From: Takakia lepidozioides
Lineage: Eukaryota; Plantae; Bryophyta
DNA: 64,000 bases
Direction: 5' to 3'
NCBI GenBank assembly: GCA_030704615.1
Contig: CM060732.1
Coordinates: 67,394,001 to 67,458,000, forward strand
In this document: piece after piece, positions 1 to 64,000 of the stretch
How positions within the stretch are numbered: position 1 is the stretch's first letter
Layout: each line of letters begins with the position of its first letter
The notes under the pieces: model-generated
Told to the model about the DNA's origin: nothing
Database searches by the model: none
Seen by the model: the letters and a program-made list of their open reading frames with translations, nothing else
Translations under genes and position numbers: made by a program

Positions 1-959
1 CATGGTTGACTCATCCATCCTCCCCTTGTGTCAGAAAAAGTCAAGATCAGAATTCAAGGGCGCCCAGCAGCTAACCAAACCAAAACAGCGCACATGTAAC
101 ACATAATCTATCAAAGCAGGACTGCAGATGAAGTATCTGGATTTACCTGAGCAGAAAAATCACAAGTTGCCTTTACTGAAGGATAAACTGCAACCTGAAT
201 GCAATAAAGACAATTTCTTACACCCACCAAGATACAAGTAGCTTCACTAGAGTCTGCCGTTCCATTTGTTGCACATACTTGACTTACATTGAATCTATCA
301 AATGATGACACCATGAAACTATATTGCCCATCCATACACAAAATACACCAGCCTGCAGCTTCATGACGACTATCGCTGGATTTGTTCTGGATAGCAAAAA
401 TGCAGAGCTGAAGATACTGTGTTACTGTCTTTGGGTCAACAGAGATGCCTGACATAGTTCCCCCAACAAGCTTAATCGAGGCCTATGGCTCGTGGAAGGA
501 CAAAAACAGCCACGATAGCACAGCCGAAACATCACTTTCCCATGCCAGCAGAATTAGAGATGCTGATTACTTACGATCAATCCATGTTGGATTACGTGAA
601 AATGAAAAATCCCTCTTGCACAGAGATTTACAAACTAGATTAGAGAGGAAAAAGATCTCCCGAAAAAGATAAACAGACAGTTGCAAACAAGCAGATGATG
701 AAGAGATAGCAGGGACAGGCAAATGGAGACCAGAACCACACGACTACAAGAGTGCAAGTATAGAAACACAAAGCAGGGACCCAGAGAGATTTACTTGTGC
801 GTAGCTATATGCCTCAAGAGGTTCCTCCCAATCAGCTGCCTGAAGACCTGTGTCTCCTATCATAATACGTCACTGTTGTGCAAATCCATTTCAACATCAC
901 TTTCTTCCTCCTTTAATATCACTGCCAAATGTGCTCTTCATACGACCAGCCAGATTAGG

Positions 960-1165
960 AGAGCCATATTGTTGAACACTTGATTTGCATCTTTTATGCT
1001 CCCACATTTGGCATACATGTCCACCAGGGCAGTGCCGAGAATGACATCTGGCACAATTCCACCTTCCTGATATCAGTATGGACCTCTTTGCCCTTCTCCA
1101 GAGCTGCCAGGCTGGCGCAAGCATTGAGAACACCAACGTATGACAACTGGGCATTGGGCACCAAT
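960..1165 (-). pseudogene. PLS-class PPR gene fragment (frameshifted)
   Basis: Minus strand reads SYVGVLNACASLAALEKGKEVHTDIR, then after a 1-nt shift GIVPDVILGTALVDMYAKCGSIKDANQVFNNM. These are typical L and S PPR motifs. Confidence 0.85.
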
Positions 1166-1829
1166 ACATAGCAGCATCAGAGTTAGGGCTGCCACACTCA
1201 ACGACCCTTCCAGACTCTTCCGAGAAATTATCTCATCCCACTGTCGTTTGCAAGTGATCGGGAAAGTCTCAAGATTCATCGGTTTGAAGTAGAAAGGTTT
1301 GTCCACATTCCGCCAGCTGGTGATGTCTATCTTCACAGTTGGTCTTGTCAACCACCTAGCAACTATTGAGGGGTACTCCAGAACAATTTCAAGGGAACAG
1401 TCAAGCCCATCATCTAAGGCATCTGCATTGTCCTGGAGCAGCGTCCAATTGGCATCTACTGGTCGACAGCCCTTCATGTACATTTTCCCATCCTTGGGAT
1501 TATACAGACCTTCTGCAAAATTTCAACACAAAACCCAGATGGTGTAATCTTCAAGTGAGCTCCCACTTTGAAATATGCTGGTTGCTTACTTGGGCGGCGT
1601 GCACTTGAGCGAGGATTCGGTTTCAATCATCCATTGTCCCTCTGGAACCACGGTAAAATTACTCTCCTCCCTCCAGTTTATTGTCATGTGGTCCTCAAGT
1701 GCAATCACACTAAAGCTCAGATAATCCAACCTGGACTGCTGCTTCTGCTGTGGAAGCAGGAGTGATTCAGCTGAAAGATCTCTGCTTAAGAGGCTGTAAT
1801 AATCAAGTCCATGGAGAGCAGGGTAACAA

Positions 1830-2290
1830 AACACACTTTCCAAGCTTTGCTGACCAGGGACTCCATATCCGCAGCGCTGGCATACCTTGGGAAAACCGGT
1901 CATTCGGATCACTACCATAGTCCAAAAAGAGACCCTTGCGAAAAAAGCAAGCAATGTCAAGAAACATATTTTGCTCCACCTCCCCTAAGGAATTGTAACT
2001 AATTTTCAACCGGCTCCACACATATTCATCCTCATCATCTTCCAAAGGCTGTGCCTTTCCAAGCCTGTCTAGTGCATCTTTCCATCCAAATCATTACAAT
2101 AGCAAAGAAAAGCACCCATAACCTGTAGGCTCAAAAGAAGCCCACCACAACCAGCCACAAGCCACAATCCTCTCTGTCACTGCTTCAAATTCCTGTTTTC
2201 GCTTGTCTCCAGCTGTAAAAGCGTAGCGGCAAAAAAGATCCAGGGCTTGCTCTTTGCTGAATCCCTCCATGTCATACTTCCGATCAACAC
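1830..2290 (-). pseudogene. NB-ARC (NLR) fragment, ARC/winged-helix part
   Basis: YDMEGFSKEQALDLFCRYAF (RNBS-C), CGGLLLSLQVMGAFL (degenerate GLPL), WKDALDRL and LKISYNSL..EQNMFLDIACFF (TIR-type RNBS-D). Broken by frameshifts; no P-loop seen. Confidence 0.85.
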
Positions 2291-2705
2291 ATCGCTGGAT
2301 TCTGGACCAAACGAGGTTAGGTTCATACCTTTGCATCACTGCACCTGCCTCCCTGATGTTGTCGTACTTGCACTGAAGCTGTTTTTGGACACTGGCTGGA
2401 ACATCCTGGTTGTGGAGAGACATGTGGAAGGAGAGAGGGTTGAATGAACTAGAGTGGTTGAGAGGCCAGATGCTGGAAATGGTGCCTTCCACAATGCTGC
2501 GCTGCTTGAGAGAGAAAGCCGCTCGAATGTGGAGGCAGATTTTGATATCACAATCACCACTCATATCGCTGTTCTTTGTACCCAATTTACACCAGGAGTT
2601 AAACTTATACGCGGGCAGGGACAATGGTGAACAGGTTCACACTTCACACGATCCAAAAAAAGTGAGCGTTTCATTTTAGCTGATCTAAGCATAAGTCTTC
2701 TTCTG

Positions 2706-2933
2706 TTTTTTTTTTGTTTTTTTTAAAGGGAAACACCTGGGACCGACAGCTCACAAATCAGGCCCCTTGATAGAGAGAGAGGAGAAAATAACCTCTCAGT
2801 AACCTCGCCGTAAGGCTTTCCGATGCGACACTGCGCAGGGAAGGGGGAGAAGAGCGTACCACACCCGTCAAGTAGCAGGATTTGACCCCAGGGTCATCCG
2901 GATGGCACTCAGCGCACTTTACCAACTGTGACC
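2706..2933 (-). mobile_element. tRNA-derived SINE
   Basis: Minus strand has A-box-like cagttggtaa, B-box-like gggtcaaatcc and an A-rich tail (T-run 2706-2724). Its 3' body gctcacaaatcaggcccc resembles the SINE at 28914-29136. Confidence 0.7.
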
Positions 2934-3243
2934 ATTCTCGTTGGATCTATAAACCATTCCAATTTGGGTTGTGCATAGCTCTGGATGCTATATGGTTTTT
3001 TAGGTAGGTCCATTTTTGGTGTGGTTGAAGTTTCAAGAGAGAGAGAATCACCCATTTGTTTTGGTTGTTTGGGCAGTCCGGTCAGATTCCAAAAACAACG
3101 CACGCTGGGACATCATCATCCCTTCCCCGGGCTGCAAGATACCTGTTAGTTTCGGGCATCTTGGGCAGATTCTAAAAATATTGACGACGATGATGTGACA
3201 CTATGGCACCCTATTCCAGCTCTAAGCTAGACTAGCTTTCGCC

Positions 3244-4416
3244 CAGTGTTGGGCGGGTAAATCATTTACCCGGATTTACTCGGAGGGTAAATCAGGGTAA
3301 GGGTAAATGATTTACCCGGGTTGGCCCATTTTCTTTACCCTTACCTTACCCTTCATGCGGGTAAATAATCTGAGATACCCATACCCTTCTGAAGGGTACA
3401 ATCCATATACCCTTTACCCGCAGATAAATGTTTTTTGGAGGGTAAATAACAAAAGGGTAAATGACAATCTATAGCCTTTCTTGGGAGCTGGAGGGCCGGA
3501 TGGTGTGATTAGCATTTTAAAAAAAAAAAACAAATTAGCATTGGAATCGAAAACGAAACTTTGTGCATGTAGTTATAAAGATGTTAGGAGGAGCGCACTT
3601 CAAATTCCATGACTGTATTTGATCGAGATATTAATTGTAAGCATCGCCAGGAAAGAGCTCCATCAAGCTCAGATTTGACAAGTAATTCAACCGCCCTGCT
3701 CCGCCTCTCTCTCCGACTGTTTTGGCTTCTTGCAAGCAGGGGCATGGGGGTAGGACGGAAAGGGTTATTTTCGCTATGCATGCATACGATTTCCAGCATT
3801 CATAATTTATCATCATTGAAGGGTATGGGCTTCGACCATAATCGCCCATCTGCCCTTTCCCGGCGATCTCGGGTTATTCTAGTTAATTCTAGGCTCTCAC
3901 TATTCCATATAGCTGTCTCTAGTAATCAGACTGGGCTTGTCCCTCATCCAATGGTATTATAGGGTTTAATTTTTTCCCTACAATAACCAAAATGGCTTTA
4001 TGCCCTTGGGAAAATGGTCTTATTTGGCTTTGTTAGATTATTATCTTTGGTGTGAAGAAACACTCTTATGATCGTCCCTCATATTATACAACTACAATCA
4101 GCCTCATACTAAACCGAAAACTAGAACAAAAATTGATTGCCTTAATTTAATTAGTTATATTTTTTGAGTTGAGCATAACAAACCAAAAATTTATGTATCC
4201 TTCTATATATCCTTTATTTACCCGGTGGGTATATAATGGGTAAATTATTTATCCTTACCCGGTATTTATCCTTACCCGGTCAAAAATATTGGCCTTTATC
4301 TTTTACCCGTAGGATAAATAAATGGACATATAAATAATTTAACCTTACCCTTCCTCTAATTTCTATTTACCCTTACCGGGAGGATAAGCAAAAATCTATT
4401 TACCTGCACAACACTG
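3244..4416. mobile_element. Non-autonomous hAT element
   Basis: TIRs cagtgttgggcgggtaaat / cagtgttgtgcaggtaaat (17/19). 8-bp TSD ctttcgcc / ctttcgac. Many subterminal tttaccc/gggtaaa repeats. Confidence 0.9.
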
Positions 4417-5166
4417 CTTTCGACCTTCGTTACAATACCAGTCCTTCACCTATATGCCAGTCCAACACTAATATATACCTGATCCTAGTAGGCTTGTGTG
4501 CAACCCCTGCATCATCACGGTCGACATGTATCGCCTGATTGCAAAACCACTTCCAGTACCCTATAGGCCTTCCTTTTTGTTTTATATTTTTAACCCAATG
4601 ATCGGATAGAGTTTTAAGAACCAGGTATGTGTTGCTTATGCTTATTCAGTGAGTAATAAGTATTCAGATGATGTCTACCCCTGAAAGGATGCAGGACCCT
4701 CCGACTGGTGTCGCATATACATATATATTCAGATGATGTGGTTTTATGTTGCATTCTTTTGGGGGCAATGCATGCAGAGCCCACTAAATTATTTACTAGG
4801 GAGTAGTAACTACTAGGGTATGTTGGCATATATGGTGAAGAATCCAACGGTAAATCTTTATCCTCTTTTATCCGGGTAGAATTGATAAAGCATATGGGCA
4901 ACCTGGCAACACACTTGCAACTACTTGATTTCATGGAATTTATGCAAAGTTGTCTGGTTTTGAAGTTGAACCAATTAGGATGCTTGTGTGCATCTGATCC
5001 CAATGACCAATCAGACTTTTGGGGGGTTATATCAAATAATTGTTTGTCAGGTAGCAAAAATGGATGGTCTTGGGGCCAACAAATGGCTAGTCGTAGGTAC
5101 TAACTACTAAACGGAAGCAGTTTTGGGGTGTTCAGTCATAGACACCCGTTCGGTCATATGCCAATA

Positions 5167-5540
5167 CCGTAGAGGTCGCTCTATCCCGACTTTAATTAAT
5201 TCATTTTAAGAGATGATGAATATTTTAAAATTTTGCCTTTCCAATAGATGAAAGAGAGGAATAATTTTCATTTAACAAAGTGAACTCTAGGGAAAAAAAA
5301 AGGTGGCAATTGCCTAATGCAAAAACATTACAGTAGTGAATGCTATTACTAACTACTTACTAACTACTAACTATTTACTAATGAAATTTAATGAAAAGTA
5401 CCCAAGCTGTCGAATTCCAGAAAAATTGGATGAAGCTCAGATGAAAAAAATAATATTGTCATTAAGCTTGCCGAACCTGGCGCCCTGCATGTGTTTAATG
5501 ATTCCGGCAGGGGTCCGTCGAAATATAGCGACCTCTACGG
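5167..5540. mobile_element. Tc1/mariner (pogo-type) MITE
   Basis: TIRs ccgtagaggtcgctctatcccgac / ccgtagaggtcgctatatttcgac, with TA on both flanks. Confidence 0.85.
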
Positions 5541-6339
5541 TATACCCTTATGCGGGAGGAGAGCCCTCCCTTCATTTATATACCCTCTCATAGGCTAATC
5601 ATTCCCCACTTAATTATTGCCCCCCACAATTTATAGACTGGGATACTTATTTATTCATTTTTTTTTATGTTACTAGGTTCCAAGTTGCTCCGCACTAACA
5701 TTGACGAGATGTCAAACTATTAATTGGCTGTAATTTATATATTAGAAACGGTATAAATGTCGAATTTGTTAGAGAGTCCCTAGTGTGGGAATTTTTTTGG
5801 ATGTGATATATTGCAAGTGTCCAAGGTTTTGTTATTATTATTATTATTATTTATTTAAACAGGGGATGGAGGCCAACGTTTATTTCCAAATGCAAAATCG
5901 GTTGCATAAGCAATTAAGTCCAAAGCAGGTTCTTATCGTAATTCTAGGATCACATTTGAGAGAAACATCCAGCAATGCATGTGAGTCACACCCATCATGT
6001 CCTTATTTATGAACGGAAAGTATAAGAAGTGATCCGACACTTATGTAAGTGCAGCTCCCCATCTCTTAACGACTAATGGACCCTACGGTCATTTATGCTA
6101 AACGTGAAAGCAAGAAAGACGAGACAAAATCCGGTAAGTACAGAAGAAGAAGAAGAAGAAGAAGAAAAGTGAAAACAAGAAAACATTTCAACCGTTTTTA
6201 AGGGTATTTTTTTCCGAAATTATTGTGTATTATTCTGGAATTGTCATGTCGGCTGCAAAAAAAACTATGTTGACTAATGGACCTATGGTCGTCTAAGCTA
6301 AACTAGCTCCAACCTAACAGTCGTCGCTAGAATTAATTA

Positions 6340-7060
6340 ATTGGTTTGTGGTCTACATGGACACATTAGGTGCACCGAAATATTGGGTATTGGCAAGTAA
6401 TGAGCATGTGATCTAACTACATTTGTAAAGTCCTCTTGCACAACCCTATTGCGGAAATCCATATTTATTAGTTTATCTACATGAACATATATATCGAAGT
6501 ATCTGTCGTGCATTACAAATTCTCACTCAAAAAAACATGATAACACATTGTTGAAAATTGGTATCGTCAAGCAATAATATAGTGCGTCATAAAGCCTCGC
6601 ACTTTTATATAGATAGTGTTTTTCTTCGCAAGAACACATCAAAAACAGTAAATTTTCATGTTCTCAACAAGACTGAAGATAGCCAACGAATGTTCCAGAG
6701 AGGTGTTTGCCGAGCCTGTGATGAAGTTGATACATGAAAGCTCGAATACATACATTTGTTGGTATTAGGCACACTCGACTCTTGAGCTCCACAGAACCAT
6801 ACATAGCATACAATTCTCTAATTTTTTCTAAATTTGAAGTACTTACGTTTTTGTGAAATAACTGAAAATGAGTTTACCCATAGTCTTTTATAGAGTATCT
6901 CAACAGGCCTTTCCATGTATGCAAATGATCTTGTCTTAACTTTTCACACGTCACAATATGACTAACATGTGGAGCAGAGTTTCATCATATATACGCTTTG
7001 ATCAATTTTTCACATGTATAATATCATTCGCGAGTAGATGGACGATCATTTATAATTGAA
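6340..7060 (-). pseudogene. Replitron HUH (Y1) transposase relic
   Basis: Manual translation QL*MIVHLL.../KLIKAYI**NSAPHVSHIVTCEKLRQDHLHTWKGLLRYSIKDYG*THFQLFHKNVS...ELYAMYGSVELKSRVCLIPTN. It follows the motif order I recall for plant Replitrons (HxHxQ, LGW, LHTFxGMxGYCxKD, HF...HNVS, YG...KNRVxL). YxxK lies at 6886-6897. Confidence 0.75.
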
Positions 7061-7233
7061 TGGCTATTCTGAGGCCAGTGGGGGTTTTGGCATCCATCTA
7101 GGCACCCCAAGTAGCATGCCCGATAGTGTGCACATTGCGTACACCGTAGTACCAAATTTGTCTCCTCTCACAGTTGCTTTTTTACTACTAGGCTGTTTTT
7201 TTATTGTTTATCTTCTCTTCTAGAACATACTTG

Positions 7234-7460
7234 TTATGGATCTCGTATGTATGCTTTAAACTCTGCAGACCTATGCACGTTCCAACAATCAATGAGCCAA
7301 ATCAGTTTTTGGTCTAAAGGTAGACCAATAAGTTGACTTTCGAAAATCACACAAGACATTAGAACAAACTCCACAAACTGTTGGCGAGTCTTCTGATTAT
7401 CACATTGCCAACCATTGGTAGAGTTGTCATTTACTGGTTTGACCACTAGCTTGCAGCAGT
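7234..7460 (-). pseudogene. pogo/DDE_1 transposase fragment
   Basis: KTRQQFVEFVL...LPLDQKLIWLIDCWNVHRSAEFKAYIR resembles the second catalytic-Asp region (LxxDxxxxH) of pogo/Tigger transposases. Confidence 0.7.
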
Positions 7461-7685
7461 CGAATTTCAGCTTTGAAATGACATTGTCGCCGCCAAAGAC
7501 ACTTCATCCGGCTCGTCTCTCATAAACTCAATAAAACCCTTACATGGTTGTAACACCGCCTCCTCCAAGCTCCCTCTGTATCCTAGCCCCAAATGTGTAC
7601 CCCAACTCCACATATAAATGTCCATACGCTTATATTGGGTACTTTGTCCCATGCTTGGGTTTCCTCTGGGGCCATTGGCATCTAA

Positions 7686-8289
7686 TGTCAAGGACGAGAA
7701 CATGACTGAACACAAACAAGAGATAAGACTAGAGGTACAAGGCTAGACAAGAAATCAAGGTCGGCGTGACCGAATGCACGATGAGTAAATATGAATCAAG
7801 ACGATCTTTATAACAATGAACAAGAGTACAAGATATTGGAACACGACTTGAATACTAGAATGCTGGAAACTGGACTGGAGTACCAGATACTGGAAACAAG
7901 AGTAGCTTGAACTGGTGTTGACGAGACTGAAAAGTGTCCAGTCTCGCCTTCTATATAAACTGGCTACTAAGAAGCTTCCATAAGAAGCTTCCCCTATGGA
8001 GGTTTCTTGTTGGAGAAGTTTCCAAGATTAAACAAAAGTTTCTTGATGGAGAAGCTTCCTTAAACAAAAGAGGTATCTTGATGAAGAAGTTTCCTCCAAC
8101 GGAAACTTCATGAGCAGTTTCCAAGTTACTCTTGGTAATTTGGTAAACTTCCGGTAACTTGGTAAGTAATGGTAAATTATGGTAGATTATGATAAATCAT
8201 GATAAGTCATGATAACTTTTGGTAACATGATAATTTGGTAACTTATGATATTTACTCCTGGTAAGTTCCTCTGGGCTATGTCCGTGACA
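7686..8289. mobile_element. Solo LTR of an LTR retrotransposon
   Basis: Begins tgtcaaggac and ends gtccgtgaca (TG...CA inverted ends). Perfect 5-bp TSD tctaa at 7681-7685 and 8290-8294. Confidence 0.9.
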
Positions 8290-8538
8290 TCTAAAGCTTT
8301 TTCTTCAGAACCGGACTCCGACCTGTAAGAGATCGAGCAGACTTTAATTTGAACACAATCTAAGAAGGAGAGATGTACAGATCGTTGTCGGCGAGATCTT
8401 CAAATGGAATTGTGAGAACCGCTAATACCATAATGATGGAGATGGACTTACATCTCTGTTTGCTCCCGAGTCTGCGTAGTCTAATGTTACGGTACGTGCT
8501 AATATTATTGCTCTTCTTAGTCTTTTAGAAATAAGAGT

Positions 8539-8874
8539 ATGGTCAATGACACCTCTTTATCCTCCTCAACTTGTTGTTCTGTTTGTGTAATGCAGAGGGG
8601 ATCATCTGTATTTCGACCTCGGAAAACTAGGGAGGAGTATAAGAGGTTATCTCAGCGTGTTATTTTAGCCAGAAACGGGGCTGCTCATTTCTCCACCTTG
8701 GGGGCTCTTGATGATGCTGTGAGGGCCTGTCGACGCATGCTCATAACGTTTCCCTCATTGAGATCGAAATATCATGAGCAAGTAAATGTCTTGGATAACT
8801 ACAGTCGATTGAAGATAAATGATAGTGTTTTCACGCATTTTGCTAAGTTTTTGTGTATTGAAGATCCTTTGTAA
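8539..8874 (+). other. Short ORF or gene remnant with an RNxxxH (HEPN-like) motif
   Basis: EYKRLSQRVILARNGAAHFSTLGALDDAVRACRRML..., helical-looking, with an R-x4-H motif. Start and family unresolved. Confidence 0.3.
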
Positions 8875-8899
8875 GGATAAGACATTCATTTGATTGATA

Positions 8900-9480
8900 C
8901 AAAAGAGAAAAAATTGTAACTTCTCTAAAATTTAGTTTGTTATTTGTGAATGTACATAGTTTCATCATGCATTTCATATTCTTGTGCTTATGTACATTTG
9001 ATTGCTTATTCGAAATGTCAGACACAATTAGGTCAGTTTCAATTTTTTTGTACAAATGCTCATCTTAAGATTGGATACCACAGTTAATCATAATCTTGCA
9101 ATTGCTTTCATACCATGTGTGATTAATTGGAAGTTTCAAATAATTTGAAGTCCAAAACACTGTATTTAAATCAGCCCATATAATATATTATTCAGCACTT
9201 GAGGACATTTTACTTAGATATTCTTCTTTTGAATGTATTCCAATACAAGAACTTATGCGTATATTCTCTGATCAAATAATCAGCCACAAATTGATCATTT
9301 ATTCATTTTTCTGAAAAAAAATGTTGAACGACTTGCTACTGCAATGTCATTGACAACATGGAAGAATGTAACTAATTTCTACCCAAAGGGTCAGCTACTC
9401 TCACAATGATTGTCCAAACAGCTCAACTATATGCTTACATAATTTTGTTTTTGTCAAGATGGTTGTGTCAGCTCTCTATA
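8900..9480 (-). pseudogene. Degenerate OTU-like cysteine protease region (possibly Helitron cargo)
   Basis: Minus strand gives EEYLSKMSSSA...WADLNTVFWTSNYLKLPINHTW, resembling the OTU Y..KM....WG......S..L..PI.VW segment. Many stops. Confidence 0.45.
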
Positions 9481-10202
9481 ATATACATAAGCATATCATA
9501 ATGCGAGTGCTAAAAAGAATGAAACAAAATCAAGCTTTTGGAATGCAAAGAAACTTTGAAATTGAGCACTCAATAGTATCTAAACGAAACTTTAAAATGT
9601 CATATGTTACTTGTAATTCCTCTGCAAGTCTAAATCCGAGTTATGTTGAACAACCACAGTTTTGCCACAGTTTTGCGAGGGTACAAGACAAGCTAGAAAT
9701 ATTGCTAAGCAAAAAAACAACGGCAAAAGACAATACTTCTTTTTGAGATGTATTTGGATGTTTTACACTATGTTCATTTTGGTCTCTCAATTCAACATCA
9801 CGATGGACAACATCAATTGTCAAACTGTTTTTGACTGCTGGTTTCATGGGCTCCTTTGTGGATTGAAAATATAATATAACTTCAAAATAATTTTAAAATA
9901 ACTATGTTGATTATGAGTGCTACTGAAGCAGTAATCAAGGATTGAAATATATAATTGTTCAAGCATTACCACCAAAATTTCTGCAAGTTTTGCAAACAGT
10001 AAATTAAAAATAATCTGAAGCTCACAACTTCGGTCAATGGATAAGCGTCTATGCAACCCATTTGAGGTTGCACCTGTTTTTTCTGGATCCTGTAACTAAA
10101 CGTCAAGAAAAAAAAATGCATTTCATGCTTTTGAGGTCCTCAAGATGACTGAGCATTGATATTTCTTCCAATTGAATGAGATTTCCTCAGTAGCTTCTAC
10201 AT

Positions 10203-10920
10203 TATGTAGTATTAGGGAGCTTGTGTCGTTGGCCCAAGTGTCCACTGTCATCTAAGCCTAAGTGCAATCGCCTATGTATCCAAGTGCGACCTTTAGGGTA
10301 GCCTCTGTCATTGGCCCAAGTGTCCAATGTCATGTAAGCCCAAGGGCAATCTCCTATGTATCCAAGTGCGTCTCCTATTCGAGGCCCAAGTGTGACTTCT
10401 AGGGTAGCCTGTGCCGTTGGCCCAAGTGTCAAATGTCATCTATGTCATCTATGTCTAATCATTTTATTTTTTTCCCACAGAGCCTATGACCAGATTTGAA
10501 CGGGAGACCTTTCCCTTGATACCTCTCTTGTGGAGAGTCCAATCATTGTCTCGCGTCCAAAAGTACTTGAAATTCGTTTTAGTCATATTTCATCCTTTTT
10601 TTTCCACGTAGGCTGAGGCTCCAACCATTGTCCCAGGAATGTCCACTTTGCTATTTTTCCCGAATTTCCAATGGCCCAAAGTACTTGAAATTCCACGTCT
10701 CCCACACCGCATGTCCCAAAATCATGAGACCAAGCCCGTGCACCCCTCCTCGTCGAGGGCTTTCCAATGGTACCGAGCAAGGGCCTTGTGGTTGGGGACA
10801 TCTCAAATATACAAAACAAAACAAACGGATTCATATATTGATACTTCATCCTCCTAAAAATTTGCTGAAAAACAAGTAAAAGTTGAGCCACATCAAAAAG
10901 TTTCTTCGTTGCGAAAAAGA
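10203..10920 (-). repeat. Dispersed repeat with internal ggcccaagtg tandem units
   Basis: Repeated ggcccaagtgtc...cctatgtatccaagtgcg units and a ggaaagccctcgacgaggaggggtgcac core. Related sequence occurs at about 57280-57400, 60193-60540 and 61985-62480. Confidence 0.7.
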
Positions 10921-12039
10921 AAAACTTTGGGAGGGGCTATTCCTGAAAGTCGAAAACAGGGAGAGGAAGGGAGCAACTAATAGGGAGGGAGGGCAAGGGT
11001 GTTATGTGAGGTAGGATATGTGAGATGGTGGGCCCTCCTTCTAAGGAGCTAAGGAGCTTCTTACAGCTTTCCAAAGAATACCAGAGAAGCAGGGTGAGGT
11101 GGTGGGCCCCCTTCTACAATGCTTCACCACCGCCTTGAGACAATATATAAAGAGGGTGAGGCTATGATCTCAGTTAGAGGGTTTCTTCAGGGCACAAACA
11201 GGGCCCCCATAAAAGAAAGTAGATTTGGGGCCCTGAAATGTGTGGGGGGCACACACATTACTGATGTGGGTTTACTACCGTAGTTGGGTAGGGGTTGGTG
11301 TAATGCCCAAACTTGGCAAGTAGTGGTTAACCCCAAATGCAAGGGACTGCCGGGTCTATCAGTCTTACTTAACTGCAGTTGTTCGGCTCCCAAGTCCCTG
11401 TCAACAACACTTCGTGTAGTGCGGAGGGTGAAGCATCTGACTAACTCTGCTGTTTTCGTGGTGTTTGACTCCCTAGATGCTCATGTGGCCAGATGCGTGG
11501 ACGAGTGGACACCCAGTTGTGCTGTGGAGCAAGTAGACTGGATAGTCTACTGAGAACTGCTGACCCAGCTCAGAGCTGCTGCTCAAAGAATGAGGCTTTT
11601 GGAAATGTATAGGAGAGAAATTGGCATCCCTCCATAAACAATGATAGGGTTTTGTTCTAGACCAAAGCGTGGTTTAATGTGATAAGCACAGCTGTTATCC
11701 CTTCACTCCCTCCTTCCCCTTCTTTCAACCTGTGCAGCTAACTCGTCAAGAAAAACATTTCTTCTGTGTATTACACAAGCTTTCAAAGCTTCTCACAGTA
11801 GCGAATAAATTTAATCTCAACATTAAAAAAAGTTCTGACTTCCAAAACTGCTTTGTTAATATTTCCATCTCTTCAATGGCTGAAGTGTGTCCCACAGTAG
11901 TTGACAGCACTGGTCAAAAGTTACATTTGAAGGCAAATGGTGCATCTACCAACAGACAGGCAATTTGCCGAAGTACTGAGGAGACTTGTATATATATCTC
12001 CATTGTATTTGGGAGTGTAGAGTCCAGAGCAGAGGGCAC

Positions 12040-14812
12040 TTAGTGACCCTTTGCAGCTGAGTTCAACAACTCAAGCGCTGAGGTGGCAAAGGTCTCCATT
12101 TGACTGCGGGAGTAAACTGGTTGAGTATAGATGAAAGAGAGGGACAAATCAGGGCCCTCCAGCATAGTTTCACATAGAGCAAAGCAGGGTCCCACACCAT
12201 GCATGGAAGGGAAGGGCCCAAATGCTCCAGCGACTTGCAGTTTCTCCAAGTCTTTCCACTGCGGTTTCATGGGCTCATCCACAAAGATAGAGAAGAGAGC
12301 AGTACGCAGTGAAGAACTGGGTGTCACACCAGGGTGCTTTAGAACCTGTTTGACGACATATACCACAAGTCAAACTTCGACAGCAACATCACAACTCATC
12401 CCTGGTGAGCTGAACATTTGCAAAGCCGCAGCATGGTGTACAGTCTCAGTTAGGCATGGACAAACATCGCATCCTTTCCCACTAATCATTTCTTCGGGGT
12501 TGCAAGCAAATAGGAGCGATGCCAGAAAACAATTTAGCCAGTGATTGCAGGTAGTGGGCCTGCTTACTTAATACACCCTGCAAGGTCACTGCATTTATGA
12601 CAGGAGGCTGTGTTAATCAGGCACCAATGCCTAAGGTAACTAACTGCTATGTCACCTGTGACAAGATCATATGGCAGTCAAGTACAGTACATTTATGGAG
12701 ACAGCAAAAGCAATGTTTGCACACTACTAGTAAATCACATGATTCTGGAGTAATGATAGTGTTCCAAGGAAAACGATTTGAATTTGGAGTAGAGCAAGAC
12801 CTGGGAAAACAGCATGTTGAGGACTGGGATTTCAGAGAATTGGCGAGACTTGGACAAATCCTTTTCAGTGGTAGAAGAGACGCTGCGTGCAAGGTCCCAA
12901 AATGACATACTTTCCTTGGCTTGTGCCCCTTGAGGAATACCGGCAACATAGTTTCCTGCTATTGACGTGGGGAAGGATGGCTCGAAGTACGCCCGACAGT
13001 CTACCAAGCTGCCAAGATACAGATATAGTGGATTAGCAAATACTTCATTACTGAAATCACAAGGAGCTGCTCTTCTACCTACCCAAGTACAGTACAATGA
13101 TCTTACCTCGTGAAGCTGAACTCATCTTTCTTCTGATCCTGAAGCTCTTTGCTGGCAGCAGCAGTCTTCAAGAGAGCAGCTGACAGCGCTCCCGCAAGGG
13201 TTGTGTTCTCCAGCTTGCAAGCTGCCAGCAAGTCCACAGTACCTGTGCACATACTCAAAGGCATCAGTTGGAGAAACATCATTAACTTTCCTGAAGACAA
13301 TACTGAGGGACCAGACCAGAGTGTCCACTCTTCCTATAAACGTTTCTGTGATTGGTGGGGGGGGTAATTCATGGCTGGCCACAGTTAATAACAATTTCCT
13401 TACAATACAGTGGCCCACTCGGCATTGACACAGTAAGAAACAGACAAAAAGTAGCACTAGTGAGATAGACTAAGAAAAATAGTTAAATATCTTGGGCAAA
13501 TAGAAGTCAGGAATCTGGAGGCAGTGAAACATGATGAAAGAAGAGACAGTGAGAAATCTGCATAACAGCTCGTAGCTTTAAAAATTCTTTTGCAGCCCTT
13601 CTACCCCATCCATATCGTTTATCCAAACATCCCTGTTAACTTCATAACTCCATTGCAGTAGGCAACCCCATCCCTTAATGTCAGACTGCAAATACGAGCA
13701 CCTTCCAAATTCTTCCTCGGCGACCTAGACAAGTGAAACAAAAATCGATCACATCACGCAATGAAATAGATTTCACATTGTCCTTTACCTGCCCTCCCTA
13801 GAGTGTACATAAGCAGATCAGATTGGAAGGGCTCCTTGCGTTGTTCAGTGAAACCCGGTTGGAATGGCAGAAGAGAGTACTTCTTGACACTCAGTGCATA
13901 TCCAACAGTGTCTATGCCCTTCTGGAGAAAGTTCTTCGAAGCCTTGCCTTTTGGAATCAGATCTTCAATGGGGGGAAACAGTTCATTCTTTCCAGGATTA
14001 CCAGTCAGCTGAGGCGTCTGACCATCCACCAACGCACTTAATGCAGTAAAAAACTGCTGAACAGCTGTAAGGGCAGATGGTCTGTCCAGACCACCACTGT
14101 GGAACCGCAGGGCAACAATTGTTTGACTCCGGGATGTCTCCGAGTACACATGCACCTGCAAAACCGACCATGAAGCAGCCAATGCAATAGCATAAGGAGA
14201 ACATCCACATTGGACAGAGGGTGGTAGATACAGTTGCTACTTTCCTCATGACTACTCAAGCTCTTGACCGCCACTACCACCAAATCTTTGATCTTTTGAC
14301 ACAACTCACCAGTCAAACCTTCCACGATACCGTAGAACCTGAAGAAAATTTGCAAAACAATGTACAGGACCTTAAATGTCGCAGCTCACCTGAAAAAGAT
14401 CTGTAGTCTTGTCCGTAGTTGCGAATGGAAAGTTCATTTCATCTCGCACTACCTTATGCAGGGCAAGGCTAAGCGCTTTGTTACCATCATCGTCAGGGAG
14501 CACAAATACACCAGACAGGTTCGCTCCTTCCGCCCTTGGCCATGGAAGAACTTCAACAGTTGGGCTCCCGGATTTGCTCGCTTGAAAACACAACTTCCCC
14601 TTTGCATTCTCTACTGCTTGAGCTCTTAGAATGGCATGCTGATCCACCACTTCACGGGCCGCAGATTTCACCCATTCGGTTTCCAGCAGGCGCCGCAGCG
14701 CAATCCCAAACACGGCCACACCAGTCCCACCAACTATCGCCTTCGACCAGTTGGACTCCGACGATCCCATCACTCTGCTCAATGCATCTCCGTCCACTTG
14801 ACTAGGAGCCAT
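12040..14812 (-). CDS. CoA-dependent acyltransferase/condensation-fold protein (At3g52610-like), 5 exons, 479 aa
   Basis: Exons 14812-14390, 14155-13789, 13242-13107, 13008-12801 and 12345-12040 have GT..AG introns and join in frame (1440 nt). Motifs: ESNWSKAIVGGTG, HAILRA, LRFHSGGLDR, VDCRAYFEP, FWDLAR, SMHGVGP. Confidence 0.85.
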
Positions 14813-15856
14813 GATGCCCTTCTGCAAGTTCCTCCAAAGCTATCAACTTCACACTTCTTGCTTCCCTTCTATCACAGAATCAACCTCGACGTTCTCACAA
14901 CTGCAGGAGACCCAGCGTGTGTGTCTGGCCACCCCAACTGGGCCTAATGAGCTCCACAAAGTTTAAGCAGGGGAGGGATATAAAGGCTATGCAGATGCAC
15001 CGCCGCGCCTTTTCTTGAAAACTGTGCCTACAATTACTGAGATACGCACTTCCTCCCCTCACTTGTTGGGTTGCCCACCTACTCACATTTATGAGAGCAT
15101 TCACCGCATCCACCCAGGTAGGTATTTATTAGTTATGGCTTGATAGGTAGAGAGAAACCTTCTGTGGGTTGGGTGTCCAGTGTGCATGCCAGACAATCTA
15201 ACATTGGTAGTCTTCAATGTTGCACCAGCTCAAGCCTCTGAGGCTTTGAATTTGGAGTGTCTTCATCCTGACCTCTCCTTCTCTGACCATGTAGAATCTA
15301 GAAACCCACCTTGGATAAATGAAAAACTTTTCCAGAGTATGAGAAACTTAGCATTTACACAATGATAACACTTTAACAATTAGGAAGGGAGAAACTCGAC
15401 ACATTGATACAACACTTATTACAATAGTTCAGAGTTCATAATCACCAAATCAACACATGTTAAATCCTTTATGAGTGTCTCAATCATTCACGCTGAGGAG
15501 AGGAGAGGATTGAAAGAAGAGTCAATAAGTTGCATACATTCAAGTTCTTTCTCTACAGTTGCCACAATTGCTGTCTCCTTACAATTCATGGCTTAATGTG
15601 AAATGAGGTTAATTTTTCCCCTCCTCTGTAAAAGGCCTGAAGTGTGTTGTCGCTCGCAGATTTCTTTAACTAAAAAACTGAAAAATATGGGTTTTCACAA
15701 TTTCATAAGGCAGTTGCTCAAGATATGCGGAACAGTAGCTAGGGCCAGCTAGAGAGCATCTTTGCAGCTTTAATGCCACTTGCTGCATTTAGTCTTCTTC
15801 CCCATCTTCAATGAAGCGCCCATACTTGATCTTCACTAACTTTTTTATTGGCTCTG

Positions 15857-16250
15857 TCCCGCAAGGGATAGAGGCATTGTGAAGACTTCTTGCCTAGGTG
15901 GAGAACTAGGCTTATCCATTAAGCCTAGAGAGAGATACACAGAGCTCATTAGAGGGTTGATGGGACCCGCAAGGGATAGAGGCATTGTGGAGACATCTTT
16001 AGAGAGAGAACTCGGTTTATCCATTAAGCCTAGAGAGAGAGAGCCCCTAGTCTTTAGAGGGTTCATGCACCCGCAAGGGATAGAGGCATTGTGGAGACTT
16101 CTTGCCTAGGCGGAGAATGGAGAGAGAACGCGCCTAGTCTTTAGAGGGTTGATGGGACCCGCAAGGGATAGAGACATGCTGGATACATCTTTAGGGAGAG
16201 AACTAGGCTTATCATTAAGCCTAGTCTATGGAGGGTTGATGGGAATGATT
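15857..16250 (+). repeat. Tandem array of four ~90-110 bp units
   Basis: cccgcaagggatagag recurs at about 15858, 15966, 16070 and 16158, each followed by related sequence. Confidence 0.85.
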
Positions 16251-16921
16251 CATGAAGCCCTAGAAAAAATTTAAAACAACAAGCACAAAATCACCAAAAG
16301 AGAGAGCATTTGGTGCCTCTCATTTTAAGATAATAGGGTCTTCAATGGGCACGTGCGATGTGGCCGGTGGGCCCCGCGCACGGACGCCCGGCTCCCAGCA
16401 CCTCGCCCACTGCTCCGGGCGCGACTGCAGCAACCGCGCCCGCGCCCCCGTCCGCCGCGCGGCCAGTCCCCCGCCTATGAGTCCGCTGCCCTCTAGTCTG
16501 CCAGTCCGCTGCTGGCCAGTCTGCTGCCCAGCAGTCTGCTAGTCCGTCAGTCTGCCCGCCAGTTCGGTGTTGGCTAGTCCGCTGCCCAGCAGTCTGCCAG
16601 TCCGCCAGTCTGCCTGCCAGTCCGCTGCTGGCTAGTCCGCTACCCAGCAGCCTGCCAGTCCGCCAGTCCGCCAGTCTGCCCGCCAGTCCATTGGCCAGTC
16701 CCCTGCCATCCAGTCCGCTGACGGCGTAGGATTGCCACCGTCCATTCCCATAACCCATCCGAGCCCTCCATTTTTAGGGCTGCAACTTTTATCCCTGCCG
16801 CCTGCCACTTGCCAGCAGCCGCGAACGTGCGCACTATTCTCCTGGCACATTGTCGATCGTGTCTTGTACTGCGACGCGTTTCTTGCATGTTCAGAGGCGT
16901 GTCCTTTGCACTGTATAGGGC

Positions 16922-19900
16922 ATGGACGTGGAAGCAAAACCCGATGATATACTGATCACGGAAAGCCCGCTTATACGGCCTCTTCGACAATGTTTGCAAA
17001 CAGCAAAACCAGGACCCTTCAACAGGAAGGATCTCCATTGGAAGAGTGAGACGCAATATGGGTTTATGGGTGTGCGAGTGAATGTTGAAAAGGCCTGCAT
17101 ACCTTGGGATAGAGTTGGTGACTTTGTCCTGGGAGAGGAGAGTTTGGAGGACTACCCCACTCAGTTTTGGGTGAATGTCCATTCTAAAGTGGAACCCGGC
17201 TCGCGAAAAGCACCCAGAGCCAACATATTTCTGTCCAGTATTATGCGTGCACCATCCTCAGTCCTTTTGACGTTTCATTGCATGTCTGTTGCCATTTTTT
17301 GTTTCACGAGTTCTCTGATTTTATGCTTCCTCAAGTCGTTGGATATCGATTTTAGAATTTTCTGTCCAGGTATCAATGCTGCTACGGTCCTGATGACAAA
17401 CGCACCAACAAGGCAATAGTGGAGGATCCAAAACAGAAGCGTGGAGGACCTCTTGTGGGTGCTGGAACATCTTGCCCTCATAAAGGCCCAATGAGAAAGA
17501 AGTCGGAGTATGGAGAGTCTTACAAGCATGGTTGCCAATGCTGTTTCAAGGTCCAGCAATGCTATCTCGCCCCTGACATTTGTGTCCTCACGTACTACAA
17601 CAACATGGAGCATACAGATGCGCAAGGGAAACCCTCGCATGGGAAGTCCGCAGAGTTCAGGAACACCCGCCACGCCTATGCACCACACATTAGCGAGGAA
17701 TTGAAAGCCTGGGTCGTCGAGCGTTTGTGCCGAGGCCTGTCGGTCGCCCAAATCATGATGGAGCATAAAGAGCACGTGATGAACAACACTGGCTTGGGCG
17801 ATGCATGGACCCGCGATGATTTCTTGTTGGAGCAAGATGTTCCCAACCTTGCCGAGAAACGTGCGTGACAAACCTTCAAAAAACACGCCGATGATGCGGA
17901 GAGTGTGCACATGTGGAGAGAACAGAATCCTGCGTCCGTTTTTTTCTATCAAGAAGAGAAATTAGAGCCAACATTCGAGCATTTTGATGGAGATTTGACA
18001 TTCACTATTGGCATACAGACTCCGTGGCAGAAACGACGAATGCTGGAACTAGGACATGACCGTATCCTTGCATGTGATGCAACATTTGGAACAAATCATG
18101 ACAAGGTACTATTCGAACGATTCCATAGACTTGTACGAGCATGATAGCATAGTACCATACAACATTCACATAAAATTTGGCGTGCTGACCCTTTCTGTAT
18201 GTTTTCATGTGTACGTTGCGGAAGACCGAGGGGCAGACCCATTGTGAACCGCTGCAGACCTCATCATTCTTATGAAGTCTTCTCGTGCAGAACTGAGTGG
18301 AATTTGCATGCTCTGACCATCTTACATTGTGCATTCCAACAGTTCCCATCGTACACGTTGATGGTCTTCGACAAGTGGTTGAACGGTATACCAGTTGCAT
18401 ATATCCTATCTGCGAGGAATCGGACAACAGACCTGGTTCCGTGGATGAGAGCCTTGCGCGATTCACTCCTCGCAGATTTGCCGAACTGGTGACCCAATGC
18501 CTTCATTGTGGACGATGCCGAAGCAGAAATCAACGCTATTCGGTAAGTCTGTTGGTCCACAGCACCGGTCCATTCCTACAGTCCACTGGCAGACTCCTGT
18601 GGCGAAACCCGATGGCAGTTCGCTGGGCAAATCCACTGGTAGTCCGCTGTCAAGTCCGCTCATCAGTCCCTTGGCAAGTCCGCTGGCAGTCTCCGGCAAG
18701 TCCGCTCGGCAGTCCTTAGCAAATCCGCTCGGCAGTCCGCTGTCAAGTCCGCTGGCAAGTCCACTCAGCAGTCCTTAGGGTCGGCCGTCCGCTGCTCAGT
18801 CCACTCGGCAGTCCCTGGCAAGTCCGCTCGGTAGTCCGCTGTGGCAGTCCGCTGCCCCAGTCCTAGCTAGGGGAAGTCCAATGGGGAAGTCCACTGGGTA
18901 GTCCAATGGGGTTATTCCAGCACAACAACGTCATGGCATTGTACTGTCCACTGGGCGAGTCCAGTGGCTCTGCCCGCTAATACAGGTCGTTGTTACAGTC
19001 CACTCCGGCGGCAGTCCACCATTACAGTCCGATCCCAAGACTCTAATGTATACCATATGTGTTGTGCAGAATTATTTTTGAAGGAGTACTCATTTTCCTC
19101 TGCCTTTAGCATGTCCGCAAGGCATGGGTGAAGCAATCATGCAAGAAAACGAAGGATCCGGTGACCGCTGTAAACTTGTTGAAGGATATGAGAGACCTCA
19201 TGTACTGTAGAAGGGGACCACGCAACGAGAAAAGAGCGCTTCGGTGGGTTGCAAGGAGAATCCGTCGTATGAGGTCAAAATACCCGAAATGACATGAATT
19301 TCTTGACTATATCGAACAGTACTGGAAGCCCAAAATAGCAATGTGGTGTACAGCAGCCCGCAATGTCCCTCATGCGAGCCAAGACACAAACGCAAGCATT
19401 GAGGCATACCATGGAAATATGAAGGCAAGACTTGTCATGGGGAAAGGCAAGATGAGTGGTCGTAGAGTGGACTGGCTTATATGGGAACTCACTGGCCGTG
19501 TGCTAAAACACTACTGGTACGCAATCCATTTGAAGACCCACGGGTTCATAAGAAATGACAAACACGAAAAGTACATATCCAGTTCTATACTTGCGGCACG
19601 AGACATTCCTGCTGAGAGTGTTACTCTTCTCTTGGGTCCTGGTGAACCAGCCTACGTTCTCAGCAGCAACCACCCCGACACAACATACATTGTTTACAAT
19701 CCTGATTGCGATTGGGCTTGTTGCACGTGCCTATGGGCAATGAAGGAAACTTATGCAAGCATCAGGTCCGTGTCCTGAAGATGCTTCACCCTTACCTTCA
19801 GGATGGCCTCCTTGTGCGTGCTTGTGGCACGGCGCTGGGAACCATTCATGGAGGATTACCTAACTTGCTCTTGGGCAATGGTGCCGGCGGCAACGACGAA

Positions 19901-20290
19901 TCCAATCAGTTCATGGAAAGACATCCTCCAGACGACTTCCCCTACGACGAGGCACCTCTGGAGGTCTCAGCCTCAATGGAACAAGAATTCGCGGACATAC
20001 TTCGCATTGTAGGTGATGACAAATACCTAGAAGCACATGCCCGATCTGCTCTTCGTATGTGCAGAGGGCAGCTCGTTGATATCCTGGCGAAAAGTGCGGC
20101 TGGAATGTTGCACCCTGCGGCAGCGAAGGCTTTCCGTTCTCTGAACAACAACAACAACATGTCTTTGAAAAATGAGACGAGATTTCGTGGAGGCCTGGAA
20201 AACCCGACCTAGGGTTTTGTGGAGAACCAGCAAGAGGGTGTCTGCACTTGCACCTGCAGCACATATATACTCGAAAATTCGCAAGGTTTC
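16922..20290 (+). pseudogene. MULE-type DDE transposase with SWIM finger (related to plant At1g60560/At4g13970-type proteins), intron-containing, disrupted
   Basis: YQCCYGPDD, KHGCQCCF..H, GIQTPWQ, ACDATFGTN (D), FIVDDAEAE (D), LCL*HVRKAW, TNASIEAYH (E) and SWIM CTC...GNLCKH. Introns at about 18106-18341 and 18543-19069. In-frame stops (17866, 18490) and frameshifts. Confidence 0.9.
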
Positions 20291-21063
20291 AGGTCGTGTA
20301 GGTGTCACGAAGAAGACAATATAAGTCTGCAATTCCTCTGGTAGCATTGTCCCTTTCTGAAATACAAGTCCGCAATGGACTCATGCACAGTGTCCCAACG
20401 GACTCCTCCAGTCTCCACAATCCCAGCACACTCCGGCACAAACTCCCATCAGACGGCTGCAGAGTCCCACAATGGACTCCTGCACAGTCTCCCAACGGAC
20501 TCCTCCAGTCTCCCAATTAACTCCCACACAGTCTCCCAACGGACTCACGCACAGTCTCCCAACAGAGTCACAGTCAACAGACTGCGAACGCCAGTAAGCC
20601 AGTCTGCTGGTCAGTCTGCTGCCCACTCCAAAAAGTTTGCTCACCACACTTCCACCTCATCCCTGCAACTCTTCCATCAGACTGCTGGACAGACTAAGTC
20701 TCAAGCAGACTCATCCACAACAGCAGACTCAAAATGGACAGGCTCCAGTGGACTACCTCCCTAACGACTCATGCCAATCCAGCGTCCCAGCGGACTCATG
20801 GACATGGTGCCTACCAGACTAGGTACCAGACCCATCAGTCCTAGCCTCGGCAGCGTACTGCTCGCACATTCAAGCTCAGCAGACTCGGGTGCACAGTGCA
20901 TGGAAAAATTGACACCATTGTGTCCATTGAGTTTAGTGACAACATTACAAAACATGCCAGCACCCACAGTACACAAAAGTGCTCATCACCACTGGAATAA
21001 TAAGCGAAAACACTCGCATTTTTTATTTCGGTACATAGACTTCACATGACAAGTACATCATAC

Positions 21064-22046
21064 TCATGAGAGCAGTTTCTCTACATTGTCCAACCCCCGC
21101 ACGATATACTGGGCACACTGCATTCGCTGCCCAAGTGCAAACTTGAAAGTAAACCAGTCCTTCGTGAAAGGTGTTCTTTTCTCTGGCTTTGCAGTCTTGG
21201 AGACATTTCCTCTGACTTTTACCCACTCATAAAACACTTGAATGAATGACATGACGTAAAAGCCACACTCCCAGTTGAATGGTTGCTGGGGCACATCAGG
21301 CGCGTGGAACTGAAATGCTTGGACAATCACATGCCACTCCGGTGAGTCCATCGAGTACCCTAAGCACTCAGCATGAAGCTTCCGAATCCACCCTAGAACA
21401 AAGGGACAACTATGCGAGTCCCTGATAGAGTTCAGGTGAGTGTAACAGCCCTTGCGGAGGTCGATGATACAAACACTCCAATGCCCCCTGCAATGGTATC
21501 AAACAACATGGCGTCATTGCACAATCATGATGGGCAGACTCAGTAGACTGACACTCAGCAGACTCAGCACTCAGCAGACTCAATCTTCAAACCCAGTCCA
21601 CTGCACAAATACAGAGGTCAATTTAATTGCTCAGAGTCAAGACGAGACTGCGAAACCAGACTATGACTCAGGAGACAGTCTCAGCAGACTCGGAAGAGTT
21701 CTTACTCGTCCCCAATTGGCACCAAAATGAAATCGCACTCTTTCAAGTCCTTGCCCAGTCGTTCAGTGCGGAGGCAACCTTTCAAGACCTCCAGAAGGCT
21801 TTCACGTTGCCCCACCCCCAATGACTTCAACACCGTCCACGTCGACGTTGGAAGAACAGCAATAGTGTTGGTGAACGCAGCCTCAACCGACTTCTCATAG
21901 AATCGACACCACAGCTCCAGGAGTCTATTTGTGCACTCCGACTCAACATTATGGAGCGCCTTTATGTCATCCGGCGACAGTCCGCATTCAAACCGTGGGT
22001 CCCCTTCAAAAAACATTAGCATGGAATTACACGCCTTGACGTGCAT
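21064..22046 (-). CDS. Ulp1/C48 SUMO-protease domain, 3' exons of the second gene of the MULE
   Basis: Spliced reading CDFILVPIGDE / GHWSVCIIDLRKGCYTHLNS ... PQQPFNWECGFYV keeps the catalytic His, oxyanion Gln and Cys. Stop at 21064. Confidence 0.85.
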
Positions 22047-22284
22047 AGCATGTGCTTGCTAAACCGAGCACCGATCCTGCACAAAGCAGACCATCCTTCG
22101 GGAAGCCTCATGTACTGAACAGACTGACGTCAACATGGTACCAAACACTCTACAAGCTGAACAGTTCATCAGACTGACAAGACTAACCACAACAGACAAT
22201 GATGAAACCAGCAGCAGACTGACCACAACAGAGCGCAAAGCACTTAACGACAAAGACAGACGAGGAGACTGAGCACAGTACTCA

Positions 22285-25200
22285 CCTGTGCTGCTCCAGG
22301 AAACGACCCACATCTTTGTCCATGTCCAAGGCCAGCTTGCGGTTCTTGTTCATAAAGACGCCAGACTTTTTCTTCACCGGTCTCTTGGTACTCAGACCCT
22401 CCTCGACCTCCTCAGCATGGTCCACAATAGTCCGCTTCTTGGCTTTGCCTCTCCCTTGGGAAGCAGGGACAGCTGTAGGTGGGTTGGATAGAGCAGACAA
22501 ACGCAGCGCTGCCGCCCTACTTCGCAACAGAGGCTGGTCAGCAGGTTTGTTTACACTTGCTGGACCTGTCTTTGCAGCTTCATGGGTCGCATGCGTAGAA
22601 CTGACCCGCGCATCGGGGGGCGTGCTCACTCCCACACCTTTCTTGGTTGTCGATCCCACGTTTGTAGCATGGGCGGAAGATGTCATGTCCTCAGAAGTAG
22701 ACAGTCTGCCGACGGAGGGACGAACATCCTGTGAGGATACCGAGCAAAATGGCGAATTAGCCCAATTTCACAATGTGCTAAAACATAAACAACAGTGCTG
22801 AAAGAGGAAATGGCACAACCTGCCCCAAGGGGTGAGGGAGCAGACTCCATGTAATCCAGCGCTATACCAGATGGTGTCTGCGCTACATGTGGTTCCTTGT
22901 CAGTGTGCCTGCCAGCATGTTCAGTCTGTTGCTCAATGTGGGCAGTCTGCTTGGCCGCCGGTTCTTCATCAGTCATTTCGTTTGTGAACTATGCAGTCTG
23001 CTGGCAACTCTGCGGTTCAGTCTCTTCCTCAATGTGGGCAGTGTACTCGGTGGCAGGTTGGTCGTCAGTCCTTCCCTCTGTGAAGTGTGCAGTGTGCTGG
23101 TCAGGCCGTGCAGTCTAAACTGTATAGTCAGAGCTGAGCTGTGCAGTCTGCCGCTCTGAGCCATCCTGGTCAGTCCTTCCATCTGTGACCTGTGCAGTCT
23201 GCTGGTTAGTCTGCGGTTCAGTCTGCTCATCAATGAAGACAGTATGCTGCCCTGCCACAGGTTGCTCCGCAGCCCTTCCATGTGTCGACTGTTCAGTGTG
23301 CTGGTCAGTCTGGTGGACAGCCGGCTGGGTGTTCGGATCTCCATGGACTTGGGAAACATCAAGAACATGTATGGAGACCCAACGGCAATTGCTCCTCAGA
23401 CTCTTTTGTAAGATCTATGATACGGTTTTGCGTTCCCAGATTGAGTTCGGTCATCACGTAAGACAGTGCAAGGGCAACCAGTGCACCAATGCAAACCAGT
23501 GCAATGCGTCATCCACCACAAACTTCTGTGAATGGTCTGTTCCATGGAGTAAGTCCATCCTCAAACTATGCAGATCCTTCATCAACTTGTTGTATGAGTG
23601 GAAATTGCCAAATTGCATCATTATGTTGTAGAAGGGAAGTTGCCATGCGCTCAAATCCTCCTCAGTCAATCGAACAAGTGCTTTTTCGCACCTCCAAAAG
23701 GTTGGATGTGCCATAGGAATATGTCTGAGGACTTGAGGTCATGGGTCATCCATGAGAAATCAGCTGCACAAGTAGAGGCTGGTGCATTTTGGACGCTTGT
23801 GGACTTCAATAGCAACAGCAGAGGCGGCTTCCAGAAACATGGTTGGCTTCCTCAATAGAAAAACTCCATGGAATAATGAAAGGGTACCAATGACCACCGG
23901 CGGTCCGCAACAATCCGGTGGAGCTCATTATGCCAATCCAAATGGGGATAATTTCTCTCACCCTAAGCAGGGAAGTGTGAGGTCTCAGCTCGGGTCGAAT
24001 TGACCGGTGATGACGATCGCCAAACTGCAAAAAGCGCAACGTGCTATGTGAGAGAAAGGCAGTCTGTGATCAGTCTGCTGGTCCGTAGTCTGTTGGATGA
24101 CAGGACTTATCATTGGGCATGGGATGCATGATGGGCTCCTGGAGAGGAGTCTGCAGGATGACAGGCTGCTCTTTGGGAGTGACTAGATGACAGGCTGCTG
24201 AATGGGAATCTGCTGGATGACGGCAACCCTGTAAATGGGAGTCTGCTGGATGGCAGACTCGGCTGTCCCAGACGCATCCCCCCGACGCGTCTTGAATAGG
24301 GTAATGCCGTATCGCAGAGATGACCCAAGATACTTCAATAATATGTACTTCGCACGCGGTCCACTTCGCACGCACTGCAGTCGCTTGTAAAGAGCATCAT
24401 TGCTTAGGTATCCGCCAAGCCTGAATGGCCCTACGAAATAGCAATATGTTCATCCTGGTACACGGCAGAGAAAATTGGACGTCAGGAACATGGAGGTGGA
24501 CTCTATATTCACCTCATGCAACGGCTGGACTCACAGACCAGCAGACTGATAGACGTAAGTGCGTACGTAGGGTGGAGGCAAAAACTGTAGACTTACCAGT
24601 GGACTAGACCGAGACTGACAAACAGACTTAGTAAGTAATGCCCCGATATAAAACAGACGAACTGCCGAGCGGAGTGAGCCAAGCGGACTGAGGAGAGAAT
24701 GCAGCGGACTGACCAGACTGAATAGGCAATGTGAACCCGATGATGGACTCAAACAACACAGGAGAACAGACTGGGCGGTCAGACTGACATTACCTCCTCT
24801 ACTTCATCATCGCATCTTCATCGTCAAAGCTGTTCGACAAGTTATGTTCGCCTGTAGGATGAATGAATGTGGTAGAACAGACATGACTGGGCAAACTTTT
24901 GTAGAAATACGGAAGAAGTTGGAGCCCCCAATTGGTGGGCACTCTGGTGGGAAAAGCCCAAAGTCACGAGCGCAATGTGCAAGTGCAGACTGGCCCTTCA
25001 GTGCTCTGTGAGTTTTGGTTTGACCCTAAACCTATGGCATGGGTGCGATATTGTATGAGTCTGCTGCGAGTCTGGCAGGGCAAGTCAATGTCCACTGGAC
25101 TTGTCACCCCTTCCGGCCTTCGAAGTGCATCATTCGGATAATGGTTTGCCCGCCCTTGAGAAGATTCACTTTCAGTATCAGTACTGATGGTGTGGTCTGC

Positions 25201-26150
25201 CGCCAGACGGGGTTCAGTCTGTTGCGGGATTTTGCCCTTGCTCGCGAGCAGACTTGCAGCCTTCTCCTTTTTTTTTGCCTCTACTTTTTCGGCCCATCAC
25301 TCAGTTTACGTTTTCTGGCCAGCGTCCGGGTTCCCTGCACTTGCCAAAGCCTCCATGACGGGCCAACAGAATGGACACCATTACCGGCGCGCAATTCGTC
25401 TAATTCCAAAGTGCGGGGGTCAAGCACTGATCCGCGCAAGCGCATTGTGGCTCTTTGGACAATTACATTCTTTCAGGATCGGCACAAGGCTTGAATCCCG
25501 TGGAATCATTGCAATCCAGTCTCCTTGCAAACCCGTGTCAACACAATGCGATTTAGTTGGATTTTGTCCTTGATAACCTCTTCACAGAAAGGAAAGAAGA
25601 GCTTGGCTTTCTGCCAATTCGAGTTGTTGGGCTTCGGGCTGGAGGTCTACAAATGCTTCCACTATTTAATGATCAAACTCATTTGGTGAGTACCAGTACC
25701 TTCGCTCCTTCTTCAGTCTGGTTTGGTGCACAAATCCACCAGTCGCCTCCACCATTTTCAAAGCATCCTCCATCGCTGCAGAATGAAACGAGGTGCAAGG
25801 ACAATGAGCGACAGGATAGAAGTCCTATGAAAGACTCACCCTAAGCAAGAAGAGGACACAAAATGCGAATGGAAACACAGTAGCAAGTGAGAACCTCACA
25901 GAGCGGATGAACTTCGAGTTGTACGCAGGCGAGCGTGTTTGCGACGCTCGCGGATCACCGGGACTCTCCACACCGGGGAAGAACGGCCGTCTTTCGTTAC
26001 GGTGATGAAACGCAAGAGGAAAACAAAACAGTGTGAAGAAACAGGCGCGAAGATAATGGAGCGATCGCACAGGGAACATGGAGAAAGGAGAAGTGAAGGG
26101 GGGAAAGCAGGGCATGACACGCCAACGTGACTGCGATTTCACAAGCGCCA
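22285..26150 (-). pseudogene. Upstream exons of the Ulp1 gene and/or a third unknown gene, partly degenerate
   Basis: Minus-strand coding-like blocks (22285-22686 with KKR/KRPVKKK NLS-like runs, 22880-23330 peptide repeats, 23454-24040, 24900-25600) are separated by motif-rich introns. Stops and frameshifts present. Confidence 0.5.
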
Positions 26151-26594
26151 ACTATCCGCCGTCATCGCATTGAATACGTACACCAAACGAACGCATCGTA
26201 CTAAATTCATCCACGGTCCTCGCACGTACAGCAGACTCATTTCCCATCAGGCCGAGAGTCCACCGGACCGCCAGTCCAACGGACTATTTACTTTGCTGAG
26301 GCGAAGCGGCTTCATATTGGAGGCACTTCCCTGCTAGCGGACACACTGAAAAGAGACTGACAGCAGAACAGACTGACAAAGTACCAGGTACCCACTTGTG
26401 TCTGTGCAAACGTGCAAACCAACTTTTTGCAGCCTACATGCTGTTTTTGTAAAGCAAATGTCAACCAACTTCTACTCTCCTCGCCCTGGTTTTTTTAGTT
26501 CATGCACGCAAGTGGTGCTAAGTTTTTGCAGCCGGTCCTAGCTCTCTATGCTGGCTTTCCAGGCTCTACATGGTAATTGATTAGTTATATTTCA

Positions 26595-26830
26595 ATCTCT
26601 TAGTGTCTGCCTTTCTTCCCTATATCTGCAGGGTTCGAAAATCTCTCCACCATCCTGCAACGGAGGTAGTTATTCTTTCAACATCTTAATGTCTGCCTTT
26701 CTTCCTTGTATATGTAGGGTTCAAAATTCTCTCTACCATCCTGCGACAGAGGCAGTTATTCTTTTCAGAATCTTTAGTGTCTGCCTTTCTTCCCTGTATC
26801 TGCAGGGTCTTTACCATCCTGCTTTTATTC
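26595..26830 (+). repeat. Tandem array of about three ~87-bp units
   Basis: gtctgcctttcttcc...agggt...ccatcctgc repeated three times. Confidence 0.8.
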
Positions 26831-27015
26831 CTCTTACCTTAGTATGTTGGCTCTGTCCTCTAAAAAATACATAAATAAACAAGAGGATGTGTCAAAGTGT
26901 AGCCTAACACCCCCCAAGGTTAATTTTTGAGTTATCCAGGAAAAACAAGAAACAAAAAGAAACAAAACAAACAAATGGCTCCGCCACAAGAGGCGCCTCT
27001 CATTTTAAGATAATA

Positions 27016-28700
27016 AGGTCTTCAATGGGCACGTGCGATGTGCCCGGGGGCCCCGCGCACGGACGCCCCGACTAACCAGCACCCCGCCCGCACCGCCCGC
27101 CGCTGCGCAGGCGGTCGCCCAACCGCGGGCGCGGCTGCTGACAAACCGCGCCCGCGCCCGCGTCCGCCGCGCGGCCAGTCCCCCGCCCATGAGTCTGCTG
27201 CCTCCAGTCTGCCGTCCGCCAGTCCGCAAGTCTGTCTGCCAGCCGGTGCTGGCCAGTCCGCTGCCCAACATTCATGCAGTTCGCCAGTCCGCTGGCAGTC
27301 CCCTGCCATCCAGTCCGCTGACGGCGCAGGATCGCCACCGTCCATCACATAACCATCCGAGCCCTCCATTTGTAGGGCTGCAATAATGGCAATGATCTTG
27401 CCACCAATCCCGGCCGCTCTCTTTTGATGGCTGTTTGTTGTCCGATATTGCGATAAGCGTTTCCATGCACGCGACTATTCTTCTTTTGCGTGCGATGTTC
27501 ATGATGATGATGAAGGTGGGCTTGAAAATGAGAGGATGTTCGGGCACTACAGCCACCATCGTGCATATGTTTCCACTATTTTGCCTTCTTGTTGTGCTTC
27601 GAGAACCTTCGTTTTATGGTTTGGTTCCTTACTCTTGTTCTATGTATAAATATGGAAAATGCGGACATCTGTCGTCGTAATGTCCTCTGCTTGTGATCCG
27701 CCATGATAGGTTTGCCCTTCGTACTGCATCCCTTGAGAGTTCACAAGTTTAGTTCGTTAAAGGAACCCATAGATAACTATGGGCACGAAAATGGGGAAAC
27801 GTATGCATATGGGGGCGTTTGGGGGTGTATTGCAGATTTCGTATCGGACGATGGGACTGTTTATGTGACCAAGTATAGCGGCTTGCATCGTTGTGCATAA
27901 GTTGTGGAAAAGAGTGGGAGATCTGAAGAAACCCAACTTTGTGATGGATCCACATGGTATTATATAAGGGAGGAGGCAGCACAAAAAAAACAATTCGAGT
28001 CGTCACGGAACACCATCCAGTCCTAAGGTCCTCAAACATCCACACGCACCTGCTGAATGCAGATGTCTGAGCCACGACGGGAGTAGGTACAGAATCGGTA
28101 CATTTGTCGCATTTGCCAGAAGAGGACTAGATGAGACAATTGCATCTGCAAATGCGCGTGGATGTTTGAGGTCTGTTGTTTCATGAGTCTGTCACAGTGG
28201 GTCCGCTGGCCGTCAGTGCTCCGGATATTCCCCTTATCGATGGTGCATAAAGTCAGTTTGGAGGCGGTCTGCTGGAAGTTCCGGCTGTTGGGATCATCAG
28301 TCTGTCGACACTTGTGAATTTGTCAGTCTGTTGTGTCGGAAGTTGTTGCACTAAGTCTGTTTGACTTCTTATTTCCCTCCGGTCGGTCTTTTGGTTGTTC
28401 TCACGCCAGTCTGGCGAAACGTCCGTCTGATGGACAGTTCTCCTCTATGGATATCAGTTGTTGGATTGTGCATATCAGGCTGTTGTGCGCGCGTTTGTAG
28501 CATGGGTGTAGTTCGACTTTCCTTGTTCCCCTTACTCGCTTTGTCTTCATTCCATTCGCGTCGTAGCAAACGGTTGCTGGAACTGGAGGTGTGCTGTTCG
28601 GACAATGCGTTCCCCGATGGATATCAGTCTGTTCGTATGGGTGCTCAACAGATTTGTTGCATGTTTTGTGTGAATATTCGTGAGTTGGATTTGTTACAGT
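27016..28700. mobile_element. Left end and degenerate interior of a second MULE family member
   Basis: aggtcttcaatgggcacgtgcgatgtg...ccatccgagccctccatt is colinear with 16336-16785. A downstream agtctg-rich tract lies at 28170-28430. Confidence 0.75.
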
Positions 28701-28913
28701 GATTTGTGTGGAAGGGCAGCTCTCTCCCCATAAAGCTGATGCAACACAGAGACAGTGAAGGTAGTAAGGATACAAGAAAAACAAGGTGATTGGACCTCAA
28801 GTAGGAAGAGAGACAATGAAGAGATAATCCGATTTCACTTGTTTACTTTGTTTGTAGAGGTAGATACTACATACCATTTTTTTACTTAGATTTTATTACT
28901 GTCTCACGATTCT

Positions 28914-29136
28914 TTTTTCTTTTTTTCTTTTTGATAAAGGAAACGACTGCTCACAATTCAGGCCCTTGAGGAGGGGGAAAAATTAACCCCCTTTCAGAGA
29001 AGCCATTAGGCACACAGGTGGGAACGTCACCACCAGACCAACCGGTCACGAACGATCCACACACCGCGCAGGGCAGCGGGTTTGAACCCCGAACCACCAG
29101 GGCGACACACTGTGCACTTGCTACCAGCTGATGTGC
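28914..29136 (-). mobile_element. tRNA-derived SINE with TSD
   Basis: A-box-like tcagctggta, B-box gggttcaaacc and an A-rich tail. 9-bp TSD cacgattct at 28905-28913 and 29137-29145. Confidence 0.9.
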
Positions 29137-29956
29137 CACGATTCTAACTTTAGTACCAGCAAGACCTGACTCAGCCGGAAGCTATTTTGATTATTTTGAT
29201 ATTTTTTATTATTATTTTATATGGGTGGGGACAGCTCACCATGCCAGGTGGAAATATTACAGTAGTCTATTAATTTTATTATATTTTTATCATTCATGTG
29301 ACTTGTGTGCCACCCAGGTGATTCTGGGCTCAAATCCTGCCACCATGTTAGAAGATATACCTTATTACCTGGGAAAGAGGCTATTTTTCCCGGTCACTGT
29401 AATTAAGGGGCCTGATTTCCACTCCAGGTTACTCCATTCTCAAGAAATAGAAAACATAAATGTTCGTATGGTAATTAGATTATACTCGTGGGGGCCGGGT
29501 CTAGTTCAGCGGTTTTGCTTGGAAATTGGGAAAATAGCACGAGTGGCTACTGAGTTTTGCAGGAACTAGCCTGTTCATCCATAAAAATTTGGATACAGTC
29601 ATCCTTCTCTGTACTTTCATCCATTCATATCATCCAGATATGGCAAATTCAGCCCTAATTTATTTTTCATTTGTAGAAGTTTAGCGATTTCATCCATGAA
29701 AAAACACAGAATTTTCGACAGAATATTCGAGTCTATTTTTTGGTGTCGAAATTTAGCGATTACTAAGAGAATGGCTTCGTCTAGTTCTGTTCATCCGGCA
29801 AAGTGTTTCTCATCGTAGGGGAGATTTGCCCTAAAAACATAATATGAATGAGATATGGAGAGAAAGGCAGGCCTGCTTCTCCAAGAGAATTCCTGCAGAG
29901 GGGGAGTTACTCTGGAAATTTATTAGGGTTTGGTACACACCATCGCTGCAGGAGCT

Positions 29957-31177
29957 ATGGAGGAGGCAGTGCTCGATCAGAGCGCATCCAGTAGAGCAGG
30001 GGGTGCGGGCAGCGGCAGCAAGAGCAGCAGCAGCACGAGTCAGAAGGAATTGCGCGAGGCGCGCAGGCGCAAGATCTTGGAACGGGGCCGGGATCGGTTG
30101 GCCTACATCACCGGCGAGGTCAAGACGTTGCCTGCGCCCACCACTTCCTGTGCTCCGGATGGAGCTTCCACCCCCGGAGAGACGGGTCTCAAGTCCCTGT
30201 CGAATCCAGGGGAGCTTCCGGCCTCGCCCTCGGAGCATGTCCCTGCAGGTGCGCATTCTTTCATGAAATTAGGGTACATTGTGGCTTAAGGAGCAGATGT
30301 TCGAATTTCTATCTGCTCTTCAATGGTTTTCTGGGGTCGCATCGAAGTTCTTTCCTTGTGATTACCTCATTTCTTGGATCAATTGTCAGACTTCGCTTTT
30401 GTCCGAGTGTGAAATTTGTTGGGCTTCAAAATGACCTATTTTTCAATTCCTCAAAAATTGAATGTGTTGATAACTGCAGATCCTGCAGTCACGCCAAGCC
30501 GCTCATTTGACACAACTGGAATCTCTCAAAGACTGACCAGTGTCAAAGCTGAGCTGCAATCTCTCGATGCCACGCAAGTTGAAACCACACCATCACCACC
30601 ATGGGCATTAATCTCCACACCTGAACTCTCAACTTCGCAACAACAGAAAGAATGTGCTACACCAACCACTAGTGAAAGTGCCAACTCGTCTAACGCCTGG
30701 CCAAATCTCTCTTTTGCTGCCTTGAGTAAATCGGTTGACCACACTACGTCAATTCGCGCTCTTCTTGCGATCTTTCTTGCAGTGTTACTGGCTATTCATT
30801 GGACATATTTTCAATGCAAGCAGCCGTGGGGATTTGGAAGTATGAACTACATCCCCAGGTGGCCAGCCTCTATATTAATCATCACTGACTTGACCGTGGT
30901 GATTGGGGCACTTCTAGTAGGTTTTGTGAAAGTTCCCTGCATCCCAGAGAAGAAGGCTGTTGATCGAGGAGGCTTGGCAGTGCTTCAAGATCCCCAACTT
31001 CACCGGCTTTCAGCAATCGGTTCGAGGCTGGAGGGTGCTTTGAACTTTGGTCTGCTGCTCACTAAAGCCAGCAAAGGTCTCGTTGCTGACATGTGCATCT
31101 ACTTTGTGACAATTGTATGTGTAGTGTCTCTTGAGGAGTGTTTTCGACTCTCTCTTTGTGCACATATTATCAGATAA
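29957..31177 (+). CDS. GET2: GET2/G1IP (CAML-like) ER tail-anchored protein insertase subunit, 2 exons, 329 aa
   Basis: N-terminal REARRRKILERGRDRLAYITG signature. Exons 29957-30248 and 30480-31177 join in frame. Three C-terminal hydrophobic segments. Confidence 0.85.
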
Positions 31178-32255
31178 CTTCCCAATTATAGTAATAAAGG
31201 TTCACTGAAGCTGGATACACTAGTGCTCTTGCGCATTCTCTTCCACTCTTCTCTTCCACTCTTCTACGCAGCAACTGATGTCAGGAGCATACCAGTTTGT
31301 GGACCTTTTTCTGTTATTACCCTTCGGAAATGAATGATTCCAATGACAATTCAACATGGTGGTGATGCAAGAAGACTCCATACAGAATGCAGTCAATTGG
31401 AACGGAGAAAGTGGTGCAAGCTCTCAAAATCGAGTTCACGCACGTTGTGCATCAATCTTGGTCATGATTGTCTCATACGACTTGTCATGATTGATTGTGT
31501 ATTCACCTGGGGGTCACTGTGTGCACCAAGGTCATGCACTTCATAGGAAGTTGGTCATTTGTTGCCTCGGTCAACTTCAGGTAGCAATTGGGAAGTGCAC
31601 AGGCTTAATGCATATTTGGGTAACCAGCCTTCTGTGCTAGTTGGCAATTCAATCCATGTATCTGTGAAAGTGCCTTCCTGTACTATCTATGGTACACAGC
31701 TTTCTTCCAATTTTTTCCTGAGATTCAGTGGGGAGGATGGAAGTGAACTTGGCAAGCTGCCTAAATTGGCTACGAGGGATATACCCTTCTGGGACTATAG
31801 GGATTGTAAGGAGCTCTGAGGCAGACTAGTATAAAGGACTTCTGCAATGCTTGACACCGCGGTTGATTTCACCTGGCAATTGAGTTTTTTTCCCTTTTGC
31901 AAAGACAGACAATGTTCTTCCAAACCAAGAAAATTCCCCGCGCAAATGAGGTTCCCTCATTCATGTGGATCTCGTATTGCCTTTTGCAGCGAGAGTGTTG
32001 GTTGGGAGTCAAGTAAATATCTTATCTCTCGGTGACATACACAGTGTGCATGCAAGCAAACGTGTTTGTAATAAGATTCAGTACTTTTACACCTTCACTG
32101 ATTCGGCTGCCACCGAGTTCATCTCCGTCACTATATGTAAGATTGAAGGGATCAACTGTTGAGGCTGCTAACCTGGCAGCTACGAAAATGAAATTTGCCT
32201 GGAGCAGCACTTCGCTCAGTATGAAATCATTCCACCTGCACTTTCATGACCCCAA

Positions 32256-32644
32256 TCGTACTAGAGAACGGGCCGTGTTTGGCCGATTCTGCCCGGTAAG
32301 CGGCCTTTGGGCGAGCCCTATGGCCGCGCACAGGGCAGAGTCGGCCAAACACGGCCCCTTCACTGGCGTTAAAAGCAGGTGTGGCGGATTCTCGCCTCTA
32401 CGTGGTGCAATATGATTGCGGTTCGATTATCCCATATCGATTGCCCAGATTCAGAGCCCTGGAGAGGATAAAAACGGGGCGAGCCTCAAACAAATGTTAA
32501 AGGGTTGATGGCTGACAACATGGGCCTAATTGGTAAGTCTGCCGTCCTCTGTTGGCCATCCCTGCCGATTCTGCCCTGGGTGGCCGATTCGGCCTGAGAA
32601 TTAGGCCGAAAAAGTGGCAAAATCTGCCACACCTGCTTTTAACG
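32256..32644 (-). mobile_element. Double-hairpin mini-element (solo relative of unit 59029-59927)
   Basis: Hairpin gggccgtgtttggccgattctgccc / gggcagagtcggccaaacacggccc is joined to an inverted-repeat module cgttaaaagcaggtgtggc...gccacacctgcttttaacg. Confidence 0.8.
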
Positions 32645-33065
32645 TTCAAGAACAGATCCCTGGTATGAACTCAGTATCTGGAAGGCTATGTGGGGGGAAA
32701 GTCTTTGTTTTCAATTCTACCCAGTCACTATGCCAATGGTGGAGTCTGAAGCTACCCCTCTTGTGTATTTTCCCCTTGTGTTCCATCACGTTCATGTGAA
32801 AGGTGACTGCGCTGCAGGGTTCTATTCAGATTGATAGATTGGTTGATCGTTGAGAGACTGGCTCTGACACTGTTTTATCAGTAAATGGTGGTTTGGAAGC
32901 TGATTGGGAACAATACTTACGAATCAGTGACAGGGTAGATTAGTCACTGTGAAATCTACCATCTTCTTTCTAGACTGTACATTTATGTGAAGGGTGGGTG
33001 ATAAATATTGCAGGATTTATTTTCAACAGAGCACAAAAGAATTTGGTCGTGCAGATATGGGCATA

Positions 33066-34168
33066 CCGTCCCTTATCAACGGTTTAGGCATTTTTGTGCC
33101 TAATAATTATTAAAAATCAAACAGACTGCTTAGGCACGTTTCTCCAACCATTTCTCACATTAGGCATTTTCATGCTATAAGTTTTTTGAATTAGGCAGAG
33201 AGAGAAGACTCAAGTCACGGGATGGGCGTAACTAAGAGCCACTTCCCCTTGCGGCTACCGCACCCTTTGGGGGGTGGGCCCTCTGAAAAGGAGTATCCGG
33301 GGTACCGGTGGCAGATATCAAAGGAGAGTGCCTGGGGTAGGGGGGAGCCTCGGGTACCTAGGGGGACCTAGGAGCTCGCTAGGAGATTGGACTCAAGTTA
33401 TCGTTTGTTGGTAATAATGGTGGTCAGAGAGCGGAGTGTTGCTAGGTGGACAGCTTTAAAGTATTTGTGTATAGGGGGATAGGGATTTTAAAGTTCTTGT
33501 GAAGTGCGAAGATATTGGCATTCTGGATGCCACCACGTGTTCTAGCGGTGATGACGGTTAACGACAAGTGATCCAGCCGTGTCTACGGATAGCGAGGATA
33601 AGTGGGGCGTATTTTTGACGTTTTTCTAGAGTGGAGGTGCTAGGGTAGCGTTGAATTAGGCACATGAGAAAAGAAAACATTTATTTTCTTAAGAATAAAA
33701 ATACAAAATAGAAACCCAATGCCCATGAGCCCTTGTCCTATGCCAACAAGCCGAGCTCAAATCTCCTCCAAGCTTGCAGGCTCCAGTTACCCTTCATTTC
33801 CGTGCAAACACTAAAAATGCACCTCTTTGTTGTATGTGGTGATTAGCGAGGTGGATGAATATGATGACATTGTCGAGTCCCATGCAAGGGCCTTTCGAAG
33901 TTACATAGAGCTCTCGCAAATAAATTGGGATTTGTAGGAAGTTATTTTCGCACGCATATATTTGTATTGATTTCTGTTCAATGAACTTTTCATCTTATTA
34001 CAAACAACATGAGAAGAGGCTTAAAAGTATTTTGCTAGAATTTTTAGGCATTAGGCACTTTGGTCCCATAATTTCTGTGCAATTAGGCCAAAATTTGAGA
34101 AATTCCCAAAACGCTTTAGGCACTTTCAATTTGAATTAATTATCGCCTAAACGTTTGATAAGGGACGG
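33066..34168. mobile_element. Tc1/mariner (pogo-type) non-autonomous element containing a LINE 3' fragment
   Basis: TIR ccgtcccttatcaa..gtttaggc at both ends, TA flanks and ttaggca subterminal repeats. 33200-33300 is the reverse complement of the LINE 3' end at 61800-61887. Confidence 0.85.
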
Positions 34169-36232
34169 TAAAGGGACTACTGGCAGCTCTCAAGCCTTAC
34201 ACTTCAGGGAAGCGGGTGAGTGGGAACGTGGGAACCCACCTGGCATTGTCAGGCTGAATTTCTCTGCCCATGAACAAAGTAACACATGTGCTTCCAACTC
34301 TGGTAGGGCACACTAGCCATTCTCTTAGTGGCGAATAATCGCCAGATTTTGACCTCGCGCAGGTCTTGGCGACAGGGGCAAAGGGTAAACTTTTTGCCAA
34401 AAGCTGATTGGTGGGCCCACCATTCGCCAGAGGGCAAGAGGGAGGCACATGGCACCATATTGAATGAAGGCAATTTACAACAGAGGAGCCAGATCCCACC
34501 GACCACCTGCAGGACATCACCCCCTTCCAAGTGGGCGGGAGGACGTGGAGCCAGCTATGTTGCCTATTTTTTTACATATATATATGTATGTATATATGCT
34601 GGTCTCTTCCAAGGTCTCTTGCCTTAGGTCTCTTGGCTGGTGCTAGTGTCATCGTCTGCAATGTGTCGTGAAATATAATCTGCATGACTGTTTACAAGCT
34701 TTGTGAGCCAAGTTACTTGATAATTTTATTTGTATTTCCAAGAGCTTTGCAAACATTGATACTTCTTCTCTCTGTGCCGTGTAGCATTAGGCGGGGTCTT
34801 TTTGGGCCAGGGTTCAAATATGCCACTTAGTGTAGATTGACTGAAATGCAACGTAAGCCAATTTAAGGTTTTGTACTTATGAATGGTGGTTTAAATTTTT
34901 ACTTTTTTGGTGGTGTTTGCCATAATTTCTGCCTAGTTTCCATGTTGAGAGCCTCCAATTTGCTATGGGTTATTCGCCTCAGCAAGTCTACTAGGTTTTA
35001 GGTTCACTCACCCAACACCCATTCAAAATCTCATATTATCGCCAGCCATTTCGACTATGTATTTTGTACAAGCGCCATACGTGCTCCTCTAAGGTTCTCG
35101 TGGATGCCACTTGTGCAACAATGTAAATACCTTAAAAGAAACGCTGGGGCACACTGATGTAGGCCTCCAAAGCTCAGGAGTATCCATGTTGGGGACGCTA
35201 TGGGTGATGACAAAGAATTGGAGCAGCTGCATCATCTTAGGAGACTCGCTAGTAAGGATCAGTCGGTCCATGTGCTTCTTATGATAACTTAATGAGGTCC
35301 CGATTCCAGAATTTTGCAGTTCACTGTTTATGAATATGGGGTTCAGGGTTAGTTACTAATAACCCACCTGGTTGTTGGCAAGTGGTCATTGATGCTTACT
35401 CACGGCTCCACAAGGGAGGTACGTGAGCTGGTGACCAGGACACTCTTTGAATGAAACAATCAGTAGACCTTGGGTAGTAGCTGATTTTAGTCCAACAATT
35501 TTGCGTGGACTGAAATTCAAGGAGCTTTGCTGGAGACTGAGATGCTCCACGTGAAATCATTTCTGTTGTATTGAGCTACCATTTCACTGTCAAGGTCATT
35601 AGACTCCATCACTTCACTATTACAACAACATTTTGTAAATGTTGCTGGTTTGTACGTTTGTACAGCATGTTGTTTTAAACTGCACATTCCAACATAACTT
35701 GGTCGTACCTTAGGAATGTAGCCTATTTTTGTAGTTGAGGTTGTTAGCGGCTCTCCAGCATCCATAGCTCTTTTCCATAGCATCTATCTTGGATGTGTAA
35801 TTCGCCTCCGAGCCAACGAGGGGAGAGCCCTGAGGAACTGCATGTATCAAACCAATGGATAGGCATCTTAAAGCTGATGCAAACTCCTCACATGCTTGAA
35901 AGAATGTGAACCATTAAGTAGGTAGACTGTACTCTGGGCCTGTCTTTTCCAGGTTTGTTTTTTTTGTTTTTGTGGTTTTCAGGTCTGCCCAAGGCCATAG
36001 CAGCCCGCCATAGGTGGCTTCCTCCACGGGAGACGCTGTCTGCTGCCACAACATAGTGTTGAATTGAGGGCACGATCTCCCAAAGCTGTGTTGCATCTGG
36101 AACCCTTGGCCAATTCCTCACAGAGCTTGAGCCTGAGACTCATGTAGGTGTACCACGAAAGCTTGGCTACGACATTTGCCAAGCTTTCCTGTTACAACTA
36201 CACGAGTCTCATGCTCAGTGAGATTGACTGGA

Positions 36233-36875
36233 GCACCATACGAGGCAGATGCACAACTAGCATGGCTGGCTAGATCCCCTCATGGGAGGTGTGTCTGCTG
36301 TCATCAGTGAAGACAGTGCTCTTCTTGCCTATGGCAGAGAGGGAAAGAAAGCCAGAATACTCTGCAGAAGAGTTAATGAGGGATGGCAGAATGGTGGCCC
36401 CTACCATTGTCAAAAGGCTTGATCCTCTAGCAGGACCTGCTTTTTGTAATTAGCATTGGTTCGGACGTTCCAGAAAATGCCTCCTCGAATCCCAAGGTTG
36501 TCTCAAGCTTGGCAATGAAGGTGCAGTGACATCCTTAACTTGCTGGCATGACGAGAAGGATAATATCTACCGTATTGTCTGATTGAAGACGACGAGGATG
36601 GAAGTTTTGCAGCTGCAAATGCGTTTCCCTTTTTCCCACTGGATTACTGGGCAGAGTTGAATTACAAACATTGTCAGAGCCAGGAAGTCTGACAAGATCC
36701 TGCACTACAAAATTGAAGTGTAACACAGCAGAGATCCATCCTACTCGATGGAATCAATCTTCAAGATGGATAAATACGGCAATGGAGAGGAGATAAGGGG
36801 AGATGCACTGTTCTGTAAACCTGCTGCTACCGGTGAACTGTCATTCCAAAGATTCACACATGAGCTCTTTCTTGG
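36233..36875 (+). pseudogene. EXO1 (XPG-I domain) fragments interleaved with unrelated coding-like sequence
   Basis: APYEADAQLAWLA and GVSAVISEDSALLAYG at 36233-36335, then IFKMDKYGNGEEI...LSFQRFTHELFL at about 36757-36873. Confidence 0.8.
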
Positions 36876-38345
36876 TTAGTAGCCCTCTTTCCATATTCCT
36901 CAAATAACAAGACTCCTGTAGTGTGGCCTACGTAGTAATGCAAATGATATTTCCCTTATGTTGTGCTCTGCCATGCTACACAGTCGCTCACAGTCAACAA
37001 ACACTAATCCTCGCAAAATCTAAATAGGAGTGAAAAGTCCAAAGGACTCTTCATACTACTTTGACGACTTGCAAACCTCTAACCATCAATGCTTGAGAAT
37101 TAATAAGAGTTAAAACAAATGTGATCGCAGGGATGTGTATAATGGCAGGTTGCGACTTTTTACCTTCAAATAAGGTTTTCGATGGCCTCGTTTCGATATT
37201 TCAACCATGGCCTCGTTTTGAAATATCGAAAACTTGACAGGGTAAGCTCAAAACTTTGGATCCCCCTTTGTGTGTATGGCACCTCTGACCAGAGAGAACT
37301 TCCCTCACACTAATTCACCTCATACTAAACGGCTCATCTTGAGATTTGTTGTTGGTTACTTACGAGTGTTGTCCCCCTTGAAGCAAATGGGTTGACACGA
37401 TAGGCTGGACGTCCTGTGGACGGGTTTGAGCTTGATAAGTAGGCAAGACCATGGTTAAAAGTGACAGTATGGAAATGGTAATTGACAGGCGTTGAGCATT
37501 TTACGATGGGATAAGAAGGCTTCCTACCCTGAGGGATATGCTGCTGCTTTCAAGCAGGCCATGTCCATCTTTCTTCATGCTCCTGTGTGAGTTGTACCAA
37601 CTAAAGCCCCAAACCTCAGCTACTGGAAATAACATATGTTTGGTCAAGCTAGACGATGGGTGAACATATGACAGGTATCTTTGATATCTGATTCTCTTTA
37701 GACTGGAGCAGGTCACAGTGTCGATCTAACATGTCAAATGCCACCTGAAAAGTTGAATACAGGTAAATCTGTTTTATATTGTCGAGGTTGACAGGTTCCG
37801 CTCAAAGTGAATGGCAGCACGAGTGCATGTGGGTCTTTCCCAGTACGACTGGTACTCAGTAACCCAGGCTTCAGCCCAGCTAGTGAACCTTGATTGTAGT
37901 CCATCTTTGAAATCAGATAAGCCATTGAAACTCATACTTATGAGGCCATGTTCACAGTTACGATACAAACAAACAGGCACTCACTTTTTTGAACCCACTC
38001 CCTGAAGGTGTCAAGGAATGTTTCGATGGCTGTATAGATTTTCTTGGGCCGTATCCTCTCAGATGTTATTTGAATGATTGAGGCCTCAGAGTTTGGCACC
38101 TAATTGTGTTCACATACAACCAACAATGTCGAAAAAGTCCCATCTTTCTCTGTTCCGGCCAGAGATTTACCACCTTCGAGGGCAAAAGCAATAGCTGTGG
38201 GGCAACTGGACCCAATAACCATGTGCGCTTTCGACTCAGACCTGCCACACCCTTGTGCAGCAACCCCCCTACAAAACAAAGGAGATCTCATTTGCTCACC
38301 AATAAGTGTCCTTGAGGTAGGCCTCTTTCTTGTTGATTCCTCTTT

Positions 38346-38379
<34 letters not shown>

Positions 38380-38383
<4 letters not shown>

Positions 38384-39453
38384 GGAAAGTTGTTCAAACT
38401 GGCAAGGGCAAAGCTCTGGGGCTCACTAAATTTTTCCACTGCAGAGGGGTCAACTCTGAGGTTAAGAAAACCATGCTTTGTCGCGTTATTAGACCTGCCT
38501 TGGAGTACGGATCTGCTATATGGGTTGATAACTCCAACCAGGCTAAGTCTCTAGAATCCATTCAAGTGGGGGTGCTTAAGGAGTGTATGTCAGCATGCTC
38601 CAAAACAGCCAATGTGGCTGTTCGGGGTGAGTTTGGCATTCCGTCCTTAAGCTCCCGACGAGATGAATTCAAGGTCAGATGGTGGGGTCAGAAACTAGGC
38701 CTCAGGAGGGCCTGGGCTTTTGGCTCAGCCTCGAGACTTTCAAAGTTGGTAAACAGGGGTACAGGCACAATACCCTTAAGAGATTTGAAGAGAGCGTCTC
38801 TTTGGTGAGAGAACCCCGGACAGTGTATCAGAAAATGAATACTGTCTTCAGATTGCCCACACAACGGGCAATTGCACTCTCCCTTTCCTCTCTGCTTCTG
38901 TTTGCTGTTCAAAGGTAGGCTTCCTGCCTGAGTTTAAATTTCAGTCTAGTGCCGAGAGTGGGTAGACCCTTGAGGTCATCCAAGATGTCCTCCCCCATGT
39001 CACAGACTGGAAACAAGTTCAGGGAAGTTTCCTGCCTAACTTCATTTTCATCAGACAATCTCATGGCAACAGACATGGCTGAGGACACTACAGCCTCTAA
39101 GTCAGATTTATCCAGCAGGGTCAAGACTTGCGGATCCAGGTCCAGGTCCTTGAGGATCTCTTCTACTCTCTTCTGCCAGGACTTAGCCTGTTTGACAGGG
39201 CGGTCCTGTTTCCAAGATATAGAGGATATCTGGTGTTGGGCATATGTTGCAGCAAATCACACACAGCAGATTGATGCTTGTGTGAAGGGATTTCTAGAGG
39301 ATATCTGGAAAACCCGGATTAATTCTATATATGGAGGTAAGTCTTACTACCAACGTCAGCCCCTGACAGAGGTAGGTTCTGTCCCTTTTGTTCCCGCTCA
39401 AACTGGGCGCGGGGTCAATGGCCACAAGGCTACGGCAAACAACGTCTTATGAG

Positions 39454-39458
<5 letters not shown>
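38380..39458 (+). mobile_element. 5'-truncated LINE (RTEX/L2-like) with an internal inversion, flanked by (CT)n
   Basis: RPALEYGSAIW...LESIQ...NVAVRGEFG...RRD post-RT thumb region on +. The CPLC...HFLIHC zinc knuckle lies on - (38688-39215). The 3' end GRGVNGHKATA is on +. Confidence 0.85.
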
Positions 39459-39494
<36 letters not shown>

Positions 39495-40159
39495 GCTCCG
39501 GCAAACAACATCTTATGAGGACATTCTCTCTCTCTCTCAACTGTTTGGGCTTTCTAGTCTTCTTACTATGAGATCTGGGGTCGATACTATTGCCTGTTCT
39601 GTGACAGCCAATCCCTGGCTGAGAAGGACCAGAAATGGCTGGCAGCATGCCTACATGAGGCTCTCCATCTGAGAGAATCTCTGCATGTCGAATGGTTGTT
39701 TTTGGTATGCTTGTTGAGGGCCCCACTTCGCCTTGTATCACACTTTCTTTTGGCCAAGAATGTTATTGAGCTTCCCCTGGACATCATGAAGTTCCTTTCC
39801 TTTCCTTTCTCTGTAAGTAAAGCATAAAACCCACGCCCTGCTCTTACTGATAACAACTTTCGTATGTTCGCTTTTATAGCTGACATGTGTCTCTGGCATT
39901 CACGCAGGTGGTTGATTTGTCAGACAGTGAGGAAGGCCTGGACTGCACAATAGTCACAACACCGGCTGCTTCTAAACGAACAAGAACTGTTGGGCCTCTT
40001 GCACGTTATGTTGGTGAGCTCCAGAACATTTGCTCTTTCTCTCACCCTGCCATCCCTAACTTGTCTTGGAGTGAACTGGAACATCCGTGGTGCTGCAGGT
40101 CCGTGTACCACCAATCTCAGAACATGGTTCTGCTGTGTGGCAGGGTATTTCAAGTATAG

Positions 40160-40900
40160 AATGTACTCATAAGACGTTGTTTGCCGTAGCCTTGTGGCCA
40201 TTGACCCCGCGCCCAGTTTGAGCGGAACACAAAGGGACAGAACCTACATCTGTCAGGGGCTGACGTCGGTAGTAAGACTTACCTGGATATAAAACATTGA
40301 TCCGGGTTTTCCAGATATCCTCTAAAAATCCCTTCACACAAGCATCAATCTGCTGTGTGTGGTTTGCCCAATAACTAGGCCCCAGAAGGGCCTAGGCTTT
40401 TGGCTCAGCCTCGAAACTTTCAAAGTTGGTAAACAGAGATACAGGCACAATTCCCTTGATAGATTTGAGGAGAGCGTCTCTCTGGTGAGAGAACCCCGGA
40501 CAGTGAATCAGGAAATGAATATTGTCTTCGGGTTGCCCACACAACTGGCGATTGCACTCTCCCTTTCCTCTCTGCTTCAGTTTGCTGTTCAAAGGTAGGC
40601 TTCCCGCCCTGAGTTTAAATTGTGGGTAGACCCTTGAGGTCATCCATGATGTCCTCCCCCATGTCACAGACTGGAAACAAGTTCAGGGAAGTTTTCTGCC
40701 TAACTTCATTTTCGTCAGACAATATCCTGGCAACAGACATGGCTTTGGACACTACAGCCTCTTAAGTCAGATTTATCCAGCAGGGTCAAGACTTGCGGAT
40801 TCAGATTCAGATCCTTGAGAATCTCTTCTACTCTCTTCTGCCAGGACTTAGCCTGTTTGACAGGACGGTCCTGTTTCCAAGATATAGATTCGATTATTTC
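40160..40900 (-). mobile_element. Second 5'-truncated copy of the same LINE
   Basis: Closely similar to 38690-39455, in native colinear order on the minus strand. Confidence 0.85.
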
Positions 40901-42493
40901 AAGTATAGAGACAGCCTTTATCCATGGGGTGGGGTCCTGCAGACCCTGGCAGCCCGTGACTGATTCAGGCTCTGCTGATTCTGATGCTTGAGCATTTAGC
41001 TGCAGCCGTTGGAGTGCCTGAGCCAAAGCAACCATACCACAAAATTCCGTGACATACAAGAAGCGGATGTCTTGTAAACATGAACTTCAGTTAAAGCAGT
41101 GATCTGATTGATGAGTCCGAGATCCATCAATTAGCACAACGAGACATAATTGTTCATCAGAACAGTAGACATGATCTCATTCAATCTTCTTATTTGCTTG
41201 GTCACCTGTGGTTCTTAAATGTGCAGAAAGAGGGTACAATGGGTTCCAGTTTAAGCAGGCCTTGCCAGAGGCAACCCACCCACTGGCTGATCCTCCTCGA
41301 CTCCCAGTGGTGCCTGACAAGTCGTTTCTTGCGCAACTTGAGTTGATTGCGACCAACATGAAAGCCAAGAGTGTAAGTGAGGATGTGTGGGCATGGGCAC
41401 TTGATTCTTCAGCCCAAGACATGGCTGGAAAATGGGAAGCCCTCAAAAGGAGGGGCCTAGAGGTGGGCAGATCCAGATGCCCATCCAGAGATCTCCAGTC
41501 GTACATAACAACAATCCCTCAAGATACAGAAGATTGAAACACTCTTATGTCAGAACGAAGGCTGGCCACTGGCACCGAGCCATATTGAAGAAGGTAGTGC
41601 CAGATGCTTGTTCACTTCAGCAATGGAACATCCAGAACGCATTAATCTTAAAATTCCAGCTGTTACAAAAACTTCTAGTCATTCTCTGAAGCTACCTGGT
41701 CACATTCCACAAATGTTTTATTATGCTTCCAACTGATCATATCTCTTCAGTAGTAAAACAGATCACGCAATTTCCAATGTGCTGTGAGGAAGACTGCAGC
41801 TTTGGGGAGCTATTGGTGAGTAAATCCTAACAGATGCTAAATCCAGGGACACTGTTTGGAAAGCTCTGCAAAGGAAGGAGATGACATGGCTGGCAAGATG
41901 GATTGTGAACAGGCAGGCAAGGCAGGTTTGTGCATGATGACTTCAATGGATATTGCAGGAAGAACTCAACTGGAGGGATGCATGCTCAGCAAGGACTACA
42001 TTTCATGTTGAAACCTTTGAGGGTAGAGTGAAAAGTATTAAGGGAAGTTGGCATGGAGATCTACAACAACGATGTGCAAACACAAGCATAATATGGGGCC
42101 GGGGCGTTGGAAAATGTGCGCCATTGTCTCTCTGCACTGCAAACCTCCTTGATTTTGTAGTGTAAAACGTTCACATTCACTGTGTTACAGATGCTTTCAA
42201 AGCTTTCCGGTGGCAGCGTTTTGGAAAACACTTTGGGTGCATTGAATCGAACTGGGCAGAAACTTTCTTCATATATACATGTAGGCTAAAAGCAAAAGTT
42301 CATGTTAGAATGCAATTTCCATGCAAGCACGTGTGATGTAGAAGACCAGTGTTTGTGCAGGATCAACCATTTTCCATTGCTTTATCTCATCGAGTGAGAA
42401 CTTTGGGAAATCAAATATGCTTCTAAATTAAAGGCATATTAATAATTTGGCTGTTATCTTAACTTTAATTTAAAAAAATCATACCCCCGGCTG

Positions 42494-42780
42494 CAGTGTT
42501 TTTATTTCTGGCGAAATTTCGCACTTTTTCGACCTCAAAAATCAAAATCGAATATTCCGTCGTAAATTCCCTGTTTTCTCATGGATGAAATCGCCAAAAT
42601 TCTCAAAAAACAAATATAAATCTTGGATGAATTCGCCTAATATGGATGATATACATGGATGAAAGTACAGAGGAGGATGATTCTGTCCAAATTTCAGTGG
42701 ATGAGCAGAAAATATGGCTATTTCCTGCAAAACTCAGTAGCCAGTCCTGTTCTTTTCAAAATTTGAAAAAAAAACAACTG
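42494..42780. mobile_element. hAT MITE nested in an older hAT-like MITE (about 42347-42976)
   Basis: Ends cagtgttttt / aaaacaactg. Perfect 8-bp TSD cccggctg at 42486-42493 and 42781-42788. Confidence 0.85.
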
Positions 42781-44689
42781 CCCGGCTGGTATCACAATTG
42801 GAATATCCGTCCTATTGATACCCGTCTTCAAATCAAAAATCTTACTATTGAGAATCAGCGGATATTAAATTTTAATGAATATTCTAATACTATGGAACCT
42901 GTTGGTATTGATTTCTTTTTCTTTTTCAATACCAGGATCCAGCTGGTATTAAAAAAAGTAATACCGCCCAACACTGGAAACAACCTCCGCACACGGCTCA
43001 CCAAGAGTTGTATTTTCTACAGATGAGCCTTTACGAACCGCGATTCGGACGTTGTATCTACATCGCACACCTCATGTGCAAATCAGGTTGTCAAATCCGA
43101 TGCATGTTCCGGGTGCGGTGCCATTAGAGGTGCTGAGTGTGAAGTGTGAACATCACATCAACAGTGGGGTTTTCTTTCTTTTGTTTTTTCTTAAGTTTGG
43201 AAGATTATCAAGTCAATTTTTAGATTAATAATTATCTAAGGCAAGTGGCAAACATGGTCCTTAAGGTTGGAAACTGGATCCAACTCTGGATCTCCAACTG
43301 GATCTGAATCCAAGAGCTGAATCTCAACTCTTCCGCAAGTAATTCCAAAGCACATGGGGGAAGCATCTCGGCAGGAGCACCACTAGACTTACCTTCTATC
43401 ATTGAAATCAAGGCCCTCTGTATTCTGGGAGATAGCTATGGCGTCACTCTCAGGACTTCTCGCTCACATAGGGGGACGGGCTGGTGGTCCCGATGCCCCG
43501 ACTTCCCTGAGTGAGAAAGAGAGGTCAGCTGGAAGCACTAGTGAGGGCATCGCTCAACCAGGCTCAATTTTGATGGCTAAGCGGGCCCACCAGATCAGTT
43601 TGCCGATGGGCCTGCTCTAAGCAAACTTGGCTTCTGGCAGCAGATTCGTCCAGAGCCACCTGATGGCATTTTCAACCCATTAATTTTCAAAGACCTTGGG
43701 CCCCCAACATTGCCACTGGGTTGGATAATGTGCCTGCCAGTATAATGACTGCTTCAATGTCAACTGAACAATATGATCGCCTGATGCAAGCTCCTGGACT
43801 TTTTTCCAAAAACCAATCTCTCTTTCTCCCCTTGTTTCTCATGCCAGTGCGGATTTGCTGCTTGGGGACCCGCGGCTATCATGTTGTCCACTCCACTCAC
43901 TAGCTCCTCATATTCAACTCAATCCCCCCATTTGTGCAAGCTCGTCTTCAAGCTTCATGGGCGAGATGGAGTTCATCGTCAAGTTGCCGTTTGACCGTTA
44001 GTTTACTACTTAATCATTTCGCCCATGTCTTCATTGTCTGCAGGTACCCCCCTCGCAATCCTGGCTCGCTGGCGTCGTGATTGTGCGCCTCATCGCCTGC
44101 CGGTCCAGGCAAGGCTTTTTCTCCATTTTTTACTAAAAGCAGCTTCGGGGACGCCAGAGCTCCAGGGGTCCGTGGGCCCAAATCCTTTGGCAGCATCACA
44201 GTTGTGCTGCCTGCTCTCTCGATCCTCACCTGCGTAATGCTTGGCAGGGTACTCGGCCTTCAGCTAGCGCCCACATCTCGTGGGCCCCTCGTTCTATTTG
44301 CTGGTCCTTGTCCTTAGGCTTGTCCTCGGACGTGGTTGGTTCTCTCTTAGTTGGTACTTCTGGGTTCGTCCCTGGCCTGCTGGCATGTTTGCTTCCTGGC
44401 CCTCTAGGGGTTTATTTTCTCCCTTGTTATCAATAAAATGTTCGGGCTTCATCCCCTTCAACAAAAATAAAATAAAATTGCTATAATCCCATTTTTACCC
44501 TTATCCAAATCATGCCACACATGTCATTCAGTTTGCAAGTGCAGATTTGTCGACCATTTTGCATCTGAAGAGAGGGCAAAGTAATAAAAACATCCTTACA
44601 TCCATTTGAAAGCCAATCCCATATTCCTTTTTCTAGGAGTCACCACAATCATAGTGGCCATAGGCATCTGCAGCAGATTCTTGCATGAC

Positions 44690-46050
44690 TCAAAGTTTCA
44701 TTCACCTAATATGATGATTGTATGTGAGAGCCATTTGTGAGTAAAAAACTGGAACATCCACTACTCACATGTTTGTCTGTCAGCCCCAGTTTTCCATTGT
44801 TCGATTCACGTACTTGTTATCAAACCAAGAAAGTGCACCCACCTTTGTCAGATATATGCATCCACTACATAAGTATGCCTCGTTCTCCTCTTTCCCCCAA
44901 GTCCAAACATGAAGGGAACCTAGCACAGACTGTCTTTACAGTATTAGTAGCATATATGCCATTGTTGCAATAAGGTCATAAAACAATAAGGGACTAGAGA
45001 AAAAATTGTCCATTGTGACAATGTGGCCGTTCTCCTCAAATCTAGACAACAACATGGTCACCACATACTATCCCATGCCATGTGCCAAGTCCACATCTTC
45101 TACTTCACCAAGATAGACGGCCTCCATCTTATGCACATACTTTGAAGTAGCTCCAACCAAATACCATGTTTTGATTCCCCGGCTTCTTGCTCATGTACTG
45201 TTGTAGTTTAGAGTACTCACCTTTATACCTCACTATCATTTCGTCTACACGTAGATTCTGCTCGGGTTGCCAAAACTAAGCATATAGGGAATTTTTAGCA
45301 TCTATCAACCACCTTGTCTTGGCCAACTTATCATGACCAAGGGCTGAACTATCTACAACCACCAAAGCAGTAGCAACAAGATGAAGACAATGCAAAATTC
45401 CCGCCCAGCGATTACGACTCATAATGTGAGTTATGGAATGACATTTGAAGAATTCACTTGTGGCCTTCCTGCAATAACATCTGGTGTTAGGATACTTTTT
45501 GACCCCCATAAGTATGTGAACACCCATCCATGCTCGCAATGCCCTCCCTGTCAAATGATACTGGTCAGCACCGACCACCTTTTTGTTTCTCGGCCTTAGC
45601 ATTCAAGGTCTGTGCATACACGTTGGTTTGTCTGCGGATCTTCCACATGACTAACATACTAGGCTGAAATAGGTTAAAAACAATTGGATCAGCATCCTCA
45701 TCGAATGGAAGCTTAGGGCCCTGCTCATCACCATCCATATAACCTCTTCCAATGTATCGTAGTCCGAATTCCACATATCAGCAGCAGACCAATCTTCCCA
45801 ACACTTAGGTAGGGAATAGTTCCCCAAATCATGGGGGATATTGTTGGTATCCACACAGTGTTCCAACATATCAAGATCGCCAAATGCACCCAGGTTGTTT
45901 CTGGCTTGCTCATTCGGGTCATAATCAAAATCAGACTCATCCGAACCCGACTCAATATTGTCAGAATCGCATGAATCATCCGCAGGCATGCCCAAAATTT
46001 CATGCATTGGCACAGATGCTTCATGGTTGTCTAAATCCACAACTTCACGA
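44690..46050 (-). pseudogene. piggyBac (DDE_Tnp_1_7) transposase relic
   Basis: LRAWMGVHILMG, IMSRNRW..ILHCLHL, DKLAKTRWLID, NLRVDEMIVRYKG...QYMSKKP (first Asp), HIVTMDNFFSSPLLF (second Asp) and GIYATNTV. Multiple stops and frameshifts. Confidence 0.9.
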
Positions 46051-47669
46051 AAACAGGAGGATACACTATGCGCACCAAAACCAAAAAAAAAAAGATACAA
46101 TGAAGAGATCGCATTTTCCCACAATGTTCGATCCAAGTTTTCTCAAGAACAGCCCCATAAACAAAATTGCACACAAGTTCAGATGAGAAGGAATTAGCCA
46201 CATTCCAAATGCAGGTTTAATACAGCAACCTTGACAGTGCATCCGACATGACCAAAATCGACCCGGCCACTTTGGTTATGCCCAACGACATCCCCTGCAA
46301 CTTCATAGCGAGTAGGTAGAGATACTAGAAACATCAGATAAGGACAGAATCTTGCTTACCCAAAGACCTTGCCAGTGTTTCAGTCTCATATTGGGAATTG
46401 AAAGACCTCTCAAAATCCAACCAACATTTGTTGTCCCTCAACACAAAATTCACCTTAGGCGGAAAACCATGAGAATGTTCCTCCTCCCTTTGCTCAACCC
46501 AACCAGGTATCTCAACTGCTTGCCTCCTCCACAAATACCTGATGAAAGGATATTGGCCATAGAATTTGTGCAGGTCTCATCAACTCCAAAATTAATGTAG
46601 TCGTCGTTCAGCGGCATACCTACCAACTGAGTGACTTGCTTTGGAGATGCGCCCAACTGGCCAGCCCATTTTGTGATGACCTCTGCTTCTGTAGCAAGAT
46701 ATAAAGGTGCCGGGGGAGGGGAATTTCCAGACCCCATTCCTCACACAAACTCAGCTAAACCCCTAAGCGACGACAGAACCCTGACAACCGCCTTCGCTCG
46801 ATGAAGCCTTCAACCAAAAATCAGCAATGTAGACTAGGCAAATACAACACAAGGGAGAGCAAGAAAGTATGGAAATACGGTGCAAGATAGAGCGTTCAGG
46901 CGAGAGACAAGTAGCATTGTAGAGCAACGACAACCTGCACATAACCAACGGCAACTTGCATGGAAAGTCCCACGAGTAAGACATAAAGCACGACGGCCAT
47001 GGAATCCTAAGTGGTTAGGAAAACGTGGGGAGATGAGAATGCAAGAGAGGCGGGCCGCGGGAGCTGGCCACTAGACCCCCCATCACGAGTAACGACATAA
47101 CTTTTCCATAACCCTTAATCTAATCAATGGGTAAATGGATTTGGGTAGCCCACTTGGCTGCCCAGTCCACCGCACAAATTTCACTAAATAATTTGGCAAA
47201 ATCTACAAAAAAATATCAACAATCAAATTCACCTGAAAGTACTAAATCATCCTTCAATAAATTAACCTAGTTATGCATGCCCGCGAATTTTCAGTGGACA
47301 CGTCATAACGACTATGGTTCCCTCGCACCCTCTTTACCCATGCCCCACACGTTAAGGCACATATGTGGGCCCGCCTAACTCTATGCCTTGGTCTAGCTTG
47401 CTAAAGTGGGGCTCACCAATGCCCTCAACACTTCCGGCGCATTTCGTGCACAAGCCAACCCAACCCAACTCAAAGTAGTTATCTTCACGATTACTGGTCA
47501 TTGTTACTCATATGGAAGTGATTGTTGAGAGTGATTTTGAAATGGAGCTTAAAAGTGTGTTTCATGGAAGACGAGTCTTAGTGTTAGTGTAACATGCATC
47601 TAAGAGGAGCTTGAGGGGGACAATAAGGTCATTCCTATCAATTTTAAAATTGTCCAATTACTTTGCAAA

Positions 47670-48660
47670 AGGTTGAGTCATGTTTGTTGGGCACCTGCCG
47701 GAAGGTTGTTCTTAGATTTTAAAATTGCTCAAACATACATGTTAGTATACCCTATGGAGTGTTGTCACTGCTTACCATTTAATTATATTTTGATGGGTAC
47801 TTGTCGGAAGGTCAATGTTCTTGTTAAATTGCTCAATCCAAACACGTTGGTGCAACCTCCGGAAGATTGATCCCATCATTTTTCAAAGTTTATAAAATTC
47901 AAACAATTACGTTTACTACCTTATGGAAGGTTGTTTATACCATGAGTCATGTTTGATGGGTACTTGTCAGAAGGTTGTTCTTGTAAAGTTACTCGATCCA
48001 AACACGTCGATGCAACCCCTAAGAGATTGTTCCCATCATTTTCAAAATTTATAAAATCCAAACAAATATATTTATTACCGTACGGAAGGTTGTTTATATG
48101 ATTGAGTCATGTTTGATGGGTACATGTCGGAAGGCTGTTCTTGTAAAATTGCTCAATCCAAACATGTCGGTGCAACCCCTGGGAGATTATTATTGTTTTC
48201 AAAATTTATAAAATCCAAACAAATATGTTTACTAAAAGGAAAGTTTAACGCCTCCCGAAGGGAACGTAAATAATGGTGTCTCTTCACCACAAGGGCTACT
48301 GCCTTCCAGCTGAAAGGTGGACACCTTCATGACATACTAGACCGTGGTTTGAACCCACAACCACATCCAACGTGGTATGTGCCCATTACCACTGGTACAT
48401 GTTGGTTATCATATGTTTACTACCTTGTTTATGCCATTGAGTCATGTTTGATGGGTACATGTCGAAAGGTTGCTCCTATCAATTTTAGAATTGCTCAATC
48501 CAAACGTGGTGTACCCTCCTTAAGATTGTTTAATATATATATATTTAAATTGTATATGATCCAAACAAATATATTTAATATCTTACGGAAGGTTGTTTTG
48601 CTGAGTTGCACTTGATGGATACCTGCCGGCAGGAGTATGTCAATTTTAGATTGTTCAATA
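47670..48660 (+). repeat. Tandem array of ~180-bp degenerate units
   Basis: Recurrent gagtcatgtttgatgggtac...gaaggttgttc...atccaaacac...caacccc blocks. Confidence 0.8.
48235..48410 (-). mobile_element. tRNA-derived SINE inserted in the tandem array
   Basis: A-box-like ccagtggtaa and B-box gggttcaaacc. 12-bp TSD atatgtttacta at 48223-48234 and 48411-48422. Confidence 0.85.
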
Positions 48661-48695
48661 CATATATGTTAAGTGGGCTCTCACTTTCGATTAAT

Positions 48696-49341
48696 TGGGT
48701 CTTACGAAGGTAGGGTCGCCTCCGCCTTCCCCTACAACCACCCGGTAGGTCTACTCGCGGGTCTGGGTCTCCTCAAGTGGAACTGTAGGGTCTACTTGCA
48801 AGTCCGGGGGCTGCTCAGGTCCAACTGTAGGATCTACTCGCCCCGGTCCGGCTCCACTCGTCGCGCGCCGTAACCTGCGGGATTTACAAATTTTTCGGGA
48901 AAACTCGCCCATTAAAGGACCATCATTAATGCACATGCAGCGCCAGCCAAAGTTGAACCACCTCACAAATACCAATCAATGCGCCCAACCATCGCATTAC
49001 CTACTATACCAACAATTGTTTTATGTCTTATCCTTTAGGGCCCACCCCCAAAAGGGTGCACTAGCCACAAAGGCGAACGCCCGGATTGGGCCAGTCTTCT
49101 CTCTCTATGTCTTATCCTAGAAAACAGCCCTCTCTATGTCTTATCCTAGAAAACAGCCGGGGGCAGGCCCAATGTGGCGTAAGAAGGTGGACCGAAGGTG
49201 GACCCACCTTCGTAGTGGGATCCAGTGGACCCCTACATCTACAGACCCGGGAGCCTACCTAGTAGACATGGGTCATGGGTTGCGGCGGGGCCACCTGAAA
49301 CCACCCGTACTATCCAGGGCCCACGTGAGTATTTAAGACCC
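48696..49341. mobile_element. MULE-like MITE with GGGTCTT termini
   Basis: Left end gggtctta. Right end reverse complement gggtcttaaatactcacgtg resembles the MULE end gggtcttcaatgggcacgtg. No clear TSD. Confidence 0.55.
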
Positions 49342-49489
49342 AATTTATTTATAATGAGAAGCTCTTAAGTGTACCCTCCCGAAGTTATTTCTATCATTTG
49401 TAGATTGCATAAATTCCGAACAAATATGTTTCTCATATGGAAGGTTGTTCCTATCAACTCTGATGTATATATCTGTCTCCTGTTCTTAA

Positions 49490-50945
49490 ATATATATATA
49501 TATATATATATATATACCAACTAAAAGGTTGTTGTTGCCAATTCTTTTGAGGTCGGTGTGTTGGTCTTGATATCATGTTTCAAGACAAGAAAAATACGTC
49601 CTAAACTTCAAGCGCTCTCAAAATTATATGTATATCTTAGCTGATTTTACAAAAACAAATGGATGAGTAGTAGCTAGGTTGGGGAGTGGGCACATGGGCC
49701 AAGTAGACCGGCAGGGGAGAAAAGGCTGGCCTAGCAAAATGTTTAGAGGTTGGCCAGCAAGAGGGCATGAAGAGGGGCAACAACACAAAGGGCAGCAAGT
49801 GGGGCAGCCCCACATGTATGGTCAAGCGAGACATGGAGTCGGACAACCCCTCATGTGTGGTTAGGCGAGCAAGAGTTTTGGCTAGTCAAAGGGCATGCAG
49901 TGGGGCAACCCCACAGTGTGGTCAGACGAGCAAGAGTTTCGGCTAGTCAGGGGAGAAAAGGCTGGCCTAGCAAAATGTTTAGAGGTTGGCCAGCAAGAGG
50001 GCATGAAGAGGGGCAACAACACAAAGGGCAGCAAGTGGGGCAGCCCCACATGTATGGTCAAGCGAGACATGGAGTCGGACAACCCCTCATGTGTGGTTAG
50101 GCGAGCAAGAGTTTTGGCTAGTCAAAGGGCATGCAGTGGGGCAACCCCACAGTGTGGTTAGACGAGCAAGAGTTTCGGCTAGTCAAAGGGCGTCAAGTGG
50201 GGCAACCTCACATGTATGGTCAGTCAAGTATGGTCAGTCAAGCAGGATGCTCTACTTTTGGCTAGTCAAAGGGCATTAAGTGGGCAATCCCACAGGTGTT
50301 GTGAGGCGAGCAAGAGCTTTGGCTAGTCAAAGGGCACCAAGTGGGACAACCCCACATGTGTGGTGAGGCGAGCAAGAGTTTTGGCTACTCAAAGGGCATG
50401 AAGCGGGGTCAAGTAAGGCATAAAGTGGGTAACCACACATGTATGGTCAGGCGAGCAAGCGTTTGGATGCCCTTTTGGCTACTCAAAGGGCATGAAGTGG
50501 GTTCAAGCAAGGCATGAAGTGGGGAACCCAACATGAGTGGTTAGGCGAGAAAGAATTTGGCTAGTCAAAGGCATCAAGTGTGGCAACCTCACATGTGTGA
50601 TCACACGAGCCAGAGTTTTGGCTACTCAAAGGGCATGAAGTGGGGTCAAGCAAGGCATGCAGTGGGACAACCCCACATGTGTGGTCAGCCCAGTAAGAGT
50701 TTTGGCTACTCAAGGGGCATGAAGTGGGGCAATCCCACATGTGTGGTGAGGCAAGAGACTTGGCTAGTCAAAGGGCATCAAGTGGGGCAACCCCACATGG
50801 GGCGAGCAAGAGGTTTGGCTAGTCAAAGGGCATCAAGTGTGGCAACCCCACATGTCTCGTCAGGCATGCCGACGGGGCAACATGGAGCCACTGTCATTAC
50901 GGCGGGACTACCTAATTAGTGGCGTTGGTGCACAACCTACTTGTT
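49490..50945 (+). repeat. Minisatellite-rich non-autonomous element (possibly Helitron-like)
   Basis: (TA)n start, ~58-bp ggctagtcaaagggcat...ggggcaacccc units, a near-perfect 236-bp duplication, and a small hairpin plus cttgt at the end. Confidence 0.6.
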
Positions 50946-51052
50946 GGTACCGTACTCCTACAGTCCATTGCAATCAGTTTTTTTTTCACTTTGCCAAAAT
51001 CGCAGGCGGGGCCACATGCTAACTCTACCTAGTGCCTATGTGGTGAGAATAA

Positions 51053-51870
51053 CGTATAGGGTAAGGCCCCAGGACAGGGGCCTTCCTGAAATAGGGGGGC
51101 CAGTGCTGTAATCATACTACTATCGAGAACCAGCAGATATTACGTACAGGGTAATGCCCTGAGTGGAGGGCATTCCTGGATTTAAGGGCCTGACGCCAAG
51201 GGCAGTAGCCCAAGGGGAAGACCCGCAAATGCCCAACACCAGGGGCATTACCCTCCACAAAGAAATGCCAAAAAAATTAAAAAATAACTAATGGCCAGTG
51301 CACTCCACATTGCGTAATGCACTCGAGGGAGCTGATGGGGTGCATTCGGCCAGGTGAAATGCACCCAGATGAATTCTGCTTTTTAACGGCACGATAAATA
51401 CAATTTTTTTTGGCAGTGCTTTACAATTAAGTGAATATTCCAATACTATGAAACAGGACTGGGCCTTCCTGAAATAAGGGGCCCGCCACGAGGCGGTGGC
51501 CCACTGCGGCCCAAGTTTCAGGAAGGCCCCCCTCAGAGGGCCTTACCCGGTGTACAGAAATAGGCTCAAATTTCTTTACGAGCATACAGTTTGGATTCAT
51601 TTCCATCTATGGCCACGATTGCTAGATGGCATCTTTCCTGTGAGCAATCCCTGTTTTTCCGGAAATCGACTGGTGGAAAAGATAAAGATAAAGATAAAGA
51701 AAAGAAATAGATATATAGCTGGAAGGAAAATATGGAAAGAAAATATGAGGAGGAACCTTACGGGCCGTAAGGTGCTTCCAGAGGAGGAAGCCTAAGGTCG
51801 AGAGGATGACACTTTTCGCCTTGGAAGGTACCCTCCACATACACTAAGAAATTTGAGCCAGTTCTTTACA
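51053..51870 (-). mobile_element. Double-hairpin mini-element (inverted relative of unit 58762-59030) with a nested variant
   Basis: cgtatagggtaaggccc...gggccttaccc is joined to gtacagaaataggctcaaatttct...agaaatttgagccagttctttaca. A nested cgtacagggtaatgccc...gggcattaccc lies at about 51143-51255. Confidence 0.8.
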
Positions 51871-53538
51871 ATGTGACAGGGTTAGAAAAGCTGTTTTAGC
51901 TCGTCCATGTTGACAAAATTAGGCTTCCAATGTTCAACTGGAGCTTTTTCATCGGGAGCCTAATTTTGGCAAAATTTTGGATTTTTACCCCATAATTCCT
52001 TTGTACAAGTACCATACATTGCTGTCAGATTTGACGGCACGGTGCCAAAATAATTATTTTTTGGAGGCTGAGTCCATTGGGCACCTCATATTTTATACTC
52101 CAGGTTTCGGCAGTTTAGGATTGAAATTTTATCGCCACCTGCAATACAAGCTTGCGGTATGAGCTCCGCATCTTTAGAGGCCGCACGCGGCCTCTGAGAT
52201 TTTGAGATTTTCCAAATTTTCTTATTTTTGGACAAGCTGAGTATGTAATACTTCTGGATTTTTAGACATATCACTTGAGTTAACTCAAAAATTTCAACAA
52301 CCCAAAATAAAATTAATTTGTGTCGAATCTGCCAGCAACGTAGGGTAGCTGACCCATTTTGCGGGTCAAAATTTGGCATCAGACAAAAAAAAAAAAAAAA
52401 AGTGCTCGCAACAAAGTTAGTTGTCGGCACAACTTCACGACTTAGTTGGTGGTATTGTGACAAAAGACCATGACTCACGAAAGACGACTTACTTGTATGA
52501 GAGGCTACTTACAGTTCCCATCTTTCTTTCTATGTCTGATACTGGTTCTGGATTCATCGATATGGTTCCTCTCCTCCTCAATCTTCTCCCCTGTATATGT
52601 GTTCTTTCCTTCTTAGTCCATGATCTGTTCTTTGGGCCCATCGGCCCGGAGTTTCCCAGTGTCCAGATACATGTACTCTTTCTTTCTAGAATCGCTAGAA
52701 CATTAATTGTGGTTTCTGGATTTGTTCCTCTCTCATGTTTTCATCCATTTTGTCCCATAAGCTCTACGAGCTTTCCGCGGACGTTATAAAGCACCATTTC
52801 ATTTCATTTCATTTCATTTCTTCCAGGCTCAGGTTCTCTTTTGCAGAGGTTCTCCTTCTCACTGTTCTAAGCACTACGATGTTTATTGAGGAAAAGGAGG
52901 CTCATTGATGTTCTCTAGGACCATTAGGCCCCTGACGGATGAGTTGCGACTTTCTTTCTTCGAGCTAGAGCCTTAGCTCGCTCGAGCATTATCGGGCCCA
53001 TCTCTCTTTGTCACTCCGATCCAACACTGCAATTCTAGTCATACTGCCTGTACATCCCTCACGCTTCCTATGATTTCTCCAGGATTTCACTAATAATCTG
53101 ATCCGAAGGACTACAATGTTACAAGGGTACAGCTCGGGTTTTCCTTCCTCTCCCAGACTCTCTAATTTAGGCACTACCACACAGGGGCACTTGCTCAGTT
53201 CAGGCCCAGTCAGAGCTCGAGACTGATAGTAATTGCGCTCACATGCTGTGGGGTCGCATGGCATTGCTACTGCTCACAAGAGTCCAGATAGCTCAGATAG
53301 ATAATCACAGACCTAATCTAGTAGGTGCGACTTATGAGAGATCATAGAACTAGAAACTAGAAGATGCTGCGTCGCACTTCAAAACTCAAGTCTTAGTTAC
53401 GCTAAAGTTCGTGGCAGCTTGTACTGGCACTGGCGGTATCTTTGTTTGTCCCATGAACACCTCCAGCAATTGAGAATTCTCTCCTTGAATTAGTGCGAAA
53501 TCGGATTTGCATGTAATAGTCGAATTTCTTAGAAAAGT

Positions 53539-56538
53539 ATGCAAGGCATTTCAGCGCTTGTTGGGGCGCTCCGAGTCTACAACTTCGAGGCCAAGGTATG
53601 GCGGCCCAAGGGTTTTAATGGGATCTTAATACGGAAGGCCCTAGGTGGGCTTTGCATTATTGTGACACTGATATTTTTGACAGTATCTACACAAGTCCTG
53701 ACTGCATGGCAACCACAATATTGCAAAAGTCAATCTGTGGAAGAAAGTTGTCGAAGGTACTGCACTATACTTCGAGTATCCACTGAGAATTTTCTATTAA
53801 GCTTCCAAACTAGGTGACTAGAAATGATGTACATCAGGACTGCTCTCTCGACTGCTCTTCGATTAGATGTGAAGACATCACCTTACAAGTATAGCACATG
53901 GGGTTCTCTAGTTATCTGTACTTGCGGCCTATTGATGCCGCAGTAGCAGTGCGAACTCTTCTCAGGTGAAGAGAACCGGCAAGTGGGTAGTAGTGCTTAT
54001 AAGAACATTTGTAACTACATTTCTCAACCTGCAATGTCCACCTTACTCGTCTCATGATATTTGAAGTACTGGGAGAACTACGTGGCCGCGCATTAGACAG
54101 TTTAGCATCTGAACAGTCTGAACGAGCCTCGATATTCAAGATATAGCACTCCACAGTGGTAGGTTTCAAGATATAGCGATAAAGAACTGCAGTAACGTCA
54201 CCATGCATCATTTTGCATCGAGAGAGAGAACGTTAGCGTAAGGGCCTCTTCCCCTTGCATACTTGCATACTTGTATCTAGCTAGAATTAATGTCATACAT
54301 CCAGTCTAGACGTCCATCAGTCTAGATGTCCAGTTTAATATCATACGTACGTAATAGATATGATCATTGTGATAGGAGCTAGACTGATGGAGTAAGGGTG
54401 ATTCGATTGGGTGAAGGTGCGGGCTTTTGCACCGTCTTACAGAGAGACAACCTGCACTACATAACAATGATCAATCACATGGAAAGATCGAAAATGGGGT
54501 CGAAGTGGGTGACGATGGGGGAACAGAGAAAATGATGGATTTGAGTGTGACCATCTTCAGCGCTCCCAAACCCTATACGGACGATCTACATGACCCGCAA
54601 CGACAAGCCTTGCTTTCATGGCTGCGGCTGAGACCCCGCCCTCAAGTGGTGCTCATTGGAGATGACCCATCTTTGCACAAAATGGCAAATGAGCTCTCAG
54701 GTAGCGTTCAGGTAGAGAGCATGATCGACTATAATCTGAATGGTGTGCCCCTCTTCAACTCCATGATGGCTCGAGCCCAGGCAGTTGACACGAACGTCTC
54801 AGTAATGATAAATGGCGACATAGTTTTACTGCAAAATTTTATGTCGTCCTTGCACAAGACTGCTGCCACATTTGATGATTGGCTTCTCACAGCTATGCGC
54901 TGGGACACGAGTCAAGACTTTCCCTTCACCTTCGTGCATGGGAGAAGCCTGGATATTGAAATACGTCATCGTACCACAGGCCGGTGCACAGAGTTGAGCG
55001 AGATTGAAGAATACGTGCGGTCAGCTGGTGTTCTACACACAGGTGGGGGTATGGATTGGTGGGCCTGGAACACCAAGAAAAGTGCTACGCCTCTACATTC
55101 TACTCCAATGCCACCCTTCACCTTTGGTCGGGGCCGCTATGATAACTGGATGATGTACCATATGATCGAGGAAGCACCCAGCACGCGGGCTGTGGTGGAT
55201 GCAAGCGAAGCCATCTTAAGTATCCATGTGAAACACAGCTACTCTCATCTGCGAGAAGGTTCCAATTCCTCTCAATACGTTCAATATCGAAAATTCTGGA
55301 CTAAAAACAAGCGGAAGCTTTGGGAGACGTATGCAAACATCTATTTGTCTCAAACAGTCGGCTCATTTGTCGGTGGTACGCTGCAGGGTTCAGTGTTGTA
55401 CGCACCATGGAAACTCATGACATGCTTTGAGCCCGCGCATCAAAATTTATGCATGGTCCGTCGGGTTCGACCTGGGAGTTGTTCATGTGAGTACACGCCT
55501 TCGGTCCAACGTAGCCAAGTTACGAGACATGACGATCATGGAGGAAGGAGAGAGGAGTGGGTCGAAGAGCCTTTTGAAATCGTCGCAACTCCCACTGTGG
55601 ACTCACCACTAGGGTTGCCACATACTTTGGAGCAGTTGCTCCCAAAGGTTGCCGATGACAGTAAAACAGTGGTGCTTGTGGCTGCAACAGCTGACTACAA
55701 GGAGCTGTTGCTCAGCTTCATTTGTCGGGGTAAGGCACTGGGGGTCAAAAATATACTTGTCGCGGCCCTAGATGAGGAATTATATGCCTACGCCTTCACG
55801 CAAGGACTCCCTGTCTACTATGAAAGCAGTGCAGCTGCTCTGATCGAGTCGAGCCCTCCTCATTGTGCTTTCGGTTCCGACTGTTTCAAGTCCGTTACGA
55901 AGGTGAAGTCTCAGGCAGTGCTACGAGTCCTCAAGTTGGGATACAATGTTCTTTGGAGTGATGTCGACATCGAGTGGTTCCAAAATCCGCTCCCTCACAT
56001 GATGGCTTTTGGGCAGAATACATTGCCAATTCAAAGCAATGAGCCCGATGCAATGTTGCCAGCAAATGGACCCTTCCGAATCAACTCTGGCTTCTATTTG
56101 GCGCGATCCGAGATACCCACCATTTCTGCTTTTGAGGAAATTGTGAAGCACGCATTGGCATCCAACAGGTCTGAGCAGCCGAGCTTCTACACTGTCTTAT
56201 GTGGAGACGAAGGAGAGACGACAGTAGGTGAAAAAGAATGCGTGTATGACAATGGACTCCGCGTCATATTCCTAGATAGGAAGCTGTATCCCAATGGTGC
56301 AGTTTATGACATTTGGGGAGAGAACAATGTGAGGCAAGCTTGTGAGAGTCAGGGTTGCATTATTTTGCACAACAATTGGATCAAGAGCAGAGCGGCAAAA
56401 TTGAGAAGACAAGTTGAGAATCGATTGTGGTATTACGACGTGGTAAACCGGATGTGTATTCACCCGTGGCACCCTTTAGCTCTGCAAGATCGATTCCATT
56501 TCCAGACTCAAGTCATGAAGAGCTTGAAGCTTGTCTAA
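53539..56538 (+). CDS. RAY1: RAY1-like beta-arabinofuranosyltransferase (GT77 nucleotide-diphospho-sugar transferase), type II membrane protein
   Basis: Open exon 54443-56538 encodes an N-terminal GT-like domain (TIFSAPKP, GVPLFNSM, INGDIVL) and a GT77 domain (VLWSDVDIEWFQNP, INSGFY, SEQPSFY, LHNNWI). Putative first exon 53539-53756 encodes a signal anchor; intervening small exon(s) are unresolved. Confidence 0.85.
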
Positions 56539-57788
56539 CGAATTTCATAGTACCAGGCATGCGAACTAGACAACTTTGGAGTCACCTTCCATATACGACT
56601 ACTCTTCTGAACCAGATTGCCTGTGTCTCTGAACTTGATCCCAGCTTGGCTGAATTCAACTTCCTCCTGTCTTACATGTTTGTGGCTTATACTGTAGATC
56701 GATTCAGTTGCACTGCTGCCATTTCACCATCGATTTCGCTTGTGTTGCATTATCTTACAGAAGATGTTAAAGCAACAGCATTTTGTAATTCTACTATTCC
56801 AATGAGCTCTTGAATGCTGCAGCCTTTTCAGATATTCAACACCTTTCAGGCTGATGAAATCAGCTACTATGGAACCGATAGTAGTAACAGATTGGATGCT
56901 CGACAACCCAATCTCAAGCCTAGTCCGTAGTACTTTCAGCAACCCGAGTACACATGGTATTAGTATGAGCCATGTTGGGCAGGTGCAGATCCAGCCCACC
57001 GCCGCCTCTTTACTCTTTCACCCAACATGCCATACCTTGAAGTCCTTTCTCTCCTTGATCAAGAGTTTTTTTCTGTTCAAACCTAACATGATTGATGAGA
57101 AGAATCTCTGCATTGCAGACGACTTGGAACCAGTTTTCCTGACCACTTGCAATTGGTTTGACAAAATATGCATATGTAATGCAAAAGGCTTTTGAAACAT
57201 TTTTATTTTCTATGGGAAACCATGTATCAATATATAAAGCGAGGTAGTTTCAGTGTTCTGTAGCGTTCGTTGAGATCTCCCCCAATCGCGGGCCCAGCCC
57301 TGGTGCCCTAGGAAAGCCCTCGGTGAGGAGGGGTGCGCACCAGCTTGGTCTCTTAATTTTTGGACCTGTGATGTGGGAGACATGGAATTTCAAGTACATA
57401 ACTGGTTTTGGTGTCTTATTATGTATTAGATAATGTCAATGTGGAGGAGCATTATCGAGAATAATCCGAGCGGCGAGTCTGCTGCGAGGATTATTTGAGA
57501 TTGCTTTGACGGATGGACATTATCTTACTTAATATGTCGGTATGGCTACTTGTCATCCAACGTTTCATCCAAATGGGTTTTCATCCGACGTATATGGAGA
57601 CACCTACATATGGAGACAATTATCGCTAATAATATCATACCTGATTCAGGAGAAAAAAACAGCCATTCGACTATTAAGGTACTTTTTAAGGTTTTTCCTG
57701 GCTGGTCTTGCGTCATCTAGAGGCTACTAATATAAACCGTCAGATCGTCGCATATATGTGTCATATCGATGGCCCATATCCAGTTGAT

Positions 57789-60192
57789 CGTAGCCGTTTG
57801 TAGTACAGTTGACCAACGGTGGGGAGACACCAGTTACGCTCTGGATCGGGTGCGGTGGAGCCCCTTCCACCCTACCGGAACGCAGGCTCGCCCTAACGGG
57901 CTCGCCACGTTCCTAGGTGGAACGGCCGTTCCATAGTATGTAAACGTTGCTTGAATAAAATCCTTTGCATTCTCGGTTGGCCTATACCTAACGCCCTAGG
58001 AGCAGTTGAAGATGGAAAGTAACCGAATTTGGGTGGCGTTCCATCCCGTAAGGTCACTCCTACCACCATTCCCCCATTTTCGCGTCTTTCCAGCATCGTA
58101 AAGCCCTATGAGATTTTTTCCTATAGCTTTATGGTGGCGGGTTATAGAGCAGAATCGAGGGTACCGTACTTACCTAGCTTATTAGGTACTTCCGCGCCTA
58201 ATAATTAATAAAAATGGAATATTATTAGGCAGATTCGTTTTTATTATTTAGGCACCTCACCGAGGTAATTTCCAAACATTAGGCATGTATTACAGTCGGT
58301 TCTGGATAAAATGAACAATTGTTTTTTACCTCCCTTAAAACCTATTGTTGAGGTAATTTTCTTTTCAAAAAACATAAAAACATTTTTTCAAGCAATTAGG
58401 CACTTCTCAGGAATTTTTTCCAAGTTTTAGGCATATTTTCCAAAAATGTTCTAAATTTAATTAGGCACTTGATTTTGAATTTGCCTAATAAGCTAGGTCA
58501 GTACGGTATTAGGGCCTCACACCTGAGCTCTCTCCTGGGCGTGTGAGCTGCCCCTGAGCAGGAGCTTACACGTAAGAATTGAGAACCCTGCAACGAGGGC
58601 AAAAACGTGTAAGGCTCATACAGCCGCTCATCTAACCTTGGATCTACGGCATACGCAGGGTTCCATCGGACTTTACGCAGGGTGAGGCATTATCCTGCGG
58701 GGCTCCTCGTATTACACGGCCTCGGTATTGGAAGTCCCGCGGGATAATGCCTCATCCTATACGTAAAGAACTAGCTCAAATTTCTTAGGGTATGTGGAGG
58801 GTACCTTACTTGGCGTAAGGTGCCATCCTCTCGACCTTACGCTTAAAGTTCCTCCTCAATCATGGCCGTAGATGAAAATTAATCCAATCCGTTTGTTCGT
58901 AAAGAAATTTGAGCATATTCCTTTACGCCGGGGTAAGGCCCTCTAAGGGGGCCTTCCTGAAACTCGGGCCGGCCTCGTGGCGGGCCCCTTATTTCAGGAA
59001 GGCCCTTGTCCGCGGGCCTTACCCTATACGTTAAAATCAGGTGTTGAGTATTCTGCCGCTTTTTAGACTAATTCTCAGGCCGAATCGACCACCCGGGGTG
59101 TACTGCCGATTCGGCATGCTGAATCGGCTAGTATTGCCGATTATGCACCCAGGGAGGCAGATTCCCAGGTATGTGTCATCAGCAATGAACCCACCCGCCA
59201 TTCCCTTGCAGCTCACCCCGGTTTATATCCAAGGGGTTCTGAATATAGGCAATCGATATGGGATATTTCAAGCCCAATGGTATTGCGTTTGGCGACCATA
59301 CTGGGGAACTGGGTCATGAACAACCAGATGTGACAGGCATCTGGTGGGATCATGGTGGATGGAGAATTAAAGAATTTGATGTAAATCAAATTCCCTGTGA
59401 AATTGAGAAGGAAAGATTGTCCAAACGATTCTTTCAGAGGTTCTTGGAATTGCCAGACGGTTGTAAAGAAAACATTCTTAAAAGAGTGCATGATGCTGAC
59501 CCTGAATGGGGTTTGGAGAAAGGAGTGATAAAGATTTATTAGGTGGCCTGTAGAGGAAGAGCACGTTGGTTACCAACACTAGTTTATGTGATAGCATTGC
59601 TATCCATTAAGCGAGTAGAGTTTGAAGGCTGGGAGGAAAGAAATGTGAATGTTTATACTCATATGCATGAAGAGCTTGTACTGGTAAAGAATTGGATTCC
59701 AAAGGATATTTTGTGGATCAAACTCACACCAAGAACAGCAGGCAGCCTGCCAAACGTGGTCAAGAAGGGGTTGGCTTATTGATTGTGAGATTATCAAACA
59801 AGGGTTTGCGGTATGAGCACAGCATGAATACTCCACAACCTGATTTTAAAGCCAGGGCCGGGTAGGGAGGCCTTGCCCACTGCCGCTTACAGGGCAGAAT
59901 GGGCCCTACCCGGCCTGTTCTCTAGTACTTTCCAGCAGCTTTCCAAAATCAGACAAACCAAAAGATGGGGAAGCAAAAAAGATGCCGCAGCGAGGGAAGA
60001 AGCCTAACTTAGAAGAAATTTGGGCGCCTAAAAGAAGGGACGCGTGGGGGATTTTTTTTTCAAGGAACGTTTACGCAGAGTAGTAAGGGCAGTAGGCCGT
60101 CACACGTTTGCGCCACGGGTCACTCGGGCTCCCCACTCGTTCCCAGTGGCTTAAACGTGTGACAGCCCTTGCGTGAGGCTCTTACCCTACAC
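57789..60192 (+). mobile_element. Head-to-tail and nested array of at least six double-hairpin mini-elements
   Basis: Units at 57789-57940, 57939-60192 (host), 58097-58572, 58571-58763, 58762-59030 and 59029-59927. Most show two inverted-repeat modules and share a CG with their neighbours. Confidence 0.75.
58164..58506. mobile_element. Tc1/mariner (pogo-type) MITE
   Basis: TIR ccgtact(t/g)acctagcttattagg, TA flanks and ttaggca repeats. Confidence 0.9.
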
Positions 60193-60542
60193 TTTTGGTC
60201 GCTTGAAATTCGTGAAAAATAGCAAAGTGGGCTTTTGTAGAACAATGACGGGGGATCTCCCAAACTGCAAGATCTCTCAATACATAGGGGATTGCACTTG
60301 GACTCAAATGACACTGGACACTTGGGCCAACAGCACAGTCTGGCAACGTAGTTTGTTTCTTTTGTAGGGTTGAGATGCCCCAACCGGCGGGCCAGCCCTC
60401 GTGCTTGGTACCGGTGGAAATGAGGTACACTGGTTTGGTCTCATGATTTTGGACTGTCTCCGGTGTGGGAGATATCGAATTTCAAGTACTTTTGGTCACT
60501 GGAAATTCGTGAGAAATAGCAGAATGGGCTGGAACAATGATT

Positions 60543-61887
60543 GGCCCTTCATTAGCACCATCACCGTGCCCGAAATCTCATTGCCGCCATTGTCAACATG
60601 ACCATTTCTAAAAACCATCCAGTCCACATATTCAAAGTCCGCACGCACACTGGCATTTATGGCAATGAGGAAGCACACCTACTTGCTCAACTTTGCGCCT
60701 CCAAACCCAAAGCGACCCCATACGACCCTATCCATATCGCCCATGCCCATACCCACCCCTTTTGGTTTATACACCCGTTCCAGACCCCCCTGCACCTAGA
60801 CCAATCCGTAATCTTCTGACCACTCTTACCCGGGAAGCAAATAAACAAGCTGCAGCTTCCATCAGCCACACTAAAGTACACAATAAAAAACAGACTCAAT
60901 CCAATGTACTGCACTACAAACTCTCAAATCACTCTTGGCTAACCAAAGTTACCACTGACGCACAAATCCGACAAGCACTCAAAATTCAGATACACCCAGT
61001 ACATGACATCAGCGCAAAACATATCTTCTGGCCGCATCTATTCTCATCCCCTACAGCCCATTATACTCAACTACTCACCAAACACGTGACACTTGGTCGC
61101 ACCTCCTTAGTCAATGTACGCACCCAATTATACATGGCCTTTATATCACATGTCATAACCACGCAATCTGGTATCTCCATAAGCTCTTTCTAAACCGTGT
61201 TGAAACCCGATGGTTCTCACTTATTAACGCTGGCACCTACCAAGGTCGGCCTCTATATCACACTGGTCTACAATGGTACTACCATGCATATGCACCCGAT
61301 CACCATGCTCCTGCCCCGCTAGGCCTTGCCCGGACATACTCCTTGTCCAGGGCCTACCCATTAACACCCTGCCACCCACCTCACCATCCCCACAACTCAC
61401 TATATACTTCATTGAATTTACATTCTGCCATGATCGATACCCCAATGACTCGATTATAGAAAAACGGCAAAAGTATGTCCCGCTTATCCTCGCAATCCGA
61501 CGACATAGCTGAAAAACCGACCCATGAACCGTCATCACCGCCGGTACTCGAGACGGTATTCATAACGCCAGTATCAACGACATACATGATAACTTCAAAA
61601 TCCCCATCTTCCCTATCCACAAATGTTTCAAAGCAATCCACATCACGACGCTCCGTTCCCTCACAGCTATTATCACCAACAAACGCCAATTGGAATCCGG
61701 CACTCCAAACACACCCTAGATCCCCCAGGGTACGCAGGGGTACCACAGATCACTCTATTTTCTACGGTCACCTGTGTGTCCCACATGATACATTTCTTTC
61801 TATAGGGCCCGCCCCCGAAAGGGGCAGTAGCCGCAAGGCGAAGTGGCTCTTAGTTACGCCCGCTTCGGCCGGAGTCTTCTCTCTCTT
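60543..61887 (+). mobile_element. 5'-truncated non-LTR retrotransposon with RNase H, zinc knuckle and RLE (Dualen/RandI-like)
   Basis: HIFKVRTHTGIYGNEEA (RNase H C-terminus), DTWSHLLSQC...CHNHA and PDILLV...IEFTFCHD......KRQKY..L (PD-D/ExK RLE). 3' end agtcttctctctct is also seen at about 49030-49110 and 33200. Confidence 0.8.
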
Positions 61888-62680
61888 TGGCCCTTCATTT
61901 GTCCTTTGTGCACGTGGACGTAAATGTAAATTAGGCTTTTTTTAAATATTGTCATTCACAATATTGCTTGTAGTGTCATTGATCCTAAACCGTGGGGTCT
62001 CGCTACGATTTTAGTACCGTTGGAAAGCCCTTGATGAGTAGGGGTCCACCGCTTGGTTTCACAAAATTTGGACATACGGGTCGAGACTTATGGAAGTATA
62101 AACAATTATGATCGCTAAAACAAATTGAACTAAATTACAAAATCAAGTGTTGGAAGGACACTTGAGGTTGCAGTTGGGCTTAGATAGAGGCCATGATTTT
62201 GGTAACGTTGGAAAGCCTTCGATGAGTAGGGGAGCACCGACTTGGTTTCACAAAATTTAGACTTACCACCCAAGAATTATAGAAATATGAACAATTTTGG
62301 TCGTTGAAAATTCAACTAAATTCCAAAATTAAATGTTGGAATGACACCGGAGGTCGCACTTGGGCCTCTACATGGGAGAAGCACTTGGATACATAGGAAA
62401 TTGCACTTGGGCTTAGATGGTCCTTCACATAAGAGACGCACTTGGATAGATAGCAAATTGCTCTTGGTCTTAGATTTCAATTCTTCACACATGGGCCACC
62501 GGCTCAGGCTACCCTAGTACTTATTTATAAATTGGCAAAAAAAGCCTTACCTCACTATGAAGATGGAACTTTACTCAGGCCACCACTTCAAATTAAATTA
62601 AATTATTTACATCCAGGTTGGTATTATAATTGGAATACCTCTTATGAGTACTCTAATACCATGGACCGGCTGGTGTTTAA

Positions 62681-63540
62681 CCCCTAATGGACGAGGCGAC
62701 CCGTTTCGGGTTGCATCAGGGTCGCGTCAGAAATCATCCACGATGGCAAATCCTTGGATAACCTTGGATGAAAAACTTTCTGAACGAAAGTTGTGCGCCT
62801 TGATGTCATGCACCTGCCCGTCTTTACGGCACCCTAAAATAATAAAAGCCCTACTGTCAGTAATTTTTTTAGTGTGGAGGGGTGCCCAAAATTGGTCGTC
62901 CCCTAGCTTTGACTTAGCGATGTGGCAGGCTGAAGGGGTGACAACAAGGCAATGACAACAAAGCAAAAGTACAAATGGAAACAAATGCAAATCTCCGCCT
63001 AAATTTTTTGTTAGAATTCTGAATTTCTTTTTGGAGGTAGTAGTTCATCATTCAAGGAATACTTTCACCGCAGCAATTGTGATTCCAAGGAAAATTCGAC
63101 CCGCAAGCCTGAATTGCATGTCATTTGAGCTTCATGGTATGTTTTGACCCCCCTGTTTTTCCATACAAAGCAACCTTATCAAGATTTTGGAATTCTGCTT
63201 TGAAATTTTGGGGCAACATGCTTTAGGTGCCACATAACTGGAATCTGGATGGGTCTTGTGAGGAAAAAATATTTTGTCGATCCAATTTCCTGGTCAAACC
63301 ATTTTTCCACTCTAAATTTGGAGTGTACCCCAAATTTTGGGCTTTGCAAATTTCTTATAATCTTCCAAACGACGCGGTGGAATGAGCTGAAATTTTCACA
63401 AAAGCTGGATGAAGTAGGTAGCCTCCCATTCATACGGTTCATCCCTGTGGATGTTAATTTCCCGTGTGATATACCCTCATCCGTGCGGGTATGTCCTGTT
63501 TTGGAGGGGGCCCACCAAAAACTGCCTCGTCCATTAGGGG
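62681..63540. mobile_element. Non-autonomous piggyBac element
   Basis: Perfect 17-bp TIR cccctaatggacgaggc, with TTAA at 62677-62680 and 63541-63544. Confidence 0.9.
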
Positions 63541-64000
63541 TTAAAAGTAATAATATTTCAATACCTGGACCCAGCTGGTATTTACAAAGGTAATACCAAC
63601 AGTGGTCCACTCCAGACCTCCAGACCACCCTATGTAGGACTCCACATAGTAGGGATGTTATAGCTACCTAGACTCCTGATCATACTGAGAGACCAAAGCA
63701 AGTGACAAGATGATATCTATTTAAGAACTGGGCTAAAAGGCCCAGAGGTCAAAATTACTCTTTTCAGTATGGTATTCTATGCCGCACAGATCTATTTTGC
63801 ACTCTTCCACTTACAAACTCATCATAATGAGTGGGACAGTAAAAAGACCCAAAAATCCCGAGACGGAACCCCCTTCGACCTACCCTGTCATCTCCAGACT
63901 CTTCCCCGCCAATGTAAGCTCTCTCTTTCTGGTCTTGAATACCTCCTCCAACCTCAGATTACAGCCATAAGGCCATGGTAGGCTACATCTATCAGCACAT

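Follow-up and report, generated by a model that had tools for sequence, protein, structure and literature searches.

Polar chains of double-hairpin elements with the terminal layout of Helitron2/Helentron transposons

Helitron2/Helentron (HLE2) transposons and their non-autonomous derivatives, HINE and DINE-1, share a typical organization of termini: an inverted repeat at the 5' end, its partner in subterminal position at the 3' side and a stem-loop before the 3' end (PMC3627910, PMC4067079, PMC11417382). In Helitron2, the 5' ATIR is separated from the 5' end by 0-2 bp, and the 3' ATIR is located upstream of the 3' hairpin (PMC3627910); Helentrons and HINEs are described as having subTIRs and a 3' palindrome (PMC4067079). 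HLE2 elements have been reported in land plants, a moss included. Tandem insertions of Helitrons are reported from bat, fly, rice and maize, and non-canonical insertions of Helitron2 in Chlamydomonas display variable TSDs, 7-19 bp and longer.

Elements with this layout were found in the 64-kb stretch of DNA analysed here (the window, taken at its full length). Nine units, representing seven solid families (O, D, A, B, C, E and G), are arranged in three clusters. The main array (57939-60192) consists of five units, and the same terminal grammar recurs in two further clusters on the minus strand, at 51053-52384 and 32258-32644. No additional units were detected in the 64-kb window beyond these three clusters, either by a motif-free scan for a hairpin preceded by a long inverted pair or by a scan of all strong hairpins. 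Positions of all features are listed in Table 1.

Table 1. Units, junctions and flanking repeats of the three clusters, in window coordinates
Feature	Position	Strand	Ends, stems and remarks
Possible decayed units upstream of O	57789..57938	+	end CCATAGTAT followed by G; could be CpG-decayed TAC/G junction
Unit O (outer)	57939..60192	+	5' arm 57939-57960 pairs with 60054-60075; 3' hairpin, inner stem 60095-60119/60143-60167; 3' end CTTACCCTACAC, 60181-60192
10-bp direct repeat CTTTCCAGCA, left copy	58086..58095	+	flanks the D-A-B1-C1 chain within O
Unit D (short)	58097..58572	+	5' CGTAAAGC pairs with GCTTTATG; 3' hairpin end GAGCTTACACG; split by an unrelated TA-flanked TIR MITE, 58162-58508 (347 bp)
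Junction D/A	58571/2	+	ACACGTAAG
Unit A	58571..58763	+	5' end CGTAAGAATTGAGAACCCTGC; partner arm ends at 58677; 3' hairpin 58679-58758 with 26-bp stem and tail ATACG
Junction A/B1	58762/3	+	ATACGTAAAG
Unit B1	58762..59030	+	5' arm 58762-58787 pairs with 58900-58927; 3' hairpin 58931-59024 with nested stems and tail TATACG
Junction B1/C1	59029/30	+	ATACGTTAAA
Unit C1	59029..59928	+	5' arm 59029-59053 pairs with 59826-59851; 3' hairpin 59856-59915; 3' end TTCTCTAGTAC
10-bp direct repeat CTTTCCAGCA, right copy	59928..59937	+	starts at the last C of C1
Fragment H	52339..52384	-	3' hairpin and CAGCTACCCTACG; adjoins 5' end of G via shared CG
Unit G	51871..52340	-	5' end CGTTGCTGGCAG at 52340; partner arm ends at 52017; 3' hairpin, inner stem 51975-51907; 3' end decayed, CCCTGTCACAT
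Unit B2 (family B, copy 2)	51053..51870	-	5' end TGTAAAGAACTGGC at 51870; 3' end CTTACCCTATACG at 51053; 3' hairpin broken by inserted piece
Direct repeat TATTTCAGGAAGGCCC, left copy	51461..51477	-	flanks piece inserted into B2
Unit E	51143..51425	-	within piece inserted into B2; 5' end TGTAAAGCACTGCC; 3' hairpin 51254-51148; 3' end CATTACCCTGTACG
Direct repeat TATTTCAGGAAGGCCC, right copy	51078..51094	-	flanks piece inserted into B2
Unit C2 (family C, copy 2)	32258..32644	-	5' arm at 32644 pairs with arm ending at 32367; 3' hairpin 32364-32263 with 35-bp stem; 3' end TTCTCTAGTAC

In each unit, the 5' end YGTWAA (arm 1) pairs with a distant arm ending in YTTWACG (arm 1'). The second stem (hairpin 2) is a GC-rich hairpin, the 3' strand of which is conserved as GCMTTACCC and followed by unpaired TAYAC(G). 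End words are CGTWAAR plus arm at the 5' side and GCMTTACCCTAYAC at the 3' side; the units start with CGT or TGT and end with TAYAC(G), the final G being absent from C1 and O, which end AC/T. Inverted repeats are placed as in HLE2: the 5' arm begins at the first base in all nine units and its partner stops 80-120 nt short of the 3' end, with the exception of D, where the partner is found about 440 nt from the 3' end and a MITE lies inside. The stem-loop between right inverted repeat and 3' end is also present in every unit, 0-3 nt past arm 1' and 4-6 nt before the end. Hairpin 2 always follows arm 1', in the same orientation and with the same asymmetric tail, in nine units of seven families and three clusters. 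A 5' hairpin that includes the 5' inverted repeat, as described for Helitron2 by Bao and Jurka (2013), is absent from seven of the eight units in which the first 50 nt were folded, their folds being comparable to those of shuffled sequences; only C2 reached z of -1.8. Later definitions of HLE2 do not require this hairpin.

Folding of the units as single-stranded DNA reproduced the two-stem shape. The z-scores were -9.21 for B1, -5.45 for A, -9.30 for C2, -5.46 for E and -5.27 for G, and none of the shuffled sequences matched the observed fold in any of these five. Duplexes between the two arms, D apart, range from -13.7 to -30.1 kcal/mol (the latter in C2), compared with shuffled means of -5.5 to -7.8; the most stable shuffle for A, G and E equalled the observed value or was within 0.5 kcal/mol of it. 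The outer pair of O (57940-57960 and 60054-60074) displays 90% complementarity over 21 nt, with a duplex energy of -20.8 against -5.6 kcal/mol in shuffles, and when the inner chain is removed, O folds as a 412-nt two-stem unit. Among the five units of the main array, support is weakest for D, since its arm duplex (-6.8 against -5.0 kcal/mol) is no better than shuffles. Comparison of copies points to selection on structure. Arms of C1 and C2 have three compensatory and 18 conserved pairs out of 25, a double change in B2 adds a G-C pair, and stems are retained at 79-90% identity between copies. Both stems are kept by compensatory change while the interiors of the families are unrelated.

These data bear out the claim of the first-pass annotation that the array is built of double-hairpin units sharing one terminal grammar (folds with z from -5 to -9, junction words confined to clusters). 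Its coordinates and motifs are as described, except that C1 ends at 59928 and not at 59927. The number of units, given as at least six, has to be lowered. The segment 57789-57938 folds weakly (z = -1.64, with 11 of 200 shuffles as good), and therefore only five units are solid within the span. Sequences are unrelated between families, as had been noted; the window holds, however, one further, diverged copy of B and one of C. B2 is 89.6% identical with B1 over 268 aligned bases, the insert left out, and C2 is about 80% identical with C1, which contains about 560 bp of additional internal DNA absent from C2. The copies have different neighbours: B1 sits between A and C1 and B2 after G; C1 follows B1, and C2 has another flank.

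Adjoining units belong to different families and have one CG in common, with single-base precision. The head-to-tail order in one orientation through a shared CG, reported in the first reading of this locus, is seen at all three junctions of the main array, and the chain D-A-B1-C1 is indeed enclosed by the long stem of O, so that four units lie inside the first hairpin of another. The junction word TAYACGTWA occurs four times in 64 kb, each time within one of the three clusters, which together cover 6.5% of the window. Most units have its part ACGTWA at either end, and the junctions share it. Flanking or terminal CG lengthens the pairing of arms in seven of nine units when CpG decay is allowed. 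The insertion site does not conform to a plain T/T: with ends placed provisionally from at most two copies per family, the right flanks begin with T in seven of nine cases if G is counted in the element, and T (D, E, B2) or A precedes YG at the left. What is unusual about the locus is that unrelated families are chained so precisely, with a CG in common.

As judged from flanks in the window, single units lack a TSD, and in none of them is either stem bordered by a TSD of fixed length. Flanking repeats were seen only around composite inserts and not around single units, one pair being 10 bp and the other about 16 bp in length. Copies of the longer repeat are identical at 16 of 17 positions, with looser similarity extending over about 28 nt. 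The piece that they flank, inserted into B2, holds unit E together with a 5'-truncated upstream fragment, and the approximately 44 nt after E start like the 5' end of another unit (GTAATATC). We considered 51143-51053 as a separate unit; it is better described as carried-over donor flank followed by the right copy of the repeat and the 3' end of B2.

Coding content was examined with Pfam in 17 ORFs (16 of at least 150 aa and one of 73 aa). No Helitron, helicase or any transposase domain was detected in or near the arrays, nor was any RepHel, Y1 Rep or recombinase gene found among these ORFs of the 64-kb window. The 73-aa ORF (60598-60819) is RNase H-like according to Pfam and represents LINE remains adjoining the array. 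C1 carries an ORF as cargo, which has no match in Pfam or in a word-indexed protein search; exact protein look-ups with this ORF and with the neighbouring 703-aa ORF were empty. Matches of the C1 ORF in an exhaustive search were dismissed as spurious, as they came from a repeat-driven match of 18 residues that occurs 27 times in repeat proteins. A 22-base word specific to family B gave a single match in metagenomes, in a low-GC bacterial contig, which is clearly due to chance. Rfam yielded no match at gathering score in the whole window and two sub-threshold chance matches in 57600-60400, and ARAGORN identified no tRNA-like sequence.

It is reasonably likely that the units are non-autonomous HUH rolling-circle transposons of the HLE2 type, that is, deletion or filler derivatives which have preserved the terminal signals only. 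Non-autonomous mobility and a single-strand HUH (rolling-circle) mechanism, both put forward in the first-pass annotation, are supported, the latter as the best reading. Its suggestion of a possibly undescribed class is probably wrong, because the layout of the termini is the published HLE2 architecture, which has been reported in mosses, and because duplications of variable length have been published as well. The units probably represent a known kind of element, and by shape a clear example of it.

A different single-strand HUH system, Replitron-like (with Y1 Rep) or IS200/IS605-like, would insert on the 3' side of a CG, which would be recognised through its pairing with the terminal CG of the 3' arm. 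IS608 reads its TTAC target in this manner. The extension of arm pairing by CG in seven of nine units (again allowing CpG decay) is consistent with it, and so is the piece holding E, with its 44 nt of downstream donor DNA and its flanking repeat. IS200/IS605 enzymes are not known to act as transposases in eukaryotes. Replitrons are found in mosses, liverworts, lycophytes and ferns, and Replitron-1 of Chlamydomonas combines orientation-specific insertion and a right-end hairpin with fuzzy right ends and variable TSDs (PMC10288648). However, a Replitron has, by definition, short direct repeats at its termini, whereas repeats of our units are inverted, and it is on this point that the Replitron proposed for the locus fails. 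Moreover, C1, O and C2, the units at chain ends, do not repeat their own 5' word at the 3' end, and no Rep gene is present in the window. We consider an HUH system of this other sort unlikely. The same probability is assigned to an undescribed eukaryotic family of single-strand DNA elements, HUH or tyrosine recombinase and distinct from HLE2, with attC-like joined ends, site-specific for a resident CG and forming integron-like arrays in a streptophyte nuclear genome. Less probable still are cassettes moved by a Crypton- or integron-like tyrosine recombinase, where a circle with an attC-like bulged hairpin recombines at the ACGT/CG core of resident units. The shared CG fits a recombinase core equally well, ACGTWA marks either end of most units as well as the junctions, and the arrays are polar and composed of unrelated cassettes; arm 1', hairpin 2 and arm 1 would together give an R''-L''...L'-R'-like site with the junction at its base. 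On the contrary, crossover yields no flanking duplication of 10 bp or about 16-28 bp and no carried donor flank, so that the duplications are left unexplained by the Crypton-like candidate of the first-pass annotation. Cryptons have neither hairpin nor TIR ends (PMC3627910), in contrast to the long inverted repeats and hairpins seen here. The window contains no recombinase gene, and the missing G at the ends of C1 and O also argues against such a core.

Retroposition of SINE-like, LINE-copied sequences would explain the variable duplications and the 5'-truncated pieces. Direct repeats indeed differ in length (10 bp and 16-28 bp), the insert in B2 includes a 5'-truncated upstream fragment and LINE remains are adjacent to the array, but the units have no poly(A) or simple-repeat tail and no tRNA, 7SL or 5S-like head, and the inserted pieces end at different types of 3' end. 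Base-precise junctions and long compensated pairing between 5' and 3' parts are not features of SINEs either, and this origin is very improbable. We give slightly less credit yet to ordinary nested DDE MITEs or foldback elements whose ends would be similar by chance. A true TIR MITE does reside inside D. The units themselves are not ordinary MITEs with TIR and TSD, as had been stated for this array, since no fixed TSD accompanies either stem; the constant position, orientation and tail of hairpin 2 and the restriction of all four junction words to the clusters also speak against this reading. Two independent MITE classes were rejected as well, hairpin 2 never being seen apart from arm 1'. Spliceosomal and group II introns were discarded: starts of the units are GTAAG-like, but AG/AY ends and exons between units are absent.

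If the units are HLE2 derivatives, the chains could have been formed as follows. A RepHel encoded elsewhere in the genome would recognise the 3' hairpin and nick a fixed few bases past it, around TA/CG or AC/G. Circularisation that joins the two ends, or contact of a unit with the conserved CGTAAAG of its successor, may allow arm 1', hairpin 2 and arm 1 to stack as a single long, bulged hairpin whose base carries the nick site. A resident 3' end would therefore resemble the substrate of the enzyme more closely than any other target, and it is exactly there that new copies would land, producing polar head-to-tail arrays of unrelated families. Missed termination might carry neighbouring units or flanking bases along, giving rise to chains and fuzzy ends, and carried-over composites would be resolved with target duplications of variable length, as in Chlamydomonas Helitron2. 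It is a reasonable inference, originally suggested for this array, that elements use their own ACGT-like end as a target.

As HLE2 derivatives, the units would constitute an unusually clean natural data set on the terminal structures needed by the transposase and on target choice by rolling-circle elements. Two long stems under compensatory change in at least seven unrelated families bear on the requirements for HLE2 ends. Base-precise insertion at the 3' end of a resident element would connect Helitron-type targeting in eukaryotes with IS200/IS605 and replication origins, in which, as a rule, the target resembles the end, and would account for the assembly of cargo-carrying composite Helitron arrays in non-seed plants. 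In annotation work, chains of this kind can easily be taken for nests of MITEs or hairpin-RNA loci. The significance would be far greater only if the enzyme proved not to be RepHel.

Comparison with named systems specifies these relationships. Helitron1 likewise has a 3' hairpin a few bases before its end, no TSD and captured genes or filler. It differs by the lack of inverted repeats, by 5' TC and 3' CTRR and by insertion between A and T, none of which applies here; CGT/TGT starts, TAYAC(G) ends and long inverted repeats exclude the units from canonical Helitrons. Integron attC sites and subterminal hairpins of IS200/IS605 are folded single-strand sites preserved in shape and not in sequence, with crossover or nick at the hairpin base, polar arrays of unrelated cassettes and a target choice that mirrors the element's own end. 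These systems are, however, prokaryotic and produce no flanking duplications, and plant nuclear transposons are not known to use IntI or TnpA. Replitrons (Craig 2023) also occur in non-seed plants and algae, are copied and pasted by HUH enzymes and possess a right-end hairpin; those of Chlamydomonas show fuzzy right ends and variable TSDs, and the terminal word TAAAGG of Replitron-1 resembles 5' GTAAAG. They are set apart by their direct terminal repeats and by Y1 Rep, which is absent from the window.

The closest agreement is with HLE2 elements, namely HINEs, DINE-1, Helitron-N of Chlamydomonas and Selaginella and HelenSM92 of Sphagnum, which have the same terminal layout. Common features include the lack of regular TSDs, orientation-specific insertion, unrelated interiors with common ends, tandem insertions, variable TSDs at imprecise insertions and presence in non-seed plants. 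There are differences as well. Arms are 14-29 nt long here, compared with the published 8-16, and 3' stem-loops span 60-100 nt instead of palindromes of 5-10 bp; the ends are CGTWAA and TAYAC(G), with no consistent 5' hairpin, and no RepHel partner or other autonomous copy with these ends is found within the 64-kb window. Finally, in contrast to described HLE2 elements, junctions are formed at a shared CG and not at T/T, and nearly every copy in the window abuts the end of another family.

Direct reading of 57500-60500, combined with an inverted-repeat scan and exact word positions, identified five plus-strand double-hairpin units (see table). This agrees with the first-pass annotation, which had described 57789-60192 as an array of chained double hairpins, except that the leading part of this span (57789-57938) is not convincingly structured (z = -1.6). 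Each unit starts with YGTWAA, and its initial 14-29 nt (arm1) are complementary to a distant arm (arm1') with YTTWACG end. A GC-rich hairpin (hairpin 2), with GCMTTACCC or a variant thereof on its 3' strand, follows 0-3 nt past the distant arm, and the unit closes with 4-6 unpaired nt, TAYAC(G). D and A, A and B1, and B1 and C1 are joined by a single shared CG, and the long stem of O (arms 57940-57960 / 60054-60074) encloses the whole D-A-B1-C1 chain.

Coordinates of double-hairpin units in the window
Feature	Position	Strand	Basis
Unit O	57939-60192	+	reading, inverted-repeat scan, exact word positions
Unit D	58097-58572	+	reading, inverted-repeat scan, exact word positions
Unit A	58571-58763	+	reading, inverted-repeat scan, exact word positions
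Unit B1	58762-59030	+	reading, inverted-repeat scan, exact word positions
Unit C1	59029-59928	+	reading, inverted-repeat scan, exact word positions
Fragment H, unit G and unit B2 with unit E inside B2	52384 to 51053	-	same grammar
Unit C2	32644 to 32258	-	same grammar

The same organization recurs twice on the minus strand, outside the span originally noticed, and these clusters contain second copies of families B and C. Copy B2 has diverged from B1 (89.6% identity over 268 aligned bases), and C2 from C1 (79-83% identity in the common 5' and 3' parts), the interior of C1 being about 560 bp longer. This extra interior harbours a 175-codon reading frame (59258-59782) that is interrupted once by an in-frame stop (59540-59542). 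This frame has neither a Pfam match nor a real homologue in protein databases; its database matches are artefacts, namely one 18-residue match to repeat proteins. Neither a motif-free scan nor a scan of every strong hairpin revealed further units in the 64 kb. The window has four occurrences of the junction word TAYACGTWA, all within the unit clusters, which span 6.5% of it.

When folded as single-stranded DNA, the units reproduce the two-stem shape exactly. No shuffle equalled the observed z-scores (B1 -9.2, A -5.5, C2 -9.3, E -5.5, G -5.3), and O without its inner chain folds like the other units. In eight of the nine units, arm duplex energies are 2-4 times the values obtained with shuffled arms; the D duplex does not exceed its shuffles, and in A, G and E the observed energy is almost reached by the best single shuffle. 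In the long-range stem of C1 versus C2, 18 pairs are unchanged, three are changed on both sides (T-A to G-C, A-T to C-G, T-A to G-C) and four positions are unpaired in one copy. Sequences of their 3' hairpins differ extensively, and a long stem is formed in both. The inner helix of B2 is longer by one G-C pair, owing to changes on both arms. Arms of different families are unrelated past the first 6-7 nt, yet always complementary. Judged from these comparisons, compensatory pair changes and retained complementarity are evidence that the two-stem structure is under selection.

Families B and C are each present in two copies whose neighbours differ (B1 between A and C1, B2 after G; C1 after B1, C2 after other DNA). 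Single units therefore move on their own, and such lone movers still abut the 3' end of another family base-precisely. No target-site duplication of its own was found for any unit. A perfect 10-bp direct repeat, CTTTCCAGCA, flanks the whole D-A-B1-C1 chain (58086-58095, 59928-59937), and direct repeats identical at 16/17 nt (51477-51461, 51094-51078), more loosely similar for about 28 nt, flank a piece inserted in the 3' hairpin of B2. Besides unit E, this insert contains an 11-nt fragment resembling a 3' end, 17 nt of other DNA and 44 nt whose start is like the 5' end of yet another unit. Chains or their parts are thus at times mobilised as a single piece, which brings along donor flank and is accompanied by target duplications that vary in length. 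Left flanks of units end in W before YG; right flanks start with T in seven of nine cases if G is counted within the element, C1 and O ending in AC before T. The shared CG extends arm pairing in most units and, with two copies per family to judge from, might represent the upstream 3' end, the downstream 5' end or a target requirement.

The window is CpG-depleted eukaryotic nuclear DNA (observed/expected 0.58) rich in repeats; neither tRNAs nor Rfam families at gathering score were found across it. Just upstream of the plus-strand units, an uninterrupted 703-aa ORF (54427-56538) contains a plant-type nucleotide-diphospho-sugar transferase domain (Pfam PF03407). Its best relatives come from zygnematophyte algae (Mesotaenium, Closterium) with about 50% identity (45-56% across best homologues); no exact or near-exact protein match is on record, and no land-plant proteins are among the named matches listed. 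These relationships identify the host as a streptophyte. Just downstream of O (60192-60540), a local repeat in direct orientation, about 45 nt long (CTTTTGGTC...AAATAGCA), is found at about 60192 and 60489, and an RNase H-like ORF fragment (60598-60819; PF00075, E 0.0025, under the Pfam cut-off) probably represents what remains of a LINE. A separate TIR MITE family, with CCGT... ends and apparent TA flanks, has one copy within D (58162-58508; 25-nt TIR, 96% complementary) and a longer one on the other strand (33062-34172); its interior is full of GCCTAA/TTAGGC words.

The minus-strand array directly adjoins a satellite-like block (49712-50865) in which 236 bp are perfectly duplicated in tandem (49712-50183) and a subrepeat of about 60-68 nt is present about 11 times, each copy with a CCCCACATGTGTGG-type palindrome. 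Immediately before H lies a minus-strand run of about 18 T (plus-strand poly-A, 52385-52402), which may represent a plus-strand retroelement's tail; the array would then have formed within that element or next to it. Overlapping palindromes built on GGGTAAAT/ATTTACCC and GGGTAAGGGTAAA words are densely clustered at 3250-4350. They look like putative subterminal binding-site arrays of another transposon, and their GGGTAA core is similar to the hairpin 2 foot. A pair of direct repeats, each about 550 bp long (38680-39452 and 40231-40888; 90-95% identical, 1.66 kb apart) and accompanied by 54-72-nt inverted repeats (39252-39323 / 40296-40367), is probably another nested element.

The layout of the units is that published for the Helitron2/Helentron group. 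The Helitron2 inverted repeat has its 5' copy 0-2 bp from the 5' end and its 3' copy upstream of the 3' hairpin (PMC3627910). Helentrons and their non-autonomous HINE/DINE-1 derivatives, formerly misannotated as MITEs, carry 12-15 bp subterminal inverted repeats and a 3' palindrome (Thomas et al., PMC4067079). The group is present in six of eight sampled land-plant classes, including a Sphagnum example (PMC11417382). Imprecise insertions are described for Chlamydomonas Helitron2 non-autonomous elements, with TSDs of 7-19 bp and longer and extra captured flank (PMC3627910). Tandem Helitron insertions are published for bat, Drosophila, rice and maize, as are homologous head-to-tail arrays from rolling-circle replication. 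The units therefore most likely belong to this described group, and not to a new class, as was initially thought possible. No RepHel (Helitron-type transposase) gene was detected among the 17 window ORFs run through Pfam, so that membership is argued from architecture and behaviour only. Replitrons, also put forward originally, occur in non-seed plants, and in Chlamydomonas their ends are fuzzy and their TSDs variable; by definition, however, they have direct terminal repeats (PMC10288648), which the units lack, and they fit less well. TC...CTRR ends and A/T insertion of canonical Helitrons are likewise absent.

A single-strand HUH mechanism with own-end targeting by a putative enzyme, already suspected in the first-pass annotation, is the best reading. 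RepHel encoded elsewhere would recognise hairpin 2 and nick the DNA a few bases beyond its 3' side. Once the ends are joined in a circle, arm1', hairpin 2 and arm1 would make up a single long bulged hairpin whose distal stem has the nick site at its foot; in the array, the conserved CTTTACG of one unit and CGTAAAG of the next could form a 7-bp version of this foot. Resident 3' ends may thus mimic the enzyme substrate and serve as preferred landing sites, which would generate polar arrays of unrelated families, while missed terminations would yield co-moved chains, carried-over flank and variable duplications.

In contrast to published Helitron2/Helentron elements, seven of eight units lack the 5' hairpin given for Helitron2, arms and 3' hairpins exceed published lengths several-fold, and the insertion site is not plain T-T. 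What remains novel is the great length of the co-varying stems and the fact that different families are chained base-precisely through one shared CG.
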